NCBI GenBank assembly: GCA_029259775.1
Contig: JAJDEN010000020.1
Coordinates: forward strand, 78,846 to 142,845
Direction of reading: 5' to 3'
DNA: 64,000 nucleotides
DNA from: Planctomycetota bacterium
GTDB lineage: Bacteria > Planctomycetota > PLA2 > JAEUHO01
The notes beneath the pieces were generated by a model that was given only the letters and a program-made list of their open reading frames with translations, ran no database searches and had not been told where the DNA came from. The position numbers were made by a program, and so were the translations under genes. Below, one piece after another: positions 1-64,000 of this stretch (positions are counted from its first letter, which is position 1; each line of letters opens with the position of its first letter).

Positions 1-620
1 AGTTCGAAGCCCAGGAAGAGGCGACGCGCGTCATCATCGTGCTGTCGGCGCTTTCCCTGCTCGTCATGTTTCTCGTGCTCTTCGCGCACTTCCGCTCGGT
101 CAACCTGTCGCTGCAGGTGTTGCTGAACATCCCCGCCGCGTTCCTCGGCGCGGTCGCCATGATCGTGCTCACGGGCCAGACGATGTCGGTAGCGACCCTG
201 GTCGGCCTCGTGGCGCTCGGCGGCGTCGCATCGCGCAACGGCATCCTGCTCATCGACCACTACCTGCATCTCATGCGCGACGAGGGCCTGCCGTTCGGCG
301 ACGACATGATCGTGCAGGCGGGCCGCGAGCGCATCGTGCCCGTCCTGATGACGGCGCTCACCAGCGGCATCGCGCTGCTGCCTCTCGTGCTCGCTCCCGG
401 CCAACCCGGGCGCGAGCTTCTCTACCCCGTGGCCACCGCCATTGTCGGCGGTCTCATCTCGAGCACGCTCCTGGACGTCTTGTTGACGCCCGGGGTGTTC
501 AAGATCTTCGGCCGCGCCGCGGCTGAGGCCCACATGGAGCGCTACGATCAGGACCTGATCGAGAGCGCGCAAACCACCCTGACGTTCGACGATCCCAGAA
601 CCGAGGAGTCCCCCTCATGA
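1..620 (+). CDS. Heavy-metal efflux RND transporter (CzcA/CusA family), C-terminal fragment; 5' end lies outside the window
   Basis: Frame-3 translation gives TM10-12-like segments typical of HME-RND pumps (LLIDHY, VPVLMTALTSGIALLPL, GGLISSTLLDVLLTPGVF). The stop TGA at 618-620 overlaps the ATG of the next gene. Confidence 0.85.
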   Translation, partial: FEAQEEATRVIIVLSALSLLVMFLVLFAHFRSVNLSLQVLLNIPAAFLGAVAMIVLTGQTMSVATLVGLVALGGVASRNGILLIDHYLHLMRDEGLPFGDDMIVQAGRERIVPVLMTALTSGIALLPLVLAPGQPGRELLYPVATAIVGGLISSTLLDVLLTPGVFKIFGRAAAEAHMERYDQDLIESAQTTLTFDDPRTEESPS

Positions 621-1633
621 GCCGCTTCCTGAAGCTTCTTCCCCTCTTCCTCCTATGTTTCGCCCTCGCTGCCTGCGGCGACAAGGCGCCCTCCGGCGAC
701 GCCGACGAGCACGCCGAGGACCATGACGAGCACGATCACAGCGGCCAGCACGGCGGCACGGTCGTCGAGTCGAGCGATCACGGCGCGCATTTCGAGATCG
801 TCCACGACGAGGACGCCGGTCTCGTCAAGCTCTACCTCTACGACGGCGACATGAAGCCCGTCACGACCGACGTCGCGCCGGTGCTGAACGTGTCGCTCGA
901 CGCCGGTCCCGTCCAGATCAAGGGCCAGAGCCCCGGCGGCGCCAAGGTCGCCTCGGAGTGGCACTTCACCGACAAGGCCCTCATCGGGCACGTGCACGAG
1001 GCGCGCTTCCGCGTCTCGGTGATGAACCGGACCTACACGCCGGAGTTCCCCCATGAGGATCACGATGGCGACGAGCATGACGACGACGATGGCCATGAGC
1101 ATGACGCCGACCACAAGCACAAGGGCGGCGACGGCCACAAGCACGACGACGACCATGGCCACGAGCATGACGACGATGGCCACGAGAAGGACGGCCACGA
1201 GCACGACCACGCCCACGAAGGCCCGCACCACGGCATGGTCCACGAGCTGTTCATGGGCACGACGGAGGTCGGCCACATCGAGTTGAAGCTGCACGACGAC
1301 AAGGGCGATCTCGAGCTTTGGATCGCCAGCGACGAGGCCATGAAGAAGCCCATGGACCTCGGCATGGACGCCAAGGTCACGGTCACCTTCACCGCCCCCC
1401 GGAAGAAGAGCGTCACCCTGACCGTGCGCAACCAGGTCAAGAACGAGGACGAGGACGGCACCGGCAACGTGCGCAACGGCAAGACGAACTACTTCATCTT
1501 CCCGGGCAGCAGCGGCGAGGATGCGACCTGGCTCCAGGGCAAGGCCTTCAAGGGCACCGTCACGGTGTCATTCAAGACCGCCAAGGGCACCTACGCGACG
1601 AAGGCGTTCGAGCTCAAGCCGCACAGCCATTAG
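617..1633 (+). CDS. His/Asp-rich periplasmic lipoprotein, putative metal-binding protein, with an internally duplicated domain
   Basis: Lipoprotein signal (LLCFALAACG). Long HDxDHxHEHDDDGHEKDGHEHDHAHEGPHHG tracts. Two similar about 110-aa domains. ATGA overlap with the upstream RND gene. Confidence 0.7.
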   Translation: MSRFLKLLPLFLLCFALAACGDKAPSGDADEHAEDHDEHDHSGQHGGTVVESSDHGAHFEIVHDEDAGLVKLYLYDGDMKPVTTDVAPVLNVSLDAGPVQIKGQSPGGAKVASEWHFTDKALIGHVHEARFRVSVMNRTYTPEFPHEDHDGDEHDDDDGHEHDADHKHKGGDGHKHDDDHGHEHDDDGHEKDGHEHDHAHEGPHHGMVHELFMGTTEVGHIELKLHDDKGDLELWIASDEAMKKPMDLGMDAKVTVTFTAPRKKSVTLTVRNQVKNEDEDGTGNVRNGKTNYFIFPGSSGEDATWLQGKAFKGTVTVSFKTAKGTYATKAFELKPHSH

Positions 1634-1664
1634 CAGCGGGCGACCGTCAGGGTTTCGTGTAGCG

Positions 1665-1732
1665 GCCGGCGAAGAGGATGCTCTTCGTCGGCCGGTGCCG
1701 GATCACGAAGGCGAACGGCAGGTCTACCTGCC
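1665..1732. terminator. Two GC-rich hairpins between convergent genes (GCCGGCGAAGAG-GATG-CTCTTCGTCGGC and GGCAGG-TCTA-CCTGCC); putative bidirectional terminator
   Basis: Inverted repeats read directly from the sequence. No T-tract. Sits at the 3' ends of two convergent CDSs. Confidence 0.3.
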
Positions 1733-2257
1733 GGCAGCCTTCAGGCGGTCCTTCCAGCGCTCGAGCACGGCCATGTTGTGCCGGTCGACCTCGTTGGCCG
1801 CGCCGACGCCTCCCATGGTCCCCAGCTGCTTCTCCATGGCGTCGATCTGTTTGTCGAGCATGGCCTTCATCTGCGGGTTCGTCTCGGCGTCGCGACGCGT
1901 CTTCATCTTCTCGAGCGACTCCTTCATCTTGGGCGCGGCATCCGCGAAGCCGGTCCGGACGGTGCTCGTGCCGATGATCTGCGAGATCTGGACGTACTCC
2001 ATCGCGTTGAAGCGGTACTTGGCGTACAGGGCGGCCGACGGCTTGTCCGCACCCTTCAGTTCCTGGATGAGGTCGACGTAGCGCTGCATCATGTCGTCGG
2101 TCAGCTTGACCTTGCCGCCCGCGGTCATCATGTCCTTCCAGGCGTCGGAATGCGTCGGGCCGGGTACGCCTCCCGGAAGACCGCTGATGGACGACGAGTC
2201 ATCTCCACAGCCGGCGAGGACGACGCAAGCGACGAGGGCGAACAGCAACTGCTTCAC
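1724..2257 (-). CDS. Hypothetical lipoprotein
   Basis: GTG start preceded by GGAAGGAG. Signal plus lipobox (MKQLLFALVACVVLAGCG). The ORF track shows a longer reading frame. Confidence 0.55.
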   Translation of the reverse strand: MKQLLFALVACVVLAGCGDDSSSISGLPGGVPGPTHSDAWKDMMTAGGKVKLTDDMMQRYVDLIQELKGADKPSAALYAKYRFNAMEYVQISQIIGTSTVRTGFADAAPKMKESLEKMKTRRDAETNPQMKAMLDKQIDAMEKQLGTMGGVGAANEVDRHNMAVLERWKDRLKAAGR

Positions 2258-2279
2258 GGGGAACTCCTTCCAATCGGGG

Positions 2280-2873
2280 TCACATCTTGTAGCCCATGTC
2301 GCCGTGCTGCGCGAGTCGCTCTTCGTAGAAGCCCTCGGGGACATCGGGCAGGCCCGCGCCGTCCAGCCAGCGGTTGAAGAAGTTGAAGATCGCAGCGACC
2401 GTCAAGGCGTCGAAGAGCGCGTGGTCGCTCCAGCCTTCCTCCTTGGCGGCGTCGACGTGCGCTTGCGACGTCTTCGCGGGCTCGTCGTTGACGATCGCGA
2501 CGTAGCGCAGCAACGCCTTGTCCTTCTCCGGGAGATCCGAGTCCTCGAAGTCGTGGCACACGGCGTCGACCAGTGCCTTGTCTTCGAGGAGGTGGGCCGC
2601 GACCGCGGCGTGGGCTGAGGTTCAGAACACGCAGTGGTTGCGCGCCGAGACGAAGGCTGCGATCAGCTCACGCTGTCCCGCCGAGAGATCCGAGGGGCCG
2701 CGCATCACTTCGTCCATGAAGTTGCAGAGGTGCGGCGTTGCCTCGGGCCGTCCCGCGAAGAGGTAGTAGATGCCCGGCGGCTCGACGCCCTGCTTGCGGC
2801 TCGCCTCGATGACACGGCCGAAGCGGCCGGTCGCCTCGCCGCGCTTGGCGTCCAACAAGTCCTTCAGGAACAT
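2280..2873 (-). CDS. AhpD-like / carboxymuconolactone decarboxylase family peroxidase-related protein with an in-frame TGA at 2622-2624; candidate selenoprotein (CxxU) or nonsense pseudogene
   Basis: ORFs 2622..2975 and 2280..2561 are in the same frame, separated only by one TGA. Read-through gives ...ARNHCVF-U-TSAHAAVAAHLLEDKALVDAVCHDFEDSDLPEKDKALL, matching the AhpD CxxCxxxH motif with U at the second Cys. ATG at 2873 is preceded by GGGAGG. Confidence 0.6.
2596..2609 (-). other. SECIS-like hairpin candidate (GCCGC-GGUC-GCGGC) starting 12 nt after the in-frame UGA
   Basis: Inverted repeat read from the minus-strand mRNA. Apical loop contains GU, about 19-20 nt after the UGA. Short stem, not diagnostic on its own. 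Confidence 0.25.
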
Positions 2874-2976
2874 GATCCGGCCTCCCAGGGGTGATGGACG
2901 ACATCCTAGGGCGCAGGAAGCGGCCATGGGCAGGCTAGAGTGGGAACGGCCACGTGAGACCGGGAGGCGACCCACG

Positions 2977-3708
2977 ATGAAGCTCTACCTATGCCTGCTG
3001 GCCGTCGGCGCACTCACCTTGGGCGGCTGCTGCTGCGGCGCCGAGACCACGGCACGTCAAGCGGGACCCGCGGCCGATGCGCGCCAGGTGTTCATCTCCA
3101 TGACCTCCGTGCGCGTGCCCGAAGCCGGGGTCGCCGCGGAGATCGGCAAAGACGCCTCCGGCAAGGCCCGCAGGCTCACGCAGGACGAGGCCGAAGCCAT
3201 GATCGCGCGCTGGCACGCGAGCGACACGGCGCTCGTCGTCTCGGCACCCAAGATCCTCGCCCTCCACGGGCAGGCCGCGACGATCTTCGTCGGCGAGTCC
3301 ATCCGCTTTGCGCGAAGCGAGGCGGTCACGAACGAGAAGGGCGGCTTGGACTTCCGCATCGAGAACGACGACCGGGCCGTCAATCTCGGCGAGCAGATGC
3401 GCGTCACCCCGGTGGTCAGCCAGGACGCGAAGACGCTCACGCTGGACCTCGACGCGACGTGGCGCGAGCAGAAGAACACGTACGACATCGAACAGGTCTC
3501 GCGCATGGGTGCGACGGCCTTCGAGCGCGATGGCGTCAACACGTGGGCCATCAGGCGTGCCTTCCGCATGCCGGTCGGCGCCTACGTTCTCCTGGGCAAC
3601 GCTGAGATGGTCGACGGCAACAACGGCCCCAGCCGGCAGTTCGTGATCCTGCACGCGCGCGTCGTCACGCCTGATGAGGCGATCGGCACCAAAGTCGGCG
3701 ACAGCTAG
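2977..3708 (+). CDS. Hypothetical lipoprotein
   Basis: ATG at 2977 preceded by GGGAGG. Signal plus lipobox (MKLYLCLLAVGALTLGGCCC). Coherent protein-like composition. Confidence 0.5.
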   Translation: MKLYLCLLAVGALTLGGCCCGAETTARQAGPAADARQVFISMTSVRVPEAGVAAEIGKDASGKARRLTQDEAEAMIARWHASDTALVVSAPKILALHGQAATIFVGESIRFARSEAVTNEKGGLDFRIENDDRAVNLGEQMRVTPVVSQDAKTLTLDLDATWREQKNTYDIEQVSRMGATAFERDGVNTWAIRRAFRMPVGAYVLLGNAEMVDGNNGPSRQFVILHARVVTPDEAIGTKVGDS

Positions 3709-3874
3709 CGCCGCCTACTTGGCACTCACGGGATCGATCCACGGCGCCTTGCGTGGGTTCTTGTGGGAGCGGAACCAGCGGTCCAGGCGCAGCAGGCTGT
3801 CCAACGGCTTGCCTTGCGCGTCCACGGGGATGCCGACTTGCGCTTCGACCTTGCTGGCCGCATCCTCGCCGCAC

Positions 3875-6800
3875 ATGCGCATCCTCCCCGTCATCACGCT
3901 GCTCGTAGCCCTCCTCCTCGCACCCGCCTGGGCCAAGGACGAGGCGCCGGGGACCAACCTGCTCGCGAACGGATCCTTCGAGCAGGTCGTGCCTGGCACG
4001 CCACCCAAGGACGCGGGCCACGGCGCGTGGGTGCTCGGCGGCGACACGTTGATCCCCGGCGGCTGGAACCTGAACGTCAGCTACCCCGGCACGCTCACCG
4101 TCGGGCAGGACAAGCCGGCCGAGGGCTCCAACGCCATCCGCCTGGAGGCGGGCGCCAAGCGCGACGCACAGATGTTTCACCCGTGCCCGGCCATGCGACC
4201 CGGCACGTGGTACCGGGTGAGCATGCGCGTGCGCGGCGGCACGGCAACGCTGCTCACCTACGAGTACACCAAGGGCGGCAACCCGCATGCCTCCACGCTC
4301 GCCAGCGGGACCGCGTCGCCGGAGGCGTGGCGAACCGTGACCGGCTTCTACACACCGCAGAGCGCGGCCTTCCTGAGCGCGTCCGTGACGCTGCTCGTCC
4401 CGCGCGGCGGCGCCGCCTGGATCGATGACGTGCAGGTCCACGAGATGGGAGGGCCTGCCGCAGGTCCCAAGGCGCGCCCCATCCAACTGTCGACCAAGGC
4501 CTGCCAGCTGCTGATCTCCGGCGCCGGCCAGCTGCAGTCGCTGACGCTCACGGGCACGAAAGACAACCGCGTCGAGGCGCGGCACGGCGCCCCCGTGCTG
4601 GTGGCGACGGTAGGCGGTGTCCGCATGCCCGTCAGCACGCTCACGAAGAAGGGCAGCACCTACGTCGCCCGCTTCCCCGATCCGACCATCCGCGTGAAGC
4701 TGCGTATCAAGCCGATGGGGCGCTACCTGCGCTTCGAGGTCCTGGAGGCCAAGCCGAAGAGCCTGGAGTCGCTGGCCCTCCGGTTTCCCGTGCGCGGCTA
4801 CCGGACTCGAGACAGTTGGATGCCGGGCACCTACGGGGACGACGGCGGCATCACACTCATGGGCGTCAGCCCGAACACGCAGACACGCCTGGCGCGGCAT
4901 GGAAGCGCGGTCGTGCCGGAGGCCCGCTGGTACCGGGAGCAGGGGATCCGCGGCGGGGTCGCGGCGTTGATCGCGACGCCCGACAAGGACTTCCTCCCGA
5001 CGATCCGTCAGATGGAACTCGACACGGGCCTGCCTTCTCCCGTGCTGCGCTCCGACCACGCGAGCACGACAGGCACAGCGGACTGGGCGCGCGTCTCCCC
5101 CGCCATCAAGCAGAGCTATCTCTTTGCGACCCACCTGGGCTTTGGCGACATCGACAAGCTGATCCAGTACGCGAAGGTCGCGGGCCTCGGCCTGATCATG
5201 CTGCATCGCAAGTCCTGGCGTGCCTCCGGCGGTCACGAGACGATCGCGCGAACAGCCTTCCCGGACGGTCTCCCGACCCTGCAGGCGGTATGCAAGCGCA
5301 TTCACGCCGCCGGCCTCGGCGTTGGCTTGCACCTCTACGGACCGGCCGTCGCGACCCACGATGCCTACGTCACGCCGGTGCCGGACAAGCGGCTCTTCGC
5401 CTACGAGGTCACGAAGCTGGCCGCACCCGCCGGGGCCGACGCCACCGAGCTCCGCGTCGCGTCGCTGCCGCCGCTCCCGCGCCAAGGCGCGGCCGACCTC
5501 CATCCAGGCAACCTGCTGCGCCTCGGCGATGAGATCATCCGTTGGACGAAGATCGTGCCGGGAACCCCCGTGCGGATCACGGGCTGCGAGCGCGGCGCGC
5601 TCGGCACGAAGGCCGTCGCGCATCGCAAGAACGCCTCGGTCCGAGCGCTGGTCCTGCGCAACGGCGGGCTGCTCGTCGATCCCGACAGCACGTTGCCCGA
5701 CGAGATGGGCACGCACCTGGCCCGCGTCGTCAACGCCTGCCAAGCGGACCTCGTCTACTTCGACGCCTGCGCCGCGGCGGCGCCCGGCCACAAGCCGGAG
5801 AACTGGTACTACCTCAACAAGGTGCTGCTCGCGAGCTGCGCGAAGTTCGATCATGGCGTGCTCGTGCAGACCGGCATGGGCCCGGGCCGCCAGCTCGCAT
5901 GGCACCTCGTGCCCCGCAGCGCGAGCGCGGACGGTCACGGCGACCTGAAGCACTACCTGGACCAGCGCACGGCGGGCATCCTCCAGATGCGCCGTACGCA
6001 CACGGCGGCCGACATCGGGTGGTACGCCCTGGACATCCACGGGCGGCCGGACGAGCTCGAGTACGTCTGCGCGAAGGCCCTCGCGCTCGACGGCTCCATC
6101 TCGGTGCAGGGCTACAAGGGCCTCCTCGAGTCCCATCCGCGCGCGCGCGAAGTCTTCGAGATGATCGGGAGCTGGGAGCGCCGCAGGAGGGCCGGCGACG
6201 TGCCCGAGAAGATGAAGGCGCTGATCCGCGCCAAGGGCCGTGACGTGCACCTCGTGGAGACCGACGACGCGTGGAGCCTATGGGAGGCCAGCTACGAAGA
6301 CGCGCGCCCGATCCGCCTGATGGACGGCAAGGCCAACCTCTGGAAGGTGACGAACGACCGCAAGCAGGAGGTCACGCTCAGCGTCGAGATCGAGCGCATC
6401 GTCGTCGCCGCGACGCCGGCCGACCACCGCGGGGCGGGCTCCGTGAGCATCGATCCGTTCGCCGAAGCCGGTGGATTCAAGCTGCGCGACGACGAGGCCC
6501 TCAGCCCGTACATCCTCCTCGGAGGCCGCGCCGATCAGGCCGACGGCTTCGCCCGCCGTGGGGTGAAGACCGCGCTGAAGGAGGTGCAGGACGCAGCCGT
6601 GGGCGGCAAGGCGCTCTCCTTCACAGTCGCCAGCTCCATCGGCGGCGCCGGCTGGGGTGGCGCGGGGAAGACCTTCGCCACGCCTCTCGATCTCTCGGCA
6701 GCGAAGTCGATTGGGCTGTGGGTGCACGGCGACGGGCATGGCGCGTCGTGCACGGTCACGCTCGCGGACACGAAGGGCTCACGCGCGCGCTTCACGACGA

Positions 6801-7243
6801 CGCTCGACTACACAGGCTGGCGCTTCCAGAGCTTCGCGCGCAAGGGCCCGAAGGCGCTCGCATGGAACAGCATCGCGCACCTGATCCTCGAGATCGGCCA
6901 CGTCCCGCCGAAGGCCTCGATCACCGCGCGCGTCGCCGCACTGCGCGCGATGCCGACGCTGCACAAGCCGAAGCCGATGCCGGGCGTGACGATCGTCGTG
7001 GGTCGCCGCGAGGTGGACCTGGGCGCGCCCCTGGCTCCCGGGCAGTGCCTCACGATCGACGCGATCGGCCGAGGCGTGTTCTGGCCGGGCGGCATGCAGC
7101 CCGGCTCCGAGCACATGATCGCCGGCGGTCCCCTGCGGGTGGCGCCTGGTGCGAACACGGTGGGCCTCAAGCTCAAGGATCCGAGCGGCTACGCCGGGGA
7201 TCTACGCCTCCGTGTGTGCCGGACGTGGCCGCTGATGCCCTAG
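3875..7243 (+). CDS. Large secreted multidomain protein with an N-terminal CBM4/9-like carbohydrate-binding module; putative glycoside-hydrolase-like
   Basis: Signal peptide MRILPVITLLVALLLAPAWA. NLLANGSFEQ...GWNLN motif typical of CBM_4_9. 1122 aa. The antisense 861-aa ORF is Arg/Ala-rich junk. Confidence 0.65.
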   Translation: MRILPVITLLVALLLAPAWAKDEAPGTNLLANGSFEQVVPGTPPKDAGHGAWVLGGDTLIPGGWNLNVSYPGTLTVGQDKPAEGSNAIRLEAGAKRDAQMFHPCPAMRPGTWYRVSMRVRGGTATLLTYEYTKGGNPHASTLASGTASPEAWRTVTGFYTPQSAAFLSASVTLLVPRGGAAWIDDVQVHEMGGPAAGPKARPIQLSTKACQLLISGAGQLQSLTLTGTKDNRVEARHGAPVLVATVGGVRMPVSTLTKKGSTYVARFPDPTIRVKLRIKPMGRYLRFEVLEAKPKSLESLALRFPVRGYRTRDSWMPGTYGDDGGITLMGVSPNTQTRLARHGSAVVPEARWYREQGIRGGVAALIATPDKDFLPTIRQMELDTGLPSPVLRSDHASTTGTADWARVSPAIKQSYLFATHLGFGDIDKLIQYAKVAGLGLIMLHRKSWRASGGHETIARTAFPDGLPTLQAVCKRIHAAGLGVGLHLYGPAVATHDAYVTPVPDKRLFAYEVTKLAAPAGADATELRVASLPPLPRQGAADLHPGNLLRLGDEIIRWTKIVPGTPVRITGCERGALGTKAVAHRKNASVRALVLRNGGLLVDPDSTLPDEMGTHLARVVNACQADLVYFDACAAAAPGHKPENWYYLNKVLLASCAKFDHGVLVQTGMGPGRQLAWHLVPRSASADGHGDLKHYLDQRTAGILQMRRTHTAADIGWYALDIHGRPDELEYVCAKALALDGSISVQGYKGLLESHPRAREVFEMIGSWERRRRAGDVPEKMKALIRAKGRDVHLVETDDAWSLWEASYEDARPIRLMDGKANLWKVTNDRKQEVTLSVEIERIVVAATPADHRGAGSVSIDPFAEAGGFKLRDDEALSPYILLGGRADQADGFARRGVKTALKEVQDAAVGGKALSFTVASSIGGAGWGGAGKTFATPLDLSAAKSIGLWVHGDGHGASCTVTLADTKGSRARFTTTLDYTGWRFQSFARKGPKALAWNSIAHLILEIGHVPPKASITARVAALRAMPTLHKPKPMPGVTIVVGRREVDLGAPLAPGQCLTIDAIGRGVFWPGGMQPGSEHMIAGGPLRVAPGANTVGLKLKDPSGYAGDLRLRVCRTWPLMP

Positions 7244-7293
7244 ATGTGGCCGAGGGCTTCGGACGACGTGGGCGCGGGTACGATCACGGCGCG

Positions 7294-8916
7294 ATGCCGA
7301 TGCGATCACTGCTCTTGGCCCTCCTGACCCTGACCGCCTGCGGCGGAGCCGGCGCACCGCCGCAAGTTCCCCAGCCGGAGCCGTACGCTCTCGTCGCGCC
7401 GCCACCCAAGGACCCCGACCTCTTCGCATGCGAGCCCTTCAACTACGACGACACGCCCTACCCGAACGGCCTCAGCGGCCAGGAAGGCGGCTTCGGCTTC
7501 GCCCATCCCTGGAACGACGCCGACGGTGATGTCCAGGACCGCGTCATCGGCGGCAGCGCGCTGGGTGTGGCGAGCGACATGGCGCCGGCGTCCACCGGGG
7601 GCCGCTCGATCCACTGGGGCACAACGGGCACGGCCATCTTTCGCGATCTCGACCGGACCCACGGCGCCGACGGCACTACGGTCTGGGTCAGCTTCCGCTG
7701 GATCTGTACCGACGCGACGCCGACCGAGAGGCTTCAAGTAGTTGACTTCAACGACGCAGGTGGAGGCTTTGGCTGCCTCGTCGGGCAGCTCCGTGGCCTG
7801 GCCGACGACGATGCCGACGATGGGATGTACGAACTCGGGGATCACTCGAGCAGGGCGAGCGCGGACATCGCCGCGCGCGATCAGGCCGTGCACTTCGTGC
7901 TGCTGCGATTCAGTTACGGCGCGGCGGACGCCGATACGGTGTCGTGTTGGTGGGATCCGGTCTCGGCGTCGTTCGACGCAGGCCTGCCCGACGCAAGCAT
8001 CATGGCGTCGGATGCCTCCTTCAGCCGGGTCACCCTGCGTAGCGGCGCGGCCGACAGCCTCGACGAGCTCTACATCGGGGCGACGCTCGCCTCCGTCACG
8101 CAGCCGGCCGATCGCATGGCGGTCTACCGCGTCGGCAACAGCCTCACGTGGGACTCGCAGCCCGAGGGCATCGAAGCGCTCGCAGGGCAAGCCGGCTTCC
8201 TGCAAGACCAGGGCTTCCACATCAACTGCGGCAACACGCTCGAGAACATCTTCGCCGTGCCTGCGCAGGTCTGCATCCCCCCGGTGGTGGAGTACGGCAC
8301 GTGGGACGCCGCGCTGCCCGGTCGCACGTGGGACACCGTCACCTTCCAGCCGCACCCCGGAGGCACGTCAACCCTCAGCTCGGATGAGACCGCCATCCTG
8401 GGCATGATCGACCAGCTGCGCATGAACCCGCTGAACTCGGGAACGCGCGTTTACGTGTACGCGGCATGGCCTCCGCGCACAGACTTCTCCGCGACATGGA
8501 CGAGCGCTGTGATCGATGACGACGCGACGCCCACGGTTGCGGCGCAGGCCTACTTCGCGCACCTGATCAATCGCCTGCGGGCTGCGACGGACGCCAAGGT
8601 CTACCTCATCCCCGTCGGCGAGGTCCTGCACGACCTCGACCAGCGGCTGCTGGCCGGCGCCGTCCCGGGACTCACCAGCATCGCGCAGCTCTACCGCGAC
8701 GACGTGCACCTCACGCACGACCTCGGGCGATTCGTCGCCGGGCTCACGACCTACGCCACGCTCTACGCGTCGGATCCCGTGGGCCTCGTGAAACCGGAGC
8801 AGTGGTACGGCGCGTCGGCCGCGCCGTTCACACCGGCGTTCTACGCGGCCGTGCGCGCCGCAATCTGGACGGTCGTCGCGGGCCATGAGCACACGGGCGT
8901 GGCGGCGCCGATCTAG
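7294..8916 (+). CDS. Lipoprotein with a C-terminal SGNH/GDSL-hydrolase-like domain
   Basis: Signal plus lipobox (LLLALLTLTACGG). C-terminal half has a GNSLT block (GDSL-like) and a DDVHLT block (DxxH-like). Confidence 0.55.
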   Translation: MPMRSLLLALLTLTACGGAGAPPQVPQPEPYALVAPPPKDPDLFACEPFNYDDTPYPNGLSGQEGGFGFAHPWNDADGDVQDRVIGGSALGVASDMAPASTGGRSIHWGTTGTAIFRDLDRTHGADGTTVWVSFRWICTDATPTERLQVVDFNDAGGGFGCLVGQLRGLADDDADDGMYELGDHSSRASADIAARDQAVHFVLLRFSYGAADADTVSCWWDPVSASFDAGLPDASIMASDASFSRVTLRSGAADSLDELYIGATLASVTQPADRMAVYRVGNSLTWDSQPEGIEALAGQAGFLQDQGFHINCGNTLENIFAVPAQVCIPPVVEYGTWDAALPGRTWDTVTFQPHPGGTSTLSSDETAILGMIDQLRMNPLNSGTRVYVYAAWPPRTDFSATWTSAVIDDDATPTVAAQAYFAHLINRLRAATDAKVYLIPVGEVLHDLDQRLLAGAVPGLTSIAQLYRDDVHLTHDLGRFVAGLTTYATLYASDPVGLVKPEQWYGASAAPFTPAFYAAVRAAIWTVVAGHEHTGVAAPI

Positions 8917-8918
8917 GC

Positions 8919-9242
8919 ATGTCCACGCCCCGACGCCTCAGCGACGAGGCCTTCAAGGCCACCTTCTCCTTCCGCATGACCGACGTGACGGCGGAGCCTG
9001 GCGACGTGATCGACATCGGGCCCTACGTCGCGTCGGTGCCGCCGGAGGACCTCGCCGGGCATGAGGTCCAAGACGGACTCGTTGCGCACGTCTACCGCGG
9101 CTCGCAGGGTCGCTACGACCACGTCCTCGTGATGACGCGCACGAGGGACGTGTTCCTGGCGATCGTCGTGGACCGTACCGATCGCCGCATCGAGGGCCAC
9201 CACCTCCTGGATCTGCCCGCGCTCTACGGCCTGCGCGAGTAG
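8919..9242 (+). CDS. Hypothetical protein
   Basis: 107-aa ORF with protein-like composition. Start is adjacent to the previous stop. The competing antisense ORF 8913..9560 is Arg/Pro-rich. Confidence 0.45.
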   Translation: MSTPRRLSDEAFKATFSFRMTDVTAEPGDVIDIGPYVASVPPEDLAGHEVQDGLVAHVYRGSQGRYDHVLVMTRTRDVFLAIVVDRTDRRIEGHHLLDLPALYGLRE

Positions 9243-9337
9243 CGCAGGTGCGCCGAGGCCGCTAGCGAGCCCGGTCCCGGACGATTGCGCTTCGTGCCCG
9301 GTCTCCGTACCGCGTGCCGGCGTAGGGCGACGGTGCG

Positions 9338-9685
9338 CTACCCCTGCAACGGGCGCACTTCGACCGGGCCTTCGCACGCGGCGGCCCCGCGCTTCGCCCA
9401 CTCGCGGGCGGCGTCGAGATCCGCCACCTCGATGATCCAGAAGCCCCCCATCTGTTCCGGGCACGGGGCGTAGGGGCCGTCCGCGATGGTCGCTTCGCCG
9501 TCGGTCGAACGCGCGACAGCTGCGGTTGACGCGGGCTGCAGCCCTCCTGCGAACAGCCACGCGCCTGCGGCCTGCAGGTCCGCGTTGAAGGCGCCGACCT
9601 GGGCGATCATGCGCTGCGCGTCGGGTGTGGAGAAGTCGACGTCATAGGCACCGTCGTGCCACACGGAGAGCAGGAACTGGGGCAT
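9338..9685 (-). CDS. YciI-like (DGPF) domain protein
   Basis: Translation MPQFLLSVWHDGAYDVDF...GPYAPCPEQMGGFWIIE matches the YciI family. ATG at 9683-9685. Confidence 0.7.
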   Translation of the reverse strand: MPQFLLSVWHDGAYDVDFSTPDAQRMIAQVGAFNADLQAAGAWLFAGGLQPASTAAVARSTDGEATIADGPYAPCPEQMGGFWIIEVADLDAAREWAKRGAAACEGPVEVRPLQG

Positions 9686-9798
9686 CGCCTCAGTCTCGCG
9701 AGGAGGCGGCGCGCTGGCAACCCCGGAAACGTGCGTACCGAGGCCGGACCCTCGCCTTGTGCCTGGTTCCTTCCTAGGCTCCGGAGGGAGGCATCGAC

Positions 9799-10278
9799 AT
9801 GCAAGCGGATGAGCCAGCGGCGAAGAAGAAGGCCGCCAGGAAGTCGGCACCGGTCGCAGCGAACGATGCCGCCAAGCCGAAGCTGCTCTCAGGCGGAAAC
9901 CCTCAAGTCGCGAAGGCCGACGGCGACGCCCCCGTGCAGATCTACATCGCAGCCATGCCGGGCTGGAAACGCGACGTCGGACGTGGCCTCGATGCGCTCA
10001 TCGCGCGCACCGTTCCCAACGTCCGCAAGGCCGTGCGATGGAACACGCCCTTCTATGGCATCGAGGGGCAGGGCTGGTTCCTCGCCTACCACTGCTTCAC
10101 GAAGTACCTCAAGGTGACCTTCTTCCAGGGTACGTCCCTGCGCCCCGTCCCGCCCGTCGCGTCCAAGCAAGAGAACGTGCGCTACCTGCACATCCACGAG
10201 GACGACGAGTTCGACGAGGAACTCGTGACGTGCTGGATTCAACAGGCCTCCGAGCTACCCGGCGAACGGTGCTTCTAG
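9799..10278 (+). CDS. DUF1801 (YdhG-like) domain protein
   Basis: Strong RBS GGAGGGAGG. Conserved YdhG-like core (VRWNTPFYGIEGQGWFLAYHCFTKYLKVTFF). Confidence 0.7.
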   Translation: MQADEPAAKKKAARKSAPVAANDAAKPKLLSGGNPQVAKADGDAPVQIYIAAMPGWKRDVGRGLDALIARTVPNVRKAVRWNTPFYGIEGQGWFLAYHCFTKYLKVTFFQGTSLRPVPPVASKQENVRYLHIHEDDEFDEELVTCWIQQASELPGERCF

Positions 10279-10293
10279 TCGCGGCCACGGAGG

Positions 10294-10986
10294 TCAACCG
10301 GGCTCGCCGAGGGCCGCCCGAAGCAAGGCGAGAAACAGTGGATGCGGCGCACCAGGGCTCGTGGAGAGCTGCGGCTGGTAGAGCGTTCCCACGAAGAACG
10401 GGTGATCTGGACGCTCCACCGCGCGGACGTCTCCGGTGTCGTCTACGGCGGCGATCCTCATCCCGCCCGCCGAAGCGAGTTCGTGAAGGTCCGGCCGTAG
10501 CCCGTAGTCGCATGTGGTCCTCTCGGTCGAGGTCAGGACTCCATGGGCACGCTGGAGCGACGATCCCGGCGTGAGCAAGACTTCGATCTCTCGATCTCGA
10601 AGCGAGCACGCCAGCTTCGTGATCACGGCGTCGCCGCCCTCGCCGTACTCCGCGTGTGACGCATCAGCGTTGCCCAGGATGTTTCGAGCGTGCTCGACCA
10701 GCACATGCTGAAACCCCGCTCAGGTACCAAGGAGAGGCAGGCCACGCTCCCGCGCATGCCGTATGACCGCGTACGCAGCTCCCTCGACGTCATAGGGACT
10801 CCCCGGACCGACGATGACGCCAGACCCCAGACGCCGGGCGTCACCGTCCCACGCGGGCGTGCGGACGACCCTGGGCACGACGGGGATCGACAGCTCCGCG
10901 CCAGCGTGCTCCAAGGCGCGGCATGTGGCCCGATGAAAGTCGTGGTCTGGGCGGAGGTCCATCAGCACCGAGACTTCGATCGTCAT
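10294..10986 (-). CDS. Class I glutamine amidotransferase (CTP-synthase C-domain-like) with an in-frame TGA at 10720-10722 replacing the catalytic Cys; candidate selenoprotein or nonsense pseudogene
   Basis: ORFs 10720..10986 and 10294..10704 share a frame and are separated by one TGA. Read-through gives ...RGLPLLGT-U-AGFQHVLVEHARNILG, against the GATase1 / CTP synthase motif GICLGMQ...EFARNVLG. Confidence 0.55.
10699..10710 (-). other. SECIS-like hairpin candidate (CAGC-AUGU-GCUG) starting 9 nt after the in-frame UGA, nested inside a GUUUC...GAAAC outer pairing
   Basis: Read from the minus-strand mRNA. GU in the apical loop about 16 nt after the UGA. Weak on its own. Confidence 0.2.
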
Positions 10987-11113
10987 CGTGGAATGCTACT
11001 CGACGTCCAGCCGCCAACGAGGGCGACATCGTGCCCGCACGGCGCCAACCCATCGACGCGCAAAACGCAGCCGCGCTCCTCGTTCGGCCGCGGAGACGCC
11101 CTGTCCGAATCAC

Positions 11114-11175
11114 TGCGGCGATCCGTGCGGCGATCCGTGCGGCGATCCGTGCGGCGGCCGTGCGGCGGCCGTGCG
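11114..11175. repeat. Tandem repeat (TGCGGCGATCCG)x3 + (TGCGGCGGCCG)x2 in the 515-nt intergenic region
   Basis: Direct repeats read from the sequence. Lies between the divergent GATase and S41 peptidase genes. Confidence 0.6.
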
Positions 11176-11502
11176 CTCCGGCCACCGCCAAGGTGCGACG
11201 ACGATTCCAACCTCCCCATCCTGGGAAGACGCCTCTCAGGTTTCCCGTACGGAGGGCCTCGCCCATCCGGCGCCTCATGGCTCGGTGATGCGCAAGGGCG
11301 GTGCGCTCGCTGGCGCACGCGGGCTGCAAGGACATCGCGTCGGGCTCCGACGTGGTGCGTCGCGGCCAACCCTCAGCCAACAGACCCGCTGCGGGTCCCC
11401 CTTCCACCTCAACTCGCTGCACGTCGGACGTGAATCCACCCGTGCGGCAATCGTGCCGAACGGAGGGGCGCAGTCCGCGCTGCTGTATCGTCGTTCGACA
11501 TC

Positions 11503-12480
11503 ATGCAGATTCCGGATCTTGTCGCCTGCTTCTTGGACCTCATCGATGCGAACTACGTCTTCCGAGAGAAGGCGGCCGCGATTCGGAATCGGATCGAGGA
11601 GCAGCTCGCAGCAGGGGCGTATGCGTCTCTCGGGCATCCCGCGTTCGCGGAGTCCATGACGGCCGACCTGCGAGCGTGCGCAGACGACCTCCACTTCAAG
11701 GTCATCCACAAGGAAGAACCGCAGCCGCTGCAGGAGACGGCGACAGAGGAAACGCCGGAAGACGTCGCGGAGTTCCGCAGGATCGCCCGATTCAACAACT
11801 ACGGCTGCTGCGAGGTGAAGCGGCTGCACGGCAACGTTGGATACTGGAAGATCGATGAGTTCTATGACCTCATCGACGGCAGTGGTCCCACGTTCGTTGC
11901 CTCGATGAGCATGCTGGCCAACACGGACGCGATCCTCGTTGATGTACGGGACAACTCGGGCGGAGACCCCGCCGCCGTTGCCCTCGCCTGTTCGTTCTTC
12001 TTCGATGTCGAGCCCGTTCTCCTGAACACGCTCGAGGGCAGGAAGCCCGACGCGGCACGCCAGTGGTGGACCCTGGCCCATCTCGAATGCGAGCGCTACC
12101 TGGACAAGGAAGTCTACGTGCTGATCAACAAGGGGACCGCCTCGGCTGCAGAAGAGTTCGCCTATGACCTGCAGGCTCTGGGCCGGGCCACGCTGGTCGG
12201 ACAATGCACCGCTGGTGCCGCCCACATTCGGGAGCAGTATCAAGTGGACGAGCACTTCTTCATAAACATCCCCATCCAGCGCGCCGTGAATCCGACGACG
12301 AGGACCAACTGGGAGGGCCACGGCGTCGCCCCCGACGTGGAGGCCGCGCCGGCGTCAGCGCTCGCTCTCGCGTACGGCATGGCCCTGCGCACGCTCTCCA
12401 AGAAGAGCGGATCGGCCAACGCGGAGCAGGATGAGATCCGACAGGCATTGGAGCAACTGTCCGAGGATGCCGAGAGCTAG
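11503..12480 (+). CDS. S41 family peptidase (C-terminal processing / tail-specific protease-like)
   Basis: ILVDVRDNSGGDPAAVA and VYVLINKGTASAAEEFAYDLQALGRATLVG (catalytic Ser/Lys blocks). The antisense 348-aa ORF is rejected. Confidence 0.8.
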   Translation: MQIPDLVACFLDLIDANYVFREKAAAIRNRIEEQLAAGAYASLGHPAFAESMTADLRACADDLHFKVIHKEEPQPLQETATEETPEDVAEFRRIARFNNYGCCEVKRLHGNVGYWKIDEFYDLIDGSGPTFVASMSMLANTDAILVDVRDNSGGDPAAVALACSFFFDVEPVLLNTLEGRKPDAARQWWTLAHLECERYLDKEVYVLINKGTASAAEEFAYDLQALGRATLVGQCTAGAAHIREQYQVDEHFFINIPIQRAVNPTTRTNWEGHGVAPDVEAAPASALALAYGMALRTLSKKSGSANAEQDEIRQALEQLSEDAES

Positions 12481-12679
12481 CCAAGCTGCCTGAGGGCTCC
12501 CGCCGCACTTCGCACCACGTAGCCGCGACGAGCCTAGGCGCGCGGGCGGTCCGAAGCAGGGCCGGTATTCGCTTGCAAGGCACGCGCTGACCCGCGCCTG
12601 ACCCTGGGCGCCGTCTGTCGAGTGGATCTGCGCCCGCCCATCCGCACCACCGACACCGACGCTCCGGCCTGTCTGCTCG

Positions 12680-13759
12680 TCAAGCTCGGCGACGGCGCGC
12701 AGCGAACAACGAGGCGATGAGACCAACGGCGGTGAGTGGAAGTGCGAACCCGAACAACGCGACGCCGAAGGCATCTCGTAGGGCGTGCCCACTCGCGGCC
12801 AAGACGAGCCATGCGGCGTACGCGGCGTAGTAGGCCAGCAGAACGGCGCCTTCCCAGCGCGTCACGCGATGCCCGGTCATGAACACAGGCAAGCAGGCGA
12901 TCGTGGCCCCAACCAGGACGGGGAAATCGAAACGCAACGCAGCCTCAGGCACCGCGATGCCTCCCTGTGCGACGGCCGTGACGCCGAGCACGCCGAGCAA
13001 GTTGAACAAGTTGGATCCAATGACGTTGCCCACCGCGATGTCGCGCTCGCCCTTGAAGGCGGCAATGACCGACGTCGCGACCTCGGGCAGGGAGGTCCCG
13101 GGCGCCACGATGAGGAGGCCGATGGTCAGCTCGCTCACTCCGAGAGAACGTGCCACTTGCGAAGCACCGGTAACGAACCAGCTCGAACCCAGCACCAGAA
13201 GCCCCAGCGCGGCGAGCGCTACGACGACGTCGAGCCCCCAACGGCGCGTCCTCGTTCCGAACTCGCGGGCATACTCGGTGGCGACCAACTTCGCCTCCCT
13301 CCGACCGCCTCGGATGGCAAGGACCGTGTAGGCGACGAGACCAAGCAGGAGTCCCGCGCCCGCACCAACGCCGATTCGTCCGCTTGCGGAGAGAGCCCAC
13401 GTCACGCCGCTGACGAGGATGAGCAGCGGCACTTCCCTGCGGACGAAGCGTTGGTGGACCAGCAAGGGCGTGATGGTCGCGGAGAGCCCGAGGATGAACA
13501 GCACGTTGAAGATGTTCGATCCGACGACATTGCCGACCGTCAGGCCGGCCAGGCCCGCGTCAGCAGACTGGAAGCTGACCGCCAACTCCGGGGCACTGGT
13601 CCCGAAGGCCACGACGGTCAGCCCGATGACCAGCGGTGAGACGCCGAGCGCGACGGCAAGCCTGCTTGTGCTGCGTACGAGCAAGTGCCCACCTGCTACG
13701 AGCAGGATCAAGCCAGCCGCGACGCGCCCGAGGGTGATGGGGTCCATGCGCGAGAGCAT
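12680..13759 (-). CDS. Ca2+/Na+ antiporter (CaCA / YrbG family)
   Basis: Two alpha-repeats with GTSAPELAVS and GTSLPEVATS. Multi-TM hydrophobic profile. Confidence 0.85.
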   Translation of the reverse strand: MLSRMDPITLGRVAAGLILLVAGGHLLVRSTSRLAVALGVSPLVIGLTVVAFGTSAPELAVSFQSADAGLAGLTVGNVVGSNIFNVLFILGLSATITPLLVHQRFVRREVPLLILVSGVTWALSASGRIGVGAGAGLLLGLVAYTVLAIRGGRREAKLVATEYAREFGTRTRRWGLDVVVALAALGLLVLGSSWFVTGASQVARSLGVSELTIGLLIVAPGTSLPEVATSVIAAFKGERDIAVGNVIGSNLFNLLGVLGVTAVAQGGIAVPEAALRFDFPVLVGATIACLPVFMTGHRVTRWEGAVLLAYYAAYAAWLVLAASGHALRDAFGVALFGFALPLTAVGLIASLFAARRRRA

Positions 13760-14020
13760 AGGCGCAGAGCGGCGGCAAGGCTGGACTCAGACCGCCAGCG
13801 GAACCGCCCACAACGCGCGTCGCTGGCACGGGCGGTCTCCGCTCGCCCCGACCACCCGTACCGGCGACCCAGAGGTCGAGCCTGGTTGCTCACCCTGGGT
13901 CGCTGGTTCTCTTTTTGGATCGGTCGCGCCAGCACCGGCTCTTGGCAGGAGTTGTAGGTCGTGGGTACCTAGCGGCCCCTCGCCCAAGCGTGAGCCGCTC
14001 TCTCTGGGTATGCTGCGGCT

Positions 14021-14209
14021 ATGGAAACGCTCAAGATCGTCCTGGTCATCGGTCTTGGAGCGAGCGCGGTGGCGATCGGTCTGGCCTACCTCATGTCCAT
14101 CTTCCATGGCAGCACCGTGTCGGGCGACGAGATCTTCCGGTACGTCGTCATCAGCTTCGTCGTCACGGCCACTGCGCTGGTGACGGTACGGCGCCGCCTC
14201 AAGAACTGA
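14021..14209 (+). CDS. Small two-TM membrane protein, hypothetical
   Basis: 62-aa hydrophobic ORF immediately upstream of the nucleotidyltransferase-like gene. No homology recognised. Confidence 0.3.
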   Translation: METLKIVLVIGLGASAVAIGLAYLMSIFHGSTVSGDEIFRYVVISFVVTATALVTVRRRLKN

Positions 14210-14263
14210 GTGCTACACGGCGAGTTGCACCTCCCGCAGCGCGCGTCTGGCAGGGAGCCGAAG

Positions 14264-14713
14264 GTGATCAACCCCGACTTCAACGATCTACTGCTCGCTT
14301 TCAACGCCGCTGAGGTGCGCTACTTGGTGGTTGGCGCGTACGCGGTGACGTTCCACGCACAGCCTCGCTTCACCAAGGACCTCGACCTATGGGTAGAGGC
14401 ATCGCCCGAGAACGCGGCCAAGGTGCACTCGGCGCTAACGGCGTTCGGCGCGCCCCTCGCGGACGTCACACCGGGTGAGTTGGCGAACGAGGACATGGTC
14501 TACCAGATCGGCGTTGCGCCGAACCGCATCAACAACCTCATGGGTGTGTCCGGTCTTGGGTTCAGCGAAGCGTGGCCGCAGCGCGTGGAATCCACCTACG
14601 GGGAGTGTCCGATCCACGTGATCTCGCGGCAGGACCTGATCCGCAACAAACGCGCCGCAGGTCGCCCGCAGGATCTTATTGATCTTCGCGCGCTGGGCGA
14701 AGACGTCGGGTAG
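14264..14713 (+). CDS. Nucleotidyltransferase-fold protein (possible TA-system type)
   Basis: GTG at 14264 preceded by AGGGAG. Motifs VVGAYAV...DLDLWV. Start chosen from the RBS. Confidence 0.5.
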   Translation: MINPDFNDLLLAFNAAEVRYLVVGAYAVTFHAQPRFTKDLDLWVEASPENAAKVHSALTAFGAPLADVTPGELANEDMVYQIGVAPNRINNLMGVSGLGFSEAWPQRVESTYGECPIHVISRQDLIRNKRAAGRPQDLIDLRALGEDVG

Positions 14714-14809
14714 TCAGGCCCACTCCTCGACGTCGAGCACGCGCCACGATGACCGGGTGACGCTCTCGAAGCCCAGAACGTAGCGCAGCAGCACGCTCCG
14801 CGCGCTCAC
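14714..14809 (-). pseudogene. Remnant of the 3' end of an alkA-like gene (encodes ...SSWRVLDVEEWA*)
   Basis: DNA and peptide similarity to the C-terminus of the intact gene at 20275..20940 and to the second remnant at 16220..16285 (CTCGACGTCGAGNACGCGCCAC shared). No upstream body. Confidence 0.4.
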
Positions 14810-14819
14810 TGCACCCCCT

Positions 14820-14844
14820 TGCACCCCCGCGCCAAGGGGGTGCA
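14820..14844. other. GC-rich hairpin TGCACCCCC-GCGCCAA-GGGGGTGCA with a duplicated left arm (TGCACCCCC at 14810-14818)
   Basis: Perfect 9-bp inverted repeat read from the sequence. Lies at the junction of alkA remnant 1 and the downstream cassette. Confidence 0.3.
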
Positions 14845-15046
14845 TCTCATGTGCGAAGAACTTGGGGCTGTGGCGCGATGTACCTCGGCGCGGCTACGCG
14901 ATGCGCGTGACGTGCCGAAGGTATCGCTTGAATATTCAGGATGCGGATTCGTCTCGCATCACAGCATTCGCAAGCGCCTGCGGCGGTACTCGCCGTCCGG
15001 CCCCCGCTCGATCATGTAGCCTCCCTCCGCAAGAGAGGCTCACGCC

Positions 15047-16009
15047 ATGATCGACACACCTCGCATCTCCCTGCTCGCTTCCGTCGTGCTCGCCGCTGGT
15101 CTCGTGGTCGGCTGTGTGTGTCCCAGCAAGCGCCCCCCGGCACGCCGCGCCACGTGCCCTATCGCGGACCCCATCCACGAAAAGAGCCCCGCGACCGTGT
15201 CGCTCGCGGGCGTCGTCCGCGACGAGCACGGCGAGCCCATTCCGGCCGCTCGGATCGACGTGGAGGGCCGCCCCGAGACCCTCAAGAGCCCTCCTCCGTG
15301 GTGGACCGACGTGCACGGGCGATTCGAGATCGACGACATTCCCCCGGGCCTCGTGAAGCTGCTCGTAGCTGCCGCCAAGGGCGCGGAGAACAAGGTCGTG
15401 GAGACCCGGACGGGCGTGCGCGACCTCGTGATCGTGCTGGACCCGGGTCCGCAGATGTTCCTGCGTCTCGTCGGCTACGTGCCCGGCGAGCAGGAGCGAT
15501 CGGCGCGTGTGACGTGGATGGAGCCCGATGGCTCACGCAGGGTCCGCTACGCGCCGATCCGCGCCGACGGCTGGGTGCGCTTCGTCGCCTTGCATCCGGA
15601 CCGGGAGTTCGAATTGTGGGCCGAAACCGAGTCCAAGCGGCGGCACGTTCGGGCCCGGGGTCTGAAGCCTGGGCGAAACGAGCAGCGCATCGAGCAACAC
15701 GAAGTCATGGACATCGCCGGGAAGGTACGTGCGTCGAAAGCCTTCATGGAATCGCGGGTCGAGGAAGTCCCAGGGCCGCTTCGTGATCGACTCACCGTGC
15801 ATGTCTCCGCGCAGGCACCTCGGGGCGCGCCGCATTTCGAATTCCGTGTCGCGCGAACGCGGCTGGAACGCGACGGATCCTTCCGCGTTCGTGGCCTTCC
15901 TCCAGGCACGTATGAGGTCGAGGTGGGCACGGGCATGGGCGAGGTCTTCTTGGTCTCCAAGATCGTCGAGGCAGGGACGACGGACGCGATCATCAGTCTC
16001 GATCGGTAG
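15047..16009 (+). CDS. Lipoprotein with carboxypeptidase-regulatory-like (CarbopepD_reg) beta-sandwich domains
   Basis: RBS AGAGAGG. Lipobox LVVGCVC. GVVRDEHGEPIPAARIDVEG...TDVHGRFEIDDIPPG. Confidence 0.6.
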   Translation: MIDTPRISLLASVVLAAGLVVGCVCPSKRPPARRATCPIADPIHEKSPATVSLAGVVRDEHGEPIPAARIDVEGRPETLKSPPPWWTDVHGRFEIDDIPPGLVKLLVAAAKGAENKVVETRTGVRDLVIVLDPGPQMFLRLVGYVPGEQERSARVTWMEPDGSRRVRYAPIRADGWVRFVALHPDREFELWAETESKRRHVRARGLKPGRNEQRIEQHEVMDIAGKVRASKAFMESRVEEVPGPLRDRLTVHVSAQAPRGAPHFEFRVARTRLERDGSFRVRGLPPGTYEVEVGTGMGEVFLVSKIVEAGTTDAIISLDR

Positions 16010-16219
16010 CGCGCGGCCCATGGCGGCCCGTTCTGCCCCCTTCGCACATCCGCGGCTGGGACGGGCCTGGATCGAGTGCGCGTTCTGACCCTTTCCAACG
16101 CCCGTGCTGGTGCTGGTGCTGGTACAGAGAGACCTCACGCCAAGGTGCCCGCATGCTGGCTGCATTGGCTCCATCTCCGTACGAGTAGTCTCGGCTCGCT
16201 GACTCGAACGAGCGAAGCG

Positions 16220-16285
16220 TCAGCGCCAATCCTCGACGTCGAGAACGCGCCACAGATACGAGCGCGCTCTCCGAAGCCGAATTCA
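16220..16285 (-). pseudogene. Remnant of the 3' end of an alkA-like gene (encodes ...RARSYLWRVLDVEDWR*; in-frame stop further upstream)
   Basis: Matches the AlkA C-terminal motif (compare E. coli PWRSYALLHIW) and the other two copies. Confidence 0.4.
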
Positions 16286-16607
16286 ATGCGCCCTGGAGAG
16301 TGAACCGGGCCGTTACTCCCCCACCTAGTCCCGGGGGAGCGGGAGTTGCGGGGGTGTATCGCAGGAGGCGGCGCGTGCTGCGCTTGGCGGGTCCGACGAC
16401 GCACCGCTCGCGGGCATCCGTGCTCCCCCTCGCCATGCTGTCCGGGAGCAGGTGTTGCCCAACGTTGTCGCCCACGCACGCGCTCCGTTGGGGCGGATAC
16501 GGGAGGCGATGTCCTTGCAGCAGCGCCCGGCACAACTTGTCCGTTTGCCTTCTCAGCGCCGTCCGCGTGAAATGCGTTCGGCGATTCCCCGCCTGCTTGA
16601 TGGGTCG

Positions 16608-19600
16608 ATGCGCGTATCGGTGATAGCCCTCGTCTGCTTGCTGTTGCTCCTGGGCCCCGCTGCGGCTGAAGACGAGAAGAAGGAGGAGCCCAAAAAGCCC
16701 GCCCCGGAGATGACCGAGGCCGAGCGCGAGGCGGCGTTGAAGAAGGCGAAGCGACTGAACCAGCGGCTCGTCAGTCTGCACGGGGAAGCCAAGTACGCGC
16801 AGGCCCTGCCGGTGGCGCGCGAGGCTCTCAAGATCCGGGAGAACGCGCTCGGGCCTGAGCACCCCGACGTGGCCTTGTCCCTCTACAACCTGGCCTCGCT
16901 GCTCGATAACCTCCGGCACTACGAAGAGGCGAGGCCGCTCTACGAGCGCGCGCTCAAGATCCGGGAGAAGGCGCTCGGGGCCGAGCACCCCGACGTGGCC
17001 TTGACCCTCAACAACCTGGCCTCGGTGCTCGTTACCCTCAGGCAGTACAAGGAGGCGAGGCCGCTCTTTGAGCGCGCGCTCAAGATCCGGGAGAAGGCGC
17101 TTGGGCTCGAGCATCCCAGGGTGGCCTTGTCCCTCCACAACCTGGCCTCGATGCTCGTTACCCTGCGGCAGTACGAAGAAGCGAGGCCGCTCTATGAGCG
17201 TGCGCTCAAGATCCGGGAGAATGCCTTCGGGCCCGGGCACCCCGACGTGGCCCCGTCCCTCAACAACCTAGCCTCGCTGCTCCTTGACCTCAGGCAGTAC
17301 GAGGAGGCGAGGCCGCTCTTTGAGCGCGCGCTCAAGATCTGGGAGAAGGCGCTTGGGCTCGAGCATCCCAGGGTGGCCTTGTCCCTCAGCAACCTGGCAT
17401 TGCTGCTCCAAAACCTGCGGCAGTTCGAAGAGGCGAGGCCGCTCCATGAGCGCGCGCTCAAGATCCGGGAGAAGGCCTTCGGGCCCGAGCACCCCGACGT
17501 GGCCTCGTCCCTCCACAACCTCGCCTCGCTGCTCAAGACCCTTGGGCAGTACGAAGAGGCGAGGCTCCACTACGAGCGCGCGATCAAGATCCGGGAGAAG
17601 GCGCTCGGGGCCGAGCACCCCAACGTGGCCTCCTCCCTTCACAGTCTGGCCTCGCTGCTCCAGACCCTCGGGCAGTACGAAGAGGCGAGGCTCCTCTACG
17701 AGCGCGCGCTCAAGATCCGGGAGAATGCCTTCGGGCCCGGGCACCCCGACGTGGCCCCGTCCCTCCACAACCTAGCCTCGCTGCTCCTTGACCTCGGGCA
17801 GTACGAAGAGGCGAGCCCGCTCTGCGAGCGCGCGCTCGAGATCTGGGAGAAGGCGCTCGGGCCGGAGCACCCCTACGTGGCCTCGTCCCTCAACAATCTG
17901 GCCTCGGTGCTCCAGGCCCTCGGTCAGTACGAAGAGGCGAGTCTCCACTTAGATAGCGCTCTCAACATCCTGGCGAAGGCGATCGGGCCCGATCACCCCA
18001 CGGTGGCCTCGTCCCTAAACACCCTGGCCTCGCTGCTCAATACCCTCGGGCAGTACCAAGAGGCGAGGCTCCTCTACGAGCGCGCACTCAAGATCCTGGA
18101 GAAGACGCTCGGGCCTGAGCGCCCCAGGTTGGCCTTGTCCCTCAACAACCTGGCCTCGCTGCTCGCTACGCTCAGGCAGTACAAGGAGGCGAGGCCGCTC
18201 TTTGAGCGCGCGCTCAAGATCTGGGAGAAGGCGCTTGGGCTCGAGCATCCCAGGGTGGCCTTGTCCCTCAACAACCTGGCCTGGCTGCTCGGGGACCTCG
18301 GGCGATACGAAGAGGCGAGGCCGCTCTACGAGCGCGCGCTCAAGATCCGAGAGAAGGCGCTCGGGCCCGAGCACCCCGACGTGGCCTCGTCCCTCAACAA
18401 CCTGGCCTCGCTGCTCGGTACCCTCGGGCAGTACAAGGAGGCGAGGCCGCTCTTTGAGCGCGCGCTCGAGATCCGGGAGGAGGCGCTCGGGCCCGAACAC
18501 CCCAAGGTGGCCTGGTCCCTCAACAACCTGGCCTTGCTGCTCGGTAGGCTCGGGCAGTACGAACGAGCGGTGCCCTTGCTGGCGAGGTGTCTCAGAGCAA
18601 CTGAAGGGCGCGTGCGACGTGGCCTCTCCGGACTCCAGACCTCCGAGCGGCTTGGCCTGTTGCATTCCCTGCGTCGCTACTTGGCGACATGGCACCGGGT
18701 TGCGCCACACGTCAGGCGTTCAGGTCTTGCCGAGACCCTGCGTTTCAAGGGGATCCTGTCCCGCGCCATGGTGGCGGAGCGCCGTCTGGCCCGAGGTGCC
18801 AACGCCGAGGTGCTCGCACGCATCGCCGCTCTGCGCGCCGCCGAACGCCAACTCGCCAAGATCGCCAGCTCGCCGCCTTCGTTCCGCGACAAGAAGAAGA
18901 AGGCGAAATGGCAAGAGGCGTACGCGAATGCAGCGACTGAGCGCGAGGAACTCGCCGTTGCATTGGCGAGGGACTTCGCCCCTCTTCGCCAAGGGCTCGA
19001 ACGACTCGACCTCAAGTTGCCGGACATCCAAGCAGCGATCGCCCAGGACGCTGTCCTCGTGGACTACCTACGCTCCGGCGACCAGTACATCGCCTGGGTC
19101 GTGCCGCAGAACGGCGACGTGAAGCGCGTGGACCTGGGCAAGGCGGAGAAGATCGAAGCCGCTTCGGCCGCGTTCGCCGAACAGGCGGCGGATTCCGACG
19201 ACCCCGCTTGGGGCACGGCGGCGAAGGCACTCCGCGACCTGATCTTCAAGCCCATCGAAGCGCACATCGGAAAGAGTGTGACGACACTCAACATCTGTCC
19301 CGACGCCGCGCTTGCCGCCGTCCCCTTTGGGGCGCTGCCTTCGTCAGATGGCAGGACACCCCTTGGTGTTCGGTACACGATCTCCACCCTCTCGATGGCT
19401 CAGGATCTGGTCCCGTGGGAGGGTGCTCCCAAGCCTGGCACCGGAGCACTTCTTCTCGGCGGCGTGGACTACGGCAAGGCGACTGCACCCGAGAAGAACG
19501 GACAACCCCGCGTCTTCGTGGACCGTGCTCCTCGCGGCGGCAAGTACCTTTACCTAGCCGGAACGAAGGCGGAGGTCACGGCCATCAAGCCCGGGCTGGG

Positions 19601-20222
19601 CAAGGGGACTACGACTGTCCTCGGAGCCGACGCCACGGAGTCCGCCGTCAGAACAGCCTCGAATGGGAAGCGCGTGCTCCACCTCGCCACGCACGGCTTC
19701 GTGCGCGACAACCTGATGCGCGGCCTGATCCGCGGTCGTGACGACAAGCGCTGGCTGGGCGCATCCAAGGAACGCCAATTCGCGGCAGGCCACGATCCGA
19801 TGAATCTCTCCGGCCTGGCCATGGCCGGAGCCAACACGCGCAAGGGCGGCGGCGACGACGACGGCATCCTCACGGCGCTGGAGGCATCGCACCTGGACCT
19901 CGACGGCGTGGAACTCGTTGTCCTGTCTGCCTGCGAGACGGCGCTCGGGACGGCTGAGTCGGGCGAGGGCGTCATCGGTCTCGTGCGCGGGTTTCAGATG
20001 GCCGGAGCCAAGCAGGTCATCGGAAGCCTGTGGAAGGTGGACGACGACGCGACGACAGCGTTGATGGTGAAGATGTACGAACTCTGGGCACCCAAGGACG
20101 GCGGGAAACGCATCCCTGCCGCCGTAGCGCTGAGGAAGGCACAGGAGTACGTGCGCGGTCACGACAAGTGGAAGCACCCCTACTACTGGGCGGCGTGGGT
20201 GATCTGGGGCGTCGGGGACTGA
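16608..20222 (+). CDS. Secreted TPR-repeat protein with a C-terminal CHAT (caspase-like protease) domain
   Basis: Signal peptide MRVSVIALVCLLLLLGPAAA. About 14 consecutive 42-aa TPR_12-like units (ALSLNNLASLL...YEEARPLYERALKIREKALGPEHPDVA). C-terminus has the CHAT His/Cys dyad context (LHLATHGFV, VLSACETALG). Alternative start 16572. Confidence 0.8.
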   Translation: MRVSVIALVCLLLLLGPAAAEDEKKEEPKKPAPEMTEAEREAALKKAKRLNQRLVSLHGEAKYAQALPVAREALKIRENALGPEHPDVALSLYNLASLLDNLRHYEEARPLYERALKIREKALGAEHPDVALTLNNLASVLVTLRQYKEARPLFERALKIREKALGLEHPRVALSLHNLASMLVTLRQYEEARPLYERALKIRENAFGPGHPDVAPSLNNLASLLLDLRQYEEARPLFERALKIWEKALGLEHPRVALSLSNLALLLQNLRQFEEARPLHERALKIREKAFGPEHPDVASSLHNLASLLKTLGQYEEARLHYERAIKIREKALGAEHPNVASSLHSLASLLQTLGQYEEARLLYERALKIRENAFGPGHPDVAPSLHNLASLLLDLGQYEEASPLCERALEIWEKALGPEHPYVASSLNNLASVLQALGQYEEASLHLDSALNILAKAIGPDHPTVASSLNTLASLLNTLGQYQEARLLYERALKILEKTLGPERPRLALSLNNLASLLATLRQYKEARPLFERALKIWEKALGLEHPRVALSLNNLAWLLGDLGRYEEARPLYERALKIREKALGPEHPDVASSLNNLASLLGTLGQYKEARPLFERALEIREEALGPEHPKVAWSLNNLALLLGRLGQYERAVPLLARCLRATEGRVRRGLSGLQTSERLGLLHSLRRYLATWHRVAPHVRRSGLAETLRFKGILSRAMVAERRLARGANAEVLARIAALRAAERQLAKIASSPPSFRDKKKKAKWQEAYANAATEREELAVALARDFAPLRQGLERLDLKLPDIQAAIAQDAVLVDYLRSGDQYIAWVVPQNGDVKRVDLGKAEKIEAASAAFAEQAADSDDPAWGTAAKALRDLIFKPIEAHIGKSVTTLNICPDAALAAVPFGALPSSDGRTPLGVRYTISTLSMAQDLVPWEGAPKPGTGALLLGGVDYGKATAPEKNGQPRVFVDRAPRGGKYLYLAGTKAEVTAIKPGLGKGTTTVLGADATESAVRTASNGKRVLHLATHGFVRDNLMRGLIRGRDDKRWLGASKERQFAAGHDPMNLSGLAMAGANTRKGGGDDDGILTALEASHLDLDGVELVVLSACETALGTAESGEGVIGLVRGFQMAGAKQVIGSLWKVDDDATTALMVKMYELWAPKDGGKRIPAAVALRKAQEYVRGHDKWKHPYYWAAWVIWGVGD
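16790..18560 (+). repeat. About 14 near-identical tandem 126-bp repeats inside the TPR-CHAT CDS
   Basis: GAGCGCGCGCTCAAGATCCGGGAGAAGGCGCTCGGGCCCGAGCACCCCGACGTGGCC recurs with few substitutions. Confidence 0.7.
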
Positions 20223-20274
20223 CGCGTAGGCGCCGTCTGATCGAGTCTGATACAGCGGCGACAACGTTGGGCAA

Positions 20275-20940
20275 CTACGGGGTCCACTCCCCCACGTCAT
20301 GTACGCGCCACATGTACCAGGCGAAGATGGACCGATACGGGCGGTGAGGGTCGCCGCGGGGCTCGAGCTGCTTCGCCGTCGGCGCTGCCTTGGCTCCCAT
20401 GAACTTCGCGTAGCCATTGCGGACGCCGAGATCGAGCACCGGCCACACATCCATGCGGCCGAGGGAGAACATCAGGTGCATCTGCGCCGACCATGCACCG
20501 ATCCCCCACACCTGGGTGAGCGATTCGATGACGTCAGCGTCCTCCATCGACGACAAGGCCTCGGGGTCGACATGGCCCGCCGTGATGTGACGCGCCAGGT
20601 CCTTGATGCTCTTCGTCTTGGCGCCGGAGAGGCCGGCCTTGCGGTAGGTCGTGTCCCGCTTGCGCAGTACCGCGCGCGGCTCGAACCCGTCGTCGGGAAA
20701 GAGCGCCGTCACCCGCCCCCAGATCGCCGACGCCGCCGCGCCGGCCAACTGCTGGTAAGCGATCGATCGCGAGATGCTCTCGAAGGTCGACGGACGCAGC
20801 TCGACAGACGGCCGCCCCACCACCTCCACGAGGCGCGCGAAGCGCTCGTCGCGCGCGGACAACTCGCGCACAGCCTTGGCAGGTCGCCAGTAGCGGGTCG
20901 TCACGTCACCTCCGGCCGGCGAGGGTAGCGTGACCAGCAA
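20275..20940 (-). CDS. alkA: DNA-3-methyladenine glycosylase II family (AlkA-like HhH-GPD) protein
   Basis: HhH-GPD region (IAYQQLAGAAASAIWGRV, VWGIGAWSAQMHLMF) and C-terminus RPYRSIFAWYMWRVHDVGEWTP. Start uncertain: TTG at 20940, or GTG at 20904 with GGAGGT upstream. Confidence 0.7.
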   Translation of the reverse strand: MLVTLPSPAGGDVTTRYWRPAKAVRELSARDERFARLVEVVGRPSVELRPSTFESISRSIAYQQLAGAAASAIWGRVTALFPDDGFEPRAVLRKRDTTYRKAGLSGAKTKSIKDLARHITAGHVDPEALSSMEDADVIESLTQVWGIGAWSAQMHLMFSLGRMDVWPVLDLGVRNGYAKFMGAKAAPTAKQLEPRGDPHRPYRSIFAWYMWRVHDVGEWTP

Positions 20941-20963
20941 CGCGGCTCATGCGATACTGAAGA

Positions 20964-21482
20964 ATGACGCTGATGGATGCCGTATTCACCAAGGCTGAGT
21001 GGGACCTCTTGCCGGAGGGATTCCCCGCCGAGCTGATCGAGGGAACGCTCGTGCGCGAGCCGTCCCCCACGTACGGACACCAGTGCGTGGCCGCTCGCTT
21101 GCGGGCGCGACTGTTCGGCGTCGTAGGACCCGACCTGTGTCCCGACACGCCGGCCGACGTGTTCCTTGATGAGATCAACATCTTCGAGCCTGATCTCGTG
21201 GTACTGCGCGAACGGCCTGCGATGGACACGCCCTACGTCGGTATCCCATTGCTCGTCATCGAGGTCCTCTCGCCCTCCGCCGCGCGGCGCGACCGAACCG
21301 TCAAGAAGGACAAGCTGCTCGAAGCGGGCGTCGAGGAAGTCTGGCTCGTGGATCGCCGCACACGCTCGATCGAGATCCATCGGTCGGGGCCGGACGTGCG
21401 CAGTTTCCGTGCGGAGGAGACAGCCTCGTCGCGCGCGTTGCCCGGCTTTGAGGTCGTGCCGCTCGCGCTCTTCGCCGAATAG
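20964..21482 (+). CDS. Uma2 family (DUF820) endonuclease
   Basis: FPAELIEGTLVREPSPTYGHQ, IPLLVIEVLSPS, EVWLVD; end-to-end Uma2 architecture. Confidence 0.8.
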   Translation: MTLMDAVFTKAEWDLLPEGFPAELIEGTLVREPSPTYGHQCVAARLRARLFGVVGPDLCPDTPADVFLDEINIFEPDLVVLRERPAMDTPYVGIPLLVIEVLSPSAARRDRTVKKDKLLEAGVEEVWLVDRRTRSIEIHRSGPDVRSFRAEETASSRALPGFEVVPLALFAE

Positions 21483-21484
21483 GG

Positions 21485-21540
21485 CGTGCTCGCGGATGAA
21501 GGCGTGTTCGCGGACGAATGGCTGTTCGCGGACGAAGGCG
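21485..21540. repeat. Three tandem copies of an 18-19-nt unit (GTGTTCGCGGACGAAGGC-like) between convergent genes
   Basis: Direct repeats read from the sequence. Confidence 0.5.
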
Positions 21541-21549
21541 ATCAACAAG

Positions 21550-22827
21550 TCAGGGGCGCGCGGGCGTCAGCGGGTCCATGGCGATGCCCGCCGAGCGGAG
21601 CAACAGGCACACGAGCTCGTACGCGGTGAAGCGCCCGAGCCCGCCCTCCGCACACGCGCGCTCGCCGAAGGACATGCAGCCGTCCGCCGTCCCGCCCGGC
21701 ACGCGAACCAGCGTGGGCACGGGATCGCTCGTGTGGTTGCCCGTACGACTATCGGTCGTGTGGTCGGCCGAGACGCCGATGACCCAGGGTTGCTCGAGCA
21801 GCGGCGCGAGGGCGGCGTCCGCGCGCTCGAGGAACAGGCGCTTCGCGTCGGGATTGCGGTCATGCGCGGCGATGTCGGTGCCCTTGACGTGCAGCCAGAC
21901 GACGTCATGATCCGACAGCGCGTCGGAGGCAGCAGCCACCTTCGCGTCGATGTCCGTATCGAGAAGACCTGTGAAGCTGGGGTGCGTCACGCAGGCGAAG
22001 CCAAGCAGCGAGCCCATGCCGAGCACCGTGCGGTCGCCTGATACGACGGCCCCCGTCAGCCCCACCGCGCTGACCACGCTCTCGAACGACTGGGCCATGC
22101 CCGCGCCGCGCGTGAGCAGGCCATTGGCCGGCGGCAGGCCCTGGGCCGCGCGCGCCTGGTTGACCGGATGTGCAGCGAGAACGTCATGCGCCCGCAGCAG
22201 CCAGGCGTTCAACGCGGCGGCCGTGCGGACAGCGGCTGCGTCGCCGGACGCCACGGCCTCGCTCGGCAGCAGTCGCTGGACGTCGCTCTCGCCACCGGGA
22301 TCCGTGTCGGTGATGTCGGCGCCGACGTCCCCACCGGAGATGCGCAATACGCCGCGATGCTGCCCAAGCGGCTCCAGGTGCATGGCCATGCCGTCGACGG
22401 GCGGCAGCGCGTTCACGGCTTGGGCCAGCTCGACGGTGCCGTGCTGGATGCGGCCCGCACGCCGGTCGAGGATGTCGAGTCCGCCGTCGCGCGACACGAC
22501 GGTCGCGAAGTTGACCCGCAAGGCGATGTCGCCGCGCGCAAGCTCCAGCCCCACCCCCGCCGCTTCCACCGGGCCGCGGCTCAGGCCCTGGGCCCCCTCG
22601 ATGTGCAGCCCCATGAGGGCTCCGGTGCCCGTCTGCGTACCGACGGTGACGCCCGGGCGCAGGGGATCCACGAGGCCGCAGCGCCCCTCGCTCGCGAGAC
22701 GATCGAGTACGGGCGTGTGCGCCGCTTCGAGCGGCGTCGCGTGGCCCAGCATGGGGATGGGGAGATCGCCCAGCCCGTCGAAGATGACGAGCAGGATCTT
22801 TCGGCGGGCAGGTGTCCCGTCCGTCAT
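21550..22827 (-). CDS. apgM: Cofactor-independent phosphoglycerate mutase, archaeal type (ApgM family, alkaline-phosphatase superfamily)
   Basis: KILLVIFDGLGD...HTPVLDRLA; VWLHVKGTDIAAHD; VIGVSADHTTDSRTGNHTSDPVP. ATG at 22825-22827 with GAGG upstream. Confidence 0.8.
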   Translation of the reverse strand: MTDGTPARRKILLVIFDGLGDLPIPMLGHATPLEAAHTPVLDRLASEGRCGLVDPLRPGVTVGTQTGTGALMGLHIEGAQGLSRGPVEAAGVGLELARGDIALRVNFATVVSRDGGLDILDRRAGRIQHGTVELAQAVNALPPVDGMAMHLEPLGQHRGVLRISGGDVGADITDTDPGGESDVQRLLPSEAVASGDAAAVRTAAALNAWLLRAHDVLAAHPVNQARAAQGLPPANGLLTRGAGMAQSFESVVSAVGLTGAVVSGDRTVLGMGSLLGFACVTHPSFTGLLDTDIDAKVAAASDALSDHDVVWLHVKGTDIAAHDRNPDAKRLFLERADAALAPLLEQPWVIGVSADHTTDSRTGNHTSDPVPTLVRVPGGTADGCMSFGERACAEGGLGRFTAYELVCLLLRSAGIAMDPLTPARP

Positions 22828-22861
22828 CACGAAGCCTCGCTCATCAGACGACCCATGCTCA

Positions 22862-24049
22862 TCAGAAGACCTCGTCAGGCGTGCCGTCGAAACGGTCTGC
22901 CAGCTCGGCCATGAGGATGCCCATGACCTGGTGGACCGTGTCGTCGACGTTCTCGTTCGCCACGATCGGAACCCCGAGCTGATCGGCCTCCGAGAGCATG
23001 AACGACTGCAGGTTCCAGATCTCGTCGAAGAAGTTGAGGTAGCGCTTCGCACGGCGGTCGGGCTCACGCTTGCCGCGGCCCGTGATGCGGGCCTTGAGCT
23101 GGCGCGGCTTGAGCACGGCGAGCATCACGCGCACGAAGATCGCGTCGTTGTCATCGCCCAGGCTCTTGATCAGGCCGGGGTGGGCATGCACACCTTCGAG
23201 CACCAGGGAGACACGCTCGCGCAACGCACGTCGGATCACGGCTTCGCACGCCACGGAGACGAGCTTGGCCTGGGTGAGGTAGCCGTTGACCAGCGCGGAG
23301 TCCGCGCCCTCCCCAATCTGCTCGTCGGCCGCCACGCGCTGCGGGAGCGTCTGCCACGCCTTGAAGGTCGATGTGTGGAGCACCGGCAAGAGGCCCTGCG
23401 GCATCATCATCCGCATGACCTCGCGCAGCATGTCGGTGGACTGCGTGCGTACGATCTCCATGCGGTGCGCGATCTGGGCAGCGATCGTGCTCTTGCCGCT
23501 ACCGACCGCACCGCCGACGACCAGGACCAGCGGACGCTTGCTGCGCCGGAACTCCTGCCACACGAGGTAGTGGCGTGCCGGCTCGTCGCCGAGATGGGCG
23601 AGCAGATGCGTATGCGTCAGGTGGCGCAGGTCGCGCGACGACAAGATCTTCACGTTGCGGTTGACGAGATCCTCGTAGATGAACGCAGCGGCCGTAGCAG
23701 CGGCGTCCGGAGCAATACCGCAGGAGACGAGGCTCAGCCGATGGCGTCCACGGGAGAAGGGGCTCTCGTGCCCGTCGGAGTGATGGATCAGGATCTCGGC
23801 CGGTGAGGTCGGGTTGAGGTAGCGCTGCACGACCTCGGCGCCGAAGCGCTCGATGCGCGGCACGAGCCGGCTGCGCAGTTCGTCGGTCGTGAGGTCGCCC
23901 GTCGTATCGAGTTCCTGACGCACGCCGGAGGCGATGGCGTAGGCCTCTTCGAACGGCACGCCGGCGGTCTGCAGGGACCGGGTGAGGATCCCGCGCAGGA
24001 AGGGGAAGCGCGTCCCCTCCGCCTCATCGATCACCATCGGGCGCGCCAC
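22862..24049 (-). CDS. 2-phosphoglycerate kinase family protein (ATP-cone + P-loop kinase)
   Basis: N-terminal ATP-cone-like region. Walker A VVGGAVGSGKSTIAAQIA. Architecture of bacterial or archaeal 2PGK. Confidence 0.75.
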   Translation of the reverse strand: MARPMVIDEAEGTRFPFLRGILTRSLQTAGVPFEEAYAIASGVRQELDTTGDLTTDELRSRLVPRIERFGAEVVQRYLNPTSPAEILIHHSDGHESPFSRGRHRLSLVSCGIAPDAAATAAAFIYEDLVNRNVKILSSRDLRHLTHTHLLAHLGDEPARHYLVWQEFRRSKRPLVLVVGGAVGSGKSTIAAQIAHRMEIVRTQSTDMLREVMRMMMPQGLLPVLHTSTFKAWQTLPQRVAADEQIGEGADSALVNGYLTQAKLVSVACEAVIRRALRERVSLVLEGVHAHPGLIKSLGDDNDAIFVRVMLAVLKPRQLKARITGRGKREPDRRAKRYLNFFDEIWNLQSFMLSEADQLGVPIVANENVDDTVHQVMGILMAELADRFDGTPDEVF

Positions 24050-24173
24050 TAGGTTGCACCTCGGGCGCCGTGTTCCGTGCGCGGCGACGGGAGATCCATC
24101 AGGTCAGGCATGGGCAGGAAGATACACCCCCGGCCTCCCACGCGACGGGCAATCCACTGCAGAGCGGCGCGCC

Positions 24174-24836
24174 CTACTCGGAGTAGCCGATGCGGTCGAA
24201 CGGGCTCACGACGGACGACGCCATGTTCCGGGCATGAGCGCTGATGCGCTTCAGGAAGCGGATGTACAGCGCCAGGGCCGCGGCCGTGCCCGTGTCGAGC
24301 TCGACCTCGCCGCCCACGAGCGCATCCTCGAGGCGACGGTAGTGGCGGCGCACGTCGCCGGTGTAGTCGCGCATGAGGCTGCGAGCAGCGTCTTCGTCGC
24401 CCTCCTTGAAGGCGGCCACAGCGTGATCGAAGAGATCCATCGTCTCCTTCTCGAGCTGGGCCAGACGATCCTCCATCGGCCCGCCATCGAGCCGCGTGGG
24501 GTGGCTCACGGCGATGTCGTAGATGTTCTTCGCGTAGTCGCCGATGCGCTCGATGTCGATGACGATCACGACGAGTACGAGGCCCGAGGAAAGATCGGCC
24601 ACGTTGCCGAGCGAGAGGTGCGTCAGCACCTTGCGGCGGACGTCGCGCTCGAAGGAGTTGATGCGCTGGTCCAAGGCCGCGATGTCCACGTCCACCGTCG
24701 CGTCGTCGCGCCGACGAAGCGTCTCGATGGACGCGTGGATCATCTGGCGGCAGACGTCCAGCATCTCATGGCACTCCTGCAGGGCCTGCGCCTGCATGTT
24801 GTCCTTGCGGAGGAGATCCAGGAACTTGCGTAGCAT
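24174..24836 (-). CDS. PhoU-like phosphate-transport regulator (TIGR00153-type, two PhoU repeats)
   Basis: ATG at 24834-24836 preceded by GGGAG, 2 nt after the upstream stop. IERIGDYAKNI motif. Confidence 0.75.
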   Translation of the reverse strand: MLRKFLDLLRKDNMQAQALQECHEMLDVCRQMIHASIETLRRRDDATVDVDIAALDQRINSFERDVRRKVLTHLSLGNVADLSSGLVLVVIVIDIERIGDYAKNIYDIAVSHPTRLDGGPMEDRLAQLEKETMDLFDHAVAAFKEGDEDAARSLMRDYTGDVRRHYRRLEDALVGGEVELDTGTAAALALYIRFLKRISAHARNMASSVVSPFDRIGYSE

Positions 24837-24838
24837 GA

Positions 24839-26023
24839 CTATCTCCCGAAGAACACGATCAGGAACGGGATCGCGTAGAAGACGACGATGATGTAGACGA
24901 GCGGGATCAGCTTGTTCCGCATCGCGATGGTACTGAACGCTTGGGCCATGCGAATGGGGATCCAGCGGATCCACCAGACGATGGCGACACCCACGACGTT
25001 GAAGATCACATGGTGGAACGCCAGCTCGAGACCGAGGAACGCCTTGGTGTAGGCCGCTGGATCGGCGATGTCCGCCGCGGCCAACGCGGCGAGGGACGCG
25101 ATCAGCGCCGTGATCGTGGTGCCGATGTTGGCGCCCATCGTGTAGGGCATCACCTGGTGGATGGTCAGGATGCCCGCACCCACGAGGGGCACCGCGATGG
25201 ACGTGGTGATCGAACTGCTCTGGACGAGCACCGTCAAGATGAAGCCGAAGAACAGCCCACGGGCCGCGGACTTGAAGATCACCCGATCGAACAGGTTCTC
25301 CAGCTTCTCGAGCATGATGCTCTTGAGCACCTTCACCAGCATGATCAGGCCGAGGAACGTCATGGCCACACCGATGGCGAGCATGATCCCGCTACCGTTG
25401 CCGAACCACTCCGTGCTTAGGGTGTCCCCCAGCCAGCCGGCCACGCTGTCGCAGAACTTCTGGATCCCCTCGATGATCGGCTTCGTGATGGCCTTGATCG
25501 GGTTGGCGAGCTTCGTGCCGCCGATGTCCTGGAAGGCGTGGGCCGACCAGCCTGCCATCTTGTCCAGGAAGCCGGTGTAGACCTCGAGCGGGAACAGGAT
25601 CACGAGCACGATGAGATTGAAGAAGTCGTGTACCGTCGCGGCCGCGAAGGCACGTTGGTACTCCGCCGTCTGGCGCATGTGGCCGATGGAGACGAGCGTG
25701 TTCGTGACCGTCGTGCCGACGTTGGCGCCCATGACCATGTAGATGCCGGCGCTGTAGCCGACCTGTCCGCTCGCGACGAGCGCGACGACCATGCTCGTCG
25801 TCGTCGAGGAGCTCTGGACGAGCGTCGTGGCCAGGATGCCGATGAACAGCGAGACCAGGGGACCCGTAGCGCCGCCGAGCAGTTCCTCGGTGTAGCCCGC
25901 ACCCATGGCCTTGAACGAGCCACCCAGCGTCCCGATGCCGAGCAGGAAGAGGTAGAGGAAGCTGAAGGTCAGCAGGACCTTCACCCACGTGGGCAGTCGG
26001 GAGAGCAGGCTAGGGGCACCCAT
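24839..26023 (-). CDS. nptA: Na+/phosphate cotransporter (NptA / Na_Pi_cotrans family)
   Basis: Duplicated VQSSSTTTSMVVALV and VQSSSITTSIAVPLV blocks. Multi-TM. Confidence 0.8.
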   Translation of the reverse strand: MGAPSLLSRLPTWVKVLLTFSFLYLFLLGIGTLGGSFKAMGAGYTEELLGGATGPLVSLFIGILATTLVQSSSTTTSMVVALVASGQVGYSAGIYMVMGANVGTTVTNTLVSIGHMRQTAEYQRAFAAATVHDFFNLIVLVILFPLEVYTGFLDKMAGWSAHAFQDIGGTKLANPIKAITKPIIEGIQKFCDSVAGWLGDTLSTEWFGNGSGIMLAIGVAMTFLGLIMLVKVLKSIMLEKLENLFDRVIFKSAARGLFFGFILTVLVQSSSITTSIAVPLVGAGILTIHQVMPYTMGANIGTTITALIASLAALAAADIADPAAYTKAFLGLELAFHHVIFNVVGVAIVWWIRWIPIRMAQAFSTIAMRNKLIPLVYIIVVFYAIPFLIVFFGR

Positions 26024-26203
26024 AGCTCGGAAGATTCCTCCAAGGCAGCTTGCTGTGTCGCTCTGTCTGCGGGTCTGATAGCACGGACCGCTCCGGTGCA
26101 AGATGGCAAATCGGGTTGGTTTCCGCCTGCGCGATTGCGAGGGCGCGGTCTGTTCCACTCCGCAGGGGAACAGTACGCTCTACGCCCCCCTCCTGGAGGC
26201 CCC

Positions 26204-28246
26204 ATGAACGTCACCATGCCCGCCCCCGCCTACGTCACGCTCCACGCGGCACGGCCCGGATCGAGGCCCATGGACGCCGAGGTCCTCTGGTCGATCCCGC
26301 GCGTCGGCACGCCGATCCCGGCGCCCGGCGGGGATCACCTGGCGGTGCCCGTGACCACCTTCTCCACCGAGACCAATCGGGGCACGACTCGGCTCTGGCG
26401 GGTCCCGACGGACGGCGGCACGCCCCAGCCGCTGACGTCCACCGAGCGCACGGCGAGCCAGCCGGCCTTCTCGCCATGCGGCGGGCACATGGCCTTCGTC
26501 GCGAGCGCCGCCGATGACCCCAAGGCGCCGGCGCAACTCCACGTGCTGCCGCTGCTCGGCGGCGAGGCCGAAGGCGTCACGGACATGCCGCTCAGTGTGT
26601 TCGACCCGACCTGGCTGCCCGACGGCTCCGGCATCGTCTTCGGTGCGTGGCTCTTCCAGGAGCATCCGGACGTCGAGGCCACGCGCACCGAGGCCGCGCG
26701 GCGCAAGGAGGACCCGTACACGGTCCACGCGACCGAAGACCGCATGTTCCGATTCTGGGACACCTGGATCGCCGGCGGCACCTTCGCGCGTCTGTTCCTC
26801 TACGACGTCGCCAGCGGCACGGTCCGCGACCTCATGCCGGGCAGCACGCTGTGGTTCAACTGGATGGACCCGGCGGGCGCCTACGACATCGCCCCCGCGG
26901 GGGATGAGATCGTGTTCACGGGCCTGCATGTCGGTGGTCCGGAGAAGCGCCTCCGCAGCGATGTCTACCGGCTGCCCCTCGCTGCCGAGGGCGCCGAGCC
27001 CGCATGCCTCACGGCCGGCAACCCGGCGGCCTCCGTCCGGCCGCGCTACACGCCCTGCGGCGCGGCGATCCTCTACGGCAAGACGGAGGATCCGGACTTC
27101 TACGCGGATCGCGCGCGCATCATGCGCATCGACCGCGCGACGCTCGAGCACGACGCCTGGCTCGCGGACTGGGATCGCGCGCCCTCGGGCTGGGTCTTCG
27201 GCGATGGCGGCGACCTCTGGTTCCAGGCCGAGGACGACGGCGGCGCCCCCATCTGGCGCCTCGACCTCAAGGCGGCGCGCAACGGAGCCACCGAGCCCGA
27301 GGCGATGATCCGGGGCGGCTCCTGCGGTGCGCCGAAGCCCGCGTCGGACGGGCACGTCTACTTCACGAGGCACGCCGTCTCCGAGCCGCCGGAGATCTGG
27401 CGCGTGCCCACGTCGGGCGGCGCCGGCGAGCGAGTGACGACCTTCACGGACGAGGCCCTGGTCGACGTGGCCCTGGGCGAGGTGCGCGACTACCGCTTCG
27501 AGGGTGCCGAGGGGGAGACCGTGCAGGCGGTCGTGATCCTGCCGCCGGGCTACGAGGAGGGGACCCGGATGCCGCTCGTGCACATGATCCACGGTGGGCC
27601 GCACGGCACCTTCGGCGACCTCTGGCACTTCCGCTGGAGCACGCATTGTTTCGCGCAACCTGGCTACGTCGTCGCCTGCGTCAACTTCCAGGGCTCGACA
27701 TCCTGGGGCAACGACTTCGCCCAGCGCATCCAAGGAGCCTGGGGCGACCGGCCGTACGGCGACGTCTTGGCCGGCACCGATCACCTGATCGCCGCGGGGC
27801 TCGTGGACGAGACCAGGATGGCCATCAGCGGAGGCTCGTACGGTGGGTACCTGACCGCGTGGATCGCAACGCAGACGCAGCGGTTCGCGTGCGCGGTGAA
27901 CCACGCCGGCGTGTTCGACCTGCCCCTGCAGTACGCCAGCGACATCACGTGGGGCCGGCCGCGCACCATGGGCGGCGAGATCTGGGACGCGCCGGACGCG
28001 ATCGACCGCTGGAACCCCGCGCGGCACACGGCGGGCATGGCGACGCCCATGCTCGTGATCCACGGCGAGAAGGACTACCGGGTGCCGATCAACCACGCGC
28101 TCGAGTGCTACGGCATCCTCAAGTCCAAGGGCGTCGAAGCGCGCCTGCTCTACTTCGCCGACGAGAACCACTGGATCCTGAAGCCCAGGAACTCGCTGCG
28201 TTGGTACGCGGAAGTTCTCGACTGGTACGAGCGCTTCCTGTCCTAG
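26204..28246 (+). CDS. S9 family peptidase (prolyl oligopeptidase / acylaminoacyl peptidase-like; beta-propeller + alpha/beta hydrolase)
   Basis: RBS GGAGG. GGSYGGYLTAW (GxSxGG nucleophile elbow). C-terminal Asp/His. Confidence 0.8.
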   Translation: MNVTMPAPAYVTLHAARPGSRPMDAEVLWSIPRVGTPIPAPGGDHLAVPVTTFSTETNRGTTRLWRVPTDGGTPQPLTSTERTASQPAFSPCGGHMAFVASAADDPKAPAQLHVLPLLGGEAEGVTDMPLSVFDPTWLPDGSGIVFGAWLFQEHPDVEATRTEAARRKEDPYTVHATEDRMFRFWDTWIAGGTFARLFLYDVASGTVRDLMPGSTLWFNWMDPAGAYDIAPAGDEIVFTGLHVGGPEKRLRSDVYRLPLAAEGAEPACLTAGNPAASVRPRYTPCGAAILYGKTEDPDFYADRARIMRIDRATLEHDAWLADWDRAPSGWVFGDGGDLWFQAEDDGGAPIWRLDLKAARNGATEPEAMIRGGSCGAPKPASDGHVYFTRHAVSEPPEIWRVPTSGGAGERVTTFTDEALVDVALGEVRDYRFEGAEGETVQAVVILPPGYEEGTRMPLVHMIHGGPHGTFGDLWHFRWSTHCFAQPGYVVACVNFQGSTSWGNDFAQRIQGAWGDRPYGDVLAGTDHLIAAGLVDETRMAISGGSYGGYLTAWIATQTQRFACAVNHAGVFDLPLQYASDITWGRPRTMGGEIWDAPDAIDRWNPARHTAGMATPMLVIHGEKDYRVPINHALECYGILKSKGVEARLLYFADENHWILKPRNSLRWYAEVLDWYERFLS

Positions 28247-28337
28247 GCCTCCGCGCGGAGCGGCGAGCGGGAGGGATGAGCGGGGCCCCCGTGCAGGTGT
28301 GGCGGTACGCTCCGGGCACTCACGGGGAGCAACAACC

Positions 28338-29207
28338 ATGCACCAGGGCGCATCGGCGGAAATCGGCCTCATCGGCGGCACCGGCCTCTACGACATGCAG
28401 GGTCTCAGCGACGTGCGCGAGATCACGGTCGAGACGCCGTACGGTCCCCCGTCGTCCTCGGTGCGGGTGGGCACCCTCGAGGGGCGCAGCATCGCGTTTC
28501 TCGCGCGCCACGGCGAGGGCCATCGGCTGCTGCCCTCCGAGGTGCCCTACCGCGCCAACGTGTACGCACTCAAGATGCTCGGCGTCTCCAAGGTGCTCGC
28601 CCTGTCCGCCGTGGGCAGCCTCGTCGAGGAACTCCCCCCGCGCGCGCTCGTCGTGCCGGACCAGTTCCTGGATCGCACACGCCACCGTGCGGACACCTTC
28701 TTCGGTGACGGTCTCGTCGCACACGTCTCGATGGCCGAGCCGTTCGCACCGGCGATGCGCCAGGTGTTGCTTGAAGCGGCGCGCGCCGAGGGTCACGAGG
28801 TCCGCGACGGCGGCACGCAGATCTGCATGGAGGGCCCGCAGTTCTCCACGCGCGCGGAGAGCCTGATCTGGAAGGGGCTGGGCTGCCAGGTGATCGGCAT
28901 GACGAGCTTCACCGAAGCCCGGCTGTGCCGCGAGGCGGAGATCGCGTACGCGAACCTCAACATGGTGACGGACTACGACGCGTGGCGTCCCGAGGAGGCC
29001 GGCGTCGACGCCGCCGAGATCATGGCCGTCCTGCGAGACAATGCGCACGTCGGCCAGGCGGTCCTGCGGGCGGCGGTCGCGCGCGTGCCGTCGGAGGCGC
29101 TGCCGGAGAACCGCGTGCTCGACGCGGCCATCATCACGGCCCTGGACAAGGTCCCAGCCCCCACCATCGAGCGCCTGCGGGCCATCTTGAGCCGCCTCCT
29201 CGCCTAG
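28338..29207 (+). CDS. mtnP: S-methyl-5'-thioadenosine phosphorylase
   Basis: IGLIGGTGLYD, LARHGEGHRLLPSEVPYRANVYALKMLGV, VIGMTSFTEARLCREAEIAYANLNMVTDYD. RBS GGGGAG. Confidence 0.85.
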   Translation: MHQGASAEIGLIGGTGLYDMQGLSDVREITVETPYGPPSSSVRVGTLEGRSIAFLARHGEGHRLLPSEVPYRANVYALKMLGVSKVLALSAVGSLVEELPPRALVVPDQFLDRTRHRADTFFGDGLVAHVSMAEPFAPAMRQVLLEAARAEGHEVRDGGTQICMEGPQFSTRAESLIWKGLGCQVIGMTSFTEARLCREAEIAYANLNMVTDYDAWRPEEAGVDAAEIMAVLRDNAHVGQAVLRAAVARVPSEALPENRVLDAAIITALDKVPAPTIERLRAILSRLLA

Positions 29208-29231
29208 CGCTGGCTCACCTCCGGCCCGGAT

Positions 29232-29252
29232 GTTGGCCTTCCGAGGGCCAAC
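29232..29252 (+). terminator. Hairpin GTTGGCC-TTCCGAG-GGCCAAC downstream of mtnP; possible terminator, no T-tract
   Basis: 7-bp inverted repeat read from the sequence. Confidence 0.25.
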
Positions 29253-29270
29253 CGCAACCTCCGTGGGTCC

Positions 29271-31337
29271 ATGAGGTTTATCCTCTTGGCACCCGCCCCG
29301 GAGATCCAGCCTGTGAGCAACCCGACCGCACGCGCGTCCGACTCTCGCCTCAGCCCGCTGCCGGGGAAAGGCCTGCTGCGCCTCTTCGCAGGGGCCATGG
29401 CGCTCCTCGTGGTCATCGCCGGCATCACCGACATCGGCCATGCCCGCGAAGATGGCGTCCGCGACGTCGCGGACTGGCGCCGGGTCGTCGCCGCCGTCGA
29501 CGGCACGATCGAGGCCAAGCTGGCGGAAGAAGGCGTGAAGCCCGCCGCCCGCTCGGGCGACAGCGAGTTCCTGCGCCGCCTCTACCTCGACGTGCTCGGC
29601 ACCGTGCCGACACCCGAGGAAGCCGACGCCTTCCTGAACGACAAGCGCGAGGACAAGCGCGCCCGCAAGATCGACGAGCTCATGGCCTCGGAGACCTTCG
29701 CCGAGAACCAGGCGTCGTTCTGGTTCCGCACCCTGACCGGCTTGAGCGTCCATCAGCAACGCCAGCGCGAGGGCCAGGGCGGCCGCTACGTCACGGGCGA
29801 CGCCGGCCAGAAGTTCCACGAGTGGCTCAGCGGCCAGATCAGCCAGAACCGCCCGTGGAGCGAGATGGCCGAGGACCTGATCTCCGCTACCGGTCGCACC
29901 GACGAGAACGGCGCGGCGGTCTACCTCGCCCGCTGGGAAGGCGAAGTCAACAACACGGCCGGCGCCGTCGCCAAGCACTTCCTCGGCGTCCAGATCCAGT
30001 GTGCCCAGTGCCACGACCACATCTACGAGCCCGACTGGAAGCAGAAGGACTTCGAGGGCATGGCCGCGTTCTTCGCGCTGACATCGGTTCGTCGCGTGCC
30101 CGAATACGGCCAGCTGCGCCAGCTGCGGCGCGCCATGCAAGACATCCAGCAGGGCAAGGCGCCCGGCACCTCCAAGCAGGGCAAGGGTCTCGACCTCCGC
30201 CGCAGGAAGGGCAAGGGCCGCCCCGGCGCCGACATGCCTGGTGAGATGGGCGGTGAGATGGGCGGCGAGATGGGCGGAGGCAACGCGGCCCCGATGACCC
30301 GCTCGGACGTCCAGAAGAAGCTCCGGGACCTCGCCAAGTACCGCAACATCGTCGAGGTCCGCGACGCGGCCGTGAACCCGCGCTACGCCGACCGCATGAT
30401 GCGCCGGCTCAAGAACGCGAAGAACGAGGAGCTGCGCGCCCGCGCGAAGCTCATGTCGACCACGCCCAAGTTCTGGCTGGCCTCGCAGGCGGCCGACTTG
30501 CCGGGCGTGTCGCGCCGCTACCTGCTGGCGCGCTGGGTGACCTCGAACGAGAACCCCTACTTCGCCAAGTCGCTGGTCAACCGCATGTGGGGCCAGTACA
30601 TGGGCCGCGGCATCGTCGATCCCATCGACGACTTCAACAGCTTCCAGGCGCCGTCGCACCCCGAGCTCCTGAAGCTCCTCGCCGAGGACTTCCGCGCGAG
30701 CGGGCACGATCTGCAGCGCCTGCAGAAGATCCTGCTCAACTCCGCGACGTACCAGCGCAGCTCGCGTTGGAGCGCCGAGGAACAGCCGGACCCGGCGCTG
30801 TTCGCGAAGGCGCCGGTTCGCTCGCTCAACACGGAGCAGCTCTACTTCGCCCTCGTCCGTGCCACGGGCATGGAGAAGCGCCTCGATCGCGTCTCACGCC
30901 GCAACGGCCAGGCGATCCAGCGCGCCATCTTCTCGACCTTCACGTTCGTCTTCGATGACGACGAGGGCAAGGCCGAGGAGGACTTCTCCGGCAGCATTCC
31001 GCAGGGCCTGTTCCTCATGAACGGCGAGCTGATCCAGCGCGCCTTGAGCGGCGGCCGCGACCTGCCCTCGGGTGCGTCGGACAGGCAGCGCCGCAACCGC
31101 CGCAACCGCATGCGCAACCGTCCCGCGCAGACCATGCTCGAAGACCTGCTTCGCACGGAGACGAGCGACAGCGCTCGCGTCGATCAGCTCTACGTGCGCG
31201 CCTACGGACGCCACGCCGATGCGGCCGAGCGCCGCGGCGCCGTGAGTTTCGTGAAGTCCAAGGGCGGCGGTGCCGCGGCCTACGAGGACTTCTTCTGGGC
31301 CATCCTCAACTCCGCCGAGTTCATGACGAACCACTAG
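29271..31337 (+). CDS. DUF1549/DUF1553 (PSCyt2/PSD1) domain protein
   Basis: FLRRLYLDVLGTVPTPEEADAF; GVQIQCAQCHDHIYEPDWKQKDFEGMAAFF. Contains a (GEMG)3 micro-repeat. Confidence 0.75.
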   Translation: MRFILLAPAPEIQPVSNPTARASDSRLSPLPGKGLLRLFAGAMALLVVIAGITDIGHAREDGVRDVADWRRVVAAVDGTIEAKLAEEGVKPAARSGDSEFLRRLYLDVLGTVPTPEEADAFLNDKREDKRARKIDELMASETFAENQASFWFRTLTGLSVHQQRQREGQGGRYVTGDAGQKFHEWLSGQISQNRPWSEMAEDLISATGRTDENGAAVYLARWEGEVNNTAGAVAKHFLGVQIQCAQCHDHIYEPDWKQKDFEGMAAFFALTSVRRVPEYGQLRQLRRAMQDIQQGKAPGTSKQGKGLDLRRRKGKGRPGADMPGEMGGEMGGEMGGGNAAPMTRSDVQKKLRDLAKYRNIVEVRDAAVNPRYADRMMRRLKNAKNEELRARAKLMSTTPKFWLASQAADLPGVSRRYLLARWVTSNENPYFAKSLVNRMWGQYMGRGIVDPIDDFNSFQAPSHPELLKLLAEDFRASGHDLQRLQKILLNSATYQRSSRWSAEEQPDPALFAKAPVRSLNTEQLYFALVRATGMEKRLDRVSRRNGQAIQRAIFSTFTFVFDDDEGKAEEDFSGSIPQGLFLMNGELIQRALSGGRDLPSGASDRQRRNRRNRMRNRPAQTMLEDLLRTETSDSARVDQLYVRAYGRHADAAERRGAVSFVKSKGGGAAAYEDFFWAILNSAEFMTNH

Positions 31338-31394
31338 TCGGCCGCCACGAGACCAACCCGCCAGCCCCCGTTCTGCATCCTTCAGGAGTCCGTC

Positions 31395-32768
31395 ATGTGC
31401 AAGCAATGTGACAACGCCACGCCCGCCCCCGTCTCGCGCCGCAACGTCCTGCGCTACAGCGCGGGCGCGATGGCCGCCGCCGGTGTGCTCGCGACGCCCT
31501 TCCGCCACGTCTTCGCGGAGGAAGGCACGGATCAGGTAGACAAGGCCATCGCGAACCGAGGCAAGGCCAAGCAGGTCATCGTGCTCTACATGAGCGGCGG
31601 CGCGAGCCACCTCGATACGTTCGATCCGAAGCCGGGTGCCGCCACGCAGGGCGACACGCGTGCGATCGACACCAACGTGACGGGCGTCAAGATCGCGAAG
31701 ACATTGCCCCAGATCGCCAAGCACATGAACGACATCGCGCTGATCCGCGGCATGTCCAGCAAGGAAGGCAACCACGAGCGTGCGCGCTACTTGATGCACA
31801 CCGGCTACCCGCCGACGCCGACCGTGGTCCACGCGGGCCTCGGCTCGATCGTCTCGCACGAGATGGGCGTCAAGACGGCCGAGCTGCCCGAGTACATCGC
31901 CATCAACGGCCCGGGCGCACGTCCCGGCTACCTCGGTGTGCACCACGCCCCCTTCGCGATCCAGGTCCGTGCCCCCGAGGGCGGCTCGGACGAGCGCGGT
32001 CGCCGCCAGCGGCCCGGCCAGAAGACGGGCGGCGCCGTCGTGCAGAACCTCACGCTGCCCAAGGGCGTCACGAAGGAGCGTCGCGACGAGCGCGTCGGCT
32101 TCCTCGAGAAGCTCAACCAGCGCTTCAGCAAGGACCGTACGAAGAGCGTCGGCGAGGCGCAGCAGGCCATGTTCGAGCGCGCCCGGCGCCTGATGGACTC
32201 GCCCAAGAACACCGCCTTCGATCTCAAGAGCGAGAAGGCCTCCACGATTGCGCGCTACGGCAAGACGCGCTTCGGCATGGGCTGCCTCATGGCCCGCCGG
32301 CTCATCGACGAGGGCGTCAAGTGCGTCGAGGTCCTCATGGGCGGCTGGGACACGCACGACGACGGATTCAACAAGGTCCGTGGACTCAACGCACAGCTCG
32401 ACCCGGCCGTCGCCGCGCTGATGGACGACCTCAAGTCGTCCGGCAAGTTCGACGAGACGCTCATCGTGTGGGTTGGCGACTTCGGTCGCACGCCGCGCAT
32501 CGACACGGGGCGTAACGGCCGCGGTCACTACCCGCGCGCCTGGTCGGCGTGGCTCGCCGGCGGCGGCGTCCAGGGCGGCCGCGTGATCGGCAAGACCGAC
32601 GCGAAGGCCGAGACGGTCGTCGACGGCGCAGTGAAGCCCGAGGACTTCTACGCCTCGATCATGCACGCCACCGGCATCGATGCGTCGAAGACCTTCTACA
32701 CAGGCCAGGGTCGGCCGATCCAGATCGTCTACAAGGACGGCCGCGTCGTGAAGTCGCTGTTCGCCTGA
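31395..32768 (+). CDS. DUF1501 domain protein (sulfatase-like, Tat signal)
   Basis: RBS AGGAG. Twin-arginine-like leader SRRNVLRYSAGAMAAAGVLA. Canonical partner of DUF1549/DUF1553. Confidence 0.8.
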   Translation: MCKQCDNATPAPVSRRNVLRYSAGAMAAAGVLATPFRHVFAEEGTDQVDKAIANRGKAKQVIVLYMSGGASHLDTFDPKPGAATQGDTRAIDTNVTGVKIAKTLPQIAKHMNDIALIRGMSSKEGNHERARYLMHTGYPPTPTVVHAGLGSIVSHEMGVKTAELPEYIAINGPGARPGYLGVHHAPFAIQVRAPEGGSDERGRRQRPGQKTGGAVVQNLTLPKGVTKERRDERVGFLEKLNQRFSKDRTKSVGEAQQAMFERARRLMDSPKNTAFDLKSEKASTIARYGKTRFGMGCLMARRLIDEGVKCVEVLMGGWDTHDDGFNKVRGLNAQLDPAVAALMDDLKSSGKFDETLIVWVGDFGRTPRIDTGRNGRGHYPRAWSAWLAGGGVQGGRVIGKTDAKAETVVDGAVKPEDFYASIMHATGIDASKTFYTGQGRPIQIVYKDGRVVKSLFA

Positions 32769-32841
32769 TCTGAGCGCGAAGCGCTCAGATCAACGGGCCC
32801 ACGCTACGCGCATCCTGCTCGCGAAGCTCGCAGGATGGCGC

Positions 32842-33282
32842 CTAGTCGTCGCGGGACGGCGGGCGGCGGCCGCGCTTCGTGTCCCCTCGGCGCCGCTTGC
32901 CCTCGATCCGGCGCCTCTGCGACGCACGCGTCGGCTTCGTCTTGCGCCGCTTGCGCTGCCGCACGAGCGCTTCACGCAGCAGCGCGGCGAAGCGCTCGAT
33001 CGCGTCGTCCACGTTGCGGGACTGCTCACGGTGGCGCTCGCTCGTCACGAGCAACTCCCCCTCCTCGGTGAGACGCGGGGCGAGCTTCTCTTCGAGCCGT
33101 GCGCGATCCTCGTCGCTCAGCGACGGAGACGCCCGCAACCCCCAGCGCAGCAGCACCTTGCTCGAGGTCTTGTTCACATGCTGGCCGCCGGGGCCGCCCG
33201 AGCGGGCATAGGACAACTCCACCTCGTGCGCGGGGATGCGCAGGCGCTCGTTGATCTCGATGAGGGCGGGCAGGCGAGCCAT
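32842..33282 (-). CDS. arfB: Peptidyl-tRNA hydrolase ArfB (alternative ribosome-rescue factor B)
   Basis: GGQ motif in SGGPGGQHVNKTSSKV. Basic C-terminal tail. 146 aa. Confidence 0.75.
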   Translation of the reverse strand: MARLPALIEINERLRIPAHEVELSYARSGGPGGQHVNKTSSKVLLRWGLRASPSLSDEDRARLEEKLAPRLTEEGELLVTSERHREQSRNVDDAIERFAALLREALVRQRKRRKTKPTRASQRRRIEGKRRRGDTKRGRRPPSRDD

Positions 33283-33360
33283 GCCCCCCATTCTGCCGTG
33301 GGGAGGCGCGCTGTGCCGCGCGACGTCCTGCAGGCGGAGCTCCTGGGGTAGGCTCCCCGC

Positions 33361-34110
33361 ATGCAGGTAGAGGTCACCCCCGAACGAGGCAAGGCCCGGC
33401 GCAGGCTGCGCCGCGCCGGCGCGACGGTGCTCTACGAAGACAACCACCTGATCGGCCTCAGCAAGAGCGCCGGGCTGCTCTCCCAGGGCGGGCCGAAGGG
33501 CGTCATCTCGCTGCCCGAGCTGCTCGACGCCTACCGGGGCGAGGCCGAGGGCAAGCCGGGCCGCGCCTACATCGGCCTCGTCCAGCGCCTCGACCGCAAC
33601 GTCTCGGGTGTGATGATCGTCGCCAAGACCTCCAAGGCCGCCGGTCGCCTCTCGAAGCTCTTCCGCGATCGATCGCCGGAGCTGAAGAAGACCTACCTCG
33701 CGTGGGTCGAGAGGGTCCCCGAGGAGGATCACGCCGAGCTGGTGCACGTGCTCCGGCGCGATAGCGGCATCACGCGCATCGCCGCTCCAGGCGACGACGA
33801 CGGGCGCGAGGCACGGCTCAGCTACGACGTGGTCGCGCGCGGCCATCGCGCCGCGCGGCTGCAGATCGCGCTGGGCACGGGCCTGCCGCACCAGATCCGG
33901 TGCCAGCTGGCGTTCGTCGGGCATCCCATCCTGGGCGACCTGAAGTACGGCGGCGAGCCCGCGAAGCGGCCTGCGCTGCACGCGTACCGGCTCGAGTTCC
34001 CGCATCCCATCGGAGGCAAGATCCTCACGGTGGAGGCGCCGATTCCGACCGATCTCGTGAAGATCGATGTACGCCGGCTGTTGCGGCCGCTCGCCCAGCC
34101 CCCGTCGTAG
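33361..34110 (+). CDS. RluA family pseudouridine synthase
   Basis: YIGLVQRLDRNVSGVMIVAKT (catalytic Asp block); GLPHQIRCQLAFVGHPILGD. Confidence 0.8.
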   Translation: MQVEVTPERGKARRRLRRAGATVLYEDNHLIGLSKSAGLLSQGGPKGVISLPELLDAYRGEAEGKPGRAYIGLVQRLDRNVSGVMIVAKTSKAAGRLSKLFRDRSPELKKTYLAWVERVPEEDHAELVHVLRRDSGITRIAAPGDDDGREARLSYDVVARGHRAARLQIALGTGLPHQIRCQLAFVGHPILGDLKYGGEPAKRPALHAYRLEFPHPIGGKILTVEAPIPTDLVKIDVRRLLRPLAQPPS

Positions 34111-34123
34111 GTACGCTGCCGGT

Positions 34124-34948
34124 ATGACGATCCATGTGCACGTCCTGGGTACGGCGCAAGACGGCGGCTTCCCGCATGCGGGCTGTGCGTGCGCCCACTG
34201 CGAGCACGCGCGCGAGAACCCGCTGCTCCGCCGCAAGGTGTCCTGCATCGCCGTCGTGGGCGAGACGGGCAAGTGCTTGGTGGTCGATGCCACACCGGAC
34301 TTCGCCACGCAGCTCGCAGACCTCGCCAAGGCGTCGGGGCGCGAGACGGTCGGCCTCGAGGCCCTCATCCTCACGCACGCCCACATCGGCCACTACCTGG
34401 GCCTGGCCATGCTCGGCAAGGAAGCGATGAGCGCGCAGGGCGTGCCGGTGCACTGCACTGCGAGCATGCGGCGCTTCCTCGAGCAGAACCGCCCGTGGTC
34501 GCATCTGATCGACCGCGACGAGATCCGCATCGAACCTCTCGGACCCGGCGAGATGCTCTCGTTCGACGGCGCCGAGATCCACCCCTTCCTCACGCCGCAT
34601 CGCGGCGAAGACACCGACACGATCGGCGTCGAGATCCGCGGCCCGTCGCGCACGCTCATCTACGTCTCGGACGCCGATGTGTTCCCGCCGGCCCTGGCCG
34701 CGCGCATCGAGGACGCCGATGTCGCGCTCATCGACGGCACGTTCTACGCCCGCGACGAGCTCCCCCACCGCGAGATCCTCGAGGTGCGCCATCCCTTCGT
34801 GACCGAGAGCGTCGAACGCTTCGCCAACGCGCGCGGCGACGTGTATTTCATCCACCTCAACCACACGAACGCGCTGCTGTCGCCCGAGCCGCCTGCCCTG
34901 CCCGACGGGTTCCGCGTGGCGCGCGAGGGCGACGCCTTCGCGCTCTAG
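34124..34948 (+). CDS. PqqB-like MBL-fold metallo-hydrolase
   Basis: MTIHVHVLGTAQDGGFPHAGCAC...LILTHAHIGHYLGL. Confidence 0.65.
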   Translation: MTIHVHVLGTAQDGGFPHAGCACAHCEHARENPLLRRKVSCIAVVGETGKCLVVDATPDFATQLADLAKASGRETVGLEALILTHAHIGHYLGLAMLGKEAMSAQGVPVHCTASMRRFLEQNRPWSHLIDRDEIRIEPLGPGEMLSFDGAEIHPFLTPHRGEDTDTIGVEIRGPSRTLIYVSDADVFPPALAARIEDADVALIDGTFYARDELPHREILEVRHPFVTESVERFANARGDVYFIHLNHTNALLSPEPPALPDGFRVAREGDAFAL

Positions 34949-35907
34949 ACGCTGTCTTCCGGCAGGAAGGGATGCGGATCGGCATGCACGTGCACCTGCG
35001 CGCCAGGCAGGGCAGCCTCCACGGCCTTGGCGACGCGATCCGAGAGCAAGTGCGCTTCGGGGAAGCTGAGCTCGCGATCGAAGGCGACGTGCATCTCGAT
35101 GAAGATGTCGGGGCCGGACTTGCGCGTGCGCAGGTTATGGACGTCGAAGGCCTCGGGCACCTGCTCGGCGATCGTGGCCCGGATCCGGTCGATCTGTTCG
35201 GTCGAGAGGCTCGCATCCATCAGCTCGCGCGCTGAGCTGCGCAGCACGCGGAACGCGGTCCACAGCACGATGAGCGCCACGGCGCACGACACCGCGCCGT
35301 CCACCCAGTGCCAACCCGTCGCCTTCACGATGAGCAGGGACGCGAGCACGCCGAGGTTCATCCACACGTCGGACGTGTAGTGCGCGGCATCGGCCTGCAG
35401 CGCGACCGAGCCCGTCCGTCGGCCCGTGCGCAACAGGAGCCAGCCGATCCAGGCACTGGCGACGAGCGAGAGCAGCATCACGCCGATGCCCACCTCGCCG
35501 TGGGCCAGCTCGTAGCCGCCTTGGATGAGCCGGTTCGCGCCGCCGACACCGAGGTAGAGGCCGACGAAGAGGATCAGCAGCCCCTGGCCGAGCCCCGCGA
35601 TGCCCTCCGCCTTGCCGTGGCCGTACCGATGCTCGTCGTCCGCAGGCTGCCCGGCGACACGCACCGCGAAGAAGTTCACGCTCGAGGCGATCACATCCAT
35701 CACGGAATCGGTCAGAGCGGCGGCGACCGCCAGCGAGCCGGTCATGACGACCGCCGCCAGCTTGGCCAGCGCCAGCACCGTCGCCGTGATGACGCTCAGC
35801 CGCGCGACCCGCAGATTCGTCGCAGCGCACTCGTCACGGCCGAGCCCCGCGGGCTCGTCACCAGGCGGGTGAGGCCTATTCGGGGGATGACTGTGATGCA
35901 GGCCCAT
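34945..35907 (-). CDS. Cation diffusion facilitator (CDF) family metal exporter
   Basis: TM domain with DSVMDVIAS and HYTSDVWMNLGV. C-terminal cytoplasmic domain. 3' end overlaps the convergent gene by 4 nt. Confidence 0.8.
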   Translation of the reverse strand: MGLHHSHPPNRPHPPGDEPAGLGRDECAATNLRVARLSVITATVLALAKLAAVVMTGSLAVAAALTDSVMDVIASSVNFFAVRVAGQPADDEHRYGHGKAEGIAGLGQGLLILFVGLYLGVGGANRLIQGGYELAHGEVGIGVMLLSLVASAWIGWLLLRTGRRTGSVALQADAAHYTSDVWMNLGVLASLLIVKATGWHWVDGAVSCAVALIVLWTAFRVLRSSARELMDASLSTEQIDRIRATIAEQVPEAFDVHNLRTRKSGPDIFIEMHVAFDRELSFPEAHLLSDRVAKAVEAALPGAQVHVHADPHPFLPEDSV

Positions 35908-38509
35908 CTACGCTCTCTGGCTCTGATGACCAACGCGCCTCGAGCTTCTCCATGCGCCCGATCAGCGTCGCGTTCTGCTTGCGTAGCTTCTCCAGGTCGT
36001 CCGACATGCGCGCGACCTCGGGTGCGCGGCCACCGGCCTTGCCCAGCCGCAGGGACGCGGCCTTCGCCTCGCGGCGCACGCGGCCGTCCGGATGGCGCGC
36101 GGGCGCGCCGGCCAGGATGCCGACGCCGCGAGGATCGCCGATGGCTCGCAGGGCCGCAGCCGCGGAGATCACGATGCGGAGGTCGGACTCCTCGCTGCGA
36201 TCGGCGAGGGTCTCGAGGATCGGCTCCCGAAGGGCCATGCGCTGGCCGACCGCACCCAGCGCGCGGATCGCCGCGGCGCGCAGGCGCGGATGCCGGCCGT
36301 AGGCGCTGGCGCTCGTGATGGCGTCGACCACGTCCTCGCTGCCCAGCGCGGCGAGGCCCTGCACGCAGCCGATCCGAATCGCCTCGGCCCAGGCGTCCTT
36401 GCTCTCGAGAGCGGCGAGCAGCGCCGCCTTGGCACCCGCAGCACGCGTGCGGCCGAGCGCCGTCGCGGCCGCGGCCTCGACGAACTGCGACGCATCGCCG
36501 TTCTCCAAGACGCCGGCGAGCGCCGCGCCGGCGACGTCGTCGTGTCGGAACGCGCCGAGCGCGATCACCAGGCCCTTGCGGGACTTCGGATCCTCGCACG
36601 TGCCCAGCGCAGCAATGAGCGCGTCCCGCGCAGCCATCGTGCGCATGCCGGAGAGAGCCTTGGCGCACTCCGCGGCCAGCCCGTGGAAGGCGGTCGGAAG
36701 CTCGGCGGCGAGCGCCGCGACGTTCTCGGGTGTCGGCTCCTCCGTGAGCGCGTGCGCCGCGCGGATGCGGGCCGCCAGCGGCGCGTCGCTTGCGAGCGTC
36801 GCACGGCTGGCCTTCGCCGGCTGCTCGAGCTTGATCACGGCCAAGAGGTCGCCGTCGGGATCGACCTCGACGCGCGCCGGCTCGTTCTCGAGCGCCACAT
36901 GGAACGTGTGGTCGCGCCGGGTCATGGGGAAGCTGTTCTCGCAGCGCGTGCCGTCCTGCGCCGTGACGTGCACGTCCACGTTCGCGCGGAAGACGTCGAC
37001 CATCTCGTCTCCGGTCTTCTGGGTCTGCGTCACGGTGACCGCCAGGAGCTTCGTCGCGGCGTCCCAGGCGTAGGACACCGTGAGCTCCGGATGGCCGGCG
37101 TGATAGACCCACTGGTCCAGGAACCAGTCGAGATTCCGTCCCGTGGCCGCCTCGATGGCGACCCGCAGATCCTCGGTGACGACGCTCCCGCCCCGGTTCA
37201 GCTCGGCGTAGGTCGTGATGGCGCGCCAGAACGCGTCCTCACCGAGCTCCCTGCGCAGCATGTGCAGCACGCAGCTGCCCTTCTCGTAGAGGTGGTGATC
37301 GAAGAGGTCGATCGGCTCCTCGAAGCGGCGATCGACGATCGCGCGGCGGTACTCGCCGGCGTCCTCGGTCCGGTAGTTGGCAGCCTGCTGGAAGCGCTCC
37401 CACGCCGCGGAATCCGGGCCCTCGGCATGCTCCTTCCAGACGACCTGCGTCCACGTGGCAAAGCCCTCGTTGAGCCAGGCGTGCGGCCACTCGCGGCACG
37501 TGAGCAGATCCCCCCACCACTGGTGGGCAAGCTCGTGAGCGATGAGGTCATCGAGGTCGAAGTCGAGCGCGGCCCGGTCGTCGTAGAGCACGAGATCGAT
37601 CAGCGTGGTCGCCGACGTGTTCTCCATGCCGCCGAAGATGAAGTCCTCGACGACGACCTGCGCGTACTTCTCGTAGGGGTAGGGCACGCCGAAGCGCTCG
37701 CTGAGATGCTTGACCATCTCGGCGGTACGACCGAAGGCGCGCTCGGCGATGGCGCGCCGGCCCTTGGGCACGTAGGCCGTGAGCGGGACGGGGTCGTCGC
37801 CGAGGACCAGCTCCTCGAACGCACCGACGCACAGTGTGACGAGGTAGGCACTGTGCTCGGCCTCCTGCGACCAATGCCACGTGACCGTGCCGTCGGCGTG
37901 CGTCGTCTTGCCCTGCAGCGCGCCGTTGCTGACGGCCGTGTACTTGGCGGGCACGCGCGCGAGGACCTCACTGGAGAACTTCTCCGTGGGATGGTCGAAC
38001 CCCGGAAACCAGTACCGGCTGTCCTCATCCTGGCCCTGGGTCCAGACCTGGTACGCCTTGTCGGGGTAGCCGGCGTCCGGATGGATGAAGTAGATGCCCC
38101 GGCGCGGGGTGCCGCTGTAGCGGACCGTGACCGTTCCGGACTCGTCGAACGCGAGCGCGTGCCGCAGGTCGATGTAGAGGTCTTCGCCATCCTGGCGGAA
38201 GGTGAGTTCGGCCCCGCTCTCGTCGCTGGCGCCCTCGATGGCCAACTCCCCCGCATGCAGGTGGAGGCGGGCCATGTCGTCGGACAGCGACGTGAAGTCG
38301 TGCGTGACGCTGCCCTCGATCGCGATGACCTCAGGGTCGAGCGCGATCTCGATGCGCGTGTGCCGGATGTCGGCGCTGCGGTCGGGCGCGTAGCGCCGCT
38401 CGGTGCCGGGGAACACGAACGGCTCGCGTCCACCCCCACCGGCGCTCATGCGGCGACGGCCGCAGCCAAACTCGAGGTGTCCGTAGGCGGCCATGAGCGT
38501 CTCCGTCAC
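35876..38509 (-). CDS. pepN: Aminopeptidase N (M1 family zinc metallopeptidase) with C-terminal HEAT-like repeats
   Basis: HELAHQWWGDL (HEXXH), WLNEGFATW. ATG overlaps the stop of the upstream ZIP gene (ATGA). Confidence 0.85.
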   Translation of the reverse strand: MTETLMAAYGHLEFGCGRRRMSAGGGGREPFVFPGTERRYAPDRSADIRHTRIEIALDPEVIAIEGSVTHDFTSLSDDMARLHLHAGELAIEGASDESGAELTFRQDGEDLYIDLRHALAFDESGTVTVRYSGTPRRGIYFIHPDAGYPDKAYQVWTQGQDEDSRYWFPGFDHPTEKFSSEVLARVPAKYTAVSNGALQGKTTHADGTVTWHWSQEAEHSAYLVTLCVGAFEELVLGDDPVPLTAYVPKGRRAIAERAFGRTAEMVKHLSERFGVPYPYEKYAQVVVEDFIFGGMENTSATTLIDLVLYDDRAALDFDLDDLIAHELAHQWWGDLLTCREWPHAWLNEGFATWTQVVWKEHAEGPDSAAWERFQQAANYRTEDAGEYRRAIVDRRFEEPIDLFDHHLYEKGSCVLHMLRRELGEDAFWRAITTYAELNRGGSVVTEDLRVAIEAATGRNLDWFLDQWVYHAGHPELTVSYAWDAATKLLAVTVTQTQKTGDEMVDVFRANVDVHVTAQDGTRCENSFPMTRRDHTFHVALENEPARVEVDPDGDLLAVIKLEQPAKASRATLASDAPLAARIRAAHALTEEPTPENVAALAAELPTAFHGLAAECAKALSGMRTMAARDALIAALGTCEDPKSRKGLVIALGAFRHDDVAGAALAGVLENGDASQFVEAAAATALGRTRAAGAKAALLAALESKDAWAEAIRIGCVQGLAALGSEDVVDAITSASAYGRHPRLRAAAIRALGAVGQRMALREPILETLADRSEESDLRIVISAAAALRAIGDPRGVGILAGAPARHPDGRVRREAKAASLRLGKAGGRAPEVARMSDDLEKLRKQNATLIGRMEKLEARWSSEPESVDGPASQSSPE

Positions 38510-39543
38510 TTGTCCTTGCGGTCGTCGGCGCGTTTCTTCTCGTCGTCGTCATGGTCGTCATGGTCGTGATCGTGGCCGTCGTCGTGCGCATGGCCGTGAC
38601 CACCGTCTTTGGCCTTGCCCTTGCGCGAGCCGCCCCCGGTGCCCTTGCCCGTGCCCTGGCCGGAGCCACCGCCCGTGCCCTTGCCGGTGTGGCTGCCGTC
38701 CTTGGACTTCGCGGGCCCATGCTGGTGCCCCGAGTGGTCGTGGTGGTCATGCGCACCGTGGCCGTGCCCGTCGTGGTCGTGGTCGTGGCCGGAGAGCTCG
38801 TGAACCGCGACCATCAGCCCGAGCCCGACCAGCAGCGCCAGGACCGTCGAGATCAGCTCCGTGCCGCGCGCACGCTTGCGCATCTCGGGGACGAGATCGG
38901 CGCACGCGATGTAGAGGAAGCCGCCCGCCGCGACCGGCACGAGGAACTGGGCAAGCCCATGGTCGCCCGCCGTAGCGAGTACGAATACGGCGCCGAGCAC
39001 GGCGGCCAGGCCGCTCAGGAGATTGAGCAGGATGGCCTTCTTGGCGCTGAAGCCGGCATGCAGCAACACACCGAAGTCACCGAACTCCTGCGGAATCTCG
39101 TGCAGCGCGACCGCGATGGTGGTCGCCAAGCCGGCTTCCGGGCTCACGAGCCACGCACCGGCGATGAGCATGCCGTCGATGAGGTTGTGGAGGCCGTCGC
39201 CGATCAGATTCATCCAGCCGAAGCTGTGGATGCCGTGCGGACCATGGTCGTGCACGTCCTCACCATGGTGGTGCCAGTGCAGCACACCCTCGATGAGGAA
39301 GAAGCCGAGCAGCCCCGCAAGGACGCCGTAGGCGATCGTCGCGGTGAAGCCGCCCTGCTCCGCGACCGCGTGCGGCAGGAGATGCAGGAAGGTGTCGCCG
39401 AGCAGGGCTCCCGCGGCGAGCGCAATGAGCAGCGGCAGCAGGGACTTCACCCAACCGCGACCAAGCAGCACGAGGGCGCCGAGGACGGACAGCAGGCTGA
39501 TGGCCGTGACGGCCGTGAGGACGGGGATGGTTTCGGAGGGCAT
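38506..39543 (-). CDS. ZIP family metal transporter (ZupT-like) with a His/Gly-rich C-terminal extension
   Basis: HNLIDGMLIAGAW, ALHEIPQEFGDFGVL. Tail SGHDHDHDGHGHGAHDHHDHSGHQHG...GHGHAHDDGHDHDHDDHDDDEKK. Confidence 0.8.
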   Translation of the reverse strand: MPSETIPVLTAVTAISLLSVLGALVLLGRGWVKSLLPLLIALAAGALLGDTFLHLLPHAVAEQGGFTATIAYGVLAGLLGFFLIEGVLHWHHHGEDVHDHGPHGIHSFGWMNLIGDGLHNLIDGMLIAGAWLVSPEAGLATTIAVALHEIPQEFGDFGVLLHAGFSAKKAILLNLLSGLAAVLGAVFVLATAGDHGLAQFLVPVAAGGFLYIACADLVPEMRKRARGTELISTVLALLVGLGLMVAVHELSGHDHDHDGHGHGAHDHHDHSGHQHGPAKSKDGSHTGKGTGGGSGQGTGKGTGGGSRKGKAKDGGHGHAHDDGHDHDHDDHDDDEKKRADDRKDK

Positions 39544-39559
39544 CGGCTCTCTTCGTGGT

Positions 39560-42500
39560 CTAGAGGTTGCGGCGGTACTTGCCGCCGACCTCGTAGAGCG
39601 CATTCGTGATCTGCCCCAGCGATGCGTGGCGCACGGTTGACATCAGTTCCTCGAAGACGTTGCCGCCCGCGCGAGCGACTTCCTTCAGGCGTACGAGCGC
39701 GGCCGCGGTATCGCCGGCGTGTTCGGCCTGGAACGACGCGAGGTGATCGAGCTGGGTCTGCTTCTCCTCCGTCGTCGCCCGGGTGAGCTCGGCGACGGCG
39801 GGGGTCATGTCCTCGGCGTCGTCCGGCAGGAAGGTGTTGACGCCGATGATGGGCAGCGAGCCGTCGTGCTTGCGCTGCTCGTAGTAGAGGCTCTGGCTCT
39901 GGATCTCGCCGCGCTGGTATTGCGTCTCCATCGCGCCGAGCACACCGCCACGGTCGTTGATGCTCAGGAACTCGTCCAGCACGGCACCCTCGACGAGATC
40001 GGTCAGATGATCGACGAAGTAGCTGCCCTGGAGCGGGTTCTCGCTCTTGAGCCAGCCGAGCTCGCTCGTGTTGATGAGCTGGACGGCCATCGCGCGGCGC
40101 ACGCTCTCCTCGGTCGGGGTCGTGATGGCCTCGTCGTAGGCGTTCGTGTGCAGCGAGTTGCAGTTGTCCTGCAACGCGAGCAGCGCCTGCAGGGTCGTGC
40201 GGATGTCGTTGAACTGGATCTCCTGCGCGTGCAGGGAACGTCCGCTCGTCTGGATGTGGTACTTCAGCTTCTGGCTGCGCCGGTTGCCGCCGTAGCGCTC
40301 GCGCATCGCCACCGACCAGATCCGCCGGGCGACGCGACCGATGACCGTGTACTCGGGATCGAGTCCGTTGCTGAAGAAGAAGGACAGGTTCGGCGCGAAC
40401 TCGTCGATGTGCATCCCGCGCGCGAGGTAGTACTCGACGAGGGTGAAGCCATTGGCGAGGGTGAAGGCCAGCTGGCTGATCGGATTCGCCCCGGCTTCGG
40501 CGATGTGGTACCCGCTGATCGACACGCTGTAGTAGTTGCGCACCTTCTTGCGGATGAAGTACGCCTGGATGTCGCCCATCATCTTCAGCGCGAAGTCCGT
40601 GCTGAAGATGCAGGTGTTCTGGGCCTGGTCCTCCTTGAGGATGTCGGCCTGCACGGTCCCGCGCACCATCATGAGCGTGCGGTCGCGAATGCTCGTCCAC
40701 TCGTCGGGGGTCGGAGCGCGCCCCTGCTCCTTCTCGAAGGCCGCCGTCTGCTGGTCGGTGGCGGCATTGAGGTACATCGCGAGAATGATCGGCGCCGGGC
40801 CGTTGATCGTCATCGACACCGAGGTGTTGCGATCGCACAGATCGAAGCCGCTGTAGAGGATGCGCATGTCGGCGAGCGTGCAGACCGACACGCCGCTCTC
40901 CCCCACCTTGCCGTAGATGTCCGGCCTCAGGTGCGGGTCCTCGCCGTACAGCGTGACCGAGTCGAACGCCGTAGAGAGCCGTGTTGCCCGCGCGCCGCTC
41001 GAGAGGTAGTGGAAGCGCTTGTTCGTCCGCGCGGGCGTGCCCTCGCCGGCGAACTGGCGCTTCGGATCCTCGTCGACGCGCTTGAAGGGGAAGACGCCGG
41101 CCGTGTAGGGGAACTCGCCGGGCACGTTCTCGAGCAGCAGGAAGCGCAACGCGGCGCCGGGCTCGTCGATGGCCGGCAGGGTCACCTTGGGAATGCGAAG
41201 TCCCGAGAGGGACTCGGTGGTCGCGCGCGCGGTCAGCGGGTGGCCGCGGACCTCGTAGACGATCTCGTCGCCCGCGTACTTCGTTCGCATGGCGGGCCAG
41301 GCGGCGAGCAACTCGGCCGCGCGCGGGTCCAGGCGCTTGCGGGCACGCTCGAGGGCTGCTTCCAGGCCCGGGCGTGCCGTCTCGTCCTCGATCAAGGCGA
41401 GCGCGCCCTCGAGGTGAGCGACGTCGCGGGCGAGCTGCCCCTGTTGGTCGGCCCAGGCGCGGTAGTCGCGCACCGAACGCACGATCTCGGCCAGGTAGCT
41501 GGTGCGGTCCGCCGGGATGATCGCGCCGTGCGTCTCGCCGTTGCGCTCCGCGGCGGACGGCGGCAGACGGAACGGGGGCGCCTTGCCTCCGAGGGCGCCG
41601 GCGCGCAGGGCCAGCGCGCGGAAGAGATCGTCGACGCCGCGGTCGCAGAAGCGGCTTGCCACCGTGCCGAAGACGCCGAGGTCTTCCTCGGGCGCCTCGA
41701 AGGCCTTGCGGTTGCGCCGGACCTGCTTGCGCACGTCGCGCAGTGCGTCCGCGCCGCCGCGTCGGTCGCTCTTGTTGACGGCCACGAGGTCCGCGTAGTC
41801 GAGCATGCCGATCTTCTCGAGCTGCGAGGCGGCGCCGTACTCCGGCGTCATCACGTAGAGCGAGAGGTCGGAGAGTTGGCTGACCTCGGTGTCCCCCTGC
41901 CCGATACCGCTGGTCTCGACGATCACCCAGTCGAAGCCGGCGAGACGGCAGAAGCGCACCGCGTCTTCGGTGGCCTCGGACAGCTCGCCGCGCGCGCCGC
42001 GCGTAGCGAAGCTGCGCATGTAGGCGCGCGGATGCGGCAGCGAGTTCATGCGGATGCGGTCGCCGAGCAGCGCGCCGCCGGTCTTGCGGCGGGACGGATC
42101 GACGCTGATCACCGCGACGGTCGCGTCGTCGCTCAGCTCGAGGAACCGCAGGACGAGCTCATCGACGAGCGAGGACTTGCCCGCGCCCCCTGTGCCGGTG
42201 ACCCCGATCACGGGCGCGCGCTCGTTCTGGGGGATCTGATCCACGGCCAGGCGCAGGGCGCCGCCCAGCGGCGTGTCGCCGAAGCCCTCCTTCTCCGCGG
42301 CCGTCAGGCACTGGGCCAGCAAGCGCTGGTCGCTCGCGCTGACGTCGGGCAGCGTCGGCGAAGCCGTGTCGATCACGCTCGGCAGCGGGACCGCGGCCTC
42401 CTCGAGCATGATGTCGATCATGCCCTGCAGGCCCATCTTGCGACCGTCCTCGGGCGTGAAGATCCGCGTGACGCCCGCGGCGTGCAGCGCCGCGACCTCC

Positions 42501-42823
42501 TCGGGCACGATGACGCCCCCGCCGCCGCCGAACAGCTTGATGTGCTCGGCGCCGCCCTCTCTCAGGAGCTCGAGGGCATAGCGGAAGTACTCGTTGTGGC
42601 CGCCCTGGTAGGACGAGATGGCAATGCCCTGGGCATCCTCGGCGATCGCGGCGCGGACGACCTCGTTGACCGAGCGGTTGTGGCCCAGGTGGATCACCTC
42701 GGCGCCGGAGTCCTGCAGGATGCGGCGCATGATGTTGATGGCGGCGTCGTGGCCGTCGAACAACGAGGCGGCAGTCACGAACCGCACAGGCTGGGCGCAG
42801 ACGGGGGTGACGGTGTCGCTCAT
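39560..42823 (-). CDS. icmF: Fused isobutyryl-CoA mutase (B12-binding domain + MeaB-like GTPase + mutase domain)
   Basis: 1087 aa. N-terminal B12-binding (DGHDAAINIM). P-loop GVTGTGGAGKSS. C-terminal methylmalonyl-CoA-mutase-like domain. Confidence 0.85.
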   Translation of the reverse strand: MSDTVTPVCAQPVRFVTAASLFDGHDAAINIMRRILQDSGAEVIHLGHNRSVNEVVRAAIAEDAQGIAISSYQGGHNEYFRYALELLREGGAEHIKLFGGGGGVIVPEEVAALHAAGVTRIFTPEDGRKMGLQGMIDIMLEEAAVPLPSVIDTASPTLPDVSASDQRLLAQCLTAAEKEGFGDTPLGGALRLAVDQIPQNERAPVIGVTGTGGAGKSSLVDELVLRFLELSDDATVAVISVDPSRRKTGGALLGDRIRMNSLPHPRAYMRSFATRGARGELSEATEDAVRFCRLAGFDWVIVETSGIGQGDTEVSQLSDLSLYVMTPEYGAASQLEKIGMLDYADLVAVNKSDRRGGADALRDVRKQVRRNRKAFEAPEEDLGVFGTVASRFCDRGVDDLFRALALRAGALGGKAPPFRLPPSAAERNGETHGAIIPADRTSYLAEIVRSVRDYRAWADQQGQLARDVAHLEGALALIEDETARPGLEAALERARKRLDPRAAELLAAWPAMRTKYAGDEIVYEVRGHPLTARATTESLSGLRIPKVTLPAIDEPGAALRFLLLENVPGEFPYTAGVFPFKRVDEDPKRQFAGEGTPARTNKRFHYLSSGARATRLSTAFDSVTLYGEDPHLRPDIYGKVGESGVSVCTLADMRILYSGFDLCDRNTSVSMTINGPAPIILAMYLNAATDQQTAAFEKEQGRAPTPDEWTSIRDRTLMMVRGTVQADILKEDQAQNTCIFSTDFALKMMGDIQAYFIRKKVRNYYSVSISGYHIAEAGANPISQLAFTLANGFTLVEYYLARGMHIDEFAPNLSFFFSNGLDPEYTVIGRVARRIWSVAMRERYGGNRRSQKLKYHIQTSGRSLHAQEIQFNDIRTTLQALLALQDNCNSLHTNAYDEAITTPTEESVRRAMAVQLINTSELGWLKSENPLQGSYFVDHLTDLVEGAVLDEFLSINDRGGVLGAMETQYQRGEIQSQSLYYEQRKHDGSLPIIGVNTFLPDDAEDMTPAVAELTRATTEEKQTQLDHLASFQAEHAGDTAAALVRLKEVARAGGNVFEELMSTVRHASLGQITNALYEVGGKYRRNL

Positions 42824-42903
42824 GGGGGCCGCACAACGTACCGGCCCGACGCCATGGGCTCAATCCAGGGCGGGGGGGGCGTACGGGCGCGCAAGGCCTG
42901 ATT

Positions 42904-43407
42904 TCAGGCCTCAGGCGGGGCGTGGCTCTCGTCGGTGACGGGTCCGACGACCACGGCGACCAGATGCGGCAGGGCCCTGGCGACGAAGCGAAAGCACGCG
43001 ACGGCGCCCTGGGGGCGCCCTGGCAGGTTCACGACGACCGCGCGGCCCGCGATGACCCCCGCCGTCGCCCGGCTGCCAAGGGCGTGGATCGTGCTGTCGA
43101 CGCTCCGGCGGCGCATCTCCTCGCCGAGACCGGGGATCTCGAAATCAACGACTTCGAGGGTTGCCTCGGGCGTCACATCCCGAGGGCCGACACCCGTCCC
43201 GCCCGTCGTGAGGACGAGCGGCGCGAGGCCCGCGGATGCGAGGAGGGCGGCCGCGATGGCCGCCCGCTCATCCGCCACCGTGCGCACGTCGACCAGATCG
43301 AACCCGGCCTCGGTCAGCACCGGTCGCAGCAGGTCGGCCGTCTCGTCGGCGCGCTCGCCGGACGCGGCTCGATCGCTGATCACGAGGAGGCTCGTCTTCA
43401 CGCTCAT
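42904..43407 (-). CDS. moaB: Molybdenum cofactor biosynthesis protein (MoaB/MogA family)
   Basis: LLVISDRAASGERADETADLL...LVLTTGGTGVGPRDVTPEA. RBS GAGGGGG. ATGA overlap with the upstream gene. Confidence 0.75.
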   Translation of the reverse strand: MSVKTSLLVISDRAASGERADETADLLRPVLTEAGFDLVDVRTVADERAAIAAALLASAGLAPLVLTTGGTGVGPRDVTPEATLEVVDFEIPGLGEEMRRRSVDSTIHALGSRATAGVIAGRAVVVNLPGRPQGAVACFRFVARALPHLVAVVVGPVTDESHAPPEA

Positions 43408-44657
43408 ACCACCCCCTCGGGATGCACGCCCTCCTGGGCGAGGATGCCCAGCACCCATTCGTACTCGCGCGCCAGCGCCTCGACGAGGTCGAAGCCCGAG
43501 CCGGCCGCGCGCTCCGCGTCAGGCAGCACGTCCCACGTGTAGGTCTCGATCTCGATGTGATCGGTCAGGCCGTCGCGGGCGGTGGCACGCAGCGCCCGCT
43601 CCAGATCGGGCTGCGTCGTGCGCAGGGGCCCCACGCCTTCGTGCCGGAACACCGGCACGTGGAAGTGGCTGCGCCACGGGCCGCGCGCCTGCCAGACCGG
43701 ATCGTCAAGCACCACGCCGAGGTCGTCAGCGACGTGCACGACGCCGTCCTCGTCCCGGGCGCTCACCTGATGCAGGTACACGGGCTCGTCGAACGCGGCG
43801 AGGGCCGCGCGCCCGTCCGCGTCGGTCGGATCGGGAAGCTCGAGCGCGCACGAAGCCTGCAGCTTCGCGACGGCGATGCCGTCGGCCGCGAGCGCCGCGA
43901 GGTTGGCCTCGACGTCTTCCCACTCGACGGCCTGGTGGCAGACGTCGTAGCAGACGCCGATGTGCGCCTTCAACTCGGGCGCGTCCGCCAACACGTCGGC
44001 GAGGGGCCCCGCGAAGAACGCGCGCAGCTCCGCGGTGGTCTCGAGCGTGCAGCCGGGCTCGGGCTCGATGCCCAGCGTGATGTGCTTGCCCGTGTTGCGT
44101 GCGGTCTGATGCAGCCCACGTAGTACGCCGAGGAGGTTGCGCGCGCAGGTGCGCTGCTCGTCGGCGCCGCCGCCCCAGCCCTTCCAGGAGAGCGGGGACG
44201 TGCTGAGCGAGAGGCGCTCGGCACCGGACGGCAGCAGCGCCAGCACGGTGGCGAAGGCCTGTGTGTAGGCCGCGCGCGGCAGCTCGGTCCACGCAGGCCT
44301 GTAGACCTCGTCCTTCAGCGGCTTGCCATGGAAGTCGCCGTGGACGAACGCGTTGCCGCTGAAGATGTGCAGATCGTGCGCTTCGAGGAGATCAGGCAGA
44401 CCGCCCAGGCCCCCGGGGTCGCGCAGCAGCTCGGCGATGCCCGCCCAGCTCCAGCGCACCGCGAGGCCGAAGGGGCCCTCGACGCCCAGCCGCTGGCGTA
44501 GCGGCAGCACGGTGTCGTGGATCGCGTCGCGCGTGGAGGCGGCGTCGCCGCCCGGGTGGACGTTCATCCCGTAGGCGAGCCAGAGGGTCCGGCCGTCGGA
44601 GGTGGTGAGGCGCACGGGCGGCAGCGTACCGCGAGCGCCCGCGTAGGATGCCTGCAT
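43404..44657 (-). CDS. Sugar phosphate isomerase/epimerase family (xylose-isomerase-like TIM barrel) protein; start uncertain
   Basis: TIM-barrel-like pattern (LWLAYGMNVHPGG, HITLGIEPEPG, IGVCYDVCHQAVEWED). The ATG at 44655-44657 overlaps the divergent ATG at 44656. Confidence 0.5.
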   Translation of the reverse strand: MQASYAGARGTLPPVRLTTSDGRTLWLAYGMNVHPGGDAASTRDAIHDTVLPLRQRLGVEGPFGLAVRWSWAGIAELLRDPGGLGGLPDLLEAHDLHIFSGNAFVHGDFHGKPLKDEVYRPAWTELPRAAYTQAFATVLALLPSGAERLSLSTSPLSWKGWGGGADEQRTCARNLLGVLRGLHQTARNTGKHITLGIEPEPGCTLETTAELRAFFAGPLADVLADAPELKAHIGVCYDVCHQAVEWEDVEANLAALAADGIAVAKLQASCALELPDPTDADGRAALAAFDEPVYLHQVSARDEDGVVHVADDLGVVLDDPVWQARGPWRSHFHVPVFRHEGVGPLRTTQPDLERALRATARDGLTDHIEIETYTWDVLPDAERAAGSGFDLVEALAREYEWVLGILAQEGVHPEGVV

Positions 44658-45627
44658 GCGCCGCCTCCTCCCGCTTCTGCTCTTGCTCCTCGCGGCCTGC
44701 GGCGACGAGCGCGCTGGAGGCCCCCCGCCGGACGAGCTGCCGGGCGATCCCGAGGAGGCGCTCGCCTGGGTGCGCGCAGCGGAGGATGACGACGCGGAGC
44801 TACGCCGACGCCTCGGCCTCTGGCGCTTCGACGGCGACTTCGAGTCCATGCCGGAGACGCAGCAAGCGGTGACGTGGCGCCTGCAGCTGGCGCTGCGTGC
44901 CGGCGACGTCGAGGCGGCCGCCGAGGACGTCGAGCTGCTGGAGGAACACTTCGACGGGCAAGGGGAACATCCAGAGGGACGCGAGTTCACGTCGGACGCG
45001 ATCCGCCTCGGTGTGTTCGAGGAGGCCTTGAACGAGGCGCGGCGGCGCAGCGAGGGCCCGAAGCCGGACGCGAGGGCCGCGCGCAGCGCCCTGGACGTCG
45101 CACGGGCACAGCTGCACGACGGCGACGTCGAAGACCTCGCCCGGCTGGCGGGCATCTCCGCGTGGGTCCGGAGCGGCCGGGGCGTCAAGCTCCTCACGCG
45201 GCTCGGCTCCGACGCCCCCATCAGCCCCAAGGTGGACGCCACCCTCGTCCTGATCGTGGACGACTTCAGCTTGGGCGAAGGCATGTTGACGGAGGTCTTG
45301 AAGCAGTGGACGCGTGACCACGCCGAGCGCCGCTTCGACCGCGTGCTGGTGCCGCTGCTGCGGGGTCAAGTGCGCATGGGCCTGCGCTTGGTCCCGGTGG
45401 AGGACGAGGCAGAGGAGCTGGCCTCGTTCGCGACGCGTGCGAAGGACATCGGCCTCGCGCAGGAGACGCCGATCCCGGCGACGGCCCTACGCAAGCTCGG
45501 CCTCGACGTCGGGGACGCGGCCATCCTCCTGCTGGACCGCCAGGGCCGCATCGCGGCGCGCCTCTCGGGTCGCGGGCTCGACCTGCGCACGCTCGAGCCC
45601 GTACTCCAGAAGCTCCTCACGCGCTGA
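44656..45627 (+). CDS. Hypothetical lipoprotein
   Basis: Signal plus lipobox MRRLLPLLLLLLAACGDE. Acidic helical protein. Confidence 0.55.
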   Translation: MRRLLPLLLLLLAACGDERAGGPPPDELPGDPEEALAWVRAAEDDDAELRRRLGLWRFDGDFESMPETQQAVTWRLQLALRAGDVEAAAEDVELLEEHFDGQGEHPEGREFTSDAIRLGVFEEALNEARRRSEGPKPDARAARSALDVARAQLHDGDVEDLARLAGISAWVRSGRGVKLLTRLGSDAPISPKVDATLVLIVDDFSLGEGMLTEVLKQWTRDHAERRFDRVLVPLLRGQVRMGLRLVPVEDEAEELASFATRAKDIGLAQETPIPATALRKLGLDVGDAAILLLDRQGRIAARLSGRGLDLRTLEPVLQKLLTR

Positions 45628-45669
45628 ACGCGGGGGACGCAGGGCCTTGCCCCGGCACCTGGGTCACGT

Positions 45670-45750
45670 GGGCGGCCACAAGGGCCGCCCCTACCCGTAA
45701 GGGCGCACGACAGAGGCAGCGTCCCGGGCGGCCACAAGGGCCGCCCCTAC
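45670..45750. repeat. Palindromic double-hairpin intergenic element, copy 1: two GGGCGGCC-ACAAG-GGCCGCCC hairpins flanking a ~35-nt CCGTAAGGGCGCACGACAGAGGCAGCGTCCC spacer
   Basis: Read from the sequence. A near-identical copy lies at 51241..51321 with arm changes that preserve pairing. Confidence 0.7.
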
Positions 45751-45814
45751 ATCGGGCCTTGTCCCGTCCTGGCGCCACATGTGGTTCAATTCCGAACCTG
45801 GCAGCCGCTGGCGA

Positions 45815-46957
45815 CTAGAGCTTGAAGGTGAGGCCGGCGAAGCCACCAAAGTCGATCGTGGCCTGCTGGTCCTCGAGGTTCTCGGTGAACCCGATCTCGA
45901 ACTCGATACGCTCGCTGATGTCGGCCTTCATCGCCACGTTGATGTAGGCGCTGATGCCCGGGTAGGCGGCGAGATTCTTGACCAGGCGGCTCGCCGCGTT
46001 GACCTCGATGATGAAGCTGTGGCTCTGGTTCCACGCGAACTCGAGCGCCACGAAGCCCTGGCCACGCACCGACTCGTACTCGATGCCATCGAGGGAGGTG
46101 TCGCTGAACCATGTGCCGCCGAGGCCCGCGTACAGGTCCCAGCGATGCCCGAGCTGCTTCGCCACCACGAACTGCAAGCCGACGTCGACACCGCCGCTGT
46201 CGTACGGATCCGTGCCGGTCGGCAGCGCGAGACGGGTGATCACCGAGCCGCGCCAGTCCGAGCGGCAGCAGGGCTGGATCACGTTCCAGTGCGCCTCGAG
46301 CTCGATGTTGCCGAGGCCGACGCCGCGCTTGTCGTCCCACGAGATCGCGTTGAACGCGTCGTCCCGCCCGTTGACGAAGTAGGAGTCGTTGGTGAAGAAC
46401 GGGCGGCCGTTGTCGAGGAACCCGAGCGGTTCGGTCAGCTCGTGGAACCAGTCGATGGGACCGTCCATGAAGCCGGCACCGCGCCACTGGAGCGGCACGC
46501 GGATCCCGACGCTCAGGCGCGGGTAGAGGCCGTAGCGGAGGTTGAGCTCGGTCGTCTGATGCTCGCCGTCGACGATGAAGCGACGGTCGGCGGGCGTGGG
46601 ACCGATGTTGCTCTGGTTCCAGCCGAAGTCGTTGCCCCGGTCGACGTGGAACTTCACGATCCACGAGCGGTAGGGCAGGGGATCCGGCGCACTCGCCGGC
46701 AGGGTCAGCTTGGGCTGCGCGAGGATCCACTCGTCCCGGATCTCGCTCGGACCCTTCGGCGCCCACGCGTCGCGCAGGATCTCGTAGCGCCCAGGCCGGG
46801 GCTGGCGCGTCAGACGCGGCTGCCGGACGGTGACCTGGTCGGCCCGCGCCCCGGCGGGCACGGCGATGCTCGTCGGACGCAGGTCCTGCGCGACGGCCTC
46901 GGCGGTGGTGAGTGCGCCATGCAGAATGCAGGCAACGATGGCGAACGCAGTACGCAT
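45815..46957 (-). CDS. Putative outer-membrane beta-barrel protein
   Basis: Signal peptide MRTAFAIVACILHGALTTAEAVA. Alternating amphipathic beta-strand pattern. Aromatic-rich C-terminus (FAGLTFKL). Confidence 0.55.
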   Translation of the reverse strand: MRTAFAIVACILHGALTTAEAVAQDLRPTSIAVPAGARADQVTVRQPRLTRQPRPGRYEILRDAWAPKGPSEIRDEWILAQPKLTLPASAPDPLPYRSWIVKFHVDRGNDFGWNQSNIGPTPADRRFIVDGEHQTTELNLRYGLYPRLSVGIRVPLQWRGAGFMDGPIDWFHELTEPLGFLDNGRPFFTNDSYFVNGRDDAFNAISWDDKRGVGLGNIELEAHWNVIQPCCRSDWRGSVITRLALPTGTDPYDSGGVDVGLQFVVAKQLGHRWDLYAGLGGTWFSDTSLDGIEYESVRGQGFVALEFAWNQSHSFIIEVNAASRLVKNLAAYPGISAYINVAMKADISERIEFEIGFTENLEDQQATIDFGGFAGLTFKL

Positions 46958-47021
46958 GGCTGGGTGGATCCCTCCGGGGCGGACTCTAGCAAGGAATTGC
47001 CCGGAACTGGCGCCAGGCCCG

Positions 47022-49757
47022 CTATCCAACGTCGCGCCCCGGACGCGGGTCCCGGCGCCAGACGTTGCGCATGAGGCGACGGCGCTCCCGGGGATCGGAC
47101 GCGGCGCGGGCCAGGGTGCGCATGCCGCGGCGGGCAGCGAAGCGGTGACCGACCGCGCGACCGTCGTCGCCCACGCCGCGGAAGACGCGCGCCAGGACGT
47201 CATGCAGGCGCACGTCGTCGGCTCGGTTACGGCGTGTGACCTCGAGCAGCGAGGAAGCCGCGACCGCGGCCGCCCGTGCTTCTTCGAGGCGTCCGGCCGT
47301 CCGGAGCGCGTCGGCCAGGTGCGCGTAGCACGTCGCGCGTAGATCGACGGGCAAGTGTGTGTCGGCACCGAGCAGCTCGAATCCGGCGCACGCCTCCTCC
47401 ACGCGCCCCGCCGCCATGTGCAGGCGCGCGGCCGCCATGCGCCCGACAGCCTTCTGGGGTCCGACGGGGAGGATGTCGCGCGCACGGCCGGCGTCGCCAG
47501 ACCGCAAGCTCGCGTCCACGAGCGCGGCGCGGGCGCGATCGGCCTCCTCTTCGAAGCCGGCACTGCGAAGATCGCGCTCGCAGCGCACGAGCAGATGATC
47601 TGCGCCGGGCACGCCGGCGCGGAGGTCGGCGCGCGCCAGGACGGCGGCGGCCTTGACGCGCCCGAGCGCCGTGGACGCGAGGCCTGCCGCCATCTCCGCG
47701 TGGTGGCGCTCGCGCAGCAGGTCGCCGCAGCCTCGGAAGGCGGAAGCCAAGGCCAGGTGGATGCGCGGCAGCAATCGGCTTGCGCGGCTGGACTCCGCTG
47801 CGGCCAGGGCAACGCGCAGGCGATCTGCGGCGCGGTCGTAGTCGTCGAGCCACATGAGCGTCCGGCCCGCGAGCAAGTTCGCCTCGGCCGTACCCCGCGC
47901 GTCGCCGAGCAGACGCAAGAGGTTGCCCGCACGCTGCAACGGCTCGAGCGCCGCGGCCAGACGGCCGTGCCGGATCTCGCTGGAACCGAGCGCGAGAAGC
48001 AGCTCCCCCGCCGCATGGACATCTCCGTGCATGAGGCGGAGCCGCACGGCACGGCGCCGATGCGACGCGGCCGCACGCGGTCGATCGTCCGCCGTGGCAC
48101 AGGCTGCGAGCCCCTCGTGCCAGCGGGCGCTGCGCTCCAGATCGCCAGGTGCGCAGGTCGGTGCGGCGTGGCGCCACGCGCGACGGGCGGCGGCCGGATC
48201 ACCAGCGCTCAGGTCGAGTTTCGCGAGCAGGGCCCAGGCGTCGAAGTGGATGGCGTCCTGTTGGACGGGAAAGCACGGTAGGCCCTCCGCGAGGAGGGTG
48301 CGCGCCTCGTCGGCCTGCCTATGACGGGCCTGGGCAAGCAGGTGCGCGGCGGACGGCGTCGCCGACAGCGCGGCGGGGCCGAGCAACGCGCGGGCCGCGG
48401 ACTCGCGGCCCGCATGCCAGAGGCGGTGCGCGACGTGCGCGACGCCGGCATCCCCGGCCGACAACCGCGCGGCCGCCTCCGCGAGCACGTCGAGATGCCA
48501 GCCCTCGGCCGTGCGCAGGACGGGAAGCTGCTCGAGGCACGCGGCGAGGCCCTCGCCGACGGCGCCGGGCTCGCTCCCCATCGCAACGAGCCGCAACCGG
48601 CGCACGGCATCGTCGCGATGCGCGCCGCCACGGACGACGCGCCGGGTCCATGCCGCCTCGAGACGCGCGCGCGCACCCGAGCGCGCGGCCGGCGACATGC
48701 GCTCACGGTAGGCACGCTGCTTCGCGCGGGTGGCGAAGTAGCGAGCGGACGCCAGACCACCGCGTGCGGCCACGGCCTCGTCGAGCAGGGCGCGGGCGAA
48801 GGACCGTTTCACGCCCGCCGCGTCGGCGAGCAGGGCTACGTCGTCCGGGGTGCCCTGGACGGCGGCCACTTCGAGCACGCGACGGGCCGGCGCGCCCTGC
48901 GTCCGGATCCATTGCAGGAACGCGCCGCCGGTGCGGCGTCCGTCCGGCCAGGTCTCGGGAGCGCGCGTGACGACGACGCTGCGACCGCGAAGCTCGAGTT
49001 CGCCGGCTCGCGCCATGCGGCGGACGGCCTCGATGACGCGCCCGGGCAGTCCATCGCACGTCTTCGTGAGCGCCGGCGCCAGACGCCGAGCGGTGGCCGG
49101 ATGGCGCAGCCAACGTCGGAGCAGGAGCTCGACCTGCGTCACGCCGAGCGGCTCGACTTCCCACGCGATCTGCGAGACGACACGGGAGGACCCGTCGGTG
49201 GCGCCCGCGATGACGCCGAAGCCATGTCCTTGGGCCGAGGGCATGAGGACGGCGAGCGTGGCCTCGTCGAGGTCATGCAGGTCGTCGACGAGCACCGGGC
49301 CGATCGGGGCGAGGCGCTCGACCAGGGAACGCACGAGCCGCGGGTCGAGTGCGGAGGCGCCGCGCCGGCTCGGACGGTCGCCCAGCCACGCAGCCAACAC
49401 GAGGATCTCGTCGCGAGCGAGGGGGTGCACGGCGCGCAGCGCACGCTCGAGGGCAGGCCCGGCCGGCTGGGGGAACACGCGTCGCAACAGCTCGTGGAGC
49501 GGGGCCATCGGGATGCGTGCGTCGGGCGCCGGGTGGATACGCAGGAGTCGCGGCGCGCCGGTCTCGCGGATCAACTGGTCGGCCTCGTCGAGCATGCGTG
49601 AGATGCCCGCGCCGGAGGGCCCCCAGAGCGTGATCCATCCCGCACCGCGCTGCCGCACCCGCAGCTGCGTCTTGAGACGTCCGAGCAGCGGCTCACGCCC
49701 TGTCAGGGGGACCGCGTGGCGGTACTCGAACCAGTCCGGGGCGCCTGAGGGTTGCAC
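47022..49757 (-). CDS. STAND-type AAA+ ATPase with C-terminal TPR/helical repeats (AfsR/MalT-like regulator)
   Basis: Walker A WGPSGAGISRML; hhhhDDLHDLD Walker B. Long Ala/Leu/Arg-rich TPR-like region. Confidence 0.7.
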   Translation of the reverse strand: MQPSGAPDWFEYRHAVPLTGREPLLGRLKTQLRVRQRGAGWITLWGPSGAGISRMLDEADQLIRETGAPRLLRIHPAPDARIPMAPLHELLRRVFPQPAGPALERALRAVHPLARDEILVLAAWLGDRPSRRGASALDPRLVRSLVERLAPIGPVLVDDLHDLDEATLAVLMPSAQGHGFGVIAGATDGSSRVVSQIAWEVEPLGVTQVELLLRRWLRHPATARRLAPALTKTCDGLPGRVIEAVRRMARAGELELRGRSVVVTRAPETWPDGRRTGGAFLQWIRTQGAPARRVLEVAAVQGTPDDVALLADAAGVKRSFARALLDEAVAARGGLASARYFATRAKQRAYRERMSPAARSGARARLEAAWTRRVVRGGAHRDDAVRRLRLVAMGSEPGAVGEGLAACLEQLPVLRTAEGWHLDVLAEAAARLSAGDAGVAHVAHRLWHAGRESAARALLGPAALSATPSAAHLLAQARHRQADEARTLLAEGLPCFPVQQDAIHFDAWALLAKLDLSAGDPAAARRAWRHAAPTCAPGDLERSARWHEGLAACATADDRPRAAASHRRRAVRLRLMHGDVHAAGELLLALGSSEIRHGRLAAALEPLQRAGNLLRLLGDARGTAEANLLAGRTLMWLDDYDRAADRLRVALAAAESSRASRLLPRIHLALASAFRGCGDLLRERHHAEMAAGLASTALGRVKAAAVLARADLRAGVPGADHLLVRCERDLRSAGFEEEADRARAALVDASLRSGDAGRARDILPVGPQKAVGRMAAARLHMAAGRVEEACAGFELLGADTHLPVDLRATCYAHLADALRTAGRLEEARAAAVAASSLLEVTRRNRADDVRLHDVLARVFRGVGDDGRAVGHRFAARRGMRTLARAASDPRERRRLMRNVWRRDPRPGRDVG

Positions 49758-49838
49758 GGTCCCCTATCGGCACTTCCCGCGCATGCCCCAAGGCCGAAGC
49801 ATCCCCCGGCGAGAGGTCCATTGGAAGGCCTCCAGGGC

Positions 49839-51005
49839 CTAGAGCGCACCGTGGAACAGAGGGCCGCGGACGGTCTCCTCGGTCTGCATCGTGGAGGCCA
49901 CATGATCCACGATGTCGGCGGCCGCCGAGGGCCGCCCCATGTGGCGGGCGCGGCGAGCCAGAGTGGCCCGCAGATCGGGGTCGTCCAGCAGCTGGACGGT
50001 CCGGCAGCGAACCTCTTCCGGGGTCAGGGCGCGGAAGCCCGCGCGCGCCTCGACGACAGCATCTGCGTTGCGCTCTTCCTGCCCGGGAATCGAGCCGGAG
50101 ATCACCATCGGCCGGCCGGCTGCCATGCACTCCGAGGTGCTCATGCCGCCGCTCTTGGAGATGACGACGTCGGCGACGGCCATGAGGTCGCGCACGTCGT
50201 GGACAAAGCCCAGAGGCAGCAGGACCGCGCCCTCCGGCCGAGGCAAGCGGGCGATGCGTCGGCGCAGCCGCTCATTGCGGCCGCACACGGCGATGACCTG
50301 GATGTCGCGGCGGTCGCGCCACAGACCGAGGATGGAGCGGCCCATCGGGCCGGCAGCGAAGCCCCCGCTCAAGAACAGCACCGTGGGCCGGTCCGGGTCC
50401 AGCCCATAGCGCACGCGCACGCGGGCGAGGTCCGGTTGGGTGGAGAAGTCGGGCCGGACGGGGATGCCCGTGACGTCGATCCGCTTCTCATCGACTCCGT
50501 AGGTGAGAACCATGCGTGTCTTCACCAGGTCGCTCGCCACGTAGTAGTGGTCGACCTCGGGGTAGTACCAGTTGCGGTGCGTGTCGTGATCGGTGATCAC
50601 CGCATGCAACCGAGTGTCGATCTTGCCCTTGCGCAGGGCCCGCCCCAGCAGCTCGGGGGCAAGAAAGTGCGTGCACAGCACCACGTCGGGCTTGCGCTGC
50701 TTGACCAGGCGCACGAAGCGCCTGCCGGCGATGACCGTGATGGCGTGGGCGAGGCGTGACGTCTTCTCGTTCGTGATGTCGTAGAGATGGCGCCAGAGCA
50801 GCGGGTGCTTGTCGACGAGGCGGATGTAGCCCCAGCGGTAGACGTGCTTGAAGACGTTGTTCGTCAGCGCGACGCAGTCCACATGGGTCGTCTCGATCTC
50901 GGGATGCCGCAGCTTCAGCGCGGCGGCCACGGCCTTGCCGGCCATCGTGTGACCGTGCCCCGCCGAGCCGCTGACCACGAGCACACGAGGATTCGAGGGG
51001 GACAC
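49839..51005 (-). CDS. Glycosyltransferase family 28 (monogalactosyldiacylglycerol synthase / MurG-like)
   Basis: VLVVSGSAGHGHTMAGKAV N-terminus. C-terminal GT-B fold motifs (VISKSGGMSTSECMAAGRPMV). Confidence 0.8.
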   Translation of the reverse strand: MSPSNPRVLVVSGSAGHGHTMAGKAVAAALKLRHPEIETTHVDCVALTNNVFKHVYRWGYIRLVDKHPLLWRHLYDITNEKTSRLAHAITVIAGRRFVRLVKQRKPDVVLCTHFLAPELLGRALRKGKIDTRLHAVITDHDTHRNWYYPEVDHYYVASDLVKTRMVLTYGVDEKRIDVTGIPVRPDFSTQPDLARVRVRYGLDPDRPTVLFLSGGFAAGPMGRSILGLWRDRRDIQVIAVCGRNERLRRRIARLPRPEGAVLLPLGFVHDVRDLMAVADVVISKSGGMSTSECMAAGRPMVISGSIPGQEERNADAVVEARAGFRALTPEEVRCRTVQLLDDPDLRATLARRARHMGRPSAAADIVDHVASTMQTEETVRGPLFHGAL

Positions 51006-51240
51006 GACGGCTCCGGTTGGCGCACTCCGGCTGGGGCGGGGCGCGGGATGCTACCACGTTACCTACGGCTCACATGCCTAGCAGCGGCCTCCTTCCCTGC
51101 GGCTCGGTCGACCGTCGTCAGCACCCGCGTAGGGGCGCCCCTCGTGGGCGCCCACACCAGCCTGATGTTCGGCCTTGGGCCATGGCGTGACGCATCCGGC
51201 TGCTCACCTGCGCCGGGAAGATGGAACGCCGTCCGCGGAA

Positions 51241-51321
51241 GGGCGACCACAAGGGTCGCCCCTACCCGTAAGGGCACGCGACGGAGGGGGCGTCCCGGGC
51301 GACCACAAGGGTCGCCCCTAC
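51241..51321. repeat. Palindromic double-hairpin intergenic element, copy 2: GGGCGACC-ACAAG-GGTCGCCC x2, immediately 3' of nrdJ
   Basis: Same architecture as 45670..45750. The G>A change in the left arm is matched by C>T in the right arm. Confidence 0.7.
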
Positions 51322-51379
51322 ACGCCCCGAGCCACCGATCGCCCCCGGCATCAAGCTCAGCGCCCTCCCAGTGCGCCGG

Positions 51380-54300
51380 CTACGAGCAGCCGGAGGTGGC
51401 TCCGCAGGTCTCACACTTCTCACACGTGCCGTTGCGCACCATGGTGAACGAACCGCAGTCGGGGCAGGCGTCGCCGGTGTAGCCCTGCAGACGCGCCTTC
51501 TCGGCCTCGGTCATCGCCACGCTTCCGCGGTAGCTGAACCGCGCTTCGCGCACCTCGGAGCGGGTCTGGACCGTGACGTTCTCGGCCGACGGCGAGGCCG
51601 GCTGCGAGAGCGAGTAGCCGGTGCTCTTGGGACGCAGGGTCTCGCTCGCAAACACGCCTTTCGACGTACCCGCGCCATGCTCGACGCCGTGGCCGTTGCC
51701 GTTGCCATTCCCGCCTCCAGCGCCGCTTCCGCTGGCATGTGCCTCGCCGGACGCGCTCCCGTTGGACCCGCCCCCGTCAGCCCCGCCCGCATCAGACCCG
51801 CCCGCATCAGACACGTCCTGGGTGACCGTGCGCTCCTCGACGAGCTCTTCGCTGTCGTACTCGGGCGTGGCCTCGCCGGCGTCCGCATCGCCACGGACCG
51901 CGTCGGACGTGAGGTCCTCGGGCGTGACCTGCGCGAGATCCTTGCGGTCCAGGTAGGACACAGCCAGCTCGCGGAAGATGTAGTCGATGATCGACGTGGA
52001 CATCTTGATCCGGTCGTTGCCCTTGACGATGCCGTTGGGCTCGAAGCGCGTGAACGTGTAGGCGTCCACGAACTCCTCGAGCGGCACGCCGTACTGCAGG
52101 CCGATCGAGACGGCGATCGCGAAGCAGTTCATCAAGCTCCGGAAGGCAGCGCCCTCCTTGTGCATGTCGATGAAGACCTCTCCGATGTGGCCATCGGTGT
52201 ACTCGCCCGTGCGCAGGTACACCTTGTGCCCGCCGATCATGGCCTTCTGCGTGTACCCGCCGCGACGCTGGGGCATCCGGCGACGCTTGGACAGGTAGCG
52301 GACGACAACGCGCTCGCGGATCTTGTTCGCCGCGGCGCGGACGCGCGTGTCGAGGCGATCGCTGACGAGATCTTCGGGCCCGGTCGCATCGGGGCCGGTG
52401 GCGTTGGGATTGCCACCCTCGGCCTCCTCGAGCAGCTCGGCGAGATCGAGCTCGGTCGTCGTGTTGAGCGGCTGGCTCAGCTTGCTGCCGTCGCGGTAGA
52501 GCGCCATCGCCTTGATCATCTTGCCCCAGGAGAGGCGGTAGGCGTCGGTGACGTCCTCCACGCTCGCCTCGTGCGGCATGTTGATCGTCTTGCTGATCGC
52601 GCCGGAGATGAACGGCTGCGCGGCCGCCATCTGATTGATGTGGCCGACGGCCGAGATCGAGCGCTGGCCGTAGCGGCCGCACTTGTTGGCGCAGTCGAAG
52701 ACGGGGAGATGTTCGTCCTTGAGGCCCGGCGCGCCCTCGATGGTCATCGTGCCGCAGATGGCGTCGTTGGCCTCGTGCACCTGGTCCCGATCGAACCCGA
52801 GGAAGCCCAGCAGGTCGAAGCTCGGATCCTCATAGATGTGCGTCGGCACCTTCAGCTCGTCGCGCAGGAAGTCGTCGCCCACGGTGAAGCGGTTGATGAC
52901 GAACGAGATGTCGAACGCGGACGGCAACTGCGCTTCGATCCGGTCGATGATCTCGGACGTGAAGCCCTTGACCCGCAGCGTCACCTCGTTGATCTGCGGC
53001 GCGCCCCTGAGCGACCCGGTGCCCTTGACGTACCGGACGATCTCCTCGGTCTGCTTCTCGTCGTAGCCGAGGTTGCGCAGCGCGATCGGGACCGAGCGGT
53101 TGATGATCCGGAAGTAGCCGCCTCCGGCGAGCTTCTTGAACTTGACCAACGCGAAGTCCGGCTCGATGCCGGTCGTGTCGCAGTCCATGACCAGACCGAT
53201 CGTGCCCGTGGGCGCGAGGACACTGACCTGGGCGTTGCGGTAGCCGTGGCGCTCGCCCTGCTCGACGGCGCGATCCCAAGCGTCACGCGCCGCGGCGACG
53301 AGGTACGACGGGCAGTGCTCGGGGTCGATGCCCATGGGCGTGACCGTGAGCCCCTCGTACTCGGCGGCCGGCGCGTCGTAGGCCGCGCGACGGTGGTTGC
53401 GCATGACGCGCATCATCGACGAGGCGTTGCGCTTGTGACGCGCGAACGGCCCGAGAGCCTCGGCCAACTCGGCGGAGGTGGCGTAGGCCTCGCCCGTCAG
53501 GATCGCCGTGATGGAGCCGTTCCACGAGCGGCCTTCCGGCGAGTCGTAGGGCACACCGAGCTGCATGAGCAGCGAACCGAGGTTCGCGTAGCCGAGACCG
53601 AGCGTGCGGTAGTCCCACGACAGGCGCGCGATGCGCTTGCTCGGGTACTGCGCCATCAGGACGGAGATCTCGAGCACCGTCGTCCAGATGCGAACGGCGT
53701 GGCGGAAGCCCTCGACGTCGAACGACCCCTCGTCCGCGTTGAAGAACGTCACGAGGTTGAGCGAGGCCAGATTGCAGGCCGTGTCATCGAGGAACATGTA
53801 CTCGGAGCACGGGTTGGACGCGTTGATGCGCCCGTCCTTCGGGCACGTGTGCCACTCGTTGATCGTCGTGTCGAACTGGACACCCGGGTCGGCGCAGGCC
53901 CACGCGCTGTAGGCGATGCGCTCCCAGAGGTCACGAGCCCGCAGGGTGCGCGCGATCTGGCGCTCGCCCTGGGGGCCGGGCGTGCGCAGGTAGAGGTGCC
54001 ACTCGCGGTCGTCTTCGACAGCCTTCATGAAGTCGTTGTCGAGACGAACGGAGTTGTTCGAGTTCTGGCCGGAGACGGTGACGTAGGACTCGCTGTCCCA
54101 GTCGGTGCTGTACGTCGGGATGTCGATGCCGGAGAAGCCCTGCTGCGCGAGGGAGACGCAGCGCATCACGTAGTTCATCGGGACGAGCGCGTCACGGGCC
54201 GCCTTGATGGCGACGCGCAGGCGGCTGTTCTGCTTGGGGTCGAAGCGGGCGTCCTCATCGCTGCAGTCCGCGCGCAGCAGGGGATCGGCGCAGGCGCCAA

Positions 54301-55216
54301 AGACGCCGTTGAGCGACTTCTCGAGCATGCGCGAGCCAGACACCAGCGCGGCGACCTTCTGCTCCTCGCGGGACTTCCAGTCGACGAACTCCTCGATGTC
54401 GGGGTGGTCGACGTCGAGGCAGACCATCTTGGCCGCACGACGGGTCGTGCCGCCCGACTTGATGGCGCCGGCTGCGCGGTCGCCGATCTTGAGGAACGAC
54501 ATGAGGCCGGAGGACTTGCCGCCGCCCGAGAGGGGCTCGCCCTCGCCGCGCAGGGCGCTGAAGTTCGTGCCGGTCCCCGAGCCGTACTTGAAGAGACGCG
54601 CCTCACGGACCCAGAGGTCCATGATGCCGCCTTCGCCCACGAGGTCGTCGCCGACGCTCTGGATGAAGCAGGCGTGCGGCTGGGGCCGCTCGTAGGCCGA
54701 CTTGCTCACGTTCAGCCGGCCCGTCTCGGGATCGACGTAGCTGTGGCCCTGGGCCGGACCGTCGATGCCGTAGGCAAAGTGCAGGCCTGTGTTGAACCAC
54801 TGCGGGCTGTTCGGCGCGCAGCGCTGGTCAGCGAGCATGCGGCACAGCTCGTCGTAGAACGCCGACGCGTCCTCCTCGCCGTCGAAGTAGCCGTAGCGCT
54901 CGCCCCAGTGGGTCCAGCAGCCGGCCAGGCGGTGGAACACCTGCCGGGCATCGGTCTCGCCGCCGCAGACCTGCTCACCGCCCGAGTCCAGGACGGGGTC
55001 GCCCGACGGATCGGTCTGGGGCACGCCGGCGCGGCGGAAATACTTCTGGGCCAGCACGTCGGTGGCGACCGAGGACCAGGTGGCCGGGACGCTCACGTCG
55101 TCGAGGTGAAAGACGACCGTGCCGTCCGGATTGCGGATCTCCGAGGTCCTGGAGCTCCACTCGATCCCCTCGTAGGGGTCCTGCCCGGCGGTCGTGAATC
55201 GACGACTGAACTTCAT
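51380..55216 (-). CDS. nrdJ: Adenosylcobalamin-dependent ribonucleoside-triphosphate/diphosphate reductase, class II, with a low-complexity Gly/Ser/Asn insert and C-terminal zinc ribbon
   Basis: RBS AGAGG at the [20 protein letters not shown] start. Class II RNR blocks throughout. C-terminal CPDCGS...CEKCETCG. Confidence 0.85.
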
Positions 55217-56324
55217 ACGTGCCTCTCTCGCAGCGCGCACACGCGCGCGATCTCTCAAATAGCCGTGTCGAAATGAACGTGTTGTCTGCCTGGGCGTGCC
55301 GCGCCGACTGACATGACGTCAGGCGGCAAGACATCCCTGGAACGTCTCTCCCCAGGAGGATCTCTCCCCAGGAGGAGTCGTGCCCCTGGCGATCTGCATT
55401 GGATCCGCCCAGGCGGCGGCCCAGCGCGCCCCCTCCAGGCTCGCTCGTTGCCGTACCCGTCGCATCCCGTCGCACATCGCCACGGCACTGCTTCGCAGCA
55501 CTGCACTGCTTCGCAGCACTCAGGCGCGCGTCACGGCAACGCCCGACAGCCCGCCGCAGGCAGCGCCTCGGAGCCCGCCGCCGTTGCGGCCGGCCTCCCG
55601 GGACTCCCGCCTCCCGGGACTCCCGCCTCTCGGGACCTCCCGGGGCCTTCCCCGAAGTCGTCCCGAAGGTGCTGCCAAACGTGCCGTCGGGCGATCCCGA
55701 CCAACGCAACCCATCTGGTGCCAACCCCAACAGGTTGTGGTCCCATGGGGGTGACTCCACAGCATGTCGTAGCACGACCGCCGTGAGAGCGCACGAAGAA
55801 GTTCCGTCGCCAAACCGGATGGCAGCCACTCTCGGCCGCGTCACCAGCTCCACGAGCCCGCCTCACGAACCCGCCTCACGAAGGACAGGCGCCCGCGACC
55901 GGGTTCCTGTGCTGTGCGACGCGCTTCCGCAACGGATCCCTCCGCAACGAGACGCATCCCTCCGCGAAGAGACGGATCCCTCCGCGGCGAGACGTAACCG
56001 CTTCACCCCCCAAGACACGCCTGTCCGGGGTCGAAGAAGTTACGCCCGGGGTGGGACAGTCCCGGGCGGGGTAGGGATCCCGTCGCCGGCGTCCGTGCGG
56101 CAGTGAGGAGGCAGCCTGACGTGCCCCCAAAGCGTCCAAATCCACACCGGCCTGCGCCGCTTCTTGCGGCCGTCTGAAGCCAGTCTGGCGCGCTCGCGAC
56201 GAGCCATCGACGTCCAAGCGCCACCAATGGGGCTGCGCGGGATGACAGACGCCGACAACCGGAATCGCGACGCGATTTGGCGCGAACCAACCGTCCGCCT
56301 TCGGGGTTCGTATAGATAGACGAA

Positions 56325-56443
56325 GTCGCGGGGGTCGAGCCGACCACCCTCCTCCCTCCCTACCTGAGACGCCTCCCCGTTTCACCGGCTCCCTCCGCGG
56401 CTGACGGGCCGGGCCCGCAAGGGTCCGGCCCGTTCCTTTTTTT
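56325..56443 (+). ncRNA. Candidate small RNA: TATAGAT -10-like box at 56312-56318, CU-rich body with several CCUCC motifs, ending in an intrinsic terminator
   Basis: GACCACCCTCCTCCCTCCCTACCTGAGACGCCTCCCCGTTTCACCGGCTCCCTCCGCGG followed by the hairpin plus T7 tract. No + strand CDS upstream. Confidence 0.3.
56406..56443 (+). terminator. Rho-independent terminator: GGGCCGGGCCC-GCAA-GGGTCCGGCCC (11 bp, one G.U, GNRA loop) followed by TTCCTTTTTTT
   Basis: Read directly from the sequence. Strongest terminator signature in the window. Confidence 0.65.
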
Positions 56444-56829
56444 GGTCACGGGAATTTGATCCGCACGTGCGCCCGTCCCCGCGGCACGCACCGTGCGTGG
56501 ACGCGCGCTGGCGCACGTCGAAGAACGACGTGCGCGCGCGGGCCTCGAGGCATCGCCAAGCGGTCGAGCCTGCTACGTGAATTCGCGACCGGGCGGCCGG
56601 TTTCAGGTCGGTTATTTGGTTACGGAGGGTGTCGGAGGCGGTGGTACAGTCCGCCGCCAATCGGCCCGTCAGCGGGCTGATTCGACGTTTCTGGCGACTT
56701 CGCTGCGTGCGAAACGCCGAAAACAGACGATCAAAAACCAAGATGTCCGTCGCGCAGGCGTTCACCCCACGATCACGTGGACACACGACCGGCGAAGACG
56801 CGGGCATCCACAAGAGGCAGGAGAGGTTC

Positions 56830-57057
56830 ATGGCTGCGAGGAAGAAGTCGAAGAAGAAGGCCGCGCGTCGGGCCAAGAAGCCGGCGTTGAACGTCGTCGT
56901 CGGTTCCAAGGTCAAGGAAGCCGTCAAGAGCCACGGCGTGCGCTGTTCGGGCGATCTCGTCGAGGCGCTCAACGGCAAGGTCATCGCCATGCTCAGCGAC
57001 GCGGTCGCGCGCTGCGAGGCCAACCGCCGCGGTACGGTCCGCCCCCAGGACCTCTAA
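56830..57057 (+). CDS. Small basic histone-like protein (Lys/Ala-rich N-terminal tail + folded C-terminal domain)
   Basis: RBS GGAGAGG 6 nt upstream. MAARKKSKKKAARRAKKPALNVVVGSKVKEAVK... Confidence 0.55.
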   Translation: MAARKKSKKKAARRAKKPALNVVVGSKVKEAVKSHGVRCSGDLVEALNGKVIAMLSDAVARCEANRRGTVRPQDL

Positions 57058-57238
57058 GCAAGAGTTCAGCTGGCGCGGCGATCCTTCGGGGTCGCCGCGC
57101 ACATCTGCCCAAGAGCAGGTACCCAAGAGGGCGTCGCGCTTCGCGCGGCGCCCTCTTGTCATGTTGACCTCGATCCTTGTTTCGTCCTTCCGTGTCGCCT
57201 CGTGCGACGTTTCTTCCTGCGACCTCCCCCACCGTGAG

Positions 57239-57730
57239 ATGCCCCCCGCCATGAGGCGCGACGCCACCCAGATCCTCCGGATGCTGCAAGCCACGGCCGC
57301 CGAGACGCGCGACCGGGACGAGCTCGCCGCGACCGCGCTCCGGGGCCTGCGCGACACGCTGCCGCAAGCGTCGTGGAGCGGCATCTACTGGCTGGAGGGC
57401 CAGGAACTGGTACTGGGACCCTTCCACGGCCCCGCGACGGATCACACGCGCATCCCCGTCGGGCGCGGCGTCTGCGGGACGGCCGTCGAGGAAGGCGCCG
57501 ACCAGCGGGTGGATGACGTCCGCGAGCGGGCCAACTACCTCGCCTGCTCCGCGTCGGTCCGCAGCGAGTTGGTCGTGCTGATCCGCGCACGCGACACCAT
57601 CGTCGGGCAGTTCGACTTCGACGCGGAGGAGGTGGGTGCGTTCGATGCCGACGACCTCTGTGTGGTGCGCGCCGTGGCGGATGCGTTCGGCGCCCTGATC
57701 GCGGCGCTGTCGGATGCGCCGGGCGGCTGA
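57239..57730 (+). CDS. GAF domain protein, free methionine-(R)-sulfoxide reductase-like
   Basis: IPVGRGVCGTAVEEG and GQFDFDAEE blocks typical of fRMsr-type GAF proteins. Start chosen among nearby ATGs. Confidence 0.65.
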   Translation: MPPAMRRDATQILRMLQATAAETRDRDELAATALRGLRDTLPQASWSGIYWLEGQELVLGPFHGPATDHTRIPVGRGVCGTAVEEGADQRVDDVRERANYLACSASVRSELVVLIRARDTIVGQFDFDAEEVGAFDADDLCVVRAVADAFGALIAALSDAPGG

Positions 57731-57764
57731 GCGCGACCGGCTGATCCCGGGCTACGATCCCTTC

Positions 57765-58865
57765 ATGCCCACACGCACGAGCATGCAGCGCCTCCGACGA
57801 CCCCGACGCCGACGCTACGTCCTTCGCCGTCTCGGGTGCCCGCTGCTGGTCGCCTGCCTTCTGGCCTTGACGGTCGCCCGCGCCGAGGGCGAGGAGGGCG
57901 CGCCGGAGCGGGCGGGCCCGCTCGTCCTCGAGAAGACGCTGATCGAGTACGGCGTCGTCGAGCAGGACGCGGAGTACACGGCCGAAGTCAGCTACGAGAA
58001 CAAGGGCAGCGCACACATCACGAAGCTGCGTGCCAAGGCCGGGTGCAGCTGCGCTTCGATCGGCCTCTCCGAGACAGCCCTCGCGCCGGGCGCCCGCGGC
58101 AAGCTCACGGCGCGCTTCCGAACGCACGGCTTCCTCGGTGTCGCGACCAAGAAGGTGAACCTGCTCTACGAAGAGGACGGCACGCCGCGACGCCTGGTGC
58201 TGAAGCTCAAGATCTCCGTGATTGGCGGCGTCTTGATCGACCGGCTGCATCTCGGCGAGGTCCTCGACGGCACGGCGCCCGAGGGCACGGCCCTGGTGCG
58301 CTGGCACGTCGGCGTCGGCAAGCCCTTCAAGATCACGTCCGTGACGGTTCCGGGCCACCCCATCGAGACGAAGGTCGAGCCCTACGAGCCGGGCCCGGGC
58401 GTCGCCTACAAGGGCTGGCTCGTCCACTTCCGCTTCACGCAGCCGCCACCGAAGGGCGTCTTCTCGGCGAAGGCGATCGTGATCACGACGCATCCGAAGC
58501 AGGGCAAGGTCCTCCTCCCCCTCACGGCACGCGTCCTCGGCAAGGTCTGGGTGCAGACGAGCCACCTCTACCTGGGTCTGGTCGCGCAGGGCAAGGGCAA
58601 GAGCGCCAGCGTCACCTTCCGCGGCTTCAACAAGACGATCAGGCTCGGCAAGGTCTCGGCGCGCGCCCGCAAGGGCGTGCTGCAGGTCTCGATCGAAGAC
58701 ACCGCGACCCGCCGTGGACCCGCCAAGAAGCTCACGGTCACCGTCCCGAAGGACGCGCCACCGGGCTCCCTGGACGACGTGATCGAGCTCCACACCGAGG
58801 TGCCCGGCGAGAAGCTGGTCACGATCGACGTCCGCGGGCGGATCTTCGTGCCCGCGAAGCGCTGA
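57765..58865 (+). CDS. DUF1573 domain protein (two DUF1573 repeats), secreted
   Basis: Signal peptide. YENKGSAHITKLRAKAGCSCAS core motif. Confidence 0.7.
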   Translation: MPTRTSMQRLRRPRRRRYVLRRLGCPLLVACLLALTVARAEGEEGAPERAGPLVLEKTLIEYGVVEQDAEYTAEVSYENKGSAHITKLRAKAGCSCASIGLSETALAPGARGKLTARFRTHGFLGVATKKVNLLYEEDGTPRRLVLKLKISVIGGVLIDRLHLGEVLDGTAPEGTALVRWHVGVGKPFKITSVTVPGHPIETKVEPYEPGPGVAYKGWLVHFRFTQPPPKGVFSAKAIVITTHPKQGKVLLPLTARVLGKVWVQTSHLYLGLVAQGKGKSASVTFRGFNKTIRLGKVSARARKGVLQVSIEDTATRRGPAKKLTVTVPKDAPPGSLDDVIELHTEVPGEKLVTIDVRGRIFVPAKR

Positions 58866-58901
58866 GGGGGCCCTGTGCCGAGGCACCGCTACCATGGGCC
58901 G

Positions 58902-60095
58902 ATGCCCTGCCCCGCCACCCCCTCGCTCGCTCGCCTCCTGCTCCTCGTCGCAGGGCTGCTCCTGCTCGGCGGCCCCACGGCCCGCGCGGACGAGCCGCCG
59001 CTGGGCCCCAAGGGACCGGAGCGCGACAAGCGCCACGCGGACCTTGAGGTCGACCGCTACGAGCACGACTTCGGCTACGCGAAGCAGAACACCGTCAACC
59101 GGGCCGAGTTCACCTACACGAACAAGGGCAACGCGAAGGTCACGGGCATCCGCGCGCGAGGTGAGTGCGGCTGCAACGTCGCCCTGGTCAGCAAGCGCGA
59201 GCTCGCCCCGGGTGAGTCGGGGGTGCTGAAGGTCGAGTTTAACACCCTCACGCTCGGTGGCCACCTGTACAAGCGCATCCACCTCTACTCGAGCGACCAC
59301 ACGCGCGGCGAGTCGCTCATCGGGCTCAAGATCGCGATCGTGAAGGGCCTCGTCGTGCGCCCGCCTGGCCTCTCGTTCGGTGACGTGCAGCTCGGCACGA
59401 AGCCCGCGAAGTCCTTCTCGCTGCGCTGGTACGACGGCGTTGGCAAGCCATTCACCATCGAGGAGATCGACGCGCCCAAGGGCTTCGATGTCGTCAAGAC
59501 GGCGTACGAGGATCCGAAGGACCCTCGCTGGAAGGGCTGGCGCATCGAGCTCCAGCTCACCAGGGAACTGCCGCTCGGCATGTACTCTGCCGAGGTGCTC
59601 GTGCGCACGACGGACAAGGAACGCCCGCGCATCGTGACCGCACTCAGCGCCAACGTCTGCGGCAAGGTCTGGCTGCAGTCGCGCCGTCTCAGCTTCGGGA
59701 CGTTCACGCAGGGCCGCAAGCGCAGCTCGAGCATCAAGTTCCGTCCGTTCGACGAGACGGTCACCTTCGGCGAGGTGTCGGCGAAGTCGCGGAGCGGCCG
59801 CCTGCAGGTCGAGGTGAAGCCCGATCCCTACATGGGCGACAAGGGCGTGTGGAAGCTGATCGCGACCGTGCCCGTCGACGCGGCGGCCGGCAGCCTCGAG
59901 CAGGAGATCATCGAGCTCCACACCGGCGTGCCCGGTGAAGAGGTCACGCTGCTGAAGGTGCGTGGGCGGGTACGCCCCAAGAAGGGCGGTCGCGTGGGCC
60001 CGAAGAAGGGCCCCGCTGCGAAGGCACCGGCCGAGAAGGCTCCGGCCGAGAAGGCTGCCGCCAAGTCCACGGGAACCGGCGCCGATGGGCGCTGA
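58902..60095 (+). CDS. DUF1573 domain protein (paralog in tandem), secreted
   Basis: Signal peptide LARLLLLVAGLLLLGGPTARA. YTNKGNAKVTGIRARGECGCNVA. Confidence 0.7.
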   Translation: MPCPATPSLARLLLLVAGLLLLGGPTARADEPPLGPKGPERDKRHADLEVDRYEHDFGYAKQNTVNRAEFTYTNKGNAKVTGIRARGECGCNVALVSKRELAPGESGVLKVEFNTLTLGGHLYKRIHLYSSDHTRGESLIGLKIAIVKGLVVRPPGLSFGDVQLGTKPAKSFSLRWYDGVGKPFTIEEIDAPKGFDVVKTAYEDPKDPRWKGWRIELQLTRELPLGMYSAEVLVRTTDKERPRIVTALSANVCGKVWLQSRRLSFGTFTQGRKRSSSIKFRPFDETVTFGEVSAKSRSGRLQVEVKPDPYMGDKGVWKLIATVPVDAAAGSLEQEIIELHTGVPGEEVTLLKVRGRVRPKKGGRVGPKKGPAAKAPAEKAPAEKAAAKSTGTGADGR

Positions 60096-60609
60096 CGGAC
60101 CGTCCCCCGTCCGGCGATCGCGACGCGACGACGGCGGCGGCGGCGGCGCGAAGGGCCGCAAGCGCAAGAAGGGCGGCGGCACCGTCCTCCTGTTCCTGCT
60201 CTTCGGTGCCGTTCCCGTGGGGCTCCTAGCCTACTTCTACGCCCAGTCGGCCGAGCGTCAGCAGCAGATCCTCGACAAGGTGCCCGCCGGCGCGGGAGGA
60301 CGCGGCATCAAGGCGGCGATCTGCATCGGCATCCTGTTCGGTCTGGCCAAGATCGCGCTGCCCGCCTTCCACGGCACCGGCGCGACGCTCAAGGGCTGGC
60401 TCGACGCGCTCAAGCAGAAGCCCAAGGCCATGCGGGTGCTGCTCTTCCCCGTCGAGTTCGTCGTGTGGCTCCTGTGGTTCACCGTACAACTGCTGTTCGC
60501 CTTGGACGCGGTCCTCATCGTCGCGGCGGCGGTCGGTACGCTCGTCCTCGTGGCACGGATCCTCAAGCCGGAGCTGTTCGAGGGCGTGCTGCCCGAGATC
60601 CTGAAGTAG
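60085..60609 (+). CDS. Hypothetical membrane protein with a basic N-terminus
   Basis: ATG overlaps the preceding stop (ATGGGCGCTGA). KGRKRKKGGG then hydrophobic helices. Confidence 0.45.
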   Translation: MGADGPSPVRRSRRDDGGGGGAKGRKRKKGGGTVLLFLLFGAVPVGLLAYFYAQSAERQQQILDKVPAGAGGRGIKAAICIGILFGLAKIALPAFHGTGATLKGWLDALKQKPKAMRVLLFPVEFVVWLLWFTVQLLFALDAVLIVAAAVGTLVLVARILKPELFEGVLPEILK

Positions 60610-60618
60610 GTGTCGCCG

Positions 60619-61491
60619 ATGGCCGACGACAGCACTCTCCGGCTGGGCTTGATCCAGACGCATGCGGACGCCGGTGCCGGCGAGAACCTCGAGCGCACGA
60701 CCGCGCTCATGCGCCAGGCGGCAGCCGACGGCGCGCAGGTCATCTGCACGCAGGAGCTGTTCCTCTCGCCCTACTTCCCGCAGGTCGAGAGCGACGAGCA
60801 CTTCCAACTCGCCGAATCGATTCCCGGTCCCACGACCGAGACCTTGGGCATGCTGGCGGCGGAGCTCGGCGTCGTGATCGTCGCGAGCCTCTTCGAGAAG
60901 CGCGCACCCGGTCTCTTCCACAACACGGCGGTCGTACTCGACGCTGACGGCTCGCTCGTCGGGCGCTACCGCAAGATGCACATCCCCGACGACCCGCGCT
61001 TCTACGAGAAGTTCTACTTCACGCCGGGAGACCTGGGCTTCCGCGTGTTCGACACGCGCTTCGGCAAGCTCGGCGTGCTCATCTGCTGGGACCAGTGGTA
61101 CCCCGAGGCCGCACGCCTCACCGCCCTGGCGGGCGCCGAGGTGTTGATCTACCCGACGGCCATCGGCACGTGGCAGGGCGAGATGGAGCTCGCCGCGACG
61201 CAGCACGAGGCGTGGCGCACGGTGCAGCGCTCGCACGCGATCACGAACGGCGTCTTCGTCGCGGCGGTCAACCGCATGGGCGCCGAGGACGAGCTCTCGT
61301 TCTGGGGCCGCTCCTTCGTCGCCGGGCCCGACGGCCAGGTGCTCGCCGAGGCGGGCCAGGACGAAGCCGTGTTGATCGTCGAATGCGACCGCGCCCAGAT
61401 CGACACGGCGCGCGAGGGTTGGCCCTTCTTGCGCGACCGGCGCATCGACGCCTATGGCGACCTCGAGAAGCGCTGGCGCGATGACAGCTGA
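60619..61491 (+). CDS. aguB: N-carbamoylputrescine amidase (carbon-nitrogen hydrolase family)
   Basis: Nitrilase-superfamily E-K-C triad context (VICTQELF, RYRKMHIP, GVLICWDQWYPE). Confidence 0.8.
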   Translation: MADDSTLRLGLIQTHADAGAGENLERTTALMRQAAADGAQVICTQELFLSPYFPQVESDEHFQLAESIPGPTTETLGMLAAELGVVIVASLFEKRAPGLFHNTAVVLDADGSLVGRYRKMHIPDDPRFYEKFYFTPGDLGFRVFDTRFGKLGVLICWDQWYPEAARLTALAGAEVLIYPTAIGTWQGEMELAATQHEAWRTVQRSHAITNGVFVAAVNRMGAEDELSFWGRSFVAGPDGQVLAEAGQDEAVLIVECDRAQIDTAREGWPFLRDRRIDAYGDLEKRWRDDS

Positions 61492-62554
61492 CCCGCCGCC
61501 GAACGTCGGAGGGCCCGACGAGAGTCCGCGCGGCCAGGGCTACCGCTGGCCCGCCGAGTGGGCGCCGCACGAAGCGACGCTGCTCGCCTGGCCACACGAC
61601 GAGACGACGTTTCCGAGCGGCGTCGAGCATGCCGAGCGCGCGTTCGCGCACTTCGCTGCGGCGATCAGCCAGGGGGAGACGGTCCACCTCTGCGTGGCCG
61701 ACGAGGCGATGGCCGAGCGCGCAATGCCGCTGCTCGAAGATGCCGGCGGCCAGGACATCGAGCTGCACCTGATCGAGACGGCCGATGTGTGGTTCCGCGA
61801 CTACGGTCCGATCACCGTGGCGCGCGGCGAGGGGGCCCAGCGCGAACGCTTGGCGATCGACTTCACATTCAATGCGTGGGGCGGCAAGTACGAGGAGTTG
61901 CTCGCCGACGACACGATCCCCGTCCGCATCCAGCCCGCGCTGGGGTTGCCGCTGATCAGCACGGACCTCGTTCTCGAAGGCGGCAGCATCGACGGCGACG
62001 GCGAAGGCACGCTGCTCACCACCGAGCAATGCCTGCTCCACGAGAATCGCAACGGTGACCTCTCGCGCGACGACATCGCGGAGGCGCTGTCGATGTTCCT
62101 CGGTGTCGAGAAGGTGCTGTGGCTGGGCGACGGCATCGACGGCGACGACACGGACGGCCACATCGACGACATCACGCGCTTCGTGGCACCGGGCAAGGTC
62201 GTGACGGCCATGCAGCCCGACCCGAAGGACCCTGACCACAAGGCGCTGAAGGCCAACTTCCGACGCTTGCAGAAGATGCGCGACGCGCAGAACCGGCGTA
62301 TCGAGATCATCGAGCTGCCGATGCCGGAGCCGCTGGTGAGCGCGGCGGGGCAGCGACTGCCGGCCTCGTACGCGAACTTCTACGTATGCAACGCGGCGGT
62401 CTGCGTACCCGTCTTCGGGGGCGCCGAGGACGGGCGCGCGCTGGAGATCCTGGGCGCGTGCTTCCCGGGCCGCGACGTCGTGCCGATCCGCAGCGAGCAT
62501 CTGGTCGAGGGGTTGGGATCGCTGCATTGCGTGAGCCAGCAGGTCCCCCGGTAG
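61481..62554 (+). CDS. aguA: Agmatine deiminase
   Basis: YRWPAEWAPHEATLLAWPH, DTDGHIDDITRFVAP, C-terminal LHCVSQQVP. ATGACAGCTGA overlap with aguB. Confidence 0.85.
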   Translation: MTADPPPNVGGPDESPRGQGYRWPAEWAPHEATLLAWPHDETTFPSGVEHAERAFAHFAAAISQGETVHLCVADEAMAERAMPLLEDAGGQDIELHLIETADVWFRDYGPITVARGEGAQRERLAIDFTFNAWGGKYEELLADDTIPVRIQPALGLPLISTDLVLEGGSIDGDGEGTLLTTEQCLLHENRNGDLSRDDIAEALSMFLGVEKVLWLGDGIDGDDTDGHIDDITRFVAPGKVVTAMQPDPKDPDHKALKANFRRLQKMRDAQNRRIEIIELPMPEPLVSAAGQRLPASYANFYVCNAAVCVPVFGGAEDGRALEILGACFPGRDVVPIRSEHLVEGLGSLHCVSQQVPR

Positions 62555-62683
62555 CTCATCGAGACTCCCACGACACGCGCCTACGGGGCCTCTGAACACC
62601 CACACGCCCACCCCAACTCCCACGCCCCCTAGCGCACCCTCACCCGCACGAGAGTCACCCGCGCTACCTCGCACCACCTCACA

Positions 62684-62760
62684 CGGACACGGACACGGAC
62701 TGGGACTGGGACTGGGGCTGGGGCTGGGGCTGGGGCTGGGGCTGGGGCTGGGGCCAGGGC
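62684..62760 (+). repeat. Compound hexanucleotide microsatellite (GGACAC)3-(TGGGAC)2-(TGGGGC)7; G4-prone on the + strand
   Basis: Read directly. 40 nt upstream of the coaB start. Confidence 0.85.
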
Positions 62761-62799
62761 AAGAGCCACCCCCTCCCACGCCCAAGCTATCCTTCCCCC

Positions 62800-63459
62800 A
62801 TGCCCGCCAAGCGCCTCCCCCTCGCCGGCCTGCGCCTCGTCGTCACATCGGGACCGACGCGCGAACATCTGGATGACGTGCGCTTCCTCTCCAATGCCTC
62901 GACCGGCCGCATGGGCCACGCGCTCGCGCGCCTGGCCGCACGGCGCGGCGCGCACGTGACCCTCGTGCAGGGCCCCTGCGAGCTGCCGGAGCTGAAGGCC
63001 GTCACGACGATCCCCGTCGTCTCGACGAAGGACCTGCTCACCGCGACACGCGCAGCCGTCGAGCACGCCGACCTCGTGATCTTCGCCGCCGCGCCGTCGG
63101 ACTTCCGTCCGCGCCGCCGGCAGAAGGGCAAGCCCGGCCGCGAAGCCACAGGCGCCATGACGCTCGACCTCGTGGCCACGCCGGACGTCGCCAAGACCCT
63201 CGGACGTGGCAAGGGCGCGCGGATCCACGTGGGCTTCGCCCTCGAGGTGGGTGGCGGGGAAGCACGCGCGCGGCGCAAGATGGCCCGCAAGGGCCTCGAC
63301 GCGATCGTCCTCAACAGCCCGGCCAACTTCGGCGCCGGCGGCGGCCAGGCGACCTGGCTGGGCAAGGACGGCTCCACGCTGGCGCTGGCGAACGCCTCGA
63401 AGGCGGGACTCGCGCGGGCGGTCCTGGACCGCGCTCTCCGCCTGGTCGAAGGCGGGTAG
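62800..63459 (+). CDS. coaB: Phosphopantothenate--cysteine ligase (CoaB domain, stand-alone)
   Basis: LRLVVTSGPTREHLDDVRFLSNASTGRMG; DLVIFAAAPSDFRP. Confidence 0.75.
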   Translation: MPAKRLPLAGLRLVVTSGPTREHLDDVRFLSNASTGRMGHALARLAARRGAHVTLVQGPCELPELKAVTTIPVVSTKDLLTATRAAVEHADLVIFAAAPSDFRPRRRQKGKPGREATGAMTLDLVATPDVAKTLGRGKGARIHVGFALEVGGGEARARRKMARKGLDAIVLNSPANFGAGGGQATWLGKDGSTLALANASKAGLARAVLDRALRLVEGG

Positions 63460-63474
63460 CATCCGGACATGGCG

Positions 63475-64000
63475 GCCGCCGACACCCCCACGCACGACGC
63501 CGTGCCACCGAAGAAGGTGCCCCCGATGAAGGTGCCCCTCGAGAGCGGAGAGCTCGAGACGCGGGTGCCCTTGGAGGCGTTGATCGAGGGCCTGTCGCGG
63601 CCCGGGGCCATCGACGAGAACGAGAGCGCGCGCGTCGTGCAGACGCACATCAGCGTCGTGTTCATCACCGGGACGCGTGCCATCAAGGTGAAGAAGCCGA
63701 TTCGTCTCTGGGGCTTCCTCGACTATGGCACCGTCGAGGCACGCCGCGCGATGTGCGAGGCCGAGGTGCGGCTCAACCAGCGGCTGGCGCCGGACATCTA
63801 CAAGGGCGTGGTCCCGATCACCCAAGAGGGCGGCGCCCTGCGCGTGCGCGCCGCGGAGGACGTCGAGGCCGCTGACGTCCTCGAGTGGGCCGTGGAGATG
63901 GTGCGCATGCCCAAGGGCGCCACGATGCTGGAGCGCCTCCACGCGGGCTCGCTCACGGCGGCGGAGCTCGAGCGCGCGGGTCGGCGGCTGGCCGAGTTCC
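63475..64000 (+). CDS. Phosphotransferase (APH-like kinase) family protein, N-terminal fragment; runs off the window
   Basis: Open frame from ATG 63475 to the window end. VQTHISVVFITGTRAIKVKKPIRLWGFLDY...LNQRLAPDIYKGVVPIT. Confidence 0.4.

Follow-up and report, generated by a model that had tools for sequence, protein, structure and literature searches.

Two sites in the window, the whole 64-kb stretch of Planctomycetota DNA analysed here, carry a double-hairpin element whose two copies differ by matched substitutions in the arms of their stems. One copy lies directly downstream of nrdJ, and the locus raises the question of whether the element is a structured RNA or terminator that serves this gene, with its arms kept complementary by local selection, or a dispersed repeat that belongs to a larger family. 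REPs are small selfish palindromic repeats mobilised by RAYT transposases. We consider it very probable that the element is a cluster of GTAG-tagged REPs and that its repeats are cognate to a single RAYT/TnpA_REP clade of HuH tyrosine transposases. On this reading, the matched arm changes are usual REP sub-family variation and the element is an ordinary member of its class, not a nrdJ-specific regulator.

Five hairpins at three intergenic positions

In the preliminary description, copy 2 was read as GGGCGACC-ACAAG-GGTCGCCC in both of its hairpins, with a G>A change in the 5' arm relative to copy 1 matched by C>T in the 3' arm, and pairing therefore kept. The reading is correct at 51241-51261 and 51297-51317, each followed by CTAC, and alignment of the 81-nt units confirms the matched changes. 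Copy 1 consists of GGGCGGCC-ACAAG-GGCCGCCC-CTAC twice (45670-45694 and 45726-45750), and the start-to-start spacing of the hairpins is 56 nt in both copies (Table 1). The strand that carries GTAG is the minus strand for the dimer hairpins and the plus strand for a solo REP at 51129-51153. Read on this strand, all five window copies begin with GTAG, followed by a stem of 8 perfect base pairs that closes a 5-nt loop, CTYGT; in hairpin 2a, the end of which lies 59 nt past the nrdJ stop codon, the stem is GGGCGACC/GGTCGCCC and the loop CTTGT. The solo REP had been overlooked in the preliminary description and shows C-G at the variable stem pair, a third compensated state. It is 86% complementary to hairpins 2a and 2b across 28 nt, and the inverted pair (51129 on the plus strand, 51265 on the minus strand) can fold into a long hairpin.

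Table 1. Positions of the repeat units, neighbouring genes and hairpins of relatives (window positions unless a locus is named)
Feature	Position	Strand	Details
Copy 2, head-to-tail hairpin dimer with spacer	51241-51321	-	
REP hairpin 2a	51297-51321	-	43.9 bits (covariance model); GTAG tag at 51321-51318
Copy-2 dimer spacer, 31 nt	51266-51296	-	5 of 31 positions differ from the copy-1 spacer
REP hairpin 2b	51241-51265	-	identical to 2a; 43.9 bits (covariance model)
REP hairpin 1a of copy 1	45726-45750	-	GTAG-GGGCGGCC-CTTGT-GGCCGCCC; 44.2 bits (covariance model)
Copy-1 spacer, 31 nt	45695-45725	-	
REP hairpin 1b of copy 1	45670-45694	-	covariance model match
Solo REP, inverted orientation	51129-51153	+	GTAG-GGGCGCCC-CTCGT-GGGCGCCC; 40.5 bits (covariance model)
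nrdJ, class II ribonucleotide reductase	51380-55258	-	Pfam PF02867, PF08471, PF12637
MGDG-synthase/GT28-like glycosyltransferase gene	49839-51005	-	Pfam
Hairpins of relative L123	L123:830-860 and L123:6380-6410		GCGTGG-CAAC-CCACGC-TAC and GCGTGG-CAGA-CCACGC-CAC
Hairpin of relative L124	L124:~9780-9810		GGCGGTGC-TTTG-GCACCGCC-TAC

The covariance model detects exactly five copies in the window, at 40-44 bits, and the next match scores 19 bits. These five copies occupy three intergenic positions within 64 kb. The pattern GGGCGNCCN5GGNCGCCC is present 6 times in the window, against 0.24 times expected from shuffles. When folded as DNA, the 91-nt units (the dimer with 5-nt flanks) reach about -28 kcal/mol (z = -3.3 to -4.2), and the solo hairpin, folded as a 35-nt segment, reaches about -12 kcal/mol. 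A palindrome at 43245-43265 (GGGCGGCC-GCGAT-GGCCGCCC) was considered as a REP and rejected: it lacks the GTAG tag, lies in a coding region and scores 19 bits, and is probably a chance GC-rich match. More speculatively, the plus strand of the copy-2 spacer, which reads GTAA-GGGCACGC...GCGTCCC, may contain a decayed REP of opposite orientation; the covariance model detects none in this spacer and the fold support is weak.

The 81-nt units of copy 1 and copy 2 are 88.9% identical and lie in unrelated flanks. Their similarity stops exactly at the REP edges, the unit being bounded by GTAG on one side and by the hairpin foot on the other. The G>A and C>T changes, present in both hairpins, are the only differences between the stems, and the 31-nt spacers differ at five scattered positions. 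Judging by its sequence, the unit was probably duplicated in one piece from one window site to the other. The composite was not found elsewhere, either in a spacer-anchored scan of metagenome contigs (CCCTACCCGTAAGGGCNCNCGAC, 0 matches) or in a BLAST comparison of spacers and flanks with every retrieved locus, which gave no match outside the window.

Copy 2 had been placed immediately 3' of nrdJ and upstream of a GT28 gene, and the Pfam annotation agrees: on the transcribed strand nrdJ is upstream of the copy and the glycosyltransferase gene downstream. Copy 1 separates the 3' ends of a convergent gene pair, namely a gene at 44656-45627 on the plus strand and a DUF3187 gene on the minus strand. 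The best named homologues of the glycosyltransferase come from Planctomycetota MAGs, and two relatives (L123, GCA_024639415.1, and L124) have the same gene order as the window, with a glycosyltransferase that is 79% identical. The window's REP was not found at either orthologous intergenic site of these relatives, and in L124 the gap that corresponds to the copy-1 site is only 14 nt long. Each relative has a different small hairpin between nrdJ and the glycosyltransferase gene, in which a GT[AG]G-type tag overlaps the stem, and L123 has a small GT[AG]G-type hairpin at the copy-1 site too. This suggests either repeated colonisation of the gaps around nrdJ, the glycosyltransferase gene and the DUF3187 gene or local turnover of REP-like elements; intergenic gaps at these loci seem to gather lineage-specific REP-like hairpins repeatedly. 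Between the glycosyltransferase and DUF3187 genes lies a 911-aa ORF (47022-49757, minus strand) that has no Pfam match; it is conserved in L123, with length and position unchanged, and the gene found there in L124 encodes 608 aa.

A hairpin class that accompanies one RAYT clade

We scanned one genome per species for the tagged pattern GTAGGGGCGNCCN5GGNCGCCC and found it in at least 120 stretches of genomes that belong to well over a dozen phyla. According to the record titles, the matches listed include Chloroflexota, Acidobacteriota, several proteobacterial classes, Clostridia and Bacteroidota, as well as Planctomycetota, Verrucomicrobiota, Armatimonadota, Gemmatimonadota, Spirochaetia and others. 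The genomes listed have several hairpin copies per 8-kb block, and the flanks of these loci contain 122 additional perfect GTAG hairpins with other stems. Among the genome matches listed, 273 perfect hairpins are preceded by GTAG, compared with 2-32 for control tetranucleotides. Adjacent hairpins in these matches form head-to-tail pairs in 25 of 116 cases and inverted dimers in 91, with variable spacing. The general form of the class is GTAG, GGGC, four variable bases, a loop (often CTYGY), four complementary bases and GCCC. Viral contigs carry it as well: at least 120 stretches from IMG/VR (L211-L330, median GC 62%) contain at least 152 matches to the 25-nt hairpin pattern, and no RAYT-like ORF was found in these stretches among the matches listed. 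A literal literature search for GTAGGGGCG returned only unrelated primer matches.

A HuH/Y1 protein is encoded in three blocks (L016, L059 and L110) among the at least 120 genome stretches listed. The first query was an E. coli RAYT sequence, used as a lead only, and every match was re-tested with Pfam and NCBIfam. REP_Tyr_transpos is the best NCBIfam match of the L016 and L059 proteins (81.7 bits for L016, cutoff 80), and JGI names homologues of the L016 protein 'REP element-mobilizing transposase RayT'. L016 is a classical REPtron with hairpin pairs on both sides of the RAYT gene. In L059 the RAYT gene lies beside GTAG hairpins, and in L110 a RAYT-like ORF is located at the edge of the 8-kb block, about 6.6 kb from the hairpin. 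The exact 25-mer of window positions 51129-51153 occurs both beside and inside the gene of an Omnitrophota RAYT homologue (L127/L128).

As an unbiased set, we used 80 metagenome loci (L131-L210) picked solely by RAYT protein similarity. Perfect hairpins with a GT[AG]G tag are present in 74 of the 80, and 211 of the 276 hairpins in these loci start with GGGC, compared with 3-40 for control tags. In many of the protein-picked loci the hairpins lie about 240-360 nt inside the RAYT gene, in agreement with peptide inserts in the protein alignment. 'Double-foot' GTAG...CTAC forms are found too, in both the genome and the protein-picked loci. The hairpins of the window are thereby shown to belong to a class that accompanies one RAYT clade, and we infer RAYT mobilisation in the source genome. 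Separately, one protein-picked locus (L159:62-566) carries at least eight GTAG-GGGCGAAC-CTTRT-GTTCGCCC hairpins, repeated head to tail every 68-69 nt and adjoined by a RAYT gene, which shows that direct tandem REP arrays do occur in the GTAG-GGGC class.

The class resembles published systems in most respects. Twenty-four families of GTAG REPs are on record, in which stems vary by complementary changes, G·T pairs occur and dimers take HH, TT and HT forms; their reported hosts are Proteobacteria, Cyanobacteria, Chloroflexi and the PVC group including Planctomycetes (PMC3733652). Like these families, including SMAG of Stenotrophomonas maltophilia (Di Nocera, De Gregorio & Rocco 2013, PMC3733652), the elements studied here have an unpaired GTAG at the stem foot, a GC-rich stem of 6-9 bp, a short loop, sub-families that arise by complementary changes, frequent G·T pairs, and intergenic singletons, dimers and clusters. 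Unlike them, the window dimer is head-to-tail, an arrangement described as 'absent or under-represented' in GTAG REP families (PMC3733652), and its spacer is conserved between copies. No matching consensus was found in the supplements of PMC3733652, and the stem could not be assigned on that basis to any of the 24 numbered families.

REPs flank tnpA_REP genes and insert into them, and in subclass 2.4 they are found inside the gene (Quentin et al. 2018, PMC6006769). A RAYT clade flanked by GTAG-GGGC hairpins is comparable to the REPtrons with 5' GT[AG]G REPs of that study, and the gene-internal hairpins match subclass 2.4, a likeness by resemblance and not by phylogeny; sites that fit it are L127:3265-3344, L128:408-487 and many of L131-L210. 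Unlike in REPtrons, no RAYT or Y1_Tnp-like ORF was found within the 64-kb window. In REPINs and BIMEs, short REP hairpins are amplified together as composite units, for which a single-copy RAYT is the proposed mobiliser (PMC3116915, PMC2817692). The nrdJ site holds an inverted REP pair and in this resembles the Pseudomonas and E. coli elements (Bertels & Rainey 2011; Nunvar et al. 2010). In contrast to REPINs, the unit common to both window sites is a pair of direct REPs and not an inverted doublet; the inverted partner is present at the nrdJ site only, and the 87-nt spacer that goes with it has no second copy. In stem and loop sequence the window REPs show no relation to the REP families of Pseudomonas and E. 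coli.

A head-to-tail composite whose spacer is conserved is a less common arrangement. It counts against the REP reading that head-to-tail dimers are in the minority (25 of the 116 adjacent pairs listed), that the window holds no RAYT gene, and also that the copies seen number five, so that a high genomic copy number is only presumed. Of wider interest is a single REP hairpin class with near-identical 25-mers that spans many phyla and viral contigs and tracks one RAYT clade, together with a head-to-tail unit that appears to be copied as a block. Both the breadth of the class and the block copying fit the published patchy, horizontally spread RAYT/REP systems, and overturn nothing.

Covariation of the stem

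The variable stem pair takes the same few states across the class. Among the 154 genome copies listed it is A-T in 97, G-C in 26, C-G in 17 and T-A in 1, and the non-Watson-Crick cases are T·G (6), G·T (4) and mismatches (3). Among the 152 viral-contig copies listed it is A-T in 72, G-C in 57, C-G in 13 and T-A in 1, the remainder being 6 wobbles and 3 mismatches. Watson-Crick pairing at this position is therefore kept in 141 of 154 and 143 of 152 of the copies listed, respectively.

We also examined an anchored set, in which the tag, the loop and the outermost pair were fixed and copies meeting the search pattern were left out. All seven inner positions are paired at 40 of the 51 sites of this set, and six are paired at 4 more. 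In the 47 distinct anchored sequences 91.0% of cells are paired, compared with 69.5 ± 1.5% after shuffling, and both-side changes occur at seven of the eight stem pairs. The covariation score is 0.515, against 0.149 for shuffled sequences and 0.085-0.173 with the partner slid. The protein-picked RAYT loci provide 94 distinct stems, which are 93.9% Watson-Crick (57% when shuffled, maximum 61.6%), and their stem positions 5-8 show all four Watson-Crick pair types.

The matched changes between copy 1 and copy 2 had been taken as covariation evidence for selection on the structure. That conclusion stands at the level of the family, where covariation across the collected copies supports selection on the hairpin and where hundreds of further copies keep pairing instead of accumulating uncompensated stem changes. 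The contrast between the two window copies is, by itself, weak evidence. The A-T, G-C and C-G states are old sub-family variants common across phyla, and each unit has the same state in both of its hairpins, so the four differences are not independent events. What distinguishes the hairpins of copy 1 from those of copy 2 goes back to copying, conversion or cassette replacement, and it is selection or templated correction that keeps the hairpins perfect. More generally, when two copies of a repeat differ by compensatory changes, these may be sub-family variants inherited by a mobile element, and caution is due before local selection is read from them.

On the GTAG strand, G·T outnumbers A·C by 10:1 among the genome copies listed and by 17:1 in the anchored set, and in the protein-picked set the ratio is 36:14, a modest bias. 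This excess points to folding of the GTAG strand specifically. Furthermore, because 91 of the 116 adjacent pairs listed are inverted, one transcript cannot hold both partners in the GTAG sense. The strand bias and the inverted dimers therefore favour recognition of single-stranded DNA by RAYT over an RNA role, and the hairpin is most likely selected as a single-stranded DNA substrate of RAYT, not as RNA.

In the mechanism that we propose, the GTAG strand would fold into the hairpin when it is single-stranded, for example at the replication fork. RAYT would recognise the GTAG guide, the conserved stem foot and the shape of the hairpin, and by cleaving and rejoining it would copy REP units to new intergenic sites. 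If the shape is read and the inner-stem sequence is not, the inner pairs would drift through compensated states and give rise to the G-C, A-T and C-G sub-families. At the nrdJ site, the third, inverted REP creates a BIME/REPIN-like arrangement. By analogy with E. coli REPs, secondary effects are possible: the two GC-rich hairpins on the nrdJ mRNA could block 3' exonucleases, or could attenuate read-through into the glycosyltransferase gene.

Alternative explanations

The position of copy 2 could also suggest a nrdJ-linked cis-regulatory RNA or terminator that evolved in place, the covariation being the result of selection on that RNA. With the GTAG strand as the sense strand of nrdJ, both hairpins would be part of the mRNA, 59 nt past the stop codon; folding of the region is better than that of shuffled sequences (z = -3.6), pairs of the G·U type are tolerated, and roles in mRNA stabilisation and transcription attenuation are known for E. 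coli REPs (background in PMC6006769). However, a terminator scan of 45400-51600 found no terminator-like sites on either strand, and a T/U tract is missing: next after the hairpins come GGGACGCC and TTCCGCGG on the transcribed minus strand and CTACCCGT and CTACACGC on the plus strand. A promoter scan found no sites, and Rfam 15 gave no match in the whole window at the gathering threshold and none at E <= 5 in 45400-51600. Nor does the distribution of the element follow nrdJ, as the 81-nt unit is also present between unrelated convergent genes, the solo REP (51129) lies antisense to nrdJ, 25-mers of identical sequence occur beside unrelated genes in many phyla, and the relatives that share the gene order (L123 and L124) are without this REP at both sites. 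The terminator or nrdJ-linked structured RNA implied by the preliminary description is improbable for a hairpin class that is the cognate repeat of a RAYT clade, and the hairpins are better annotated as REP/BIME repeats than as a nrdJ terminator or a new structured RNA. A double-stranded palindromic site for a dimeric DNA-binding protein would also mimic compensatory substitutions, since its symmetric half-sites change together, and IHF and gyrase bind REP/BIME clusters (background in PMC6006769). We rejected this reading as very improbable: the asymmetric GTAG tag and the non-palindromic loop CTTGT are conserved, dozens of different inner stems coexist, and G·T exceeds A·C on one strand specifically, a bias not expected from duplex recognition. 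A degenerate two-repeat CRISPR-like array would fit the 56-nt period and the sizes of the repeat (25-28 nt) and spacer (31 nt), but its chances are negligible and it was likewise rejected, given that the 'spacer' is common to both loci with 5 of 31 positions differing, that the repeats also occur singly and inverted, that adjacent pairs across the genomes listed are mostly inverted dimers with variable spacing, and that the associated gene is a RAYT and not cas.

A more serious alternative, possible but not probable, is that the compensated state was produced by mutation or copying and not by selection, either through templated correction of a quasi-palindrome or through conversion or replacement by a copy of another sub-family, so that both arms and both hairpins are rewritten together. 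The same variant is present in both hairpins of each unit, which amounts to four concerted transitions with no other hairpin change, against five scattered differences in the 31-nt spacer, and A-T, G-C and C-G pre-exist as sub-families across phyla. Such a process does not explain pairing of about 94% over 94 distinct stems in unrelated genomes, and it leaves the tolerance of G·T above A·C unexplained, so that some constraint on the hairpin is still needed. Rather unlikely, in our view, is the proposal that the 81-nt composite is a replicating 'direct-repeat REPIN' mobilised by the RAYT of this Planctomycetota lineage, in which the joint step of both hairpins from G-C to A-T would be a RAYT-mediated cassette swap or conversion and not a point mutation; given the presence of the class in many phyla and in viral contigs, such cassettes could move horizontally.

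A minor observation concerns three other loci (L004, L025 and L108), in which the loop and 3' arm are partly re-duplicated directly 3' of the hairpins (e.g., ...GGTCGCCC-tccc-CCTCGTGGTCGCCC). This re-duplication looks like the product of slippage or template switching at the hairpin.

Follow-up and report, generated by a model that had tools for sequence, protein, structure and literature searches.

A probable stand-alone small-RNA gene with exposed anti-Shine-Dalgarno-like motifs between nrdJ and a histone-fold gene of uncultured Planctomycetota

The cuckoo RNAs are short trans-acting sRNAs whose sole conserved sequence is the unpaired anti-Shine-Dalgarno (anti-SD) motif CCUCCUCCC, of which they carry several redundant copies; they are built of two to four adjacent hairpins with CCUCCUCCC in each loop, the stems vary by compensatory changes and the number of motifs is modular (PMC4615179). 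For one of these RNAs, NfeR1 (alpha-r14) of Sinorhizobium meliloti, it has been shown experimentally that the anti-SD seeds occlude ribosome-binding sites (RBSs) (PMC10746234). The CcsR RNAs are driven by alternative stress-responsive sigma factors and adjoin a gene for a small nucleic-acid-binding protein, and ar14 is an Rfam family (PMC8034643). Here we describe an RNA element encoded in a 64-kb stretch of planctomycetal DNA (hereafter the window) and show how it is conserved, folded and oriented, that it is independent of the genes on either side and that its motifs are accessible. It represents a genuine, uncatalogued sRNA family and varies a type that is already known, the C/U-rich anti-SD sRNAs, and we found no description of an anti-SD sRNA from Planctomycetota in the literature.

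With the cuckoo RNAs (CcsR1-4 of Rhodobacter/Cereibacter sphaeroides and NfeR1) the element has in common a CCUCCUCCC-type motif, multiple unpaired copies, variable stems and a modular motif number, as well as a small nucleic-acid-binding neighbour and stress-sigma control, the latter suggested in our case by the promoter sequence. It differs from them in its architecture, since one closing helix surrounds a long unpaired stretch with several motifs, to which a single hairpin is added in some members, and in the motif itself, which is looser here (CCUCC/CUCCC/CUGCC) and of which the window copy has one CCUCCUCCC, situated outside any hairpin loop. It also gives no match to the ar14 covariance model, its hosts are Planctomycetota and not Alphaproteobacteria, and its neighbours are nrdJ, in some loci dcd, and DUF1931, not DUF1127. 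The cuckoo family therefore looks like the closest functional analogue, but as an analogue by convergence and not as a family to which the present RNA belongs.

Other C-rich regulators are more distant analogues than the cuckoo family. The 6C RNA (RF01066; B11 in mycobacteria) consists of two hairpins with loops of at least six C, is conserved in sequence across Actinobacteria, uses its unpaired C-rich loops in a high-GC host to pair with G-rich sites, and has a strong GC 3' hairpin, often without a clean U tract. Our element likewise has a high-GC host, unpaired C-rich segments and a strong GC 3' hairpin, but it does not match the 6C model, comes from another phylum, has another architecture and carries mixed C/U loops with a CCUCC periodicity. 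RsaE/RoxS (RF01820) and the UCCC-motif Rsa RNAs of Firmicutes target the SD regions of many mRNAs with accessible C-rich motifs, of which our RNA also has several; their sequence and fold are unrelated, their hosts are of low GC, and again there is no Rfam match. With respect to gene organisation, a parallel is offered by MicA, RybB and MicL of the E. coli sigma-E regulon, stand-alone sRNA genes with ECF promoters, whose products provide the repression within a stress regulon and act, in an Hfq-dependent manner, through 5'-end seeds against omp/lpp mRNAs. The present element is likewise a stand-alone sRNA gene, preceded by no signal other than a putative ECF-type promoter, with the difference that here we infer the promoter class from AAC-N17-CGTA alone. 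More generally, Rfam at gathering thresholds and scans for tRNA and tmRNA gave no match in the whole 64-kb window, and a permissive Rfam scan of the spacer (4227 families, E ≤ 10) returned only sub-threshold, terminator-driven noise (mir-3158, anti-hemB, DnaX). The six homologous loci searched against Rfam at E ≤ 1 had no match either.

The element lies on the + strand in a 1.57-kb gene-free spacer between the class II ribonucleotide reductase gene nrdJ (minus strand, ORF 51380-55258, probable ATG at 55216) and a gene for a Lys-rich protein of 75 aa at 56830-57057 (+). The window NrdJ shares 84% identity with the protein of the MAG contig L003 and 74% with its counterparts on L001 and L002; all three contigs carry the label Planctomycetota. 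The 75-aa protein has no Pfam match; among solved structures, however, the DUF1931 histone-fold protein 9qt0 is a match (E 2.6e-12). The gene of the 75-aa protein, below called the DUF1931 gene, is on the same strand as the RNA element and lies 390 nt downstream of it. That this long spacer without genes goes back to a dcd pseudogene was considered and ruled out, since tblastn with four DCD proteins was empty for the window and for L001-L003, L201, L202, L204 and L217. No + strand ORF with a Pfam match was found ahead of the terminator described below, and the ORFs that overlap the RNA also lack one, in agreement with the initial annotation, according to which no + strand coding sequence precedes the terminator.

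Our covariance model matches the window over its full length at 56320-56443 (+), with 113.7 bits and an E-value of 4e-20, giving a predicted transcript of approximately 124 nt with a deduced 5' end and with the U7 tract as its 3' end. The terminator itself, P3 (56403-56443), is formed by the hairpin GGGCCGGGCCC-GCAA-GGGTCCGGCCC, in which a stem of 11 bp including one G·U can be extended to 14 bp (56403-56434), followed by CC and then T7 (56437-56443). It was also found by the terminator scan. The 11-bp GC stem with GNRA loop and U7 tract noted earlier is hence confirmed, with a longer stem, and the 14-bp GC-rich hairpin with its GCAA loop, CC and U7 has in the window the make-up of an intrinsic terminator. 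In the homologues the P3 hairpin covaries, and the tails are pyrimidine-rich with mixed U/C, a clean U tract being mostly missing; the efficiency of termination with such mixed tails is uncertain.

Folding of the RNA at 56319-56443 (125 nt) gave -67.3 kcal/mol, compared with -47.9 ± 3.8 for dinucleotide shuffles (z -5.1, 0 of 200 shuffles), and the same architecture was obtained in L003 (z -5.6) and L001 (z -4.7). In this fold a long helix P1 encloses the segment ACCACCCUCCUCCCUCCCUACC and the hairpin P2, and the P3 terminator hairpin comes directly after. The 5' arm of P1 at 56324-56342 (+) pairs with the 3' arm at 56386-56402 (+) in 11 bp, a 2-nt bulge and 6 bp. The single-stranded CU-rich segment ACCACCCUCCUCCCUCCCUACC occupies 56343-56364 (+) and contains overlapping CCUCC/CUCCC motifs including CCUCCUCCC, with predicted unpaired probabilities of 0.97-0.99. 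P2, at 56365-56384 (+), is a predicted hairpin of 7 bp with the loop CCUCCC (56372-56377). P2-type hairpins with a C-rich loop and unrelated stem sequences are found in the window, L003, L001 and L202, and L204 has a larger, differently folded insertion at this place. As P2 is absent in L207, L209 and L221, it must be regarded as optional.

In the model-based alignment of the eight members, 96.7% of the 240 pair cells are canonical, and double-sided changes occur in 14 of the 31 pairs, namely in 8 of the 17 pairs of P1 (96% of cells paired) and in 6 of the 14 pairs of P3. These pairing and covariation values were reached by none of 500 shuffles, which is to be taken as indicative and not as a formal test, since shuffling makes covariation look more significant than it is when the set consists of eight related sequences. 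When the pairing partners were shifted by 1-3 columns, the paired fraction fell to 38-57%. The same picture emerged from an unfitted MAFFT alignment of six sequences, from which RNAalifold predicted P1 and P3 de novo. The helices are thus held by compensatory substitutions, as is generally expected of a structured RNA, and the examination of conservation and covariation in related genomes that the initial annotation had proposed finds eight homologues with compensatory changes in both P1 and P3. The alignment also contains 23 G·U cells, so that pairing amounts to 96.7% on the + strand and to 88.8% on the opposite strand, and the U/pyrimidine tail is located 3' of P3 on the + strand. Reading of the element from the minus strand was ruled out by the G·U pairs and by the covariance model scores.

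The three CU-rich runs pointed out from the sequence are all present, CCCTCCTCCCTCCCTACCT at 56347-56365, GCCTCCCC at 56371-56378 and CTCCCTCCGC at 56389-56398 (all +), but they are not equivalent in the fold. The third is taken up by the 3' arm of P1, where it has an unpaired probability of 0.01 (0.00-0.01 for the arm, which contains the paired CUCCCUCCGC run), and consequently only two CU-rich regions are exposed. Across the homologues the interior enclosed by P1 measures between 19 and 92 nt, its length does not change in steps of 3, and 70-89% of it is C+U in a genome of about 70% G+C, the G residues being found mainly in the stems of P2. Each homologue exposes 2-7 CCUCC/CUCCC motifs with a predicted unpaired probability of about 1, and these motifs complement the SD core. 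The motif CUCCUGCC or a near variant, present in six of the eight interiors, is complementary to the RBS GGCAGGAG of the neighbouring gene; the window interior is without CUGCC. An interior that varies in sequence and keeps its composition and accessibility is the pattern expected of a seed-presenting sRNA, and not of a protein-coding or purely structural element. The conservation of the motif, the depletion of G and the predicted unpairedness would fit either SD pairing or titration of a protein. CCCTCC is not enriched over the window as a whole (57 found, 56 expected) and is clustered only locally.

The eight distinct homologues are those of the window, L003, L001, L202/203, L204, L207, L208/209 and L221/222, and in all eight the element has nrdJ, in some loci together with dcd, on one side and the DUF1931 gene on the other. 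They were obtained by BLASTN of the spacer against loci retrieved through NrdJ, in which the candidate was the best-conserved piece of the 1.57-kb spacer in L003 and L001, and from the contigs of relatives of the 75-aa protein, which added L202/L203, L204, L207, L208/L209 and L221/L222. A covariance model built from six sequences with P1 and P3 gave the eight distinct members scores of 36-114 bits. It found no match in 77 distant nrdJ loci totalling 1 Mb, nor in the close relatives L201, L002/L205 and L217 and the L210-L220 clade. Judged from this absence in relatives, the family is real but patchy, and either dispensable or moved elsewhere in the genomes without it. In the window, searched with filters off, the model had one match (113.6 bits), the next-best full-length one reaching 13.7 bits; additional sRNA copies in the window were ruled out, the remaining CCTCCTCCC sites falling inside long ORFs. 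A search of JGI metagenomes with the pattern GAGCC-N40-70-GGCTC-N11-20-GGCCCGCAAGGG gave, among the matches listed, chance or coding sequences without a CU-rich interior wherever they were inspected. All homologue contigs derive from uncultured MAGs or metagenomes, and the family seems limited to a small, uncultured clade of Planctomycetota.

Upstream of P1 a conserved block is found in all eight homologues, consisting of (C)CAAC followed after 16-17 nt by an invariant CGTA. In the window these are a -35-like CCAAC with AAC core at 56287-56291 (+) and a putative -10 element CGTATAGA at 56309-56316 (+), for which the family consensus is CGTA-K-R-G-A. The spacer between them diverges, strongly so in L202, L204 and L209, and CCAAC-N16/17-CGTA has a single match in the 64-kb window. 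The -10-like box TATAGAT that had originally been proposed as the promoter is present and overlaps this block, but it lies one base away from the position given for it (56311-56317 on the + strand, not 56312-56318) and it is not conserved, the equivalents in the homologues being TAGGGAT, TAGGAAG, TAGGGCT or TAGGGAA. A sigma-70 promoter scan of 55000-57200 gave no site. Promoters of ECF sigma factors are characterised by AAC at -35 and CGT at -10 (PMC3426412), and the conserved block matches this signature in sequence, the consensus being a short one. On the motif match the block agrees more closely with ECF-sigma promoters than TATAGAT does, and a start some 7-9 nt past CGTA would put the 5' end close to 56320.

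In the mechanism that we propose, transcription would start a few bases after AAC-N17-CGTA and end at the P3 hairpin with its U tract, P1 would clamp both ends of the G-depleted CU-rich interior, and the CCUCC/CUCCC motifs would be displayed unpaired and ready to act as seeds, the optional P2 carrying one in its loop. Since the promoter is ECF-sigma-like, the RNA would probably be induced by stress. By base pairing in trans with G-rich sequences of the GGAGG type at mRNA translation-initiation regions, the anti-SD-like seeds could then keep ribosomes from binding, several redundant seeds being available in each molecule. The sequence GGCAGGAGAGG is conserved 5-8 nt ahead of the ATG of the DUF1931 neighbour, and RBSs of the SD type are, by their sequence, what this organism uses. 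Because such RBSs are in use and the exposed motifs complement the SD core, trans pairing is the best-supported mechanism, and by analogy with the RNAs discussed above we are inclined, on balance, to believe that the element acts by SD-type base pairing.

Whether the element is a gene of its own has to be considered against the view that it is a cis element, either the 3' UTR or terminator of an upstream gene (an ancestral dcd) or an attenuating leader of the DUF1931 gene. Such a view could build on L207, L209 and L221, in which dcd is on the same strand about 100-130 nt upstream, on the DUF1931 gene following 390 nt downstream on that strand, and on the CcsR RNAs, which are 3'-UTR-derived (PMC8034643), so that mixed origins have a precedent. 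However, in the three loci with dcd the conserved promoter block is situated between the dcd stop codon and P1, and the RNA is intact in five lineages (the window, L001, L003, L202 and L204) that have no dcd gene or remnant. The DUF1931 gene, moreover, keeps a promoter-like block of its own about 175 nt past the terminator (about 56617-56651), with a T tract, TTACGG and TGGTACAGT; this block is sigma70-like, is followed by a covarying 5' hairpin and is present also in loci that lack the sRNA. No conserved alternative (antiterminator) pairing was seen in the element, and we regard a cis role as improbable. As the RNA is kept irrespective of an upstream dcd, and the DUF1931 gene is served by a conserved promoter of its own, the element forms a separate transcription unit, and a stand-alone, independently transcribed small-RNA gene of about 125 nt is very likely. 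A functionless stretch of low-complexity sequence that happens to lie beside an orphan terminator would be in line with the lack of window-wide CCCTCC enrichment and with the many repeats that high-GC intergenic regions carry, but the conservation, the covariation, the promoter block, the depletion of G and the z-scores are all contrary to it, and the comparative data effectively refute this explanation, to which we give hardly any credence. The initial proposal of a + strand sRNA gene ending at the terminator is borne out by a structure kept in eight homologues, the strand signal of the G·U pairs, the upstream promoter-like block and the independence from the neighbours, and we are highly confident that this is a real structured sRNA gene.

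How such an RNA would act is a different matter, and here the main rival to trans pairing is a protein-titrating sponge, in which the C/U-rich motifs bind a KH-, CSD- or S1-type protein that is sequestered or delivered. Multiple redundant copies of a motif are the hallmark of the CsrB/RsmZ-type sponge RNAs, and the present family has many accessible copies of one short motif, their number varying from 2 to 7, and no convincing mRNA target within the window; the cuckoo RNAs, too, are bound by a small protein, CcaF1 (PMC8034643). The sponge, however, is without a candidate binding protein, the motif exactly complements the SD core, and the sRNAs with this motif that have been tested act by base pairing (PMC10746234), for which reason we consider titration unlikely as the principal function, although sponge and base-pairing functions are not mutually exclusive. 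Equally unlikely, in our estimation, is a dedicated and not global regulator of the neighbours, in which CUCCUGCC pairs with the DUF1931 RBS GGCAGGAG, or which acts on nrdJ/dcd. It gains from the strict nrdJ(-dcd)-DUF1931 synteny in all eight loci, from the complementarity of CUCCUGCC or its near variants, in six of the eight interiors, to the conserved GGCAGGAG, from several GGGAGG repeats in the G-rich nrdJ leader, and from duplexes with the neighbour RBS whose energies beat shuffles in L209, L202, L001 and L221 (p 0.003-0.02). On the other hand, the window copy is without CUGCC, and significance is reached neither by its duplex (p 0.11) nor by those of L003, L204 and L207; the neighbour RBS is equally conserved in L201 and L205, which lack the sRNA, and both partners are compositionally biased, so that short matches are to be expected.

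A more far-reaching idea is that an ECF-sigma stress response could extend through this RNA to the post-transcriptional level, locally within the conserved nrdJ-(dcd)-sRNA-histone module, its CUCCUGCC/CCUCC seeds pairing with the GGCAGGAGAGG RBS of DUF1931 and possibly with the GGGAGG repeats of the nrdJ leader. We put this forward as a speculation that is rather doubtful at present. The constant location next to genes for a class II ribonucleotide reductase and a histone-fold protein does provide a concrete target hypothesis. If true, stress would be coupled to a chromatin protein and to dNTP supply; no bacterial histone would have been known before to be regulated by an RNA, and to our knowledge from the literature searched no sRNA of Planctomycetota would have been characterised earlier. 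To set against this, the clade is small, uncultured and patchily populated by the family, and the mechanism is a familiar one with nothing unprecedented about it. The locus nevertheless constitutes a defined gene with promoter, structure, seeds, terminator and eight homologues, which could anchor work on RNA regulation in Planctomycetota. The design with many redundant CCUCC seeds that is known from the cuckoo RNAs would, moreover, have arisen here independently, and such convergence would strengthen the idea that mimicry of the 16S anti-SD is a general route to broad translational repressors.

With regard to targets elsewhere in the window, neither GGCAGGAG nor GGGAGGAGGG was enriched. A duplex scan of the CU-rich segment against the 64 kb yielded generic G-rich matches and no outstanding target, the best non-self duplex (-31 kcal/mol) being formed with a G-rich stretch near 62750-62800 on the minus strand.

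The plus-strand gene at window positions 56830-57057, which together with nrdJ (the class II ribonucleotide reductase gene, minus strand) bounds the 1.57-kb gene-free spacer holding the predicted CU-rich small RNA (sRNA), encodes a Lys-rich protein of 75 aa. The protein has no Pfam match at E <= 0.01, and it gives a match with an E value of 2.6e-12 to 9qt0, a DUF1931 histone-fold protein of solved structure. More than 100 relatives are found, those with a named source being from Planctomycetota, and relatives are annotated as 'histone H3/H4' by JGI. The protein is a histone-like protein of bacteria, and its N-terminal tail is basic. Upstream of its gene lies a conserved promoter-like block (56617-56700, plus strand), which consists of a T tract, TTACGG and the extended -10 sequence TGGTACAGT; after these come CCGCCGCC and a hairpin that shows covariation (GGCCCG-UCAG-CGGGCU). 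The block was found in 11 loci, including loci that lack the sRNA, and it is likely to represent the promoter of the DUF1931 gene together with a 5' stem-loop.

On the other side of the spacer, the mechanical open reading frame of nrdJ (51380-55258, minus strand) starts with a TTG at 55258. Since homology begins at approximately residue 15 of this frame, and since GAGAGAGG is found upstream of an ATG at 55216-55214 (minus strand), this ATG is the likely true start codon. Two imperfect palindromes, CCACAACCTGTTGGGG and CTACGACATGCTGTGG, spaced by about 32 bp and conserved in the related contigs L001-L003, are located at 55725-55785, which is approximately 510-570 nt upstream of the ATG of nrdJ. 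Read as functional on the minus strand, the pair resembles NrdR boxes arranged in tandem at the promoter of nrdJ; if so, the 5' leader would be about 500 nt long. Several short tandem repeats occur in this long minus-strand leader (55340-55400, 55481-55516 and 55590-55650), with the units TCCTCCTGGGGAGAGA, an 18-nt CAC(G/T)GCACTGCTTCGCAG (plus-strand reading) and GGGAGGCGGGAGTCCC present twice each, and the leader also contains several GGGAGG motifs. Neither a cobalamin riboswitch nor any other Rfam element was found in it.

The gene content of the locus is variable. The dCTP deaminase gene dcd separates nrdJ from the histone-like gene in L207 (1683-2255), L209 (1939-2511), L221 (1627-2211) and L210 (2309-2866), and is cleanly absent from the locus in the window, L001-L003, L201, L202, L204 and L217. 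This distribution among lineages indicates that a conserved dNTP-metabolism locus has been subject to gain or loss of dcd. The window NrdJ is without intein and LAGLIDADG domains, unlike its 1642-aa homologue in L217 (1-2304), which carries both.

A further conserved element (56020-56075, plus strand), common to the window, L003, L204, L202, L201 and L207, consists of the inverted pair GACA-N5-TGTC, an invariant TACGCC and another GGGACAG. The pair reads GGGACAG-N3-CTGTCCC in L003 and L204, and in L207 the element is located upstream of dcd. It may represent either an operator or a small hairpin RNA. The spacer also holds three tandem 20-nt copies of ACGGATCCCTCCGCnnnGAG (55932-55999, plus strand), which were not seen by eye in the L001-L003 spacers. 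Their core, CGGATCCCTCCGCGGC, shares 94% identity with the 3' arm of sRNA helix P1 (56386-56401), and the repeats could represent a partial duplication.
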